DNA of 64,000 nucleotides. Source: Eledone cirrhosa. Lineage: Eukaryota. The number at the start of each line of letters is the position of its first letter. The stretch's first letter is position 1. Positions 1-64,000 of this stretch are shown piece after piece. The DNA lies in NCBI GenBank assembly GCA_964016885.1, contig OZ024740.1, forward strand, positions 269,700,001 through 269,764,000, in the 5' to 3' direction. The position numbers and the translations under genes are program-made. A model generated the notes under the pieces. The model was given only the letters and a program-made list of their open reading frames with translations, was not told the DNA's origin and made no database searches.

Positions 1-118
1 ATCCACCCCGTAAGGATGAAAGGCAAAGTTAACCTCGGCGGGATTTGAACTCAGAATGGCAAGCGCCGTAACTCTATGCGTCAAAGCATGGCGTCCGACC
101 CTCTACCGATACTGCCAT
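1..118 (-). mobile_element. tRNA-derived SINE (family S1), cut by window edge
   Basis: Minus strand reads TGGCAGTATCGG (A-box-like) ... GAGTTCAAATCC (B-box) ... GCCGAGGTTAACTTTGCCTTTCATCCTTACGGGG core. Many copies in the window. Confidence 0.85.
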
Positions 119-457
119 GATTTCTTATTTAGCCACAAGGCCGGAACATTTTTCAAAATCATCGCAAATTCTCAGAAGATGAAAGGAAGAAATACTTTTG
201 GTAGAGGTGTAGCGTTATGGATGTGCCATCAAGAATGGCGGAACCTATGAAAGAAGGGCTGTTATTTGAATATATAACTAGTAGTTATAACTAGTAGTTA
301 TAACCTGTTGAAACAGCTCAATGAATGAATGAGATTAAGGGAAATTTTGTGCTGATTAGACAGTTTTAACTACCTGACAGGTATCGAAAGAAAATGAACA
401 AAAAGGTTCCAAGCAGTAAAAAAATTGTTCAAATATTAAGATGGAATGGCTCTTCCA

Positions 458-640
458 GCGCATCTCCCTTACCATCCTCCGGGGAAACGCCGTCTCTATT
501 CTGTCCGCAGGGGCTGTTGGGCAGCCAGCACGTAGGACCCTATTTGCTCACAATACAGAGATATGGGAAGGCGAGAGAGATGGAGGCAATGACAGTCAGT
601 GTTCGGCTCTTCCTTGTTCGGACACATTGCACCTGTCATG
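458..640. repeat. Unclassified GC-rich interspersed repeat, copy 1
   Basis: CCAGCACGTRGGACCCYATTTGCTCA block recurs at ~37690 and ~56470. GTTCGGCTCTTCC block recurs at ~37767. Confidence 0.7.
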
Positions 641-689
641 TAGATCATGTGATATTTCTTTTTACTTGTCACCCATTCACTCACCCACT

Positions 690-759
690 ACAGACATTCT
701 TTGTCGTCATAAATCCGAGTAAATCTCGAATCAAAACAAAGGAAACGAAGGGTAACAAT

Positions 760-795
<36 letters not shown>

Positions 796-1837
796 GCAAC
801 AACAACGCATCATCAATGATAGTGAAATGAAAATGCTTGTAAACGAAACAAAATCCGGCAACACCACTGCGTCCAAAAACAAATTGGAGTGTGCCACCAC
901 AAACAAAATGACAACAACAACAATAACAACAGCAACAACACTAATAACAACAGCAACAGCAACAGCAGCAGCATAATAATAACAACGACAAAAAAACAGC
1001 AACAGTAACAACAACAGCACCTGCAGCAACAGCTGCGAAAACTGTGTAATTGTACCAGATAGACATTACAAGGAAGAATGTTTGATTCAGGCTGCCAAAC
1101 TTTTGACAAAACCTCGTCCACCATATGTGTTCTGTCTGAGGTGTTGGCAGCAACAAAGAAAACGACTCAGCTATAGATGTATTGGCATTAAGTTCAAAAA
1201 GCCGGAACTGACACCAAAATCCCGGGTGGAAGCAGCTATGAAAGGCTTAATGCCGGATCCAATGCATGGCAAGGACCAAGCAGTGTGGTTTATCAGTCGT
1301 GCAAAGCGGTCAGTGAAAATTCCACACTAGAGTTCTATAGCGGACTAGAGGTGGGCAAGTACGACTTTCTCGGAGAGGCTCTAGGCCACGATGAAATTGA
1401 ACTAACCAGTCTGTTTCAGAGAGCTTTCGAGCTGGGGATTATAGAAACATTCCAGAAATCCCTGGCTTGCTAATGTGACCGGGAGGCACTGCCGGTTCGA
1501 GATAACCTTTTCAAGTTCGACCTTGAAAGGATGATCAGGATGGAGAAGGAAGTGCTTCCCCCTCTCCAGTACATTTGTTAAAAGGTTGATGAATGTAGCA
1601 AGGATGACTCGTGGGAATATGCCTACTCTGACCATGCGTCTGTAAGCTGAATAAATTGGAGAGGAGGGTGATTTATTGGTGTTCCTGACTCACCCCTTGG
1701 GGATACTCCACCTATTGAGAAATTCTGCTGTTATATAATTTATTGTTATAATTTATTTACTGGATTTTTTAAAACCCTCATGTCCTTGTCTTTTGTATTG
1801 TCCCCTATATGTAGGCCCTTGTGGCCAATAAAGAACA

Positions 1838-1882
<45 letters not shown>
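690..1882 (+). mobile_element. Heavily deleted L1/Tx1-clade remnant with 3' UTR and (TTA)n tail
   Basis: 1330-1630 matches the 3' end of ORF2 of the 7-18 kb elements (TTCCAGAAATCCCTGGC, CTGCCGGTTCGAGATAA). Ends in GCCCTTGTGGCCAATAAAG + (TTA)n. The ORF1-like low-complexity 5' part is tentative. Confidence 0.7.
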
Positions 1883-1883
<1 letters not shown>

Positions 1884-2025
1884 GTTGCATTTATCTTGCT
1901 TTATGTTCATACGAGTTATCACCAAGTCACAACCAGTGACCTCAAGAGACAACAAGGTCCGCCATGTTCAAGAAAGAACATACATACTCACACATGCATC
2001 TTTAGTGTTTAGACTTGTGATGTAC

Positions 2026-3465
2026 TTATATTGACAGAATCTTCCTTAGTATATGGGCAGTTCCCATTAGTACTATCTTTTGTATTTCTCCTATACGCGG
2101 GTTTCCTGGGATTTGCGATAAGTAATCATTAGACCCCTTAGGTATCATTCCCAGAGCGCCTACAACCACTGGTATTGTTTTAGTTCTCAATTTCCACATT
2201 TTTCCAATTTCTATCTCCAGGTCCTTATACTTGCTCAATTTTTCAAATGTTTTTATAGATACATTCTTGTCTATTGGAACAGACATATCAATTAGCAGGC
2301 ATACCCTCTTTTTAAAGTCCTTCAATATTATATCAGGTCTATTTGCATCTATTTTTCGGTCTGTTTGGATGCTAAAGTTCCACAAGATTGAGATGTGATC
2401 TTTTTCAAGTATGGGAGGTGGTTGATGCTCCCACCAATTCTTTTGATGGGGCAGTTCAAAATGCTTACACATTATCCAATGTATGTATTGTGCAGCTCTG
2501 TCATGCCTGTTTAGGTATTCGGTTGGAGCTATAGGACTGCACATTGAAATTATATGGTCAATGGTCTCTGGTTGTTTTTTGCATACACGGCATAATGGGC
2601 TGCATCCATTTTTTATTATGTTGGCTTGGTAATTTTTTGTTGGCAGACACTGATCTTGTGCTGATATAATCAGTCCTTCAGTCTCCGATTTCAGTCCAGA
2701 GGATGCCAACCACTGATGGGTTAAAGTTTTGTCAACATCAGGATTGTTAGCTCGCTCTGGGTATTTTCCATACAGAGGCTTTTCTTGCCATTTCTTAGCC
2801 AGTTTCTGTAGCAGTTCTTTCTTTGCAGTTACTTTTACCTGCTTTGCTTTTTCTGTGTTATCCATTTCAGCAGTAAATGGGACTTCTGAAATTTGTAGTC
2901 CATTACTGTATCTTTGTGCATCTTTTGTAATGGAATATGATCTTTTGATGCTTTCGTGTTTCAAAACGAGTTTGATCATCCAATCATGTGATTCCCTTAG
3001 ATATGTAGATAATCCAATTGTTGCAGTTTTCAACGCAATGTCTAACTGGATTAACCCACGTCTTCCTTCTTTCCTAGGGAGATATATTCTATCTATATCT
3101 GCCTTAGGGTGATGCATTCTGTGCATGGTTAAGAATTTTCGAATTTTTGTATCGAGCCTACGGATCTCTGTGCTTGACCAGTTGATGACATTGTAACTGT
3201 AGGTTACTACTGGTATGGCAAGCGTGTTTATGGAATCGATCCTATTCCTTGCATTCAATTCCGTTCTTAAGATTGCTCTTATTCTGCGGTAACATTCCTT
3301 CCTTATCATTTCCCTCATTGTCGAGTGCTTGATTCCGTCTCCTTCACAAACACCTAGATATTTGTAAGTTTCCTCTTGATCAAGTTCTCTTATCACATTC
3401 CCCCGATCAAGATTAATGTCTGAACTTTTCAGCAGCTTCCTCTGGTGAACGTTGCTTTGGTGCAT
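2026..3465 (-). pseudogene. R4/Dong ORF C-terminal part: RT thumb, CCHC finger, restriction-like endonuclease
   Basis: YKYLG; CRVC...ETIDHIISMC; RHD; NRPDIILKD...LIDMSVP...KLSKY. Confidence 0.92.
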
Positions 3466-3857
3466 TTATCTAGTCCAAACTCCATTTTAATGTCATCACT
3501 GAACTGCTCCACAGTGGATAATAGCCCTTGCAATTGTTCATCATTTTTTGCAAATAGTTTCAGGTCATCCATGTAGAATAAGTGATTAATGGTTTTGTCA
3601 TAGACTTTATATCCATGTTTTGTTTCATTGAGCATTTTACTTAATGGTATAAGTGCGATGCAGAATAAAAGCGGTGATAAAGAGTCACCCTGAAAAATTC
3701 CACAATTAATATTAACTTCTCCAGCTTCTAGTGATACTTTTTCTTTATTCAAAAGGAGTGTCGTTTTCCATGTCTTCATACTGAATGACAAGAACCTTCT
3801 GACAACGGGAGATATTTTGAAAATCACTAAACATTTTTCAATCCAACTGTGTGGCAA
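3429..3857 (-). pseudogene. R4/Dong RT core fragment
   Basis: GIFQGDSLSPLLF, FYMDDLKL, FGLDKC; frameshifted relative to the neighbouring pieces. Confidence 0.92.
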
Positions 3858-3858
3858 A

Positions 3859-4662
3859 CTATCGAATGCTTTTTTTATAATCTATCCAAGCAATTGATAG
3901 ATTTTTGTGTCTATTATGACAATCTACCAGTATCATTTTGTTAACCAAAAGCTGATCCTTACAGCCATATGAGCCTCGTTTACACCCTTTCTGCTCATTG
4001 GGAAATAGGCCATTTGTTATCAGGTGGTCATATGTGTATTCAGTTAGGACTGATGTTAAAATGTTATACATTGTGGTCAAGCAAGTTATCGGTCTGTAAT
4101 TTTTGGGATTGTTTGTCTCATCATTCTTCGGAAGCAGGAATGTAATGCCGTTAACTAGCCATGATGGTATCTTTTCTGGATCCTTAACTATTTCATTGTA
4201 AAGTTGGGCTAATAGCTCATGAGACTCTGTGAAGGCATTTATCCAAAAAATTTGTATTTTGTCTTTTCCTGGGGATTTCCATTTGCTGGTTTTTCTAACA
4301 GCCAAACGCAACTGTTCAACTGTTATATTTTCCCATATTTGTTCCTCAAGGTGAGCTGTATCTTTCATTTGTCTGTCTATCCATGGGGCGTGTATATTAT
4401 GAATTTTTTCTTCGGCCCAGATCTTTTTCCCGAATTCTTGCACTTCCTCCTTGGGTGGTATTGATTTAGCAGTTATTGTGGACTTACCAATTTTTCTGTA
4501 GAATTTTCTTTGGTTGTTTTTGAACATATTATTGTCCTTATAGAATCTAGATCGTTTTTCAAAGCGCCTTATACGAGCAGCTTTTGCCGACACTTTTTGC
4601 TTGATTATTTCTATCAGCATGCCTATGTCATTTGTTGATTTTATACTGTATTTTCTTTTCAA
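3859..4662 (-). pseudogene. R4/Dong RT N-terminal fragment
   Basis: KWKSPGKD, NYRPITCLTTMY, EQKGC, AWIDYKK. Confidence 0.9.
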
Positions 4663-4709
4663 TTTTCTAAGTTTAGTATGTTTAACATGTTCACCTACTT
4701 TGTAGTTTG

Positions 4710-5675
4710 TTAAATTTCTATGTCAGATCGGAGAAGGTTTATTTGGCGATTGATGTTCTCTTGCCAAGTAGATTTCTTGTGGGAATTTCTTTGGTTTTTC
4801 ATTTTCACTCCACATACGTGAGTGGTGACTTTAGCCGATGCATAATAGAGATGATTTAAATCAGTAATGTTTAGTTTGTTTGTGATGATAATGTTTTTGA
4901 GAATTATGTTAGTTTTGTGTGTTATCTTTTGGTTCTGTTTGGAGTTCTGGATCTTAGGGATGGTGTCTCGTTCCGCCATGTCAGATTCTTTCATTTTCAT
5001 CCATTCGATCATAATTTCAACCTTCAAGTTGGCAAGTTCATTCTCATTAATTTCTTTATCATTTACGATCTCATTGTTTTCATTTTGAGTTTCATCTTGA
5101 GCATGCACTCCCTCCACTTTTTCGATCCTTTCTTTAATTTGTTCTGTTGTCAGTGATTCCGCCCCAACCCTGGGATTCGAAGTGTTACAATTTGCCTCGT
5201 TTTCACTGACACATGTTTCATTTTCCCTTCGCTGACTTTGTGCTAATAGCTTGATCTGATTAATTTCTATATCAGTTAGTAACATTTTTTTAACAATATT
5301 TCTTCGTATATTGGCTAGTTTGTTACTGTCAATATAGCCTCTGTTTTCGGGATGTTTCTTTTTCCAGTTGATATATGTCTGTTCTGTATTCGATGTATTT
5401 GATAGGTAGTCCATGGCAGTGTAGAAAGCCTCAAGGACTTCTTTATTATCTTCCCTTGACAATTTTTCTCTCTTTTTCTTTGGATTTCTTGGTGGTGAGC
5501 ATGGAGGGCCAACAGTAGGAGTATTCCGGTTATGGGAGGTCTCCAGCTCCGAAATGATGGGAAGGTTTGAACCATTAGCTGATTTTTCGACCCCAGTCTG
5601 GTTCCTCTCTGAGGGACGCGGCCCTTTTTGACCCGGGTGACGGCCGATCCGGTATGAGATTTTATCATATGACAT
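4710..5675 (-). pseudogene. R4/Dong ORF N-terminal region
   Basis: 321-aa ORF collinear with and upstream of the RT pieces; ends at a premature stop. Confidence 0.75.
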
Positions 5676-6424
5676 TTACTTTATTTTGTCGCGTTTTATC
5701 CTTATCCGCCAAGGGGTAATCATTTCGTGTTACCACTTCTAGGACGAGTGTCAACCAAGTCTAGAGGGGTCGTCCTCCCCTAGAGACACGTTATTCCCCG
5801 CCGGCCGCAATCCCGGTATTTCTTGGTCACGGGGTTTTCTTTTTTGTTGTTTTTTAAATTGTTATTATCATGAGTGGTTCCTTAATGTGAGTATTGCGTG
5901 GCTTAAGAATGAAATTATTATTAATAATATAATATACTTTTTGCTGAAGTTGCCTGTTATTGTTGTTGGCTATGTCGGTGGTGGTGCTGGGACTTTTTCT
6001 ATTGTTGGTGGGGAAGGGGAGAGCCAGCAGTGCCATAGTCGTTGACGTTTGACCGAGTCACTAAGTCCGTCTATTTAGATCTTTTGCTAGCCTCTCCCTT
6101 GCCTAGTGATACCGCCACCTTCCCCTTTCTTAAGTTAACAGAAGGTAATGGGGGAATAGTGGTGGTAGCAATGAAGGAGTGGTGGCGGCGTGATGGGATA
6201 GTGGTAGCAATGATGGATGGAGTGGTGGCGGGGTGACTATAGTGATGGCGTTGTCGTTACTGAGTTTTGTTGAATAGACTGTAGTTTGTTTGATCTGTGT
6301 ATCTATGCAGTTTGTCGCGTATGTTTAATATATGTGTTGACATATTTTCTTAATATTTGAATTAAACATTTTGAGAAAACTTGAGATACAATAATAGTAA
6401 TTATTATTATTATGCTTTCCAACA

Positions 6425-6565
6425 TAGTTGCGTCCCTTTACGATCTGAGTTCAAATCCCGCCGAGTTGACTTTGCCTTTCATCCTTACGGGGTCGATAAA
6501 ATAAAGTACCAGTAATGCACTGGGTGATTGCTGGCCTTGTGCCTAAAGTAGAAACAATTATTATT
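6425..6565 (+). mobile_element. SINE S1, 5'-truncated
   Basis: B-box, core and GTAGAAACAATTATTATT tail. Confidence 0.85.
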
Positions 6566-7046
6566 ATGCTGGGATTGGTGGTGGTGGTGGTGAAATTGCC
6601 GTTATCTGGCTGTTGAATTTAGTGTACACAGAGGGGTGATGTGATAGGTGGTGTATCTAGTTTGTGGTGTTGGTGAAATTGTTGTTTTTTGGCTGTTCTA
6701 TATAGTGTAGACAGAGGGGGTTTTCTTCCATTTATAACCATTTTCGTTTTTTAATATAAAATTTATATTACAAAATTTAATATTTGAGCGATATAACAGG
6801 ATGTTATGGATCCGAATTTTCTGAAAGTTGAGTCTGGTTCTTTATGTATCATTTGTACTAAGAATTGTTATATCACAATTGTTTTAAATATGTTAAAAAT
6901 CAAAAACTTACGGGAGCGATTTCATGACTCAAATCCAAAAGGCCTTGGGGTGAGTCTGGGCACGCAAAACCCACATCACCCGAGGTAGAAATTACGCCTA
7001 GTATACGTACTTTTCACCACTCCCCCAGAAAGCAAAGTTTCACTCT

Positions 7047-8218
7047 TTGGAAACCCTAAAGAGTGAGGAGATAGTCTTGGTGCCCTCATACTGCGGGCAG
7101 AAAATTGTGAGGGTCAAACTGACCCATGTTCCACCCGACGTGCCCATACCTTGGCTGGCCGCGTCTGTCCTTGCTGGAATCGAGAACAGGGCGACCATGC
7201 TGCAAGTAGAACAAATAGGGAGAGAGAACTGGTCAGGTATAGGCATGCAAATGCTTATACAGGAATGTACCAGGAATGTATCGACGCTATCCCCGATATC
7301 ATAGACATCGAGGAAGGACTCCAACTCCCTATAAGTGTAGAAGGAAATCGGCCAAAATGTTATCTCTGTGGGTCGAAGGGTCACCTCAGGGCCTATTGCC
7401 CGCAGAAGACAGCGAAGAAGGCCCCTCTCCTTCCAATACCTGGTCCGCTGCTACCAAGAGCAGGGCAAGCAACAAACGAACAAGCCCCTTCCACGGTGAG
7501 TAGGAGGGAAACGTCTGTAGCACCCGTACCAAGGCCACGGACAACTAAAGCAGCATCATCAGTAGCGGCAACACCAATAGCTACATTTGAAGTAGCTACA
7601 CCAGCAACAACATTGCCGAAGAGGGCTCCACTACCATCCCCAACAGCCGTGGAGCACATACCCCTCGCAGACGCCACAGAATCCGACATGGAGTTTGAGG
7701 CGGGAGTGAAGTGGCAAACGGTCTGCCACAAAAAACAAAAAACAAAAAAACCCTTAGATTCACCCTCCAAAAGCGAAGGCATAGAAAGAGGGGTAAAGGC
7801 AGCAAGGAAACTTGCAGCAACACCACCACCATCACCACCACAAACACCAACAACACAAACACAACAAGACACACACACCAAACAGCAACAAGAAGAAAAC
7901 AGCAACAAAATCACCCCTCCCCCCCAAAAGTACACAGTCATAAACATGGCAAAAAAAGAACTCATACAATATATAAAGCAGCACACAGGCATCACAGAAA
8001 AAAACTACTACACCCCACCAACACCAAGAACTCTCCCGACAAACATAAGCATCATCGAAATCTCAATAGAACAGTACATACCTTTAAAACAAAAATTCCC
8101 CAACGCAGTTGGAGACTTCAGAAGGTCGGTTACCAAGAGGATATACGCTGACATCCTCTTAGAAACACCCATGACCAGCGAAAGAGACGGTTCTACTGTC
8201 CCTTCACCACACGAATAA
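7047..8218 (+). pseudogene. Tx1 ORF1 (CCHC knuckle, P/T-rich linker, C-terminal domain), frameshifted
   Basis: CYLCGSKGHLRAYC; ORFs 7047-7304 and 7151-8218 are each homologous to parts of the ORF at 12754-13710. Confidence 0.85.
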
Positions 8219-8259
8219 GGTAAGTGACCCTTTCTCACTTGTCCCGTTTCTCATCCAAC

Positions 8260-11200
8260 ATGGCTGTACTCAGAATAGGCAGTATAAATGCACGTGGCCT
8301 TGGGTCATCTTGGAAGCAGGGTCACCTGCTCAATGACCTCAGGTCACTAAACATAGATGTGGTGGCCATCAGTGAAACCAGAATCTCCGAAGCACAAGCC
8401 TTCGCACCGATCTTGGTGGCTACGATGTATACGCATCTCCCAGCCGTCCAGGATCGGGGGGAGGGGATGCCGTCCTTTTTCGGAGAGGCTTGGATCTCGC
8501 GATACGGGCCATCATCCTAGACCCAGAAGGTAAGTCGGTGGTGCTGGACGTGACGGGCAACGAAGGCAATGCTTTCAGGCTATAAGCCGTCTACGTCCCA
8601 ACAGGGGCATGACGGCCAGATTTCTTCAGACGTCTAGAGACCTTTCTTGGAACGTCCCGCTCTTTAGTGTTAGTGGGCGACTGGAACGGTATCTTGGATG
8701 CACGCTGGGATCGTGTGGGGCTAGTGGATAGGGGAGGAGGGTGCAAGAGCCTCACCAACCTGCTCAGACGTTTGAACTGTCTGACAGGTATCGACTGGAT
8801 CACCCGAATGTGCCAATGTGGACATGGACAAACCGCATCGGGTCATTCAGATCGTATCTCGATAGGGTATTCTGCAGAGAACTAGATAAGGCTAGTATAA
8901 GTTGTCCACAATTTAAAATAGTCGACTACACAGACCACAAATTTGTGATCGTTGAGATCGACATAGACAGACTTCATAGACAAGGGCCTGGTCACTGGAA
9001 GCTGAACGCGCCTTTCCCGGCGCGTAAAGCCTTCAGTGACCGGATTAGCGTATTAGTTAAGCCGGCGTTGACGGGAGCGGTCGTCAACAACAGGTGGTGG
9101 TTCGCCCTGAGAAGGGCAATTAAAGTAGAGTCGATTAGGTTTAGCAAAGGAATAGTGATAGACGAAAATAGAGTAAAGGGAGAGCTAGTCAGAAAGCTAG
9201 AAGAGGCGTTTAGGACAGGCATCGCAACCGACGTGCTTGCAGCGAAATTGGCGTTTGACCAATTCTTCAATGCAAAGCACGAAGGCTGCGTTTTCAGAGC
9301 TAGAGCGCGTGCTCTAAAACACGAGGGGACAAAAGCCGTCCAATGGGCCCAGGTGGCAGAGGCGCGACGTGGCAACAAAGCCACAATTCGGTCTTTGTCT
9401 GACCAAAACGGGTGCGTGATGCTCGAACCCGAGCGGGTGTGTGAAGCTTCTCAGCAGTACTTTGCTGAACTGTTCGGGAGCGGCGGCGGACCGGATCGGG
9501 GCATGAACTTCAGTGCATACCTCGACGGACTGCCTCGGCTCTCGACGACCGGAACACAGTGTTGCGAAAAGCCAATAACAGCCGGTGAAATACGGGAAGC
9601 GATGGCTAACTGCATAAGGGGTAAATCGCCAGATTTAGATGGTCTGCCCTACGAGCTTTATCCATTTATGCCAGACTTGGTCGGTGACCTTTTGGCAGAC
9701 GTCTACTGCAACTGGCAGCAGAACGGGAGCATTCCCAGTTTTGTGAGCCGGGGAGCAGTGGCGCCGCTGAGAAAAGACCCGAACAAGGGGGATGTTATCT
9801 ATAATTACAGGCCCATAACCCTGCTAAACGCAGAGTTCAAGATTTTGGCCAAGGTGTTAGCAACGAGGTTGGAGCTTGTCGTCAAGGGTCTGGCGGGGGA
9901 CGCGCAGACATGCGGCATGCCGGACAGATCCATACACGACAACCTCCAGCTCATGCGATACATCATAGAGAGGGTGGTTAAGGAACCTGGCAAGGGTGGG
10001 GCCCTGATCACTGATCAACTTGGATCCAAAGCATTCGATAGGGTCGACTATCGGTACCTGGCGGCGGTCCTCGAGGCAGCCGGTTTCGGGCCCGTTTTCA
10101 AGGGTTGGATCGCAGCAATTTACAGCGACATCTGCTCAGTTGTGAGGGTGAACGGTCAGCTGTCGCAGCCGTTCAGCATCATGCGCTCGGTCCGCCAGGG
10201 TTGTCCCCTCTCGTCCGTCTTGTACGTATTGGCTCTCGAGCCGTTACTGGGGGCGATGAGGGGCGTCCCACGCGAACTAGGATGCGGGAAATCCGAGTCG
10301 GCTTACGCTGAAGACGTCACCGTGGTGGTGTCGAGCACCAGACACGTCCAGATGCTCGGCACCGCTCTCGAGGAATACGAAGCGGTGACAGGAGCAAAGA
10401 TAAATCAGGAAAAGTCGGTGGGCTTGCAGCTCGGCACCTGGAGAGGCAAGTCCATGCCGTTCGATAGCGTCGTGGGGGGTTGGACGGACGGACCGGTTAA
10501 ATTGCTCGGGGTCTGGTTCGGACCGGACCTCCAGATGGAGTAAAACTGGAATGAGGTGACGAGCAGGGTGGCCTCCCTCACCCAGAAATGGGCTGAGAGG
10601 AAGCTGTCCCTGAAAGGCCGGGCGGAGGTGGCGACTGCGTACATCGCATCCATCATCTGCTACCGCCTCACCGTCGTCCCTTGCTCCAGCCCATCTCTCA
10701 CCAAAATGGAGCGCCTCCTCTTCCGCTTTTTGTGGAAGGGACGCGCTCCCATGTCAGACGATCCATCTGCTGTCAACACCCGTTGCGTGGAGGACTGGGC
10801 ATGCCATGGCTGATGATGCGCAAACATGCAGTGTTGCTGCGACATCTCTGGTGCTTCCTTGATGGTGAACAGGTGTGGTCGCCGTTCGCCGGGCACGTTT
10901 TCCCACAGCTCGTCTCCTTGACGGAGCTGCAGTCCTGTGTCAGAAAAAGACCGAGGGATAGCTCTTGGAAACTGGAATGTCTCCAGGCACTCACTGACCT
11001 CTGCCAGCTGGGCACCAGTATCGGTGGAACATCCACCTCGGCGTTCTATAGAGGACTAGTGGAGGGGAAGAGCGACGACATTCTCGGAGAGATCCTGGGC
11101 GTCGAAGAAGATCAGCTGTTTGATCCCTTCCGGAGAACTTTCAGCCCGGGGCCTATGGATAATTTCCAAAAATCCCTGGCCTGGCAGTGCTACCGGTGAG

Positions 11201-11655
11201 CGCTGCCGGTTCGAGATAAGCTCTACAGGCACGGAAGTGCCGTCAACCGAGCCTGTCCGAGATGCGCGCAGAGCGATGAAACCGTCGTGCACGCACTCGT
11301 TCAATGCCCGAGCATTGCTGACTTGTGGAGCTATGTCTAACAGTTGCTGCCGCGTGTAGGACTGATCCGGTTGTCGACTTAGTCCATTGTGCAGATGGTC
11401 TCGCCGTCTTCCTTCGAGGAGGAAGAGCAGGCGGTTTTCATCTGTCTGGTGGCCATAGCGAAAGAGATTGTGTGGTGGACAAGGTTAAAAGGGTTAAAGA
11501 CAGACACTTTCCTCTTCGGCGAATCCCTAATTAACTTTTTCAAGTTTCACTTGAAGAGGAAAATCAGGGTAGAGAGGCAAGTGCTGCCTTCTAGCAAGTT
11601 TGTTGAAAGGTGGGTGAATGTAGCGAGAATGGTCCGAGTGAATATACATCTGTAG
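8260..11655 (+). pseudogene. Tx1 ORF2: APE endonuclease + reverse transcriptase + C-terminal Zn motif, disrupted
   Basis: GSINARGL, ISET, VGDWN, SYLDRVF, TDHK, GPGHWKLN, NYRPITLLN, RQGCPLS, YAED (mutated YADD), CPRC; several frameshifts and stops. Confidence 0.92.
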
Positions 11656-12283
11656 TTTGAATATACATCTGTAGTTTGAGAGATGGAAACATTGAGAGAG
11701 GGCGCTTGCCCTGGTGGTCTGTGTGGCCGTGGTCTTTTGTGTGGTTTTCGCCACGAGTAACCCTCGGAGGTTTCCCCCCAATTGGGGAATGTTTTATTGT
11801 TTCAATTTTCATTTTTATTGTTTATATATATATATGTTTATATGTCCTTTTTTTTTCTTTTCTTATATAAATAATAAAAATATTTACACGCACAAAACCC
11901 ACATCGTACCGTCCTGTGCCGTCTGTAATGTTTTTCTTGATGTCAGCCCTTGTGGCCAATAAAGAAATCATTATTATTATTATTATTATTATTATTGGCG
12001 ACCTACGTAGTAAATCGTATCATCGTGAGCTCCGCAAAGGTTTGTTATTTCCGTTTGTTAAAAATTGTCATTTATGGGAAATTTTATTGTTAACTGTTTA
12101 TAAGCGCACATACATTGTTTTCCGAAAAGGACACCCAAAAAGATTGGGGCCTTGTGCCCAAAATTTAAACTTTTATTATTATCAAAAAAATTTCTTTGAA
12201 AAAAATGGCTAATTCACCTCTGCACGAAGCAGCTGAAAGCCTTCCTCACAAATTAACACCTCACACCGACACCACCATTGTAA

Positions 12284-14195
12284 ATGTTACTACGTTTGCC
12301 AACACAAAAAAAAAATATAAGCACTAGCAATATTTTAAATTTGTCTCAGGCAGACATTCATTTCCCGCCATTACCAATGACTGCAGGTGTTAAAGCCTCC
12401 ACCACCACCACCACCACCGCGACAACCAGCACCACCACCACCACCGCGACAACAGAAACAAAAGAAGAAAAAAATAAATTAACTCGTGATGTCGAAATGA
12501 AATCAAGCAAAATGGACTCTTCCCCACCAAAGACGACTGACGTCACCACCACCACAACTGAAACTAAAATTAATATTAACACAAATAACGATAGCAACAA
12601 CAACAATGACATTATAAAAACGCCCCTCAGTTTTGCAATAGTAGCAAAACAGTTCGAAGCATATACGGTAACTCAGGAGGATTTAGAAAATGCCAAACAA
12701 ATGGTAAAGAAAGATGGGTACAGGGTTAGCCTCACCCTCCCCCACCTAATAAAATGGAGCATCGGCGCCTATGTACCGTGTCGTATAGAACAATAAATGT
12801 AAAATCGCGCCGAGTGGAACGGGCATCCGAGTCCCAAATCCAAAAAGCTTTGGGACATGTGTGGGCAAGAAAAACCCACATCAGACGTGGGCAAAAGTAT
12901 GGAACCGTGGACGTGTTCTTTGAAACACCAGAGGAGGCTAGAGAACACTCCATGGCCCCATTAAAAAGTGACGACTTCACACTCGTCCTAAGCTATTGTG
13001 GCCAGAGACTCGTAAAGATCAGGGTGACCCACGTTCCACCGGCCATCGAAATTCCCTGGCTAATAGCGGCCGTCCTCGCCGGCATCGAAGCCAACACGAA
13101 AATAATAGCAATAGCAAAAGAAAAGCAGGAAAACTGGTCCGGATCTGGGATGGAGCTCCTGATCCAAGCGGACCAAAAAAGCATTGAGGAGATCCCAGAG
13201 GTAATAAACCTCACTGACGGCAGCCACCTCACGGTAATTGTCGAGGGCAGAAGACCTAGGTGTGTCGTTTGTGGTGAAGGAACCCACCTAAGGGCTTTCT
13301 GCCCTCAGGCTAAAAGGTTGAGGCCACCTCTCCTACCCACCCCAGTGACACAACCATCAACACCACCAGTAGCAGAGATGGCAGCAACAACTGTAGCAGC
13401 AACAACAGAAGCAACTATAACAGCAACAACCCCAGCAACAGTAGCAAAACCAACACCACCACCACCACCAGCAAAACCAACACCACCACCACCCAACGCT
13501 TCAGAACTAGCACCAGCGCCTACACCATCCACCACGCCACAACCAAAACTAACGGCTGTGGAGGATTTTCGACTCCCCGGCCTATCACAACTGGAGAGAG
13601 ATTGTGACGACGAGGAGTGGGAAACGATATCCGGAAAAAAAAAGAAACCAAAAAAGAAAAAATTCTCTTCCTTCCCCCTCCAAAAACAAAATACAGAGGG
13701 AAACAAATAAATTAAGAAACAAAAAAGTTAAGACAGATATGCCACCATACACACCAGCATCACCAACCCCATCAACCCAAACACCAACACCATAACCATC
13801 ATTAACCCCAACACCACCATCACCTACACCACAAAAGTCACCAAAATGCGAAACAGAAACCAACCCACAACAAACGCAAACAAAACAAAACAACCAAAAT
13901 GATACACACTACACAGCATTAAATTTGAACAACAAGCAATTATTACACTACATCCAACACAACACCAGCATCACAGAAAAAGACTACACAACAACCCCAA
14001 AATTCACACCACCTCCACACATACAAATCACTCGCATCACCCAGAAAACGTACATGACACTAAAACAAAAATTCCCCAAAGACATCGGAAACTTCTGACA
14101 AGCACTCTCCAGGAGGATTTATAAGGACATCCTTCCTGAGGAGGCCACAAGCAGTGAAAAGGATGGAAAAACCGTCCTCCCCCTACGAGAAGTAA
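12284..14195 (+). pseudogene. Tx1 ORF1 of copy B, frameshifted
   Basis: CVVCGEGTHLRAFC knuckle; SYCGQRLVKIRVTHVPP shared with copy A; C-terminal domain at ~13900-14195 homologous to copy A. Confidence 0.85.
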
Positions 14196-14234
14196 GGTAA
14201 GTGGTCTTTCCCATCTTTTCCACTCCTTTTCAAC

Positions 14235-17200
14235 ATGACCTCACTCAGAATAGGCAGCATAAATGCGCGTGGCTTGGGGTCGTCATGGAAGCAGGGCCAC
14301 CTGCTCAACGACCTCAGGTCACTAAACATAGATGTAGTGGCCATCAGCGAGACCAGAATCTCCGAAGCACAGGCTTTCGCACCGATCTTCGGCGGCTACG
14401 ATGTGTACGCATCTCCTAGCCGCCCGGGATCGGGGGGAGGAGTTGCTGTGCTTTTTCGGAGAGGTTTGGATCTTGCCATACGGGCCATCTTCCTGGACCC
14501 AGAAGGTAAGTTGGTGGTGCTGGACATGACCAGCGGAGACGGGCAAGCTTTCAGGTTAGTGGCCGTCTATGCCCCGACAGGACCAGGGCGGCCTGATTTC
14601 TTCCGGGGTCTGGAGACCTTTCTTGGAACGTCCCGCTCTTTAGTGTTAGTGGGCGACTGGAACGGGATCTTAGATGCACGCTGGGATTGTGTGGGATTAG
14701 TGGATAGGGAATGAGGGTGCAAGAGTCTCACCAACCTGCTCAGACGTTTTGAACTGTCTGACAGGTACCGAATGGATTTCCCGTATGTACCAATGTGGAC
14801 TTGAACAAATCGCATAGGGTCATCCAGATCATATCTAGATAGAGTATTTTGTAGGGAAATAGATAGGTCTAGCATAGGCTGTCCACAATTCAAGATAGTC
14901 AGCTACACGGACCACAAATTCGTGATCTGTGTGCTTGACTTAGATAGGCTTCATAGACGAGGACCCGGCTACTGGAAGCTAAACGCGTCCTTACCAGCGC
15001 GCAAGGCCTACAGAGACCGGATTAGCGAACTAGTTAAGCGGGCGTTGACGGGGGCCATCGTCAACAACAAGTGGTGGTTTGCTCTGAAAAGAGCGATTAG
15101 AATAGAGTCCATTAGGTTTAGTAAGACTTTAGCAATAGAGAAAAATAGAGCAGAGGGAGAATTAGTTAGAAAATTAGATGAGGCGCTTAGCAAAGGCATC
15201 GCGACCGACGTACTTGCGGCGAAATTGGCCCTTGACCAATTCTTCAATGCAAAGCACGAAGGCTGCGTTGTCAGAGCTAGGGTGCGTGCTCTCAGACACG
15301 AGGTGACGAAAGCCGTTCAATGGGCCCGAGTGGCGGAGGCGCGTCGTGGCAACAAAGCCACGATCCGGTCTTTGGTGGACCACGACGGGCGCATGCTACT
15401 CGATCCCGGGCAAATGTGTGAAGCTTTTCAGCGACACTTCGCTCAAATGTTCGGGGGCAGTGGCGGGCCGGATCGAGGGATGGACTTTAGTGTCTACCTC
15501 GACGGACTGCCGCGGCTTTCGGCCACTGAGGCGGAGTGTTGCGAAAAGCCGATAACAACCGCTGAAGTACGGGATGCAATGACTAGTTGCACAAGGGGTA
15601 AATCGCCTGGTTTGGATGGTCTGCCCTATGAACTTTACGTACAAATGCCAAACTTCTTCGGAGGCCTCTTGGCGGACGTCTACTGCAACTGGCAACAGAA
15701 CGGGAGATTTCCCAGCTCTGTGAGCTGAGGAGCGGTGGCGCTGCTGAGAAAGGATCCGAACAAGGGGGATAACATAGATAATTTTAGGCCCATAACTCTG
15801 CAAAACACAGAGTTCAAGATTTTGGCCAAGGTGCTAGCAAAGAGGTTGGCGCTTGTCGTTGGTGGTCTGGTGGGAGAGGCACAGACATGCGCCCTTCCCG
15901 ACAGATCCATCCACGACAACCTCCAGCTCATGCGATACATCGTAGAGAGGGTAGCTAGGGAACCTGGCACACGGTGGGTCTTTGATCAATTTAGATCAGT
16001 CGAAAGCCTTCGATAGGGTCGGCCATCGTTACCTAGCGGCAGTCCTGAGGGCGGCTGGCTTTGAGCCCGTTTTCAGAGGCTGGATCGCTGCCATGCACAG
16101 CGACATCTGCTCTGTAGTGATAGTGAACGGTCACCTTTCGGAACCGTTCAACATCATGCGCTCGGTCCGCCAAGGATGTCCCCTCTCGTCCCTATTGTAC
16201 GTATTGACACTCGAGCCATTACTGCACAAACTGGAGACGTTGAGGGGGGTCCCGCGCGAACTAGGATGCGGAAGATCCGTGTCAGCATATGCCGACGATG
16301 TCACCGTAGTGGTGTCGAACGCCAAACACATCGAGGCGATCGGCACTACACTAAGAGAATACCAAGCGGTGACAGGAGCAAAGATAAATCAGGAAAAGTC
16401 GGTGGGCTTGCAGCTCGGCACCTGGAGAGGCAAGTCCATGCCGTCCAACAGCGTCGTCGGGTGCTGGACAGACGGACCGGTTAAATTGCTAGGGGTCTGG
16501 TTCGGTCCAGACCTCCAGACGGACAAAAACTGGGACGAGGTGACGAGCAGGGTGGCTTCTCTCACCCAGAAATGGGCAGAGAGGAAGCTATCCATGAAAG
16601 GTCGAGCGGAGGTGGCTAACGCGTACATCGCGTCCGTCATCTACTACCGCCTGACCGTCGTACCTTGTCCTAAGCCCCGCCTGACTGCGCTGGAGCGTTT
16701 GCTCTTTCACTTCTTGTGAAAGGGACGCGCTCCGATGGTCAGGCGGTCCATCTGCTGTCAACACCCGCTACGTGGAGGGCTGGGCATGCCGTGGCTGATG
16801 ATGCGCAGACACGCGCTCAGGCTACGAAATCTCCACCTCTTCCTCGACGGTGATCAGGTGTGGTCGCCGTTTGATAGACGCGTTTTTCCCCAGCTCGTCT
16901 CCTTGACGGAGCTGCAGTCCTGGGTCAAGCGAAGACCGAGAGGGAGCGCTTGGAGACTGGAATGTCTTCAGGCGCTCACAGCCCTCGACCAATCGGGCAA
17001 TGTGATCGGTGGAAACTCTACCTTGGCGTTTCTATAGGGGATTAGTGGAGGGGAAGAGCGACGACGTACTTGGAGAAACTCTAGGCGTCGACGAAAATCA
17101 ACTAGCCAATCTCTTCGGAAGGACTTTCGGGCCGGGGCCTATGGACAACTTCCAGAAATCCCTGGCCGGGCAGTGCTACCGAGGAGCTTTGCCAGTTCGG

Positions 17201-17656
17201 GATAAACTCTACAGGCATGGAGGTGCCGTCAGCCGGGCATGTCCGAGATGCGCGCAGGGCGACGAAACCGTCCTGCACGCACTCGTCCAGTGTCCGAGCA
17301 TTGCTGACTTGTGGGTTTATGTCGAACACCTGCTGTCACGTGTAGGACGGATCCAGCTATCAGCTGAGTCCACCGTGAGGATTGCCCCGCCCCCTTCCTT
17401 TAGCCGGGAAGGGCAGGCAGTTTTTATCTGTCTGGTGGCCATGGCGAAAGAGATAGTATGGTGGACACGTTTGAAAGGGCTGAAGACGAGCACTTACCTC
17501 TTCGGTGATGCCCTGATTAACTTTTTCAAATTTCATTTGAAAAGGAAAATCAGGGTAGAGAGGGAAGTGCTCTCTTCCCAGCATTTTGTTGAAAGATGGG
17601 TGAGAGAAGCAAGTATGGCTCGAATGAATGGGCCTTCTCTGAGTATGTGTCTGTAA
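14235..17656 (+). pseudogene. Tx1 ORF2 of copy B (APE-RT-Zn), disrupted
   Basis: GSINARGL, VYAP, VGDWN, GYWKLN, KSPGLDGLP, DQSKAFDRV, RQGCPLS, YADD, CPRC...ETVLHALVQC. Confidence 0.93.
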
Positions 17657-17900
17657 ATTAAAGGTGGAAAACTGGGAGAGGGCACTTGCCCTGGTGGTCA
17701 GGGCCACTGTGGTCTTTTAATGGGCTTTCTCCACAAATGTCCCTCGGAAGTCTCCCCCCTATTGGGGAATTTTTCTTTGTTATTTTATTTCATCCTCTGT
17801 TTTTTTTACACGCAGAAATGCCCATTTGTACCGTCCTGTATTGTCCTGTACTGTCCTTAATGTCTACTTTATGTAAACCCTTGTGGTTAATAAAGAAAAC

Positions 17901-17931
<31 letters not shown>

Positions 17932-17939
17932 GTATTATT

Positions 17940-18404
17940 GTTCTTTGAGTCTCAGTCATTGATGTTAGTTAACTGGAAAGTTTGTTGAAATGAATATCAA
18001 GCCACTACCTGCAACCTCAGATATTCAGGACGTATCGGAGGGTTCTTGCTGTTCCCAGCAAGCATGCCTTATGAAGTGTTCCAAAATGCGGGGCGGTACC
18101 AATTTTCTTTAACCATCCTTGGAAACTCTTTGAGATAGTACCTAGTGCGCCTATGACAATCGGGACCACTTTGACTTCATGGCAGTTCCAAATACTTTTT
18201 ACCCCCCACTTTAAAACCTGGTATCGGTTTATTTTCTCCCTCTCCTCCTCTTGCACTCTCGTGTCGAATGGGCAGGCCACATCCACAATCAGGCACGATC
18301 TTTTTTCCTTGTCCAAAACCACCAGGTCAGGTCTATGGTGTTCCAGTTTCTTGTCTGTCTGTATCCTAAAATCCCATAGCACCTTCACCTGATCGTTTTC
18401 ATCG
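17940..18404 (-). mobile_element. 5'-truncated R4/Dong-like RLE fragment (second family)
   Basis: VLWDFRIQTD...HRPDLVV...IVDVACP...VPIVIGALG...LLGTARTLR; (TTA)n on both sides. Confidence 0.85.
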
Positions 18405-18430
18405 TTATTATTATTATTATTATTATTATT

Positions 18431-20952
<2,522 letters not shown>

Positions 20953-22234
20953 TTATCATACGTGCATAAAGTTTATTATACTTTTCCACCGGAATTATGC
21001 CATTATCATACTTCAACAATATGCATATGCATCTCCTCAACAGCTTTCTTTACTTCAATTACATTACTCTGTTTTCTCTTAACATCACTCATTCCTCCAA
21101 TTAGTCAACCGATCACATTTGCGGCACCTTTACATTGTATTTCTTCTTTCATGCATTTCAAATAGTAGCTTTTGGCAATTCATCAGTTTTCGTTTCTGAT
21201 CTTTTTTTTAAAGCGTTTCCTTAATAGAAGCCATATCAATTAAAAATGGCTGCATTAGATGGTTTTGTGAAAGGCTGTTATCTGGCTGTGGTGATTTTGC
21301 TCACAAGGTGTTCAAAATCTTTTTATAGTTTCTTTTAATTATTTGGTCCATCTATCGCAATTGATGTTATACCATACTAAAGTTTTCTCGTTCAATCTTA
21401 CTTGCTGTTATCAAATAACTGCTGGAGACACCAATGACTTATTACGTAATTCATAAAATCACTTTACGCAGGTATTTTTGTGTTTCATCTTTTTTTTTGT
21501 CTTTGTTTTGTTTCTTTTCTGATAATCCAATGAAACCCGTTCCCGAATCCAAGTTGTAAATGAATTCATCTCAGGTTATAGATTTAGCTATATCTATATA
21601 AATAGTCCACGTTTCTTAACAGAACATTAGAGTAATCTCACACAAAAACACTATATACTTCTTGAATGCTTTAGTTATTCCTTTCTATTTTATATTACTA
21701 TCTAACAAACCGGTTTAAATTGTTTTATTTTCTACGTGTGACATATATCCTTCAATTTTTCCTTATCATGTATGATTATTGAGCACTTAAGTGTCCATGT
21801 TTATGAAGTTTCTCTTTACTGTTTCTCTGCATTTTCCCAACCATTCAGTTCTTCCTCTCTAGATATGTTCCAAGTTTCAGTGAGTTAAAATGTGTATTAA
21901 AACACAAGCAATATGACACTACTCTGCCATTTGTAAGTTTTCGTTCAGATTTCACTGAAGCAAATTCCAATGATAGAAACATCTACATATATAAAGATTC
22001 CTTCTTTCAATTCAATAGCGAAACTCAGACACTGTCCATTCTTTACAATGCATACAGTAAAAGCACTATACGATCGTCATCCAATAACATGAGACAACTC
22101 ACACAACACATATTCCATAGAATGGACACAAATTAAGTTAACACAGCTCAGATAACACGTATTTTATGCAATCACGACCCAATAGAATAACACATACTTC
22201 TCACATTATAAGATATATACCAAACGCCAGACAG

Positions 22235-22419
22235 TACAAGGGTCGGCTAAAAAGTCCAAAGGGGAAGAAAGACTGATGCTAGAGCTGTGAATTATGGTAT
22301 GTATTAATTTCAAATCTTCTTATTAATAACTATATTGAAAAATAAACCTTATTTGGTCATCCCATAAGCGTATTTTGTCAGCTTATTTCGGCCAATGAAC
22401 TTTTTAAGCAACCCTCGTA
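22235..22419. mobile_element. Mariner-type MITE, copy 1
   Basis: TACAAGGGTCGGCTAAAAAGTCCA ... TGAACTTTTTAAGCAACCCTCGTA imperfect TIRs with TA ends. Confidence 0.75.
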
Positions 22420-22561
22420 TATTGAGAAAATAACGAATTCCAAATGTATTCGTCGCAATGTGAATTTTTTAAACAATTGCTGTTTAACATGAATGTTTAA
22501 TATGGGTTCAAATCTTGCAATGAATAAATAGAAAAGATGAGATAAACTCTGTTTGCTGTAC

Positions 22562-22756
22562 TACCAGGGTTGGTTAAAAGGTTCAAACGCTGACTACAAA
22601 GGAGTGAGGCTAGAGCTGTGAAATCTTGTATGCATTCATTTCAAATATTCCTATTAATAACTGAATTTATTCTATCTACGTTAAAAAATAAACCTCATTT
22701 AGTCATTCCACGAGCGTATCTTGTTCAGCCTATGAGCCTTTCAACCGACCCTCGTA
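22562..22756. mobile_element. Mariner-type MITE, copy 2
   Basis: TACCAGGGTTGGTTAAAAGGTTCA ... TGAGCCTTTCAACCGACCCTCGTA; interior homologous to copy 1. Confidence 0.75.
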
Positions 22757-23234
22757 TACTATATGCTGAACACAACTACCGATTCATATAATTCCCATTC
22801 TACACAACTGCCGCCCAATACTATATTGTATTTCACACAATATGTATCTACTTAATCATCACTCAGCTCAACACAATAGCAAATAACTTTCACAATATAC
22901 ACGAAATATGATCACCATTAACCAAAATTACATTACTCTCAGAGCATATATTCTACAAAAATGCAAAAAGCATTAAAATAAGCCCCACAAACCCCATTCG
23001 ATATTGCCAAAATACAATGTGCCTGGTAATGCATGGGAACCGGTTAGACAATGTAAAAATATTATGGAACCACAAAATAGCTCATAATTAGCATTGCATA
23101 ATTTTACATAACGACAATGACAATACTGTACTAATTATCGACATGGCAATGCCAACTATTTAAGATAACTAAAGTAGCCCGCATACTGCTTTAGCAGTTT
23201 ATTAACTGTCACGACAAATAAATGACTTCAAGTA

Positions 23235-23430
23235 TAAGCACAAGACCATTAATTTGGGGGGAGGGGAAAGTCGATTAAATGGATCCCAGTACGTTACATG
23301 GTGCTTAATTTTATCGACCCTATAAGAGTGAAAGGCAAAGTTAACCTCGGCGGAATTTGATCTCATTATAAAGGGCCGTAACTCTGTGCTGAAAAGCATG
23401 GTATCCGACTCTACCGATACTGCTAATCCA
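23235..23430 (-). mobile_element. SINE S1, diverged
   Basis: Core TTTTATCGACCC...GAAAGGCAAAGTTAACCTCGGCGG. Confidence 0.8.
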
Positions 23431-24157
23431 CATCTGTCATGACAAATAAATAAAATGACGTATATTACGACAGTGCAAAGAGAATTAGGACCGCTTTCGA
23501 CATTACATACATTCTGCGTTGATCTAATTTCATTAACAATTCTTTTTCTCAAAATTTCTCGACTAAAAGCAGATAGGGAACTTTTGACATGCAAAATATT
23601 AATGCCTAGCTTCACCTAAAAAATCCCTATATAAACAAAATAGTGTCACAAGAGGCTATAATCAACTGCAAACTAGACAATCAGTACAAGGAAGAATACA
23701 GTCCCATTAATTTTAACTGTTCAGTTTTTGTAAAAAAAAAGCATATCCTTAATCATAATCAAGTAGGCAAACATACTCATTGGGTATTATGCCGACATCG
23801 TGAAGAGTTATGTTATAATATTGTAATAATAATTAACTATCATGACTTATGATTCATCTTCTTACCAGAATTGCGTATAACTTTACATTACAGCGAAAAT
23901 CTTATAAGTAGTAATTAAACACTTAGTTGAGCTATAGTTGGTTTTACTCTCGCAAAGTTACCGACGTATGACAGGACAGACTCAGCGTACTTTTATATTC
24001 ATACATGTCATCTTCTTACAACGTGACCCATTCATACAATATAACTTCTTGGGTTTCAAGAGTAACTAAATTTTCCTCATACAGAAAACATGAATTTCCA
24101 TTTATGAAGTTGAAGTTTCTCGAATGATTTAACTAAAGGCCTACATACAGTATAGAC

Positions 24158-24438
24158 CAGGCATGTGCATCCTTTTTCGAGAAGTGGGCCGCATGAGATA
24201 TGGCTCATCATCAGGCGGGCACAAGCGCTAAATTACATTCGTGCTCTAAAGGGTGGTAACTCAGGTTGTTTTAATTTGTTATTTGAGAATTCGTACACGT
24301 TATTTTCCTCGATCGTAAAAATGATAGAAAGATAAATTACGACTGAAAATTTTGGGTAAGAAAATCAGAAAGATTTCACTTAGGTAACTTAGGCAAGCCA
24401 TTCAGAAAGCTTCGCGGGCAGCAGGTTGTCTATGACTG
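24158..24438. mobile_element. hAT (Charlie-like) MITE with 8-bp TSD
   Basis: CAGGCATGTGCATCCT ... AGGTTGTCTATGACTG termini; GTATAGAC duplicated at 24150-24157 and 24439-24446. Confidence 0.8.
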
Positions 24439-25619
24439 GTATAGACCCTAGACAAAAACTGCTAGCTATTTCTGAGCTGTGTAGAATGCATATGTTTCAA
24501 ACTTCTTTCTCACTATTTCACGTTTTCCTGCTTGGGTTCTGATTGACAACTGACAACTCGTCTTCTATCCATGCAACGCAATGCCAAGCATTTCACAATT
24601 ATCAAAATCTTTTCTTTTTTTGTCATTAAACTGTTTGGTATTATTATATTTTCATTTTGAGTGAGCAGAGTTGTCTCATATATATAGAGCTTTAGCTTTT
24701 TTTAATTGTTGCAGTTTTGTCCGCGGGACAAAATTCTAACACCATCCTGCCCTATGCCCAGAGCCCTCCCCCCCTTCTTCTGTGACTCAAGAGTCCAGTC
24801 ATTTTACTTCCTTTTCCTTTCATTGATAGTATTTATAATCTTTTCCTCTACTTTGCCATACAGCCAGATGTACCTTTCTCTACCCCCTTGCCTTTTCTTC
24901 TCATTAGCTAATTTTATTTTTATCTTTCTTTTTCATATCTATCTAATTATCAATGATTTTGAAGCCAAATTTGTGAGTTTAATTTGAATAAGATTTCTGT
25001 TTTCATCTTTATAAAAGAAAATAACAAGTGATTCAGCTGTTTAATGTGGCATTTCATTGTAATGGACTGTCCAGAATGTCCTATGTTTTAAGTAATAATA
25101 GCATTTATTTATGTGATCCAGATAGTGTATTTGTATGTGTTTGATCAGTGAACAGGAATAACGTAAATGTACATCTTCAATGGTTGGTTAAACATATCGC
25201 ACATGTATGTTATGCAGTCAACATAGATAGAACACAAAGACAACAAACGATGGATGAGTATGAAATGATAGATTACGTTTAAATGGGTAAGGTAAATTAA
25301 ATATGTACCAGCAGAAATTATTAGCTAGAAAAAAGGTAATAGCTAATTTAGAAGAGGCTGTTAGAAATGACTTTCCTTTACGCTAACTAATAAACTGCGT
25401 TGTGCAAAGTCAGGTGCGTGCATTAAAGTTTAAGAGCACTAAAGCTGTTTGCATCATGTTTGCATAAGCACACATCAATGCCTTATTTTGCCAACAATTT
25501 GATATTCTTTGGAACTTTAATTGCAGAATCACCATTATTATTTTGAAACTGTATTCCCAGTTCTTCCGCAAACTTCGTACTTTCCCTTGTGACTCAATGT
25601 TATTATTATTATTGTTGCA

Positions 25620-25812
25620 GTGGATTGGCAGTATCGGTAGAGGGTCGGACGCCATGCTTTGACACATAGAGTTACAGCCCTTGCCATTCTGAGTTCAAAT
25701 CCCGCCGAGGTTAACTTTGCCTTTCATCCTTACGGGGTCGATAAAATAAAGTACCAGTAATGTACTGGGTAATTGCCGGTCTTGTGCCAAAAGTAGAAAC
25801 AATTATTATTAT
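25620..25812 (+). mobile_element. SINE S1, full length
   Basis: A-box, B-box, core and (ATT)n tail. Confidence 0.9.
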
Positions 25813-25814
25813 TG

Positions 25815-26015
25815 GTGTATTAGCAGTATCAGTAGAGCGTCAGAGACCATGCTTTGCAGCATAACGTTCTAAGTTCAAATCCTGCTGAGATTAGCTGAGA
25901 TTTTTTTCTCCTTACGAGGTCGATAAAATAAAGTACCAGTAATGCACTGGGGTCGATTTAATAGACTTTCCACTTCCCCCAAATTGCTGGCTTTTTGCCT
26001 AAAGTAGAATTGATA
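25815..26015 (+). mobile_element. SINE S1, diverged tandem copy
   Basis: Degenerate head and intact GGTCGATAAAATAAAGTACCAGTAATGCACTGGG. Confidence 0.75.
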
Positions 26016-26530
26016 ATAATTATAAGTATCATTGTTATTGTTCTTATTATCATTAACAGAAGAAGAACATAAATTTCAGTTATGTAACTTTATTGCATAA
26101 CCGTACGATATCCTGTGTACCATAGGTAAATATAACTTACATTCTGGTTTTGTATTTCGAACTGTTTTTAAATTTATTTCTGTAATATGTTTACAGCATT
26201 TATTAAGCCGATTTTCCGTATGTTGTTTATACACGTAGATCTTTGATTTTTGTACATGCATTTGACTGCATTCTTTTAATTATTGCTTTCAATCCACCCA
26301 TTCTGACAATTTTTTTATTCATTTATTACCATCAAAGGCTTAATGGATTGTAACATCTCCATTACTTATTTCTGTCTTATTCTTGTTTTATAAGTCGTTC
26401 TACCTTTATTGTCAAGGCTGCTAAGTTACGTGACATATGTGGGCACAAAATAAACGACAGCAGTTTTACGCAGGTTTAAACAAACACGGACTCACATTTA
26501 TATATAAATATGTGGGTGTGTGTGTTGGAC

Positions 26531-26610
<80 letters not shown>

Positions 26611-26700
26611 GTAGGAGGTGAGTTTTATTGTAGTACAATAAAGCAATGCAGATATCGGATAAGAAGCACTCTACAGTTTGTGGGACTGGAGTATGCATAA

Positions 26701-26948
26701 TATAAGATCAAAAGATGGTTAAAGGAGTTCAATATATTTTATTATGCGCATTTCAAAAACAAACATCATCAAATAATAATATTTATGTTGATTTAAAACT
26801 GCACTATCAACAAGTGTTTTTTTAGCCTTCATATCATGTTCTCCTGTTTTATCTGATGAAAACACAAATATTATTATTTGATGATGTTTGTTTTTGAAAT
26901 GCGCATAATAAAATATATTGAACTCCTTTAACCATCTTTTGATCTTAT
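26701..26948. mobile_element. Head-to-head inverted repeat (~85-bp arms), probable Penelope pseudo-LTR remnant next to (TA)n
   Basis: 26701-26784 is the reverse complement of 26866-26949; the right side carries a hammerhead. Confidence 0.75.
26845..26915 (+). ncRNA. Type I hammerhead ribozyme
   Basis: TTTTAT-CTGATGA-15-bp stem II (one mismatch)-GAAA-T-GCGC-A-TA-ATAAAA. Confidence 0.8.
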
Positions 26949-27014
26949 ATATATGTATATATATATATATGTATGTATATATACATACATATATATATAT
27001 ATATACATATATAC

Positions 27015-27079
<65 letters not shown>

Positions 27080-27102
27080 CATATATACATATATATATAC
27101 AC

Positions 27103-27133
<31 letters not shown>

Positions 27134-27156
27134 TATACATACACACACACACACAC

Positions 27157-27219
<63 letters not shown>

Positions 27220-27245
27220 CATACATATATACATACATATATAAT

Positions 27246-27556
27246 AAATGTAATCTGAGTCTTTCGAATGTTAATAATTGTTTCTACTTTAGGCACAAGG
27301 CCAGCAATTACCCAGCAATTACCAGTGCATTACTGGTACTTTATTTTTTCGAATGTTAATAATAACAGTCGATTCGTTTGCAATTATGCAAACAAGCCTC
27401 AACTTTAGAGCCATGTCAGTTCTGTTCACATTCCAACACAAAAGCAAGAATGAAGGGTTCATTCTACTGACATGGCTATAAAATTGAGGCTTGTTTGCAT
27501 AATTGCAAACGACTGGAATGTTATTATTAATATTCGAAAAACTCAGATTACATTTA
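27246..27556. repeat. Foldback inverted repeat interrupted by a SINE 3' fragment
   Basis: Arms 27246-27278 plus 27347-27420 versus 27466-27556; SINE piece flanked by TTTCGAATGTTAATAAT duplication. Confidence 0.75.
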
Positions 27557-27717
27557 TTGTATTCAGCTATGTAGAGCGAACATTTTCTTTTTTACACACA
27601 CACACATATATATACACACACACACACATATATACACACACACACACACACACATACACACACAAACACACATGCACACAAACACACACACACACAGACA
27701 CACAAACACACATGCAT

Positions 27718-27803
<86 letters not shown>

Positions 27804-27909
27804 ATATCTGTATATATATATATTATTTATTTATATATGTTCATACACGGAACAAAAGCGCTACTTAAGTTTTCAAAAGCTCGTTGGAATTATGTTATGG
27901 TAATGACAG

Positions 27910-27992
27910 AATTCCGACGAGCGTTTGATTCCAGAGTCGGGCTAGATCGATACAGATCGAGTCTTGAGCTGATCAATCGCGAAACGCGCGTC
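27910..27992 (+). ncRNA. Degenerate type I hammerhead (Penelope pLTR remnant)
   Basis: CCGACGA-GCG...CGC-GAAA-C-GCGC-G-TC then AATAAA; U4C change and unpaired stem I. Confidence 0.5.
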
Positions 27993-28054
27993 ACACCTCA
28001 ATAAATTGAATAAAGATCTAACACTTCGACCTTTTTATTATATATATAAAACTC

Positions 28055-28894
28055 TTGCCACCCTAGACACGTTAAAATTAATATTCCCTACAACTTAGCC
28101 AAGAGAATCTGTACTATAGTCTCCAATAAAAACACCTGCTACTTACGGCTACAAGAACTAAAGGACACACTCATAGGCAGGGACTACCCTGCATCACTAA
28201 TTGACAATGGAATCCAACGTGCCCTAAAACTCAGTACCCAGGACCTTAGACACCCTAAAGTAAATCAACCGAAACTAAAAGCTCTTCCATACATCTCCAC
28301 ACACAACCATCTCAACAATGAGGCCTTTGACACTATCCTCCAGAACATCCCTGTGTTGAAAAAGGACCATAGAATGAACAAAATCCTACGAACACACGAT
28401 ATCATAAAGAGCAAAAGACAATCTAAGTCAATGAAAAACATCCTAACACATGCCAAAGTACTGCCAACCACAACAACGAAACCCACAGTAAAAAAATGCG
28501 ATAGACCCAACTGTGGCATATGCATCAACCTAATAGAGGGTTCGGAATTCTATTTCAAAGAAGGACAACGTTTTATAGTAAAACACAATTTCACATGCGC
28601 ATCAGAAAATCTAATATATGTATTAACTTGTTCAGGTTGTCGAGAACAATACATAGGCCAGACCAAAAAAGCCTCCGCCAACGCATGACTGTCCATAGAT
28701 CCCAAATTAAAATACGGGAATACAGGAAAATACCACTGAGTGAACACATTGATACCTGTGCCGCCCAAAATTATCCCAACTTCAGAATCTTTCCCCTCTA
28801 CAAATTTAAAGATAATGCCACCCACACCCAGCGCATCAGCAAGGAATCTTACTTTATTAACAAATACGGACCCCATCTAAACCCTTCTCGCTAA
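28055..28894 (+). pseudogene. Penelope-like element (Neptune-like) RT-thumb/linker + GIY-YIG endonuclease, 5'-truncated and frameshifted
   Basis: NIPYNLAKRICTI, KCDRPNCGIC Zn linker, FTCASENLIYVLTCSGCREQYIGQT, SLRQRMTVHRS, LSEH. Confidence 0.88.
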
Positions 28895-29105
28895 GACGAA
28901 CCCACAACATACACACGTCATCATACATACCTACATCAGCATACATCTCTACCCACATATAAACACAATGACATACATAAACACACATGTTCTATGGTGC
29001 AACACAAATATACACAAATCTGCATACCTTTTAATGTCTATAGATATAAACGTGCCGACACACACACATACATAAACGCACACATGTATTGCACACTGAT
29101 GGCTA

Positions 29106-29340
29106 CATACATATTTGTACACAAGTATTCCAATACGTCAAGGCCTAATGGATTCCCCTTGCAGTACGTACAATCTGGACACACTCCAGATACCTGTGTA
29201 CAATTTGTACACAAGTATACAATTTGTGCACAGGTATACAATTTCTGGACACACTCCAGATACATATTTGTGCGCAGGTATTCCAATACGGCAAGGCTTA
29301 ATGGATTCCCCTTGCAGTACGTACAATCTGGACACACTCA
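29106..29340. repeat. Direct repeat of an ~85-bp unit
   Basis: TATTCCAATACG.CAAGG..TAATGGATTCCCCTTGCAGTACGTACAATCTGGACACACTC present twice, with partial copies between. Confidence 0.85.
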
Positions 29341-29728
29341 CACATACCTTGGTATTATGCCAATACTATATATCATTTCACACCTTTTATTATTAAGGTT
29401 TTTGATGTTCTATTGAGAGAATCGATTTTACTGAAAATATCGAATAATGTACACCATTTCATCAGTATCACAAAAATAATTACTGGTCCACCCACACACA
29501 CACACATTCTCACACAGACACACGTGTATGCGCACACATGCACATATATACACACACACATACACACGCGTACATTAACATACAAAGAGATATATATACA
29601 CACACACACACAGACACACTTCTCCGTATAAGACAAGAGCTGAAAAATATCTTTTAACATGTTAAAATATCCCCCACACACTTACAGACACATTCCTACT
29701 GACCATCCCTCTACCACGAATTACTCTG

Positions 29729-29805
<77 letters not shown>

Positions 29806-30374
29806 TCTTAATAGGCATTTGAACTGTCAACAGGCTGCGGTTCGCACACACAACCCTGCTGACCATTATCACAACAACAAACCTCTTTACTACTACTACA
29901 CACACACATATTTGTTTTGAAAGACTTATTTTTCAGTGACTCCTCAATCAGCCGACACAAACCTACATTTGGCGCAAAATCAATATTTAACATTCACATG
30001 ACCTCTACCAACCAATCAAAATTGTTTTGACCAATCAAAAAAGAATTTTTGCAGCACGAATTGGCGCAAAACTTATTTTAATACATCTGGAGCCACCTTT
30101 TTAACATAAAACAGGTAGAATTTCCAAAACTAATCAGATTAGAGCAAACATCACGGGCGCTCAAAATTATTTTTTGAAAAGCATTAGAAATGTGCAACCG
30201 GTAGAACTTAAAACCGAAACTGAATACTAACTAATACTATTATTAATTCTCACTTATTCCTAATTAAACTATTTTTCACTGTGAACAATTTGTCAGCATT
30301 TTCTTTTCCGTTTACGAATATATATTTATATATGTATTTATGTATATATATGTATGTATTATTCTGTCTATGCA

Positions 30375-30418
<44 letters not shown>

Positions 30419-30484
30419 TGCATAGACAGACGCATACATACATACACACATATGAATACAGATACTCCACACTGAGTATACCTT

Positions 30485-30802
30485 TATATTTGTACCTGAG
30501 ATCATGGGGGATCTTGGTTACCTTATTAACTGCCTCTGTACAAATCTTGAGAAGCTGGGCTTCTCAGAACCAGAGAGAGTACGGCTAGTTAGAAGGTTGC
30601 AAGTAATTGAACGGCAAAGATATGTAAAAGATTTAGGAAATGCTGCATGTAATAACTGAATATATACATGTACAGACACAGATACGTATGCACATATACG
30701 CATATAATTCAAAACATGACGCATACAATAATATCCATACCTGCACAAACACACACACACTTACACACACATACACCCACCCACACACACATATATATAT
30801 AT

Positions 30803-30834
<32 letters not shown>

Positions 30835-30955
30835 TATATATATATATATATACAAATATACTTAGATGATATTGTCTAAATTTCAATGAAAGATTCTTAT
30901 GTTTATGTAAGAAACCGACTCTCTATTGGCGATAATTTACATACATACATACATA
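30485..30955 (+). mobile_element. 3' end of an RLE-type non-LTR element (third family) with (TACA)n tail
   Basis: Homologous to 30978-31370; encodes NLEKLGF; ends AGAAACCGACTCTCTATTGG + (TACA)n. Confidence 0.55.
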
Positions 30956-30977
30956 CTCCATCCTTTCTATATCTTCA

Positions 30978-31370
30978 GATTTATACCTGTGATTATTGGG
31001 GCACTGGGATATGCTAGTAATTGCCTCAGTATAAATCTTGAGAAGCTGGTATTCACAGAAACAGAATAAACATGATTAGTTAGGAAATTACATGTACAAT
31101 CCATTAACGGAACAGTAAAAATATGTAAAACATTCCAAAAATGCTGTATCTAATAACTGCATATACACTTGTACAGATACGAAGGATATACACATGCACA
31201 CATATAACTCAAATAATACATATCCACATATACAATAACATCTATACCTGCCCACACATGAATGCATGCGTACATGCATACATATCTACATAGTTGATGT
31301 GTAAATTCCAATGAGGGAGTCTTGTGTCTATGTTAGAAACCGACGTTCTCTCTATTGGTAAACATTTATA
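30978..31370 (+). mobile_element. 3' end of an RLE-type non-LTR element, second tandem copy
   Basis: Translates RFIPVIIGALGY...NLEKL...GTVKICKTF, resembling an RLE C-terminus (PxxxGALG). Confidence 0.6.
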
Positions 31371-31379
31371 AAATTATAA

Positions 31380-31750
31380 AACCAGGAGAACATCCATACA
31401 TGATGGCTGCAAACTCTGCTAACTCTGCTTACAATGCTGCAATTACTTGGCAGATTATAGACTTCGGTGAACTTTTAGGCTACGGCCAGGCACACAAACC
31501 TGTAACATATCTTGAACAAGCAATGCCTATGTTTTGCTGGTTTTCTAAGTGGGGAACAGTCTTACACTCAACCAATCCCACTCTCTGAGTATCGAAAAAA
31601 CTACCCGAAAAGGTGAATTGGTCAACATGATCGGATGCCTCCGAAGCCGCACGTTTTTTTTCTTCAGAGTTTCCCTCTCCTAGAAAGGTATTGTAACAAC
31701 AACTAGGGCCTTTCACTCCCAGGTGAAAAAAAAAAAGTACTATTTGGATG
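31380..31750 (-). mobile_element. Possible degenerate LINE (RTE-like) 5' region
   Basis: CTAGGAGAGGGAAACTCTGAA leader-like motif followed by a weak APE-start-like translation; very degraded. Confidence 0.25.
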
Positions 31751-32094
31751 GCTATTGACTCTGTTGTGAAAAGTTTGTACATGAATATTTGAGACGAAAA
31801 ACACAGAACATCGAGGTGATAAACTCTACTAAATGCCTGAAATGGAATTCCGACAAGTTCATAATATCTCACTTTGCAGGATGCCTCCATGCAATCTAGA
31901 AACAAGAAATTACCACGTCTGCACTAAAGAGGCATAGGTAAAAGACGTCAAGTGTAGGGAGAAAAGTGGAAAAAGGAACTCTTTTGGAATATTCTTCTTG
32001 TAATATAGCTGTGGTTACCTTTAATAATTCCCTCTTTTCTGGATCATTTTCCCGCGGCGATTTATCTACTCTTCCTCCACCTCGTCTTCCTCCT

Positions 32095-32095
32095 T

Positions 32096-32147
<52 letters not shown>

Positions 32148-32203
32148 TCCTACTACTGCTGCTGCTGCTGCTGCTGCTACTGCTGCCTCTGCTGCTGTTG
32201 CTT

Positions 32204-32244
<41 letters not shown>

Positions 32245-32260
32245 GCTACTACTACTACTA
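32095..32260. repeat. (CTA)n/(CTG)n compound microsatellite
   Basis: Directly visible. Confidence 0.9.
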
Positions 32261-32621
32261 TGAACGTTGAAATGCTGTATTGAAATTCAGTTTTATTCTA
32301 TTACATTCTGCGTTCATAAGTAACTGGTGTTGACATAGGTTTTCATTTGTCTCGGTGCCAAATATTGTCGGTATTCGATCCAATCACATATATTGCTTTA
32401 AGCCAACACAACGGGACATTTTCGTGGATGTTTACATTATTCTTATTGTTTTCGTTCTTGATGTCGTCTTTGCTTTGTTGTTGGTGTGTACGATATGGGA
32501 AACACATAAACATTTAGGCGTGTAGATCACAAAAAGAACTATTATCACAGCACACCACTTAATATACAGCACTTAAGATACACATACTCTCACAGACACA
32601 GACAGAGACACACATACATAT

Positions 32622-32706
<85 letters not shown>

Positions 32707-32730
32707 CACACACGACACACACACAAACAA

Positions 32731-32783
<53 letters not shown>

Positions 32784-34999
32784 CAACCACACATATATTC
32801 ATGGCAAGCTTTAAAGTCTAGAAACTTTTTTATAGGACAGTAAACACAACGAGGTAATAGAATCTGTGAAACCATTGCGAGGATCATTCGTTACAACATG
32901 AAAGATTTGGGTAAAAGCTGTATGTTCGGAACTTGCTAGTAATGTAAAAATATTACATACAATGTAGCCACTGTGAATTGTCATCTAAACATCAAACTTC
33001 TTGTTGCGACTTCTATGAAACGCACAGGTGTAAAATGAAAAGAAGGTTTATACTTGCTGAGTGAAATATGGGTGTGACCAGACCTGTAACTTTCCCTGTA
33101 CGAAGCAAAGTTCTCTCACCCACTTTGGAGTGGGTGAGAGATGTCTTCTCTTGTGAAAATGAGTATAACTTTCATTATGTAAAATCTCCCTATTTTGCTT
33201 CCCCGTTTTGGGGCACATTTTTTCATGGTACTTGGTGCCTAGTGTGCCTTGTGTAAAACTCCATGTTTCAAGGGGTTCAGAAGTTTAAAGAAACTTCTAC
33301 TACTAATAAGATTCGTTGAGAAAAATATCTAGAGAACAATTGAGAACAATTTGTGAATTATAGCTTAGCGTTTAAAGATTATCACCGCAACTAAAACATA
33401 ATCTATACTACTCTCCTTTATAGAGTGAATAGACAACAGAATAGAAAGTAAACATATTCTGTTTATTTCGATGGATCAACAATCATGCTCATAGAAATAC
33501 TTCAGTAACTCGTGTAATACTAATACAATCATGATGAAATTAATAAAATTCTAATGAAGTTTGATATATTTACTGCTTTGAAGTTAGTTGATGATGAAAC
33601 ATAGATTCTGGAGGTAAAGGTTATTGATTCCATGGACATTTTCGATAATTAACCCTTTAGTATGATCTCAGGATTAATTAAAACATAATATTTGAATGTT
33701 AATAATATTGGGAATTTTCTAATCCAAATATTTCAATCAAACATTACGAGACTATATCTTGGAGTGTCAATGCATTTAAGCATAATTTCCTCATGAATAA
33801 TATTAAAGTTTCCAATTTCATTATTGTATATTGTCTAATCAAGAAATACTCAAATATATTTCAAGGATAAAATTACATAAAATTAACAAAGAAATATATA
33901 GAAAAATAGAGTAGCATTGGGAATGACTATACGAATATAAATGAGAGGAAAGGGGCGGAAAGGTCAAGGATTATTAAGCAAGGAAAGACAGAAAGGAGAA
34001 CCCGGAGAGCCATATGCATTTCAAATCATCGCTATCAGCATCATCAGCGGCTGGGATAAGACTATAGTATGTCTGGAGTTTGTGTCATAGCTACTAAAAA
34101 CCAATCGTATATACCAATCCAATTTCTGTCAATTTAAATTTCGGAGATGCTTTAGAAGCACCTTTTCAGAAAAAATCAAAACAAAACAAAAAAACGCTAA
34201 TGTCTTTTCTTCTCATTACATATATAATTTCACTTGTGAAACATTAATATCAGGTATATAGTAGTCCGCAGGAAACAATAAGTTCTGTCTGCAGAAAGAA
34301 CTCTTGGGAGAACATTTTCCAATATTATTATTTTATATAGATACTGATTTATTTATGAAACAAAGAAATTTAATAATAAAAGAAAATTTAGAACAAATGC
34401 TACTAAACGATATACTTGTCCCTGGAATTAGGAATCTAGCTATAGGCACAAAAGTAGTCTCTGTATGTTTAAAGAAAAATGGCATTCTTTGCAAATGTTT
34501 AATTCAAAAGATAATTCTGAACCGTATGAATGAATGGCGGCAATATCTAATGAAACATGCAATGTCTTTCAATGTAGTCAACGGTAGACACTAAATCATA
34601 TTTACTCATAAAGTCAGACAAATCACTATATTTAGAACAACAAATCTTAGAGATAATAAGTAAAAATATCCTATTGAGATTTATTTCCTTATGAAAACGA
34701 TTTATCGGCTGACACGCATATACGCATCCATAATCTTTCTTTAACAAAACAGTTTTTAATTATGAAAATCTTAAAAATATAATTGTTCACTGTGTACTGC
34801 GGCAATGATTACACTTGTTATCAAGATACAAACATTAGATAAAAGAAGTCTGGTGTATACAATACATTTCATATAGTTACATATTTATTGTAACAATTAC
34901 TCTAACAAATGGAATGCTAATTATAAATAGTTTGTCTAGAAGCAAAGTTTGAGATGATATAATGCAACATGGCTATCATATACTTGTTATGTTACTGCA

Positions 35000-35210
35000 G
35001 TGGATTGGCAGTATCGCTAGAGCGTCGGACAAAATTAATTGCGGTATAGATTTACGCCGAGGTTAGTTATGCCTTTTAACATAGGGGTGGGGGATGATGG
35101 ATAAAATAAAGTACCAGTAATGCACTGGATTCGATTTAATCGACTCCAACCCTCCATAAGAAAAAAACAAATCATTGTTGGCCTTGTGCCTAAATTAGAA
35201 ACCATTATGT
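35000..35210 (+). mobile_element. SINE S1, diverged
   Basis: GTGGATTGGCAGTATCG head; GATAAAATAAAGTACCAGTAATGCACTGG; GGCCTTGTGCCTAAA tail. Confidence 0.75.
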
Positions 35211-36340
35211 TATTAGTTTCATTTACTGAAGTGGAATCATGTTCGGACATTGTTTGGGCGATTTTTAAGGAACGATTATTTTTCTAGTACCTATTTTATT
35301 GATTGTACACAGAATCGAAGGAATACAAAAGAACATGACTAGATCGGAACTAAATACGACAATGTATATTTTATTCGACGTAGCGGTGATGGTTACTCCT
35401 CGAACATAAGATGAAAGAAATGGTAGTAAAATTTAAGGAGCTAGTCCATCACAAAATTTGGTGCTCTACCTATTTGTATTATATAAATAAATCAATATAG
35501 AATTATTTGGACTTTCTTTGTAGTAACTTCAAATTTTGCCTGGGTCGACCTTGCCCTTCAGATTTCAGAATCCGATAAAATAGCTGTCAGGTGTATACTA
35601 GTAATGATTCAATCAATTCAATTGAATTGAGTATACTTACTATATATGTTTTATCAAACTAATAGCGTTATTCTATCGTGTTCAATATAAGAAAAGTAAT
35701 TATTTGAATTACTTGCATCACGCATCAATTTCGTGTTCAATATACAGTAAGATTAAATCTCTGTTTTTTCTTATGAAGTCTACAAGTTCTCCATTTTATG
35801 CTTATATTTTACAGATTTCCTTCGTGCATGTTCGCCAAAATATTCCATTATAATGCATATCAAATTCCACGGAGAATCCACCGTAAAAAATAACGAAAAT
35901 GCTAAATTTGTTGTATCTATGGATGAAAATCAATTTTGAAGGGGTTTAATGTTTCTTTTCATGAACAACACTAACACATAACGCCAGTATTGATCTTTAC
36001 TTTCTCTATCCCGTTCATATAGAAAAAAAGCTAATTAGGCTGAGCTCTTCTTAACAACTAAATTTATATTTTCTAGCTTGATAAATGAGGTAAATAGAGT
36101 TACAAGACTCAAACTAATATAAAACACAATAGAACACAAAATCAAAACATTTTGAGTGAAATCTTCACAACAAGAATGCAATTTCTTGCCAACTAATATA
36201 CAATCATGCACGTAGATACACAATCACACACAAACGCATATAGATATATATATACAAGCACGCACACATATATATATATATGTATATTTATGAATATAAA
36301 TATAAATATATATACGCCCCCCCCCACCCCACACACACAC

Positions 36341-36455
36341 ACGGAGCTCAGCCGTCAGGGTCCTGACTCTTTTCCTATTATCCACTCTACTACACTAAAT
36401 ATCGATTACTCTGGTGTGTTATGGTTTACCTGATATCTTACCACACCTTTTTGTT
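36341..36455 (+). repeat. Microsatellite-embedded hairpin family X, copy
   Basis: GAGCTCAGCCGTCAGGGTCCTGACTCTTTTCCTATT...CTTACCACACC; other copies at ~36880, 39575, 40025 and 52505. Confidence 0.75.
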
Positions 36456-36792
36456 ATATATATATTTAATTAATTCCAGTATATGTTGGTTAGTTATCGT
36501 CACATCAGTATGCGGGGTAGAGCACACAACGAAGTGCGCAGCTGGGTCTGTTTACTCGACAGTATTTTAAAAATTTTAAAAATTGTTTATTCATATTCAC
36601 TATTATATATATTTCGGTGGTAACCATTATGCAACAATTATGACCTCATCAAACAGCTAGAATTTAAACAGAAAAAAAACAGAAAAAACATAACGGGGGA
36701 ATAAAGTTTACTTCTGTTATTTCGAATTTCTTTTATATATATACAGAGAGAGAGAGGGAGAGAGAGAGAGAGAGAGGGAGAGAGAGAGAGAC

Positions 36793-36833
<41 letters not shown>

Positions 36834-37679
36834 TATATATATACATAGATCAGGAAGATACCAGTTTTAAACAGTAAGATCATTATACAGCAGAGTACTC
36901 GATACTTAGGAAGTAGGGTGTAAATATAGTAGCGCGTCAGTCTGGAATTTGCAATCGAAACGGCAAGAGCTTAGCCGTCGAGCACTGACTCTCTACTATA
37001 AAGATATCCATAGTTAGATGAAGGCAAATGCGTTATAATATTATCCACTTTAGAAAGTTTTGTTTCGTCATATTTCCTCGTAAGTTCTTTAATCTTGGTT
37101 TGTAACGTTTCTCGATGTAACGCATCTGAACATTTACAGATTTATTCGCTATATAAATAGCTTGTTGTAGCGTGTGTCACTGTAATTTTTTAGTTGTAAA
37201 ACATTCAGATTCTCCAACCTATGCTATGCCCTATATAATAAATCTACAGAATAAGACCAACAGATATACAAAAAAGCTAATAGAATAAACCATAGAACAA
37301 AAAAGACTAATTCAACGCACTTTATACATCGACCACTACATTTATTAAGACAGAAACAGGAATACATTGTATTATATGAATCAAATACATATTAGCCACA
37401 AAATATTTGATCAGTTTATAAAAGTCCCATGAAACAATTCAATAAATGTATTGAACCCAATCATAAAGTAACACGGATTTTTACTAAAAAATTACTAAAT
37501 TAACAACAAATCCATTAATCCATTAATTACATACACGTGCAGGAAGGTCTGGGAAATTAGCGATGTAATTTACTGATTTAATTGCAACGGGAAAGTTGTA
37601 AATTTCATGTGTCTCTCACACATTTTATAGCATTTGCAATAGACTAAATAGCATAGCAAAACCAAAATTGATAGTATAC

Positions 37680-37850
37680 AGTGGGGCGGCCAGCACGTGC
37701 GACCCCATTTGCTCACCATACAGAGAAATGAGGAGGGCGAGAGAGATGGGGTGGTGACGGTGGGAGTTCGGCTCTTCCGTGTTCGGACTAATTGCACCTG
37801 TCAAGAGTGTATTTTCATACTTGTGACGAACACTGTGAATTCCTATTTAT
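37680..37850. repeat. Unclassified GC-rich repeat, copy 2
   Basis: Homologous to ~520-640 and ~56465-56570. Confidence 0.7.
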
Positions 37851-38908
37851 GCATATGTAAGTTGGAGTTGGTATTTCTGCCTAACAAAATTTAACTCCGA
37901 TGTGTCAACGGTAAAATGATATTTACTAAATGTTGGTATAGCGAGATAATTAAAGAAGTTATACAACACATTCAAATTATATAAATTCCATACAAATATA
38001 AATTAATGACAGAAGAGAGATAAACCTTTTTATACCAACTCGCTTGAAACATCCCCTAGTTCTATGATATATACTTCCTATTTAAATGAATACATATCTA
38101 CATTAACATTTGTTTAATTGTACTCCAAAGAGCCTTTTGATAAGGAAATTTTAGTTATTATTTTCATAATACTTGCAAATCTTTAAGTATTTTAGAATTA
38201 GATATTATACTTAGTGTATTTCATAAGAAATATTGTCATTAAAAGGCTCATAAAAAAATACAATTCTACAAGAATTACACCAAAATCTTTCACTAGCCAC
38301 AAACAAAAGTAGCTCCCTAATAGTCGAAAGAAAACGGTCGATAATCAGAAAATCGAACCCGATGGTAATAATAGAATTAATTTAGAAAAACACTAATCAT
38401 ATACTGTCTCGTCTACGATGGCAATAATATACACTAGCATCAACAATTTCATCTAAAAGATAAGCCACCGAAGGTCTAAAACAGTAAACCTATATGGTTA
38501 TAACCTTGGGACTTACTGTTCAACATAAACGGCAAAGAAAATATGTGTAAAACCAAACTAAATTATAGTACTAAACTACAACATATTGCGATTTCAATGT
38601 ACACACAAATATATATATATATATTTTATTATAATTTATTTTGTTTTGGCCTGTTAAAGCTTGATTTGCTTTTTGGCTTTGGTGGTTGATGCTTTCTTGA
38701 CCACTTTTTCAGTTTTGTTTGGCGTTTTAACATATTGTTTAGCTCTGTTTTTTTTTAACTATGGAGCGCTTGCCAGCATATTTCTGAATTTTTGCGTTTC
38801 GTTTCGGTTTTTCTATCCGCCGAAATGCGATTCCCGGTGAATTTATATATATATAGAGAAAGCATCAACCAACTAAGCCAAAGCATGTATATATATATAT
38901 CGCTTCAA

Positions 38909-38952
<44 letters not shown>

Positions 38953-39028
38953 TATATATATATATATACAGTATAAACACATATATATATACTTTAAACA
39001 CAGAGCTGGCATATCTAAGAACTGACTA

Positions 39029-39084
39029 ACTGCCTGATGAGGTCATAGCCATTCAATGGCTATCATCGAAATATATATAGCAGT
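39029..39084 (+). ncRNA. Type I hammerhead ribozyme
   Basis: ACTGC-CTGATGA-stem II containing ATAGCCATT/AATGGCTAT-GAAA-TATATA-TA-GCAGT, then AATAAA. Confidence 0.8.
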
Positions 39085-39125
39085 AAATAAAGGATTATGA
39101 GTTCATACAATTGACTTATGTTTCC

Positions 39126-39201
<76 letters not shown>

Positions 39202-39206
<5 letters not shown>

Positions 39207-39540
39207 TTGAAGCGAAATCCTATTTCTATTCTATTATAAGTTGAGCCAACTTATGCAGCTTCATATGCAAATCAGTTTAATCACCTCATTTACACAGGCA
39301 AGAAAACTATATATTCTCGACTGTTTTCAAGTCCAGCAGTTGCGAGCGGTGGGAGGGACCGTCCTGACGAAGGCCAGTTAAAATTGAAATGCATAGACGA
39401 TTGTCCCCTTTGCTTCTGCTAGACACCACCAGAGGGCGTTAGTCCCGGTGTTTGCATATCTACGTCTTCTTAAAACCGTATTTCTTTAGAAATGCGAAAT
39501 TGCTATACATATTTGTATAACGCTATGCTTGAAGCGAAAT

Positions 39541-39545
<5 letters not shown>
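39202..39545 (+). mobile_element. 322-bp hammerhead-containing unit with 22-bp terminal direct repeats (retrozyme/pLTR-like)
   Basis: TATGCTTGAAGCGAAATCCTAT at 39202 and 39524; embedded in (TA)n. Confidence 0.6.
39355..39407 (+). ncRNA. Type I hammerhead ribozyme (weak stem II)
   Basis: GGGAC-CGTC-CTGACGA-...-GAAA-TGCA-TA-GACG-ATT-GTCCC. Confidence 0.65.
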
Positions 39546-39575
<30 letters not shown>

Positions 39576-39639
39576 CTGTCGAAACGACCGGAGCTCAGCC
39601 GCCGGGGTCCCGACTCTTTTGCTATATATATATATATAT

Positions 39640-39915
39640 CAAGGCACTCCTTTGGTCACGACGATCAATGTTCCAGTTGATCCGATCAATGGAACGACCT
39701 GCTCGTGAAATTAACGTGCAAGTGGCTGAGAATTCCACAGATATGAATACCCTTTTACGTAGTTCTCAGAGAGATTCTGTGTAATACAGTATGTGACAAA
39801 GCTGGTCTTTCGAACTAGAGGTACAACGTGAAATAAAGTGTCTTGCTCAAGGACACAACGCGCCGCCAGGAATCGAACTCAGGACATTACGATTGTGGGC
39901 TGAATACCCTAAGAA
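39640..39915 (-). mobile_element. Second tRNA-derived SINE family (S2)
   Basis: Minus strand has the GAGTTCGATTCC B-box followed by a CORE-like block TGTGTCCTTGAGCAAGACACTT. Confidence 0.7.
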
Positions 39916-39974
39916 CAAAGCGATATGTTTATATATATAGAATCGAAAGAATTGATGAAAGAGAAGCAATCCGT

Positions 39975-40024
<50 letters not shown>

Positions 40025-40029
<5 letters not shown>

Positions 40030-40223
40030 CGGAGGAGGTGTAGTAAGGAACCAGATGGACCATAACGCACGAGAGTACTCAATACTTAGGGTAGTAGAGT
40101 GGGTAATAGGAAAATGTTTAACCTCGACGGAAAAGCTCAAGCCGTTTCGACGGCTATTTATGAACTAGTCCAGAAATAGCCATCGGAACGGCTTGAGCTC
40201 TGCCGTCGGGGTTAAACATTTTC

Positions 40224-40225
<2 letters not shown>
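40025..40225. repeat. Hairpin family X, palindromic copy
   Basis: 40109-40160 is an imperfect reverse complement of 40175-40224; flanked by (TA)n. Confidence 0.75.
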
Positions 40226-40276
<51 letters not shown>

Positions 40277-40278
40277 TA

Positions 40279-40333
<55 letters not shown>

Positions 40334-41274
40334 GCGTGTGTATGTGTAAACAACAAATATTTCACAAAGAAAAATATGTTAAATTTCGCCAATAAATAGT
40401 TTGCTGCAATTTGTTACCAATAAAACGTTTCTAGACAAATTACTGATTCAAGACACTTATAGACTGGGACTTATATTTGTAAAATGCTAAAATATATATT
40501 ATAAAACATTAATATCTGGTTGTATTGAACCTATTTACAGGTTTTAAAAAATCTCTTTTGCATGAATGTAATTTCCCCCAATTTTCTTTATAAAATAAAT
40601 ATAGACGATCTATAAGAATAGTCTTATAAAAACCTAAGTAGATTTACATAATTCTAAATATATGGAAAACATTAATTTATTATGGGAAAACAAATATATT
40701 TTAGATATCACATAGTTACGAGAATACTGAAATTATATACTTCATCGAAAATCATCATGGAAACTTTTAAATGCCTTGGAATAAGATCTATTTATTCTCT
40801 CCATCTCCTTTAAATCACGTATTACACATTATATTAACATTTACGCAACTCTATTCCAATTAACCTCTACATCTGAATATAATGACATACGTTGCTGTTG
40901 CTGTGCAAGCAAGATGAGATCGCGCTCAGCAGACCTAGAACATTTGGTCAGTAAAAAGTGTAGGAGCAATCAACAGAGCACTATATATATTGCACTCCTA
41001 TTTAGCTGAATATCACAGTGCATGTTCACTATTGGTCTAAATAGAGTCGATCAGATTGCAACATTTCTTGTTTCTCTGCACATATCTCGGGTTTTCGAGA
41101 ACAAAAAGGTTATTGATTTTGTTGCTATTTTGTTTGTGCATGTACAACTGTATTTGATGTAAGTAACTTGTAGTTCTCTACAAATTTGATTATAAACGTA
41201 GGAGGTGTAATTTGCAGAATGCTAGCTGTTACACGTTTGTATACACGTTTGTATACACGTTTGTATACTTTATA

Positions 41275-41395
41275 GTCTGAGTTCAATTCCTGCCCAGGTC
41301 AACTCTGCCTTTCATCCTTACGGGATCGATAAAATAAAGTACCAGTAATGCACTGGGTAATTGCTGGTCTTGTGCCAAATGTAGAAACAATTATT
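41275..41395 (+). mobile_element. SINE S1, 5'-truncated
   Basis: B-box, core and tail. Confidence 0.8.
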
Positions 41396-41726
41396 TTATA
41401 CTGTCTTTGGGGTAATGTTTTGATTCTATTTGTTGATCTTTAACGTTGTTTGAGGCTCAATTTCTAATCTGATTAGGAGTAATTGTGCAAGCACATCGCA
41501 GACGACAAAGTCATCTGTACTGTGATCATTTACTATTGTTTTATAACAGAGCTGCTAATTAATTGTGTATTGTCTATACTGCTTGTGAAAACCTCTATAT
41601 CTCTATTTACTATTTCTCTAATGACAAAAACACAAAATCACAACAAATTATTTTTCTAGTTCTTTTGCATTAGCCCGAAGGGATCTATTCTGTAATAGTG
41701 GCTTTGAAACTGTACTAAATTAAGTT

Positions 41727-41849
41727 TTGATTTGAATTGTGATTTTCAATAGTAACCATTCCGTTGTTATTTTCCCGTTGCCAAAATTGAATTTGAATTG
41801 TGATATTCAATAGAAACCATTTCGTTATTATTTTCCCGTTGCCAAAATT
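41727..41849. repeat. Tandem duplication of ~61 bp
   Basis: TTTGAATTGTGAT.TTCAATAG.AACCATT.CGTT.TTATTTTCCCGTTGCCAAAATT present twice. Confidence 0.85.
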
Positions 41850-42357
41850 AGTTGACTTTACTAGTTTTGACCTCTTATTTGTGAATGTTTCAATATTATT
41901 GCCTATACACCAGCTGCCTATTTTACAATCACCTTCCTAAATGTTAATATCACTATCTTGAAGTATCTATATTTTGACACCAACAATTATTATAGCAGTG
42001 TACTTGATGTATTTATTTCTCTTTATTTCCTGTTATTCTTATATTTACTCACCAATGATGATACAACAGTTATATATTTGGCTAGAGGTCATGCATATGG
42101 AGAAGGAATGTAGTTGACATAATCGACAACGTTATTTGGCTGGTACTTATTGTATACTCTAGATAGACTGAAAGAGAAGGTCAGCCGTGGGGAAAATATA
42201 ATTCATACCGATTCTACCATGAAATAGTTCTAACAACAGCAACAACAATGATCATCTACAACAACAGCAACAACAACAACAACAGTAACAACAATGATCA
42301 TCTACAACAACAGCAACAACAACAACAACAGTAACAACAATGATCATCTACAACACC

Positions 42358-42429
<72 letters not shown>

Positions 42430-42432
<3 letters not shown>

Positions 42433-42720
42433 TGTTTCTACTTTTGGCACAAGGCCAGCAATTATCCCAGTGTATTACTGGTACTTTATTTTATCGACCC
42501 CGTAAGGATGAAAGGCAAATTTAATAATAATAATTGTTTCTACTGTTGGCACAAGGCCAGCAATTATCCCAGTGCATTACTGGTACTTTATTTTATCGAC
42601 CTCGTAAGGATGAAAGGCAAAGTTAACCTCGGCGGGATTTGAACTCAGATCATAAAGGGAGGTAACTCTATGCTTCAAAGCATGGCGCCCGACCCTCTAC
42701 CGATACTGCCAATCCACCGC
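42430..42720 (-). mobile_element. Two stacked SINE S1 copies attached to (CAA)n(TAA)n
   Basis: Truncated copy 42430-42520 and full copy 42530-42720. Confidence 0.85.
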
Positions 42721-42729
42721 CTAAGTTTC

Positions 42730-43480
42730 TAATAATAAAGGTTTCATTTATTAGCCACAAGGGCCGACATATATGAGACAATACAATAGACGGGGTCAGT
42801 GGGGTTTTTGCACAAAAATCAAGTAAAAAATAGGAAAACAATAACAACCAACAAGAAAAATACAATAATTGTTTCTACGTTAGGCACAAGGCCAGCAATT
42901 ACTCAGTGCATTACTGGTACTTTATTTTATCGACCCCGTAAGGATGAAACGCAAAGTTAACAAATACAATAATGAAAATCCCCAATAACACCCAGGGTTG
43001 ATTCAGGTACCCCACCAATCCTAAACCAGCTGACGCTTCGGGAGCACCCGGGAAGGGTACCCCTCTTCTTCTCAATTTCACCAGCGGACAGGCGCATGAT
43101 CAGAGTAGTCCCTTCCTGACCAAAAGAAGGCGGCTAGTCGATCTTTACTATGTATTCGGCCGATAGCCACAACCGTTCTACACGTGACATCAGTTGTTCA
43201 ACATAACTCTACAAGTCAGTAATGCACGGACACTGGACAAGTGGGTGCAGAACGGTTTTATCGCACTGCGCACATCTCGGGCAGGTCCGTCTGACGACTC
43301 TTCTGTGCCTGTAGAGTTTATCTCAAACCGTCAGTGCCTCCTTGTAGCACTGCCAAACGAGGGATTTTTGGAAGCTAGCCATTGTCCCCGGTTCGAAAGT
43401 CCTCCGGAACAGACTGGTTAGTTCGACTTCGTCGACGCCCAGAGCCTCTCCGAGTGCGTCGTCGCACTTGCCCACCACTA
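42730..43480 (-). mobile_element. Tx1 3' fragment with a SINE S1 fragment nested at ~42865-42960
   Basis: Minus strand GCCCTTGTGGCTAATAAA end; 43180-43470 matches the C-terminal Zn region of ORF2. Confidence 0.75.
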
Positions 43481-43481
43481 A

Positions 43482-44421
43482 TCATTGATGACAACGGGTA
43501 TAAGTACTTACGCACCCTGGAAACGAACCAAATGAAAGAGAAAGAAATGAAAGAACTATTATCAAAGGAATATAAACGGAGACTGAAGTTGCTGTTAAAG
43601 ACAAAGTTAAGTGGTAGGAATAATATACTGACTATCGACACATGGACTGTTGCAATGCTTATGTATAGCGCTGGTGTATGGTCAGTTCGTGCGTGAAATG
43701 CCTGAGACAGTTGACAAAGATAGGGACAGGGAATGGACTAGGAAAATGACTTAAAAGTTGAAACTGAGGCCCTTATTTTTGCTGCCCAGAAACAGACAGT
43801 GAGTAAGAACTATATCAAGATTAACAAAGACGAGTCAGTGAATTCCCCATTTTGTAGGTCGTATGGTGAGAAAGGTGAGACAATAAACCATATTATTAGG
43901 GAATGTAATATGTTGGCCCAGAGAGAGTATAATAAAAGGCATGACAACATTGCCAGATTGGTTTATAGGAAGCTCTGTCATAAGTATGACATGAACAGAA
44001 GTGAGAAACGGTATGACCACAACCGGAAAGGGTGGCTGAAAATGAACAGTATAAGATATTGTGCAACATGACCATCCAATGCGACCATTTTATCGTAGCT
44101 AGAAAGCCGGACATTGTTGTCGTAAAAATGAAGAATAACAAGGCATGCATTTTGGATATTGCTTCACCGTGGGACCACATGGTGAATGAGAAGGAAAGTG
44201 AGAAATTTCAGAAATACTAGGAGCTGAAGAGAGAAATCAGGAAACTGTGGAGAATCAAACTCGTAGAAGTGGTACCGATTGTGGTTGGAGCACTGGGAGC
44301 AGTTAGTAGAAAGCTGGATGTCTGGCTTGAGAAGCTAGAAATTACCACAAGGACAGAATTGTTGCAGCAAACAGTCTTGCTGGGAATAGCCAGAATTCTA
44401 AGAAGGGTGTTGGAAAGTTGA
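43482..44421 (+). mobile_element. R4/Dong-like C-terminal fragment (diverged family)
   Basis: GYKYL, ETEALIFAAQ, ETINHIIREC, KRHD, RKPDIVV...LDIASP, VPIVVGALG, ARILRRVL-stop. Confidence 0.85.
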
Positions 44422-45825
44422 AGTGAAATGAAGAAAAATGGACAAAAGAAATGAACAAGTTAATGATGAAATGCTATTTGAAAGTGAACCAAGAAGAGGA
44501 TTTAGGACATAATGCTAGACATCTGGCTGGATATAGGTATATCTGAACTTTCAGAAAAGAGAAATGGGTGGCTATCAGATCTATAGTTTAACGAGATAAA
44601 AAATGAAATAGAACAGCATGATACAAAACAAACTGGAACAGACGAAACCCAAAGAATACATTAAAATCAAAAGGAAGTATGGGAGATGTCAAATGAGAAA
44701 GATAATCCTAATGCCGAACAAATGGTAAGAAACAATTGATGGAAACATAACAGATAGAAAGAGTTCTATTTTAGAACAACTGCAAATGAATGAGGCCGAT
44801 GAAGAAATAAGAATTTTTATGAACTATTCTTATTACTGATAGTGGATCATATAATGCAAAGCCTCCGAACATTAGAATTATAGATCATAAGAAACTAAGA
44901 AAAGGTAGTCATTGTAGATAAAGTGGTGAAATATTGGTAACAAATTGCTTTGAATGACCTTTTGCTTGTGGCATCTCATGCAGATTCAAACAAAGTAGAA
45001 AAGAATTGAAGCCAGTATGGTAAACAAGGATTGAAGAGAATATTAAAGAATTAAGGATGGATTTGGGTAAGTCGGAGTCCATGAAATACGGGGAGTTAAA
45101 AACAAAACAAACAAAAAACGAAGGAATTGCTAGAATAAAAATATATAGTCGGAAAGAAAGGCTTCCTGGTAGTAATTGAAGAGATTAAACAACGGACAGT
45201 GGTCGCAGCAGCAAAACTGAAAAGCCATTGTGAGAGAATTGAACAATACAGATAAAATCGATTGTTCCAGAACAAATAAGGCGACTGTTTTTTAGAAATC
45301 GGAAGTGGGAGAGAGGGCACAAGATGAATTTTCTGAATCGAAGGAGAGCCAGACATTTTGGAAAGAAATATAAGGAAACCAGTAAAACATAATGAAGATG
45401 CTGAATGGATAAAATCAGTAGAGATGGATTTGAAAGAGAGAGAGAGGGGCGGATGAGACAGCCATAGAGAGGGAGACAGAGAGAGAGAGGGGCGGTTGAG
45501 ACAGCCATAGAGAGGGAGACAGAGAGAGAGAGAGAGAGAGAGAGGAGGGGGGGGGCAGCCTGAGAGAGAGAGTGAGAGAGAGAGACAGAGACAGCAATCC
45601 ATGGAAATCACGACTGAGGCAGTAACAAATGAAGCCGTAAAGGTCCCAAATTGAGGGTCATCTGTCCTTGACAGATTCCACGGACATTGGCTCAAGAACA
45701 TTACATCATTGATGTCAGTCATAACAAGATTACTGAATAAGTGTCTGAAGTCAGGAAATACACCAGAGTATCTATATTTGGTATGATAAGGTTGATTATG
45801 AAAGACAAGGAGAAAGAAGATATGT
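44422..45825 (+). mobile_element. Degenerate R4/Dong-like N-terminal/RT-start fragment
   Basis: KWTKEMNKLMMKCY-like start; IEEIKQR; RLFQN; HGHWLKN...LLNKCL; many stops. Confidence 0.55.
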
Positions 45826-46139
45826 TATACTAATAAAGTACCAGTAATGCACTGGGTGATTGCTGGCCTTGTGCCTAAAGTAGAAACAGTTATACTATAA
45901 TATCGTAACTCCAGAAAACTATTACCTTCGTCCTATTTCGCATCAACGGATATTTTGATGCAATTCTTTCAGATTTACTCCATCTAGTGAATATTACAAA
46001 TTTCAGTGAAATTCATATTTCTAGGATATCTACAAAGATTGGACACTTAAAAGAGGCAGAAAATTGGAACACCGCACCACATAATGGAGCGATACGTGAA
46101 AAGGGATAGTAAAAAGAGCAACAACAATAACAACAATCC

Positions 46140-46410
46140 ACTGTAAGTTCTTTCGGTCTCCATCCAGTGCCATGTTGTTATAGTTCTGGCCACCTCACAC
46201 ACCATGTTTATCTCAACGATATTACAAAGCCTGGTCTTGACGCCGCAGCCTTCCCTTACCAGCTCAAGCCAGTGTGGCTGAACAGAAAGGATGACAAAAG
46301 GCCTGGCGACATGACAAACGTCACCTTCTGCGAGGTGTAGGTCCCTCATCAGGGATGCCATATATTGCGACATCTTCTCCAGCGGCAACCTGGTGCGTTG
46401 GCCTACCAAT
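46140..46410 (-). mobile_element. Degenerate LINE (RTE-like) 3' fragment
   Basis: HVAR-like motif and overall layout of an RTE C-terminus; heavily mutated. Confidence 0.3.
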
Positions 46411-47521
46411 CAGGCTTCGCTGCCCGCTAGGCTGAACAGAGCAAACTGTCAAAGTATCGGCCAATCTTTAATAGGTTTGTGGCAATCAAGACCTCCGGTA
46501 TTCTTCGATCTCGAACCACAGACTTACTCACTGCTATCGAGCTAGAGTTGGCTACCCACAAGTGTGAACTCCACGAGGTGGAATGGTTGCTCCTATGCGC
46601 CTTCCTCACCACCTTGGGGTCTTCTCCACCCTATGAACCCGCTATAGAGGAGGCAGTGATTGATATTAATATATGATTTAGGAAGTAAGTACAGGCCCTG
46701 TGAAGAGTGTGAACTATTTTGGCAGCAGGGCATCACTGACCTCTACCTTGCAAACTACCGACAGGGATTATATACCTTTCTCTTCCTCCATACCTTACAC
46801 ACACTCTCAGATCCCTTGTCACGATATGTCTGGGTGTGTTTTACATGTTGTTTAGGGAAGTAGTATCCCAAACAGTAAGTAATATTGAAACCAACTCTCC
46901 ATCTTGGCTATTTCACCTTAAGGACTCAAAAATCAAATCCTAGATGGTAGGAATCTCTCAGGAAAGCTGGACAGCAGAAGGTCTTCAGAAGAGAAACAAA
47001 CCTCAAGCGAGTGTATCTTACACTCTAAGGGAGAAGAATAAACCCAGGAGCAATAATAAGACCGACTGTCTATCTCGGCTAGTTCAGCTTAAGGAACCAA
47101 ACATCAAATACGATGATGATAGCATTCTGTGGATTCTCGATAAGTAGGAAATCAAAAATAATAGAAACACGATTATTAATTAAAACATAAGATGAGAGCA
47201 TTTGCATTTAGTTTTCATATGGCAATCGATTGTTTTCGATACATACATTCATAAATACAAACACATACACATACACATACACACACACACTCAGACACAT
47301 ATACACACATACACGCACACACACACACACATACACACACACTCACACACACACACGCATATATATATTATTTTATAATAATTAACTCCGTACTTGCACC
47401 ACCAACCACACAATCGAAGACGGGTGAGTTACATTACGTTGAGTGCTCTCCATAATATTACATCGAGGTTGACCATACGGAATGACCAGTTCTATCCAGT
47501 GGTAAACCAACAAACCTAAAT

Positions 47522-47703
47522 AAACAATTGTTTCTACTTTATGCACAAGGCCAGCAATTACCCAGTGCATTACTGGTACTTTATTTTATCGACCCCGTAA
47601 GGATGAAAGGCAAAGTCAACCTCGGCGGAATTTGAACTCAGATCGTAAAGGGACGTAACTATGCTGGAAAGCATGGCGCCCGACCCTCTACCGATACTGC
47701 CAA
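47522..47703 (-). mobile_element. SINE S1, full length
   Basis: Head, B-box, core and tail. Confidence 0.88.
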
Positions 47704-47785
47704 TAATACCATTATATAATACCATAATACCAAACCTAAATAAATAATGCTCCAGGAAATGTTGAGCGCTTTCAGATGTAATAAT

Positions 47786-47890
47786 TGTTTCTACGTTAGG
47801 CACAAGGCCAGCAATTACCCAGTGTATTACTGGTACTTTATTTTATCGACCCCGTAAGGATGAAAGGCAAAGTTAACCTCGGCGGGATTT
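47786..47890 (-). mobile_element. SINE S1, truncated, with 16-bp TSD
   Basis: TTTCAGATGTAATAAT on both sides. Confidence 0.85.
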
Positions 47891-48601
47891 TTCAGATGTA
47901 ATAATGAACAGCGGCACTGACTCCAGTGTACAGCTATCGCCAGCATGGGACTAACTACACACCACTCGGATTTTGGCTGCATTGGGCTTTGTCTACCTCC
48001 CACCTCAACCATGCATTGCTGATTCCCTGTCGTGAATATTCAGACTCCCTCAGACCTCATAGATTCTTCGGGGAGTCTACATATTCTACTATACCCTGTA
48101 TTGTATCGACTGAATTCTCTATCCTATATTTCAGGGCGTTTGGGATTCACATTGAAAATTAAGACTCGAACATACACTAGGTATCACCTGATTCCATTCC
48201 AACTCTTCCATCCTCTATATCTGTATAACCTTGTATTCTCCAACTGCACCTGATCTGTATTTTATTTCTACTCTATTTTGGTTTCTTCGATATGTTCTTA
48301 TATACTTCCTCTTTACTCCCTTCATCACCACCCTAGTTATGACTGCATTTTATTTATGTATTTTACTTATGATTTTATTTATGTATTTATTTATTCGCTT
48401 TACTCTCATTATATACTTATCCTTGTACTCATTAGCACACGACCCTAGAATATTACTCTCTGTACCCTTGTATCTGTTTATCTTTATTCACTCCCCCTAC
48501 CCACCCAAAATTCACACAATATATCACCCGGACTTACTGGGGACTAAATATAGTCTATTTGCACATTTCATCAGATTTTACCACTTTCAACTTCACATCA
48601 C

Positions 48602-48808
48602 GGGTGTGAATAACTAATAATCGTTTGGTACACGTGATAATCCGACGGATGTGGCGGCTTCCCCGACTGTACGCCAGGCGCTCGGGTCGATCAGCATTCC
48701 TAGAGTGCTTGGAAAAATAAATTTCCCCTTCTTTCGGCAAACGAAATTACTCGGAACAGCTGCTTCGCCCTGACTTGGTACCCGCCGCGCCACCGGTTAT
48801 TGACCGCC
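48602..48808 (+). ncRNA. Unknown structured RNA motif, copy 1
   Basis: Conserved blocks and pairings shared with 48895-49115. Confidence 0.5.
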
Positions 48809-48894
48809 AAACAGTACCTTTAAATTCTAAGCTTAATCATAACATTTAACGTTATCATCCCTCCTTCTACTAGCACTTAACTAAATCCCCCACC

Positions 48895-49115
48895 AGTGTG
48901 AATAACTAGTAATCGTTTGGTATATATACGATGGCCAGCCGACGGTGGCGGACTTCCCGCTAGCACACCCGTCGCTTAAGACAGTTAACATTCCTGGAGA
49001 ACTCGGAAAAATAAATTTCCATTTCTTTCGCTAGACGCTAATACTCGGAACCGCTGACACGCCGTTGGGACCCGGGCTGACCGGGGGTCCATAACGTCGC
49101 TGGTTATTGACCGCT
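48895..49115 (+). ncRNA. Unknown structured RNA motif, copy 2
   Basis: Closing helix AATAACTAGT/GCTGGTTATT, strong GC hairpins, pseudoknot pairings. Confidence 0.55.
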
Positions 49116-49665
49116 AAGCATGGGCTTAATCTTTACTCTATATTCTACTCTGAAACTTTATCGTGACTATCTATAATACACTTAAACTTTTTCATAAAAG
49201 CCTCCTTCTGTAAATTCCTTAATCTCATAACATTAAACCTAAGCCTTATTTTTCTAATTTCATCTTAAATGGCATCTTCTAAACCTAAACATAACTTTAA
49301 CGTTTCCAATTGTTAATCGTAATTTCTGTCCATGCATTATACCATGCAGACGCCCACTATATATTACTATATGTAGCTTTGTTGAAGAGATATATGTTCT
49401 TTGAAATAATATTTTTCGCGGCTCTTTCTAGCACGCATGACCAGCTTGACTGTAACCTGATCTTAACGCTGGTCTCTGTCATTGACGGAGGATGGTACTA
49501 CACGATAAGCCTACGCCCCTTCACCAGATGGACATAAGTAGGCTTAATAATCACCACTTGAGGGCGGCCAACCTGGGTATAAGCTGTTAAATGTTCGGTC
49601 ACCCTCATGTCTCTGATTTTCAGCCCCATGGATTTTGTCTATTATATTCCTTTGTTATATTTCAA

Positions 49666-49723
49666 ATACCTGAAGATGTCACCGGATTCATACTGAACCC
49701 GGTCATTGAAATGATCATAGTAT
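49666..49723 (+). ncRNA. Type I hammerhead ribozyme
   Basis: ATAC-CTGAAGA-stem II (ACCGG/CCGGT)-GAAA-T-GATC-A-TA-GTAT, then AATAAA. Confidence 0.75.
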
Positions 49724-49819
49724 AATAAACCTTTTAAGGAATTACACCAGTCCAGCCTCCTGTTATTTTATAATATATATATATATATATATATGTTTAT
49801 AGTGAAAGGACGGTTTGTA

Positions 49820-51532
<1,713 letters not shown>

Positions 51533-51536
51533 TACT

Positions 51537-51578
<42 letters not shown>

Positions 51579-51727
51579 AATGAGAGGTATAGAGATTGTT
51601 TTAGCAAGAAGCTAACGGCATTCTATAACATATATGCGACTATAACGTCAAGATGGGAAAAGTAGTTAACGAAAGATTTAGGAAAAATAACTCAAACTCA
51701 TCTCTATATTTTATCACATATATATAT

Positions 51728-51843
<116 letters not shown>

Positions 51844-52468
51844 TGTTATGCATTCAAGAGGCAGATACATACATCACTACACAACAACGAATGAAAAGTA
51901 TCACAGAAATTTGTAAACAGATAATATATATATATATATATACATATACACACACACACACATATATATATATATCCCTATATATATATATATATATGCA
52001 GTATTTTTCTCTATATTTTATCACATATATTTACCACTGCGATTCTGTGTTTTTTTCTCTCTCTCTTACTGTTCCCCCATTCTCTCTGTTTCTCCCCCTC
52101 TGTCATGTCAGTTAACTCTTCCTCACACTTTCACTCACTCACTGTTTCTCTCTCTTCTCTTCATTTCATCCTGTACACCACGAAGGCTATTTTTCTCTCT
52201 CCGCACATAGCCTTCGCTCGTGTCGGGTCTGTTCTAAAAGCGCTCATATATTCACCTAGCTTATGCTAAACAGAATAATTTTTGAAGCTTGTTTCTTTCC
52301 CCTGGTTAGCCATACTCTTTGTTGTTCTTCTGTCTCACTCGCTTTACGCGTTTTAATTGTCCTAATAACTTATTTTGGTTATTATTGCACCGACGTGAGG
52401 TATGTGATTTTTAATGCAATGAAATATCTATGATCGTCGGCAAATCACTGATGAGGGACTTATTTTAT

Positions 52469-52504
<36 letters not shown>

Positions 52505-52513
<9 letters not shown>

Positions 52514-52685
52514 ACAAAGAAGGTGTGGTAAGATACCAGGTGGACCATAACGCACCAGAGTACTCGATACTTAGGGTAGTAGAGTGGGTAATAGGAAAAG
52601 CCTCAGGACCACGACGCTCCACCCGTTTCAACATCTAGCTGTCGAAACGGCCTGAGTTCAGCCGTCTGGGTTCAGACTCTTTTTC
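52505..52685. repeat. Hairpin family X, copy
   Basis: GAGTACTCGATACTTAGGGTAGTAGAGTGGGTAATAGGAAAA ... GTCGAAACGGCCTGAGTTCAGCCGTC; flanked by (TA)n. Confidence 0.75.
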
Positions 52686-52839
<154 letters not shown>

Positions 52840-52880
52840 ATCTGTTTACAAATTTTGTATGTCTTCAAATTTATTATTAT

Positions 52881-52931
<51 letters not shown>

Positions 52932-54096
52932 GGTGTGGGTGTGGGGGTGTGTGTGTGGGTGTGTGTGTCGGTGGGTGTGTATCGTATATGTATACACACT
53001 CACAATTGATTTCACGGCCAAGTGTGTGTATGCATGTTTGTTTATGGCTGCGTAATCAATTGTTAGTGTATATATATATATACATGAGTTAAAGTACCAC
53101 TGCCCTCTACAGGCCAGTGTGCAGTTCGGTACTATGTGACAGTTATGTTAGGTACAATTGCCCACCAGGCGACAACAGCTCTGGCAACAACACATGTCAT
53201 AACGATAACATAATCAACAATGAAACAGCAGAGGAAAACAGAGACATAACACTAGCAGGAAAATAGAAAGTTTTATATCAACTTGTGACGAGCTTAAGTA
53301 GATTGAGACATATAATTCGTTTGTACAACTTTACCTTTCTGAAGGTTATATTTATAACGAAACTACAGTTGACGATAATTTTTTTTGTTCATAAGTGCTT
53401 CATGAATATGTTGTATTCTTCGGCGATACACGTTACATACGTTAGTTTCCCTTATGTAATGTTTGTCATATTTTGTGATTTATCATTTATATGTTATCGT
53501 GCTGCCAATATCACTCCCTAGGAACCGGATACATTTATATGAAACCATTGTGTTTCGACTGTTTGTATTTGAAAATGCTATTACCTATAAGACGCTAGAA
53601 GCAACCGCAACAACTAGATTGTAATTATTTTAAGCAAATATGCAAATATGTGGTTGTTGATGACGGAAGAAAGACTGGAGAAGCAGATTCTGGAACATAA
53701 AACTTATCAATAACAACATATTAATTCAACAGTCCAATAAAATATACGAGACTTGTATGTGGGTGAATTGAGTAGAAAAAAATAAAACATGGTTATACTT
53801 CCAACAGAATTTTTGCGTTATGTCCATGATAACGAAACACATATTCCAATGGCTCAGTTTATCTGGCTTTGAATAGGTAGCATGCATAGAATACAGTTCA
53901 ACCTACTTTATACAGCGCCACTGTATAAAGTAGGTTGCATTCATATATAAGGTGAAAGTAGTAACAGAAAATATAATTTAGCTGGTGCATGATATCTAGC
54001 TGTACATAAGTAGCTTGCAGAAAGTTGGAGTTATGAGAAGGAAAGAACGGAAAAAAGCGTTTATTATGGAGTTTGTGGTAAGATACGGTATAAGGT

Positions 54097-54483
54097 CAAT
54101 TCAGAAGCTGTCTACATTCCAGAACCACATCATGAGACTTATGACTGGTAAGCGGCTCAGGGACCGTATGCGTATCAGTGAGCTGTTCAACATTACTATA
54201 CTTAGACCAATTACATCGATTGTCAAGTCAAGAATACTCAAACTATACGGCCATATAAAAAGATCAACTCGTGGTGTAAGTAGGTTATGCCTGGAAGGAA
54301 GGTTGGCTGGTAAGAGAAGCAGAGGCCGGCTGTCGAAATGATGGCTTGACAATATCAACTTATTGACTGGATTTGATCTTTGCTCTTTAAACTCTGCTGC
54401 TGGTGATCGAACTTTGTGGAGAGAGAAATCACGTTAATGCGCAGTCTGCAACTAGCGGAGTTAAAGCGTCACAAGAAGAAGAC
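54097..54483 (+). mobile_element. RTE-clade LINE 3' fragment
   Basis: LKLYGHIKR...LEGRLAGKRSRGR...WLDNI; short (GAA)n tail. Confidence 0.75.
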
Positions 54484-54647
54484 GGTATAAAATATAACTA
54501 GGTGAATCGGCTTAACTGGGACAGAGAAGCGGCTTGTTAATTCAGAGAATTTAGGATCGCTGTAAAACCGTTAAAAGTGACAGAAAGAGAATACAATGCA
54601 TCTGTCGTATAGTGGTTAAATCCTTTTGGTGATAAACATTTGCTAAG

Positions 54648-54810
54648 TACTGTATATACACGAATATAAGACGAGGAATATGTGACCAAAATATCGATGG
54701 CAAAATGTGTTGATTATTTACATTGGCTTATAAATGAGGTAAGGACGTTTGCCCATTTGTCAGACATAGAAATACGGGTCGGCTTATTTTTGGATCGGCT
54801 TATATTCGGC
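54648..54810. mobile_element. Probable pogo/Tc2-type MITE remnant
   Basis: TACTGTATATACACGAATATAAGACGA left end; TCGGCTTATATTCG partial right end. Confidence 0.45.
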
Positions 54811-55406
54811 AATCAGCTGACCTTTAGTTTGACGTAGTAAAGATTGCGTATGTGTGTGTGGAGGAGAGAGGGACAGAGAGAGAGAGAGAGAGAGTATGTG
54901 TGTGTTTGTATGTGTGTGTTTGTATATGTGTATTTTTGTGTGTGTATGTATGTGTGTGGGTGTACGTGAGAGAGAGATATTACATGTGTGTTTGTGTATG
55001 TGAGGGTTTTTGTGTATGTATATGCGTGTGTGTTATAACTACATGTTTCCTAAGAACACATTAACAAACATGTCTATCTAAGCATGTCTTCATTAAGCTA
55101 AGAAGCAACAACGTTATCTCTCTTTCTTACAAAGCAAATTAAGTTCCCTTTCATCTTATCATTATTTCACCACCACCATCCCAGTCCACATGCACTGATA
55201 TTAGCGAACATTCACATTATTGTTTTAATAGATTAACCCAGCTTCTTTGAGGCGAATAATACCAACGCCATTTTCATGCTATCCTTGGATTTTGAGAAGT
55301 AGCTGCCCATGATACACTAAAGTTATCTTGCTATGCATTCAAGAGGCAGATACATACCTCACTATACAACACCGAATGAAAAATATCACATAGAAATTTG
55401 TAAACA

Positions 55407-55454
<48 letters not shown>

Positions 55455-55487
55455 CTATAGATTCACACACACACGCACACATACACC

Positions 55488-55525
<38 letters not shown>

Positions 55526-56402
55526 ATCCATTGTTGGTGACAAGCCTGTCATGATACTTGTCTATAGTAAGTATATTTCCCAGAAAACACGATTCCTATA
55601 CCCATCAACTCGGCAAAGTAATGACAATTCCTATAAAGCATTCTGCACACAAACAACAACAAAACGATAGCTGCATGTTTGAATCCAGGAATTAGAAGAA
55701 AGAAATCTAATAATTTGTATAGTCGGCAATCTCGCTTTTAAAAAGACGTTCTCTAAAATCTAAGAATTTATCACAAACTAAACCTAAACCAAGCATGTCA
55801 TTCAATGGGTATTTTTACTTTATAGCTATCTTCTGATAAAATCTAACATCCGACATAATAGACACTATGGTGAATTTGTTTAGAATATTTAAGAGACAGC
55901 TAGAAACTACTGAAAATATGTGAAGTAAGACAAAATAGATAATATGTTATGGGTTTAGTTTTGTTAAATTGGGGTATATTTTTATATTGTAAGTATATGC
56001 ATGATTGAAAGTATGAAATGACATTTTCATTAAATATGTCAAAATATCTGAATAACCTCTTTAGAAAGAATAAAAGAAGATAGTAATAGGGTTATACATA
56101 ATACAAACCACAAACAAAACTAAAAGAAGACCTGTAGGAAATATCCAAACAATTATATTAAGACATGTCTCCATCAATATTGTTTGGAATGTTGACAAGT
56201 GATTGATTGCACTCAATAAATTTGACAATATGGTCAGTTGAGTGTCAAACTTCTTATGCTATACAGATTTTAGGGAAGGTTATGAATGACAAGAGCATAG
56301 GAACTATATCGAACAACAGAAATGACAGCCTGAATAGGTTCTTGAGGAGCACAATCCGATCAGGTTAGGGTCTATGTATAATTTTTTAAATCCCTTGAGA
56401 TA

Positions 56403-56570
56403 TGCGCATCTCCCTTACCGTGCTCCGGGGAAGCGCCTTCCCCATTCTGTCCCCGGGGATGTGGGGACGCCAGCACGTGGGACCCCATTTGCTCATTATA
56501 CGGATAGATGGGGAGGGTCAAGAGTGTATTTTCATACTTGTGACGAATATTGTGAATTCCTATTTATAGT
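56403..56570. repeat. Unclassified GC-rich repeat, copy 3
   Basis: GCGCATCTCCCTTACC...CCAGCACGTGGGACCCCATTTGCTCA...TCAAGAGTGTATTTTCATACTTGTGACGAA. Confidence 0.7.
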
Positions 56571-57286
56571 TTGCATCCTTAGTATTGTTTTATATATAGT
56601 TGTTAAACTACTCATCTACTGTCATTGTAGGTCTATGTGAAACAGCTGTTTAACATGTACAATGAGTCCGGCATTCAGTCGTATATTTAGTGACAGTCGA
56701 CTCATATCTGTCCTTTCACACAGGAGAACCGGCAATTACCATCTGCCTTGTGCATGCTTTTACGACTTCTCGTGTTTTGACGATGAGGTGTCGGCAAGTT
56801 CTCTGTCCAATGGATATTGCAAATGGCTGTATCATCTCTTACAATACACTTCGACGTAGCAAGGACTGGACATCTGGAAATCCTGTTATCAATCGTCTCA
56901 CATCGTACAGGCTGCACTTGATGTTAACATCGTTTTATTTTCATTATTATATATAAAGTACCAGTAATGTACTGGGTAATTGCTGGCCTTGTGCCAATAG
57001 TAGAAACAATTATTATATATATGCAGTTGTTTCCAGCTAAGTATTGGTTGTGCATTATTAGCTGTCACGCAAGCTTACCTACTTTCATTTGGGGCGTTAC
57101 ATAACATTATTTTGTCTCCATTTTTTTTTTCTATAAGTTGTTGAATTCCGCTTTGATTTTGGCTTTGTTGTATTTAACCTTTTCTGGTATATGGCCTATA
57201 TGCAAATTTTTAGTTCAGTCTGTTTCAAGTTTGTGCTTTTGTGTTTCTTTGTATATAGTTTATAATGTTAGTTCGTTTCCAAAATG

Positions 57287-57363
<77 letters not shown>

Positions 57364-57571
57364 ATGTATGCACATATATATATATATATATATATGTATA
57401 TATTCATATGTATATATATATATGTATGTGTATGTGTGTGTATATATATATAGAGAGAGAGAGAGACACACATATATATGTATATATATATATATATATT
57501 ATTAGAAAGTGAGGTTTTTTACAAAATGAAAAATAACCGAGGTGTCCTACACGAGTAAAAGTATAAAGAAA

Positions 57572-57910
57572 AAAAGATGAAATCGAAAATGCAACTGGAG
57601 TCTTATTTTAAAAAAATATATATATTTATTTGATTCCTTTACCGGTTTCGCAGTTCTTCTGCTTTTCAAAAGTAGAGTTGAGATGGATGGTCTGTGGTTT
57701 TTCTCACATCTGGTTGGTCTTAGAATGTTACTTGTTTTATATGGAGAAAAGTGGCTCGAAACGCCATATAAAACAAGTAACATTCTAAGACCAACCAGAT
57801 GTGATAAAAACCACAGACCCTCCATCTCAAGTCTACTTTTGAAAAGCAGAAGAAGTGCGAAGCCGGTAAAGGAACCAAATAAATATATATGCATTTTCGA
57901 TTTCATCTTT
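57572..57910. mobile_element. Head-to-head inverted repeat (~128-bp core arms), probable Penelope pLTR pair
   Basis: 57617-57744 versus 57764-57890 with a 19-nt loop; each arm carries an outward-facing hammerhead-like motif + AATAAA. Confidence 0.75.
57636..57673 (-). ncRNA. Type I hammerhead, U3:A8 core variant
   Basis: CTT-TTGAAAA-GCAG-AAGAA-CTGC-GAAA-C-CG-G-TA-AAG. Confidence 0.6.
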
Positions 57911-59523
57911 TCTTCTATATATATATATATGAGTACGAATGTGCTCAAGACTATTCTGATTCTTTGTTTTATTATTACATTAATCAATTTCCATTTGCTT
58001 ATGTTTAGTTATTTATCTGATCTCACTCTTGTTACTTTGTATTTGTTCTCAATTTGTAGATGAACCGATCTCCCTGCATGCGGTCTAAGTATATTCCATT
58101 TATGCCAAGTATGAACTGGTTGTTTTGAAATACACCAAGTAGTTTCCTGGTGTCGCTATGTAACTACTTCAATTCACTTAATTTCCATGTTTTTATGTTA
58201 TATTTGTAGTTTATATCTTTGATTCTTAGTATATTTACACTATTTATCTTATTTCAATTTTTAACAATACTCTGACATATATGTTTAAGTTTCGTTTTCA
58301 TGTCTGAGTATAGCAGTTTCATCTACCCCATACTTATTTGTTATGTGTCGAGAGAATTATTTAACAACCTTTAGTATTTCTTTCAACTGAGTATTGTTTT
58401 TAAGTACTCTGTTTTAAGTTATCTTTATATATAGGAGATTGTTTATGGGTTTTTTCGTAGCATACGCATTCATTGGTGGTCTGTTTCGATAATCAATCCA
58501 GGGCTGATTAACACTTTTTATTTTGTTTTATCGCTATCTTCAATAATAGTCCGGTTTACCAGTAGCTATCATTTAGAACCATGAAACCAATTCCAGAATC
58601 ATTTCTGTTCCTCTTGAAATGTTATTGATTTCCATGTGAGTAATAAGCTTGATGTAGAGTATCGCTATATGCCATTTTTATTAGAGCGTATACACAGTGT
58701 GGCACAGTTTTAGGGCCGAGAGTAGGTGAGATAATAGAAAGAGCTGACTATGAGCTGGTGTGGTAATACTTGACTCACAGGAAATCATCAACAGAGAAAT
58801 TGGTGCAGGTTCTTATTCGTGGCTCCTCGTCACATTCGTGCAACAGTCCAAGAATGTGATGAATATGTGAGGAAATTCAACACCATATGATAGATTTGGT
58901 TCCCTATGACCACAAGGCTATCTCAAAATAATATCAGATTCAAGGATTCTCTAAAAGCATATGGCTAATAGGGGCCTTTAATCACCAGTTTATCATCTTC
59001 GTCTTGCAGCACTGAGTAGATGAAATCTGGAGAAATGTAGGAATCCACCGGTGCCAGTAATGAAAGAAACTAAACGTAACAACACTATTCAAGAAGTATA
59101 CAAAAGCCACCAAGAATGTACAACTCCCCTATTAATTAGCGCTTGTGAACTGCAGTGCAGGCATTTTATTATTTGCAGATTTAGTAACAGCAATATACAG
59201 TAACTGTTGAATAATCTATCAGAGAAAGAAAAATGTACAGTGTCGATTGAGATGTAAACATGCATCGAATTTTACGAACTCCCAAATCAAGCGTTTTTAG
59301 TGATCCCATCCTGTCCCGAACGGTTTATTTAGAGGTAATGGAGTACTCTTTAGAGAATATGGGATGCCTCGTAGTTCAGCTACTTTCAAGAATGTTCAGG
59401 AATATGCAAGTGATTGGCACACACGTTTATCGAAGTTATTTTGTGCATTGTTCTTCTCTAGATGGTTAAATCTGTTTCATTGTATAGTTTTACGCTTTTG
59501 CCTCACCTATTTTAATTACAATC

Positions 59524-59573
<50 letters not shown>

Positions 59574-59580
59574 TTGTGTC

Positions 59581-59664
59581 TGTGTGTGTGGGGGGGGGGG
59601 ATAATTAATATATATATATATCGACCACAGTACTTCACTGGTTCTTTATTTCATCAACACCAGA

Positions 59665-59701
<37 letters not shown>

Positions 59702-59837
59702 ATAATATAATATATACATAATAAATAGTTAATTTTTCTATCTGTTCTGGTGTCAATGAAATAAAGTACCAGTGAAGTACTGTGGTCGATATATATATAT
59801 ATATATTAATTACACCCCCCCGCCCCACACACACACA
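59581..59837. repeat. Inverted duplication of a SINE fragment plus microsatellite
   Basis: 59581-59667 is the reverse complement of 59743-59837. Confidence 0.8.
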
Positions 59838-59871
59838 TACACAAACGCACATATACATATATATATATATC

Positions 59872-60175
59872 TATCTAAGGCGGGTAAAATTCCCGAGATC
59901 CATGGACGAGTTCTCTCCAGCGGTCTCTGACCCTCATTATCGCTGCCATGTCCTGCATCTCCAACAGACCAGTGTCTGTCCTTAGGGCATCAACATACGT
60001 TAACCTTGGTCTTCCTCTTCTAGTGTGTCCAAGGAGGATGGCTCTGAACATTAATCAGTATACACTGAGGATGAAAAACTCAGAGCTGTATGGGAGCATC
60101 CCAAAAGTCAGCTCAAAAGTGACACAGAGGAGACTGAGGTTGGCTGGACATGCTCACCGACATCCAGAGTTGGCA
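59872..60175 (-). mobile_element. RTE/RTEX-like LINE 3' end with inverted 5' segment
   Basis: Minus strand: GHTRRGRPRLTYVD...WRELV; plus strand: ELYGSIPKVS...RRLRLAGHAHRHPE. Confidence 0.75.
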
Positions 60176-60266
60176 CATATACATATATATATTTATATAA
60201 TCGATTAACACCACTCCCAAGTTGCTGGCCTTGTGCTCAAAATAGAAAGCATTATTATTATAGACG

Positions 60267-60460
60267 CGTTGGATTGGCAGTATCGATAGAGGGTCGGACG
60301 CCATGCTTTGACGCATAGAGTTACGGCCCTTGCCATTCTGAGTTCAAATCCCCTCGAGGTTAACTTTGCATTTCATCCTTACGGGATCGATAAAATAAAG
60401 TACCAGTAACGCACTGGGTAAATGCTGGCCTTGTGTCAAAAAGTAGAAACAATTATTATT
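60267..60460 (+). mobile_element. SINE S1, full length, 16-bp TSD, inserted in the tail of an older SINE
   Basis: ATTATTATTATAGACG at 60251-60266 and 60452-60467. Confidence 0.9.
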
Positions 60461-61499
60461 ATAGACGAATGTTTAAGGAAATGGATATCCGTATCAGATC
60501 CTTCCAGATGAAATAATTCTTAACCGATTACGCATTAAAAATATTTTGAAATGTTTGAACGTCCATTCCAGTATCTTGCGATGGTAAACTAGATTCGTTG
60601 TAACATGTTTTTATAAACGTATGTATTTCACCTGTCGCCTACATGTAATATTTACTCATGTTGAACGATTACTACTACAGAAAAAATGTTTGTTACACTT
60701 GATGTAGCAGTATGTCAATGACGTTACCATCTTTAATTATTTTCATGAACGAAAATAGATTTTAAAATAAAATAAAATGTAAGAATTTCACTAAACAACG
60801 GTTACACAGTAGAAAATACAAAAGCGTAGAGAGCCTAAAACTAAATGAAACAAAAAGCTGTGAACCTTTTACTCACATCAACGATAACACCATCGCTATC
60901 AACAGTATCTTTTCTTTTGTTAATCTTGTAAGTTATTAGGAACATTTTAATATGAGCCATTTCAAGAAAATGAAGAAAGTATAGATTGTAAATGGTGGGA
61001 AATACAACGACTCCTATCCCTAGAAACTCACCAGAGAGAAATCGAAAGGAATATGACATAGCTCTATTTTTCAAATGGTACAGAAATTTTATATATGATT
61101 TTGAAGCAAGGGTTAGTAGGAGCAATGTTTAACGCATATCATTATGCCTGATTCCTCGAACGAAGAAGGTCCTTATGAAAGCCTGTGACTGGTTTTTATA
61201 TATAATAAAAGTTGAAAAGGCAGACAGAAAACATGCGCTACACGTATGAACACAATGTGGTACTTCAGAATATTGGGAAAAGGAGTACAAGAGTTATGAC
61301 GGGAAATATTGATGAAAATATTGATCCTTGTCCTGTCATTGTCTTTGCGGTGATATATTACAGCATTCGATCGGTTGATGTCTCTGTGGACATCAGGATC
61401 CGGACGATTGAAAATAACACATGACTATGTGACACTGAAAGGATGAAGATGGGGTTAATTAGACTGGTTGTACAGGTCCCAAGATTCAGTTGATACAGA

Positions 61500-64000
61500 A
61501 AGGACTCAGTCGATAGCCGGATCCTTTCTACTCGCACCAACAGGTGTTCGACATAACTCCACAAGTCAACAATGCACGGACACTGGTTGAGTGCAGAACG
61601 CTTTCGTCGTTCTGCGCACATCTCGGGCAGGACCGCCTGACAGCACTTCCGTGACTGTAGAGTTTATCTCGAATCGACAGTGCCTTCCAGTATTACTACC
61701 AAGCGAGGGATTTCTGGAACTTGTCCATAGTTCCTTGCTCGAAAGTCCTCCGGATCAGACTGGTCAGTTCGACCAGGTCGACGCCCAGGGCCTCTCCGAG
61801 TGGATTGTCGCGCTTGTCCACCACTAATCCGCTATAGAACTCGAGAGTGGAAGTTCCACTGACCAAATTGCCCGCTTGGTAGCGGGCAGTACGAGTCTCG
61901 GTCTCCGTCTGACTCTGGACTGCTATCTGTCAAAGAGATGAGCTGCAGAAAGGCCTGTCTGACAAACGGCGACCATATCTGTTCAGCAGTTAGGCAGAAT
62001 ATAGGGTGTTGGTAACGGATAAAACCCCTCACCAACGGAACCTGTCCTTTCTGCAAGAAGTTGAAGACAAGCCGCTCAAATTTAGCGAGGCGCGAAATGT
62101 GGCAAGTCTCGACGGCAAGTGGTAGTAGATGACGGACGCGATGTACGCGTTCACCCCCTCCACCCGACCTTTCAGAGACAGATTCCTCTCGGCCCATTTC
62201 TGTCTCAGGGTGGTTGCCTGTCTTAATTTTTGTCTATATGGAGGGCTGGTCCAAACCAAACCCCGAGCAGCTTTAACTGCACATCTATTCAGCACCCGAC
62301 GACGATGTTGGACGGCATGGTCTTGCCTATCCAGTTACCGATCAGCAAGCCCACCGTTATTTCTGCGTTTAGTTTCGCTCCCGTCAACCCTTTATATTCC
62401 TCCAAGAAAGTGCCGACCATTCCGATTTCTGAGGTGTTCGACACCATCACGGTGATGTCGTCCTCCTATGCCGACACAGCCTTTCCACATCCCGACTCGA
62501 GTGGGATGCCCTGCAACAGCTCCAGCTTCCGCAGTAAAGGCTTGAGAGTCAATACATACAGAAGGGAGGGGGAGACGGCACCTCTGACGGACCAATCGGG
62601 AGATATGAAACGGTTCCGAAAGTTGGCCATTAACTTTGACCCCGAGCAGATGTCGCTGTTGATTGCAGCAATCCAGCTTCTGAAGACGGGACCGAAGCCA
62701 GTTGCCTTGAGGAAAGCTTTCCCTAATCCCTTTGTAGGTGTCGAGCGTCATTCTTACCAGAAACAAATCTTATTGCACGTTAAATGTCCTCGTTCCAAAA
62801 ATCGACACGTCTTTCTCGATTTCTTGTCTTCGTGCTATGAGAGTTATCAATTCCTTGTTGGCTCTTCTTACAAGCACGAAATGTTGTGTGCTTTGTTGTT
62901 GTGATTTTACTCGTTTGCGTATTGGTGGTTGTGGTGGGGATGGTGTGTTGTGTTTTGGATGTGACTGTGTTTGTTGAGGGTGTGTTGTCTGCGATTTCAG
63001 TTGTTTGTGTGCTCTTTTGTTCTTGTGTTTGTTGTGGTTGTTTGCGTTTGGGGGAATCTGGTGGTAATTGTTGTGTTCTTGTGGAAGTGCTTGTGTTTGT
63101 TATACGTGAGGTTTCTGCATATTCTGTTCTGATGTGTGGAGTCTTTTAGTGTGCCTTCTTATTTTATTTTTATTTTTAGGAATGCGGACTCTTACAGTTT
63201 TTTTTCCCATGTGGGATGGATACATGATGACCGTGCTGGTTTTTCAAGGGGTCACCGAGTGTTTCATAGCGAGGGCTTCTCAAACAGTGCCATCTCTGAT
63301 GCACCTCAGCGCAGTTTTGGGTTCTGCTTGGAGATTGATGGTCGCGTTTTTAGTCTGCACTGAAATGCATCTAAAGACTACTGTTCTCCTCTCCCCCGTT
63401 TGTATGGCCTCCGCCAGTACAGTTGAGTTGGCTCAGGTTTGCTCTTGTTTAATGAGCTTCCATGTCTGGGCCAACGTTTTGTCTTTTGGGCTGAGGTACA
63501 TGCAAAAGCGTGGTCCGTTTTCGGCTGCTGCACCAGCGAAATAGTTCTTGTTGTTGTCTGTGTTGCTGTTGTTGGTCACATTGTTGTTGGTGATGTTGTT
63601 GGTGATGTTGTTGGTGTTGTCGCTGTTGCAGTTGGTGTTAGCGTTGTTCCTGGTGCAGTTGCTGTAGCTTTCGTTGTTGCAGTTGGTGTTGGTGTTGTTC
63701 TTGGTGCAGATGCTGTTGTTGTTGTCGCTGTTGTAGTGGTTGTTGGTGCTGTTCTTGGTGCAGTTGTTGATGCTTTCGTTGCTGCAGTTAGTGTTGGTGT
63801 TATTTTTAATTACGTTGTTGCTCTAGACGTTGTTGATGCCGTTGTTTTCTTCACTTGTGTCGTTGTGGCAGTTGGTGCTGTCGTTGTGGATGTTATTGTT
63901 GGTGGTGTTGCTAATTTTCTTGTTGCATGTTGTGTTTCTAATTGTTATTTTGTATCCACAATGGTGCTTGTTGTTGTGTTATCCCTTCTCTCAACCTTTA
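61500..64000 (-). mobile_element. Internally deleted L1/Tx1 element running off the window
   Basis: 61500-62720 has RT/Zn remnants (KWAERNLSLKGR, NAYIASVIYY, GFGPVF); 62720-64000 is ORF1-like T/P/A-rich sequence. Confidence 0.75.

Follow-up and report, generated by a model that had tools for sequence, protein, structure and literature searches.

A non-coding, hammerhead-bearing Penelope-like repeat of Eledone cirrhosa carries a duplicated, constrained 60-nt module with a predicted three-way junction fold

Non-LTR retrozymes, or non-autonomous Penelope-like elements (PLEs), are described as repeats with no ORF and with one minimal type I hammerhead per monomer (PMC7229834; bioRxiv 10.64898/2026.07.22.740005), occurring in thousands of tandem and partial-tandem copies in genomes that also hold autonomous PLEs, and their monomers measured 51–972 bp in a survey that limited periods to 1000 bp (bioRxiv 10.64898/2026.07.22.740005). 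EN+ PLEs (Penelope/Poseidon and Neptune) have pseudo-LTRs (pLTRs), an inverted 5′-truncated partner, insertions in microsatellites and two alternative 3′ ends after the hammerhead, one of which is AC-rich (PMC8557442; PMC11167929). The repeat analyzed here shares these features of both groups. In contrast to the retrozymes as described, its monomer is about 2.0–2.8 kb long (2088 nt in copy L027), its copies are mostly dispersed, 5′-truncated and inverted, and it holds two to four constrained internal junction modules; in contrast to EN+ PLEs, it has no RT/GIY-YIG frame and no sequence match to two intact families. The monomer thus falls outside the 50–1000 nt given for retrozymes, which is a reported range rather than a strict criterion. 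The element class is known, and, by the searches made, this repeat is a new, large non-LTR retrozyme with an undescribed constrained RNA module; the literature searched contained no description of the family, of its core or of editing fixed in such an element, and Repbase or Dfam may hold the repeat.

The repeat was characterized from one copy in a 64,000-nt stretch of E. cirrhosa DNA (the window; GCA_964016885.1, contig OZ024740.1, positions 269,700,001 to 269,764,000), and coordinates below are those of the window. BLAST of 30 loci showed that the monomer comprises 47368–47528 and 47890–49775, both on the + strand. The 5′ piece (47368–47528) follows position 49775 in other copies and is the region after the hammerhead in tandem copies; its AC-rich end, CCAACAAACC, is one of the two usual copy ends. 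The body (47890–49775) ends in (TA)n and has continuous 87–90% matches in L002, L003, L004, L007 and L027. The two parts are split by a later insertion (47523–47890, no strand assigned) of an unrelated, abundant SINE-like repeat in two partial copies, which shows a direct repeat and is missing at the equivalent site in L002 and L027. Partial tandems forming pLTRs were found, often with an inverted 5′-truncated partner (L027, L010, L016, L012, L084 and L096), and copies often adjoined microsatellites. A type I hammerhead core (CUGANGA, GAAA, UH) was present once per monomer, and no long ORF was shared among 30 + 40 copies; lineage changes lacked codon periodicity. Because it combines a Penelope layout and a hammerhead with the absence of a common long frame, the element is a non-autonomous PLE or large non-LTR retrozyme. 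The window copy begins and stops at the same TTATTTTATAAT site between microsatellites and therefore covers one monomer, no more and no less. The starts of L080, L100 and L180 lie close to this site, and the shared start and end may stem from a circular template or from pLTR recombination.

The hammerhead itself lies at 49666–49723 on the + strand, 3′ of both units described below, as the initial annotation had placed it. It is of the minimal type I form (CUGANGA, GAAA and a short palindromic stem III), with a predicted cut after 49719, and scores below the Rfam gathering threshold; its pattern had 4,640 exact matches in the genome, whereas the reversed control had 0. A strong hairpin, the third in the element, precedes it in the pLTR at 49559–49607 (+; TGAGGGCGG...CCCTCA; MFE −28.6 kcal/mol in L027). 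Between 49450 and 49545, the pLTR also holds a stem surrounded by TGACG...CCAGA, a sequence that the subfamilies retain and that bears a loose likeness to a tandem G.A motif; Rfam did not score this stem as a SECIS. A second abundant repeat with CTGAYGA...GAAAC (GTATACGATGCTGACGATAGCTAATAAGCTTGAAAC) was seen at L057:5875 and in L060, L062, L075, L076, L080, L081, L090 and L093, was tandem at 468 nt in L081, and is probably another hammerhead-bearing retrozyme family.

A search of the 3.0-Gb genome, whose karyotype appears octopus-like, as does the SINE flanking the element, yielded 1,517 first-look candidates for unit A and 1,038 for unit B, 40 of each being scored, and 1,012 exact matches to the core pattern. 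When copies were picked by a motif-unrelated 5′ pattern, 34 of 40 held at least two cores, six of these holding three or four; of the six without a core pair, L141 and L155 break inside the units. Among 20 insertions picked by their hammerhead, 19 kept only 35–278 nt of continuous match upstream (two may run further). Copy ends clustered just past the hammerhead. One lineage duplicated the whole A–B block, giving three or four cores per monomer, and a descendant subfamily lost the extra block again (duplication or loss copies: L142, L143, L149, L151, L152, L153, L096 and L081). The search for an autonomous parent led to two very young autonomous Penelope families, each with many intact, near-identical copies. 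One (L201; G000:C3:182889500-182899400) has a 1217-aa frame with a long asparagine-rich stretch in a 4.1-kb unit, and the other (L202; G000:C5:17086800-17096700) is a 4.7-kb unit in which a separate 455-aa frame lies ahead of a 784-aa RT/GIY-YIG frame. Neither shares the core or pLTR sequence, and no autonomous parent was found among these two families. Elsewhere in the window, 28050–28894 is a 3′ fragment of the L202 family, and 57547–58063 is a near-perfect inverted repeat with two near-identical frames on opposite strands, possibly a foldback element.

Unit A (48604–48812, with a 12-nt private deletion at 48771) and unit B (48896–49119) lie on the + strand, with 164 of 266 columns identical in a pairwise alignment. 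The initial annotation had described here a duplicated, retroelement-borne, + strand RNA motif of no known class, and this much was borne out: two similar GC-rich units are present in AT-rich DNA with every quoted block, the A–B pair recurs across a high-copy retroelement and is not confined to this locus, the units are read on the same strand as the hammerhead, and they match no Rfam family. Its alternative of a decayed ORF was rejected on either strand, since lineage changes showed no 3-nt periodicity and length classes were mixed. The blocks that it called invariant are all present here, but the A and B versions of GTGTGAATAACTA.TAATCGTTTGGTA and GGTTATTGACCGC agree in no subfamily except that of the window copy; among ten subfamilies, the 5′ block is deleted from unit A in five and the 3′ block from unit B in two. 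The principal proposal, a pseudoknotted domain of ~210 nt, was not supported; the constrained part is a nested 60-nt junction made of the annotated helix B and two hairpins, at 48697–48756 in unit A (core A) and 48991–49050 in unit B (core B), both on the + strand. The duplicated module is real, but smaller and less exotic than first read.

With search patterns placed in the core, the 3′ arm and the unrelated 5′ region, and with twice-fetched identical loci dropped, 109 distinct A+B segments were collected. Removal of six near-duplicate neighbors left a tree set of 103 copies; columns covered by fewer than 40 copies and flanks of less than 55% identity were also dropped. These copies fall in about ten subfamilies on three lineages. 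Changes common to at least three copies were counted as lineage changes, arising in transposing lineages, and changes in one copy as private, mostly reflecting decay. The hammerhead bin, which served as a positive control for constraint, had 6 lineage and 111 private changes (ratio 0.05). Core A, with 13 and 194 (0.067), is held about as tightly, and core B, with 29 and 198 (0.146), more weakly, whereas the arms had 283 and 1318 and the spacers 299 and 1228 (0.24). The constraint on core A remained significant when 49 copies were selected on the 5′ region alone (8/82 versus 312/1085, P = 0.002); that on core B was not significant in motif-independent samples (22/92, P = 0.48; range, P = 0.48–0.89). 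An earlier unmasked analysis of 27 motif-independent copies showed no difference for both cores together (22/100 versus 270/1155); its private counts were inflated by unrelated flanks, so that we give it less weight, although it still counts against constraint. The cores are no mutational cold spot, since their private mutation rate (0.032 per column per copy) is near that of the spacers (0.032–0.040). In addition, subfamily-wide deletions cut the arms but stopped short of the core, and no sampled subfamily had lost either core.

Part of the variation in the core loops is exchange between the units, since 19 of 44 lineage changes in the cores (6 of 14 and 13 of 30) moved one unit toward the other; chimeric A/B units were found in L106 and L182. 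Such exchange likely also explains why the outer blocks match in the window's subfamily and not in others. Core A positions 19–24 (AAUAAA, in a loop) had no lineage change, whereas core B lacks AAUAAA in most subfamilies. At core positions 33–37 (window 48727–48734 and 49021–49028), UCUUU hardly varied, even though the bases predicted to pair with it differ in unit B. As a mirror of TTTC, it might lie along GGAAA/UUUCC as a third strand, forming U.A-U triples.

The predicted minimum free energy (MFE) structure of the core is a three-way junction formed by TTCC-NN-GAGTR/YACTC-GGAA, a hairpin GGAAA-N6-TTTCC and a hairpin TCG-N5-CGA. This structure was fixed before changes were mapped onto it. 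Pair-breaking changes made up 4 of 44 lineage changes but 163 of 396 private ones (P = 1e-5), and changes at unpaired core positions 27 of 44 and 138 of 396, respectively, a share that was reached by none of the 59 shifted labelings and by 18 of the 2000 random ones. The ratio of pair-keeping to pair-breaking changes was 11:4 on lineage branches and 86:163 among private changes (P = 0.004). RNAalifold on 28 cores returned the same three helices without the outer four pairs. Conversely, covariation, which was to be expected from the first reading, did not appear: in the aligned copies of this one-genome family, 0 of 19 pairs changed on both sides and the score did not beat shuffles. Lineage changes making G-U numbered only four, as opposed to one making A-C.

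The helices on which the pseudoknot had been based behaved differently from the junction. In unit A, helix A has 6/6 pairs in four of ten subfamilies and 5/6 in one, and is partly or wholly deleted in five; in unit B, it has 6/6 pairs in eight of ten and 5/6 and 4/6 in the other two. Changes in its 3′ strand kept pairing five times and broke it four times. By sequence, its 5′ strand has a nested partner outside the annotated span (GTTTGG at 48623 with CCAAAC at 48807), and its 3′ strand competes with the local TCG/CGA hairpin, which has 3/3 pairs in all 20 unit-subfamily cells. The closing helix has 9/10 pairs in the window's subfamily but 5–8/10 elsewhere, and is absent where deleted, its 5′ strand being lost from unit A in five and its 3′ strand from unit B in two of ten subfamilies. 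The hairpins of copy 2 that had been called strong, as well as the CAAACG pairing, rest on changes that are rare or absent in sister copies: CCGTCG depends on A>T at 48972 (20 of 20 sister copies have A), GGACCC on C>A at 49070 (18 of 20 have C) and CAAACG on T>C at 48738 (18 of 20 have T). Across the ten subfamilies, the crossing helices were thus not kept with covariation in all active lineages. A pseudoknot in unit B is possible but is not what defines the module. Breakpoints in the units were dispersed and gave no sign of a common cleavage position or of poly(A) ends, both of which were rejected; an apparent block at B+148 to +171 was an artefact of one library copy.

The arms are predicted to fold around each core as a nested rod. 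Well-kept copies folded as irregular rods with the junction at the tip, several having z-scores of −2 to −5 (lowest, −5.2), but 9 of 22 folded units had z weaker than −1, and the predicted folds of the window's own units were not superior to those of shuffled sequences (z −1.04 and −1.39). Within a subfamily, B arms paired 3.6 kcal/mol better than the additive expectation (permutation P = 1.5e-4), indicating co-evolution; the subfamilies share ancestry, but controls that crossed the units on this same tree gave P = 0.83 and 0.09. Co-evolution was not significant for the A arms (P = 0.16), nor was the tendency of arm changes to keep one fixed structure (P = 0.11).

The arms, mostly those of unit B, also bear an excess of A>G changes. 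On lineage branches, the A>G rate per site per unit length was 1.22 in arms against 0.19 in spacers, a six-fold difference, whereas that of T>C was 0.46 and 0.42 (61:28 versus 19:46, P = 2e-6). The excess is found on the + strand only, in every lineage, and is confined to predicted duplexes; being so specific to strand and region, it is hard to explain without paired + strand RNA. The pLTR hairpin at 49559–49607 likewise had 23 A>G and 12 T>C changes in its two bins (23:12 versus 30:40, P = 0.04). A neighboring G raises the A>G rate, as by slippage; away from G, the excess stays four-fold. CpG decay was rejected as its source, as a 5′ C was not enriched and T>C was not raised. New Gs were more often paired (0.46 to 0.75), a gain that is partly circular because G pairs well. 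A-to-I editing before reverse transcription may well be the cause, as it fits both strand and place, and octopus RNA is heavily edited (PMC5625713). Depletion of G 5′ of the edited A is given there as typical of ADAR (PMC5625713; PMC5663115), but 26 such sites were observed against 18.8 expected, and a 3′ G was enriched (23 versus 12.1). Selection for stem repair is a nearly as plausible cause of the excess, whereas RT error is an improbable source. Editing and stem repair both need paired + strand RNA.

Searches of Rfam, of viral and metagenome sequences and of this genome showed no relative of the module outside the family. Rfam 15 gave no matches at gathering in the window and none at E ≤ 10 on both units of L002, a better-kept copy. 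By exact patterns, which would miss diverged relatives, viral sequences held 14 and 19 matches, none extending beyond the pattern, and metagenomes held one, in unrelated, apparently bacterial coding DNA. In sequencing runs, two 151-nt contigs from a second organism (organism B) covered 49403–49652 only and speak neither for nor against a relative. With a looser pattern in the genome, 98 of the first 100 matches listed were this family, the other two being a short-period satellite. A selenoprotein or UGA frame with a SECIS was rejected, UGA being mixed with UAA and UAG in frames not common to copies.

We tentatively favor the reading that the core tip is a protein-binding signal, which the full-length RNA would need for its carriage to, and copying by, an autonomous Penelope RT. 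Cores lie 620–1010 nt upstream of the hammerhead and are absent from most finished insertions, so that they would act on the full-length template rather than on the DNA made from it. Given the lack of a translatable frame and of a fixed cleavage position, a protein-binding tip is the simplest role. By analogy with small retrozymes, read-through transcripts of tandem copies would be cut by hammerheads into uncapped, non-polyadenylated monomers or circles. Each unit of the + strand RNA may fold as a long rod, a scaffold presenting the junction tip, to which a host RNP or transport protein would bind rather than the RT itself; the tip would protect or export the RNA, or deliver it to newly made Penelope protein. 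Core B would be a partly redundant second copy exchanging sequence with A by template switching. CTE, RTE/MTE, the RSV direct repeats and the Alu dimer binding SRP9/14 are retroelement RNA transport or RNP signals of this kind. The element resembles them in its duplicated 150–250 nt structured modules in the 3′ part and its small conserved, putatively protein-binding tip, a likeness of design only, with no sequence match to Rfam models or host 7SL RNA. Descent from a 7SL-derived SINE (Alu-like dimer) was rejected, scores lying within those of shuffles in 12 of 12 unit tests and with both profiles. In the genome, more than 20 full-length 7SL RNA genes stand in tandem, ~1.2–1.4 kb apart (G000:C12:42.10-42.13 Mb; L117-L120). 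Copy ends cluster immediately 3′ of the hammerhead, and reverse transcription would begin there, as in the anole PLE. For that element, the one PLE studied in vitro, the first 172 nt of the ORF, just past the hammerhead, suffice for RT binding and initiation, and the RT-binding site is just 3′ of the hammerhead and not 600–1000 nt upstream (PMC11167929).

It is less likely, though worth serious consideration, that the cores are duplicated DNA enhancer or promoter modules driving the next tandem monomer, with the hairpins as a by-product of inverted sites. Each core has four to five GGAA/TTCC words, which may resemble ETS, STAT, NFAT or Rel sites, in CpG-rich units (CpG observed/expected 1.1–1.5, versus 0.6 in spacers), and since the paired positions are these same words, DNA-binding sites would give a similar pattern of constraint. 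Two to four core copies per monomer and the lack of covariation are also consistent with DNA modules, and PLEs are said to be transcribed from a pLTR promoter (PMC11167929). Conversely, the A>G excess and the co-evolution of the B arms point to paired RNA around the core, lineage changes favor the keeping of pairs (11:4 versus 86:163, P = 0.004), and the position of the cores, 620–1010 nt upstream of the hammerhead, is beyond the 35–278 nt kept in 19 of 20 insertions.

Direct binding of the core by the Penelope RT, in the way that the CR4/5 three-way junction of telomerase RNA binds its enzyme, appears distinctly unlikely. The short hairpin of core B has a 5-nt loop, N-U-R-G-R, that is like P6.1 by the P6.1 loop consensus, and core constraint is similar to that of the hammerhead. 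PLE RTs are sister to telomerase RTs (PMC8557442), and telomerase RNAs bind TERT by a compact three-way junction with a short stem-loop (PMC3603654), so that the two systems are alike in a compact junction, a short 5-nt-loop hairpin and a related RT family; unlike telomerase RNA as described there, the element has no template/pseudoknot domain and no Rfam match, its junction is duplicated and its core A loop differs. Against direct binding, 172 nt past the hammerhead suffice in the reconstituted PLE (PMC11167929) and copy ends cluster there in this family too, the two intact autonomous families lack the core, and core A, the more constrained, has A rather than G at loop position 4.

That the core has no function, being a slowly mutating AT-rich stretch homogenized between A and B by template switching, is still less probable. 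Nearly half of the core changes are conversion-like, chimeric units exist (L106 and L182) and core B is near neutral in unbiased samples, but private mutation rates near those of spacers show no cold spot, exchange between two copies does not, on population-genetic reasoning, lower the long-run rate, and neither core was lost in any sampled subfamily while arms were freely deleted. We regard the original reading, in which a pseudoknotted domain of ~210 nt would serve as a new ribozyme, an IRES or a nuclease block, as very unlikely. The 6/6 pairing of helix A in unit B of eight of ten subfamilies, its five kept against four broken changes and the lack of an Rfam match favor it; against it, whole subfamilies lack the 5′ strand of helix A in unit A, the more constrained of the two, five (A) and two (B) of ten have lost the closing helix, nested partners exist, the scattered breakpoints without a shared cut site or poly(A) ends lend a ribozyme no support, and no ORF follows for an IRES to serve. 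In plant viruses, Y-tipped rods serve as cap-independent enhancers, and the unchanged AAUAAA at positions 19–24 of core A would suit a relic 3′ translation enhancer or polyadenylation hairpin from a coding ancestor. Hammerhead cutting can promote cap-independent translation (PMC13725137), but such a relic is highly improbable, as lineages that code for nothing would not keep it under selection, AAUAAA is missing from core B in most subfamilies and no copy has a poly(A) end downstream of the core.

For the gene-less relatives of Penelope, which borrow their RT, the hammerhead was the only internal RNA signal found described in the literature searched. This family marks a 60-nt candidate signal by selection alone, and its ten natural subfamilies can serve as a ready-made set of mutants. 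Being confined to predicted duplexes, the A>G excess is a record in DNA of paired RNA, whether or not it arose by editing; if it did, RNA editing feeds back into the genome through retrotransposition. In a bolder and doubtful combination of these readings, the junction, selected as hard as the hammerhead, would recruit the telomerase-related Penelope RT or a host complex delivering it, and the rods would have been rewritten A>G, round after round, by editing that is copied into DNA, so that editing would drive the heritable evolution of the element.
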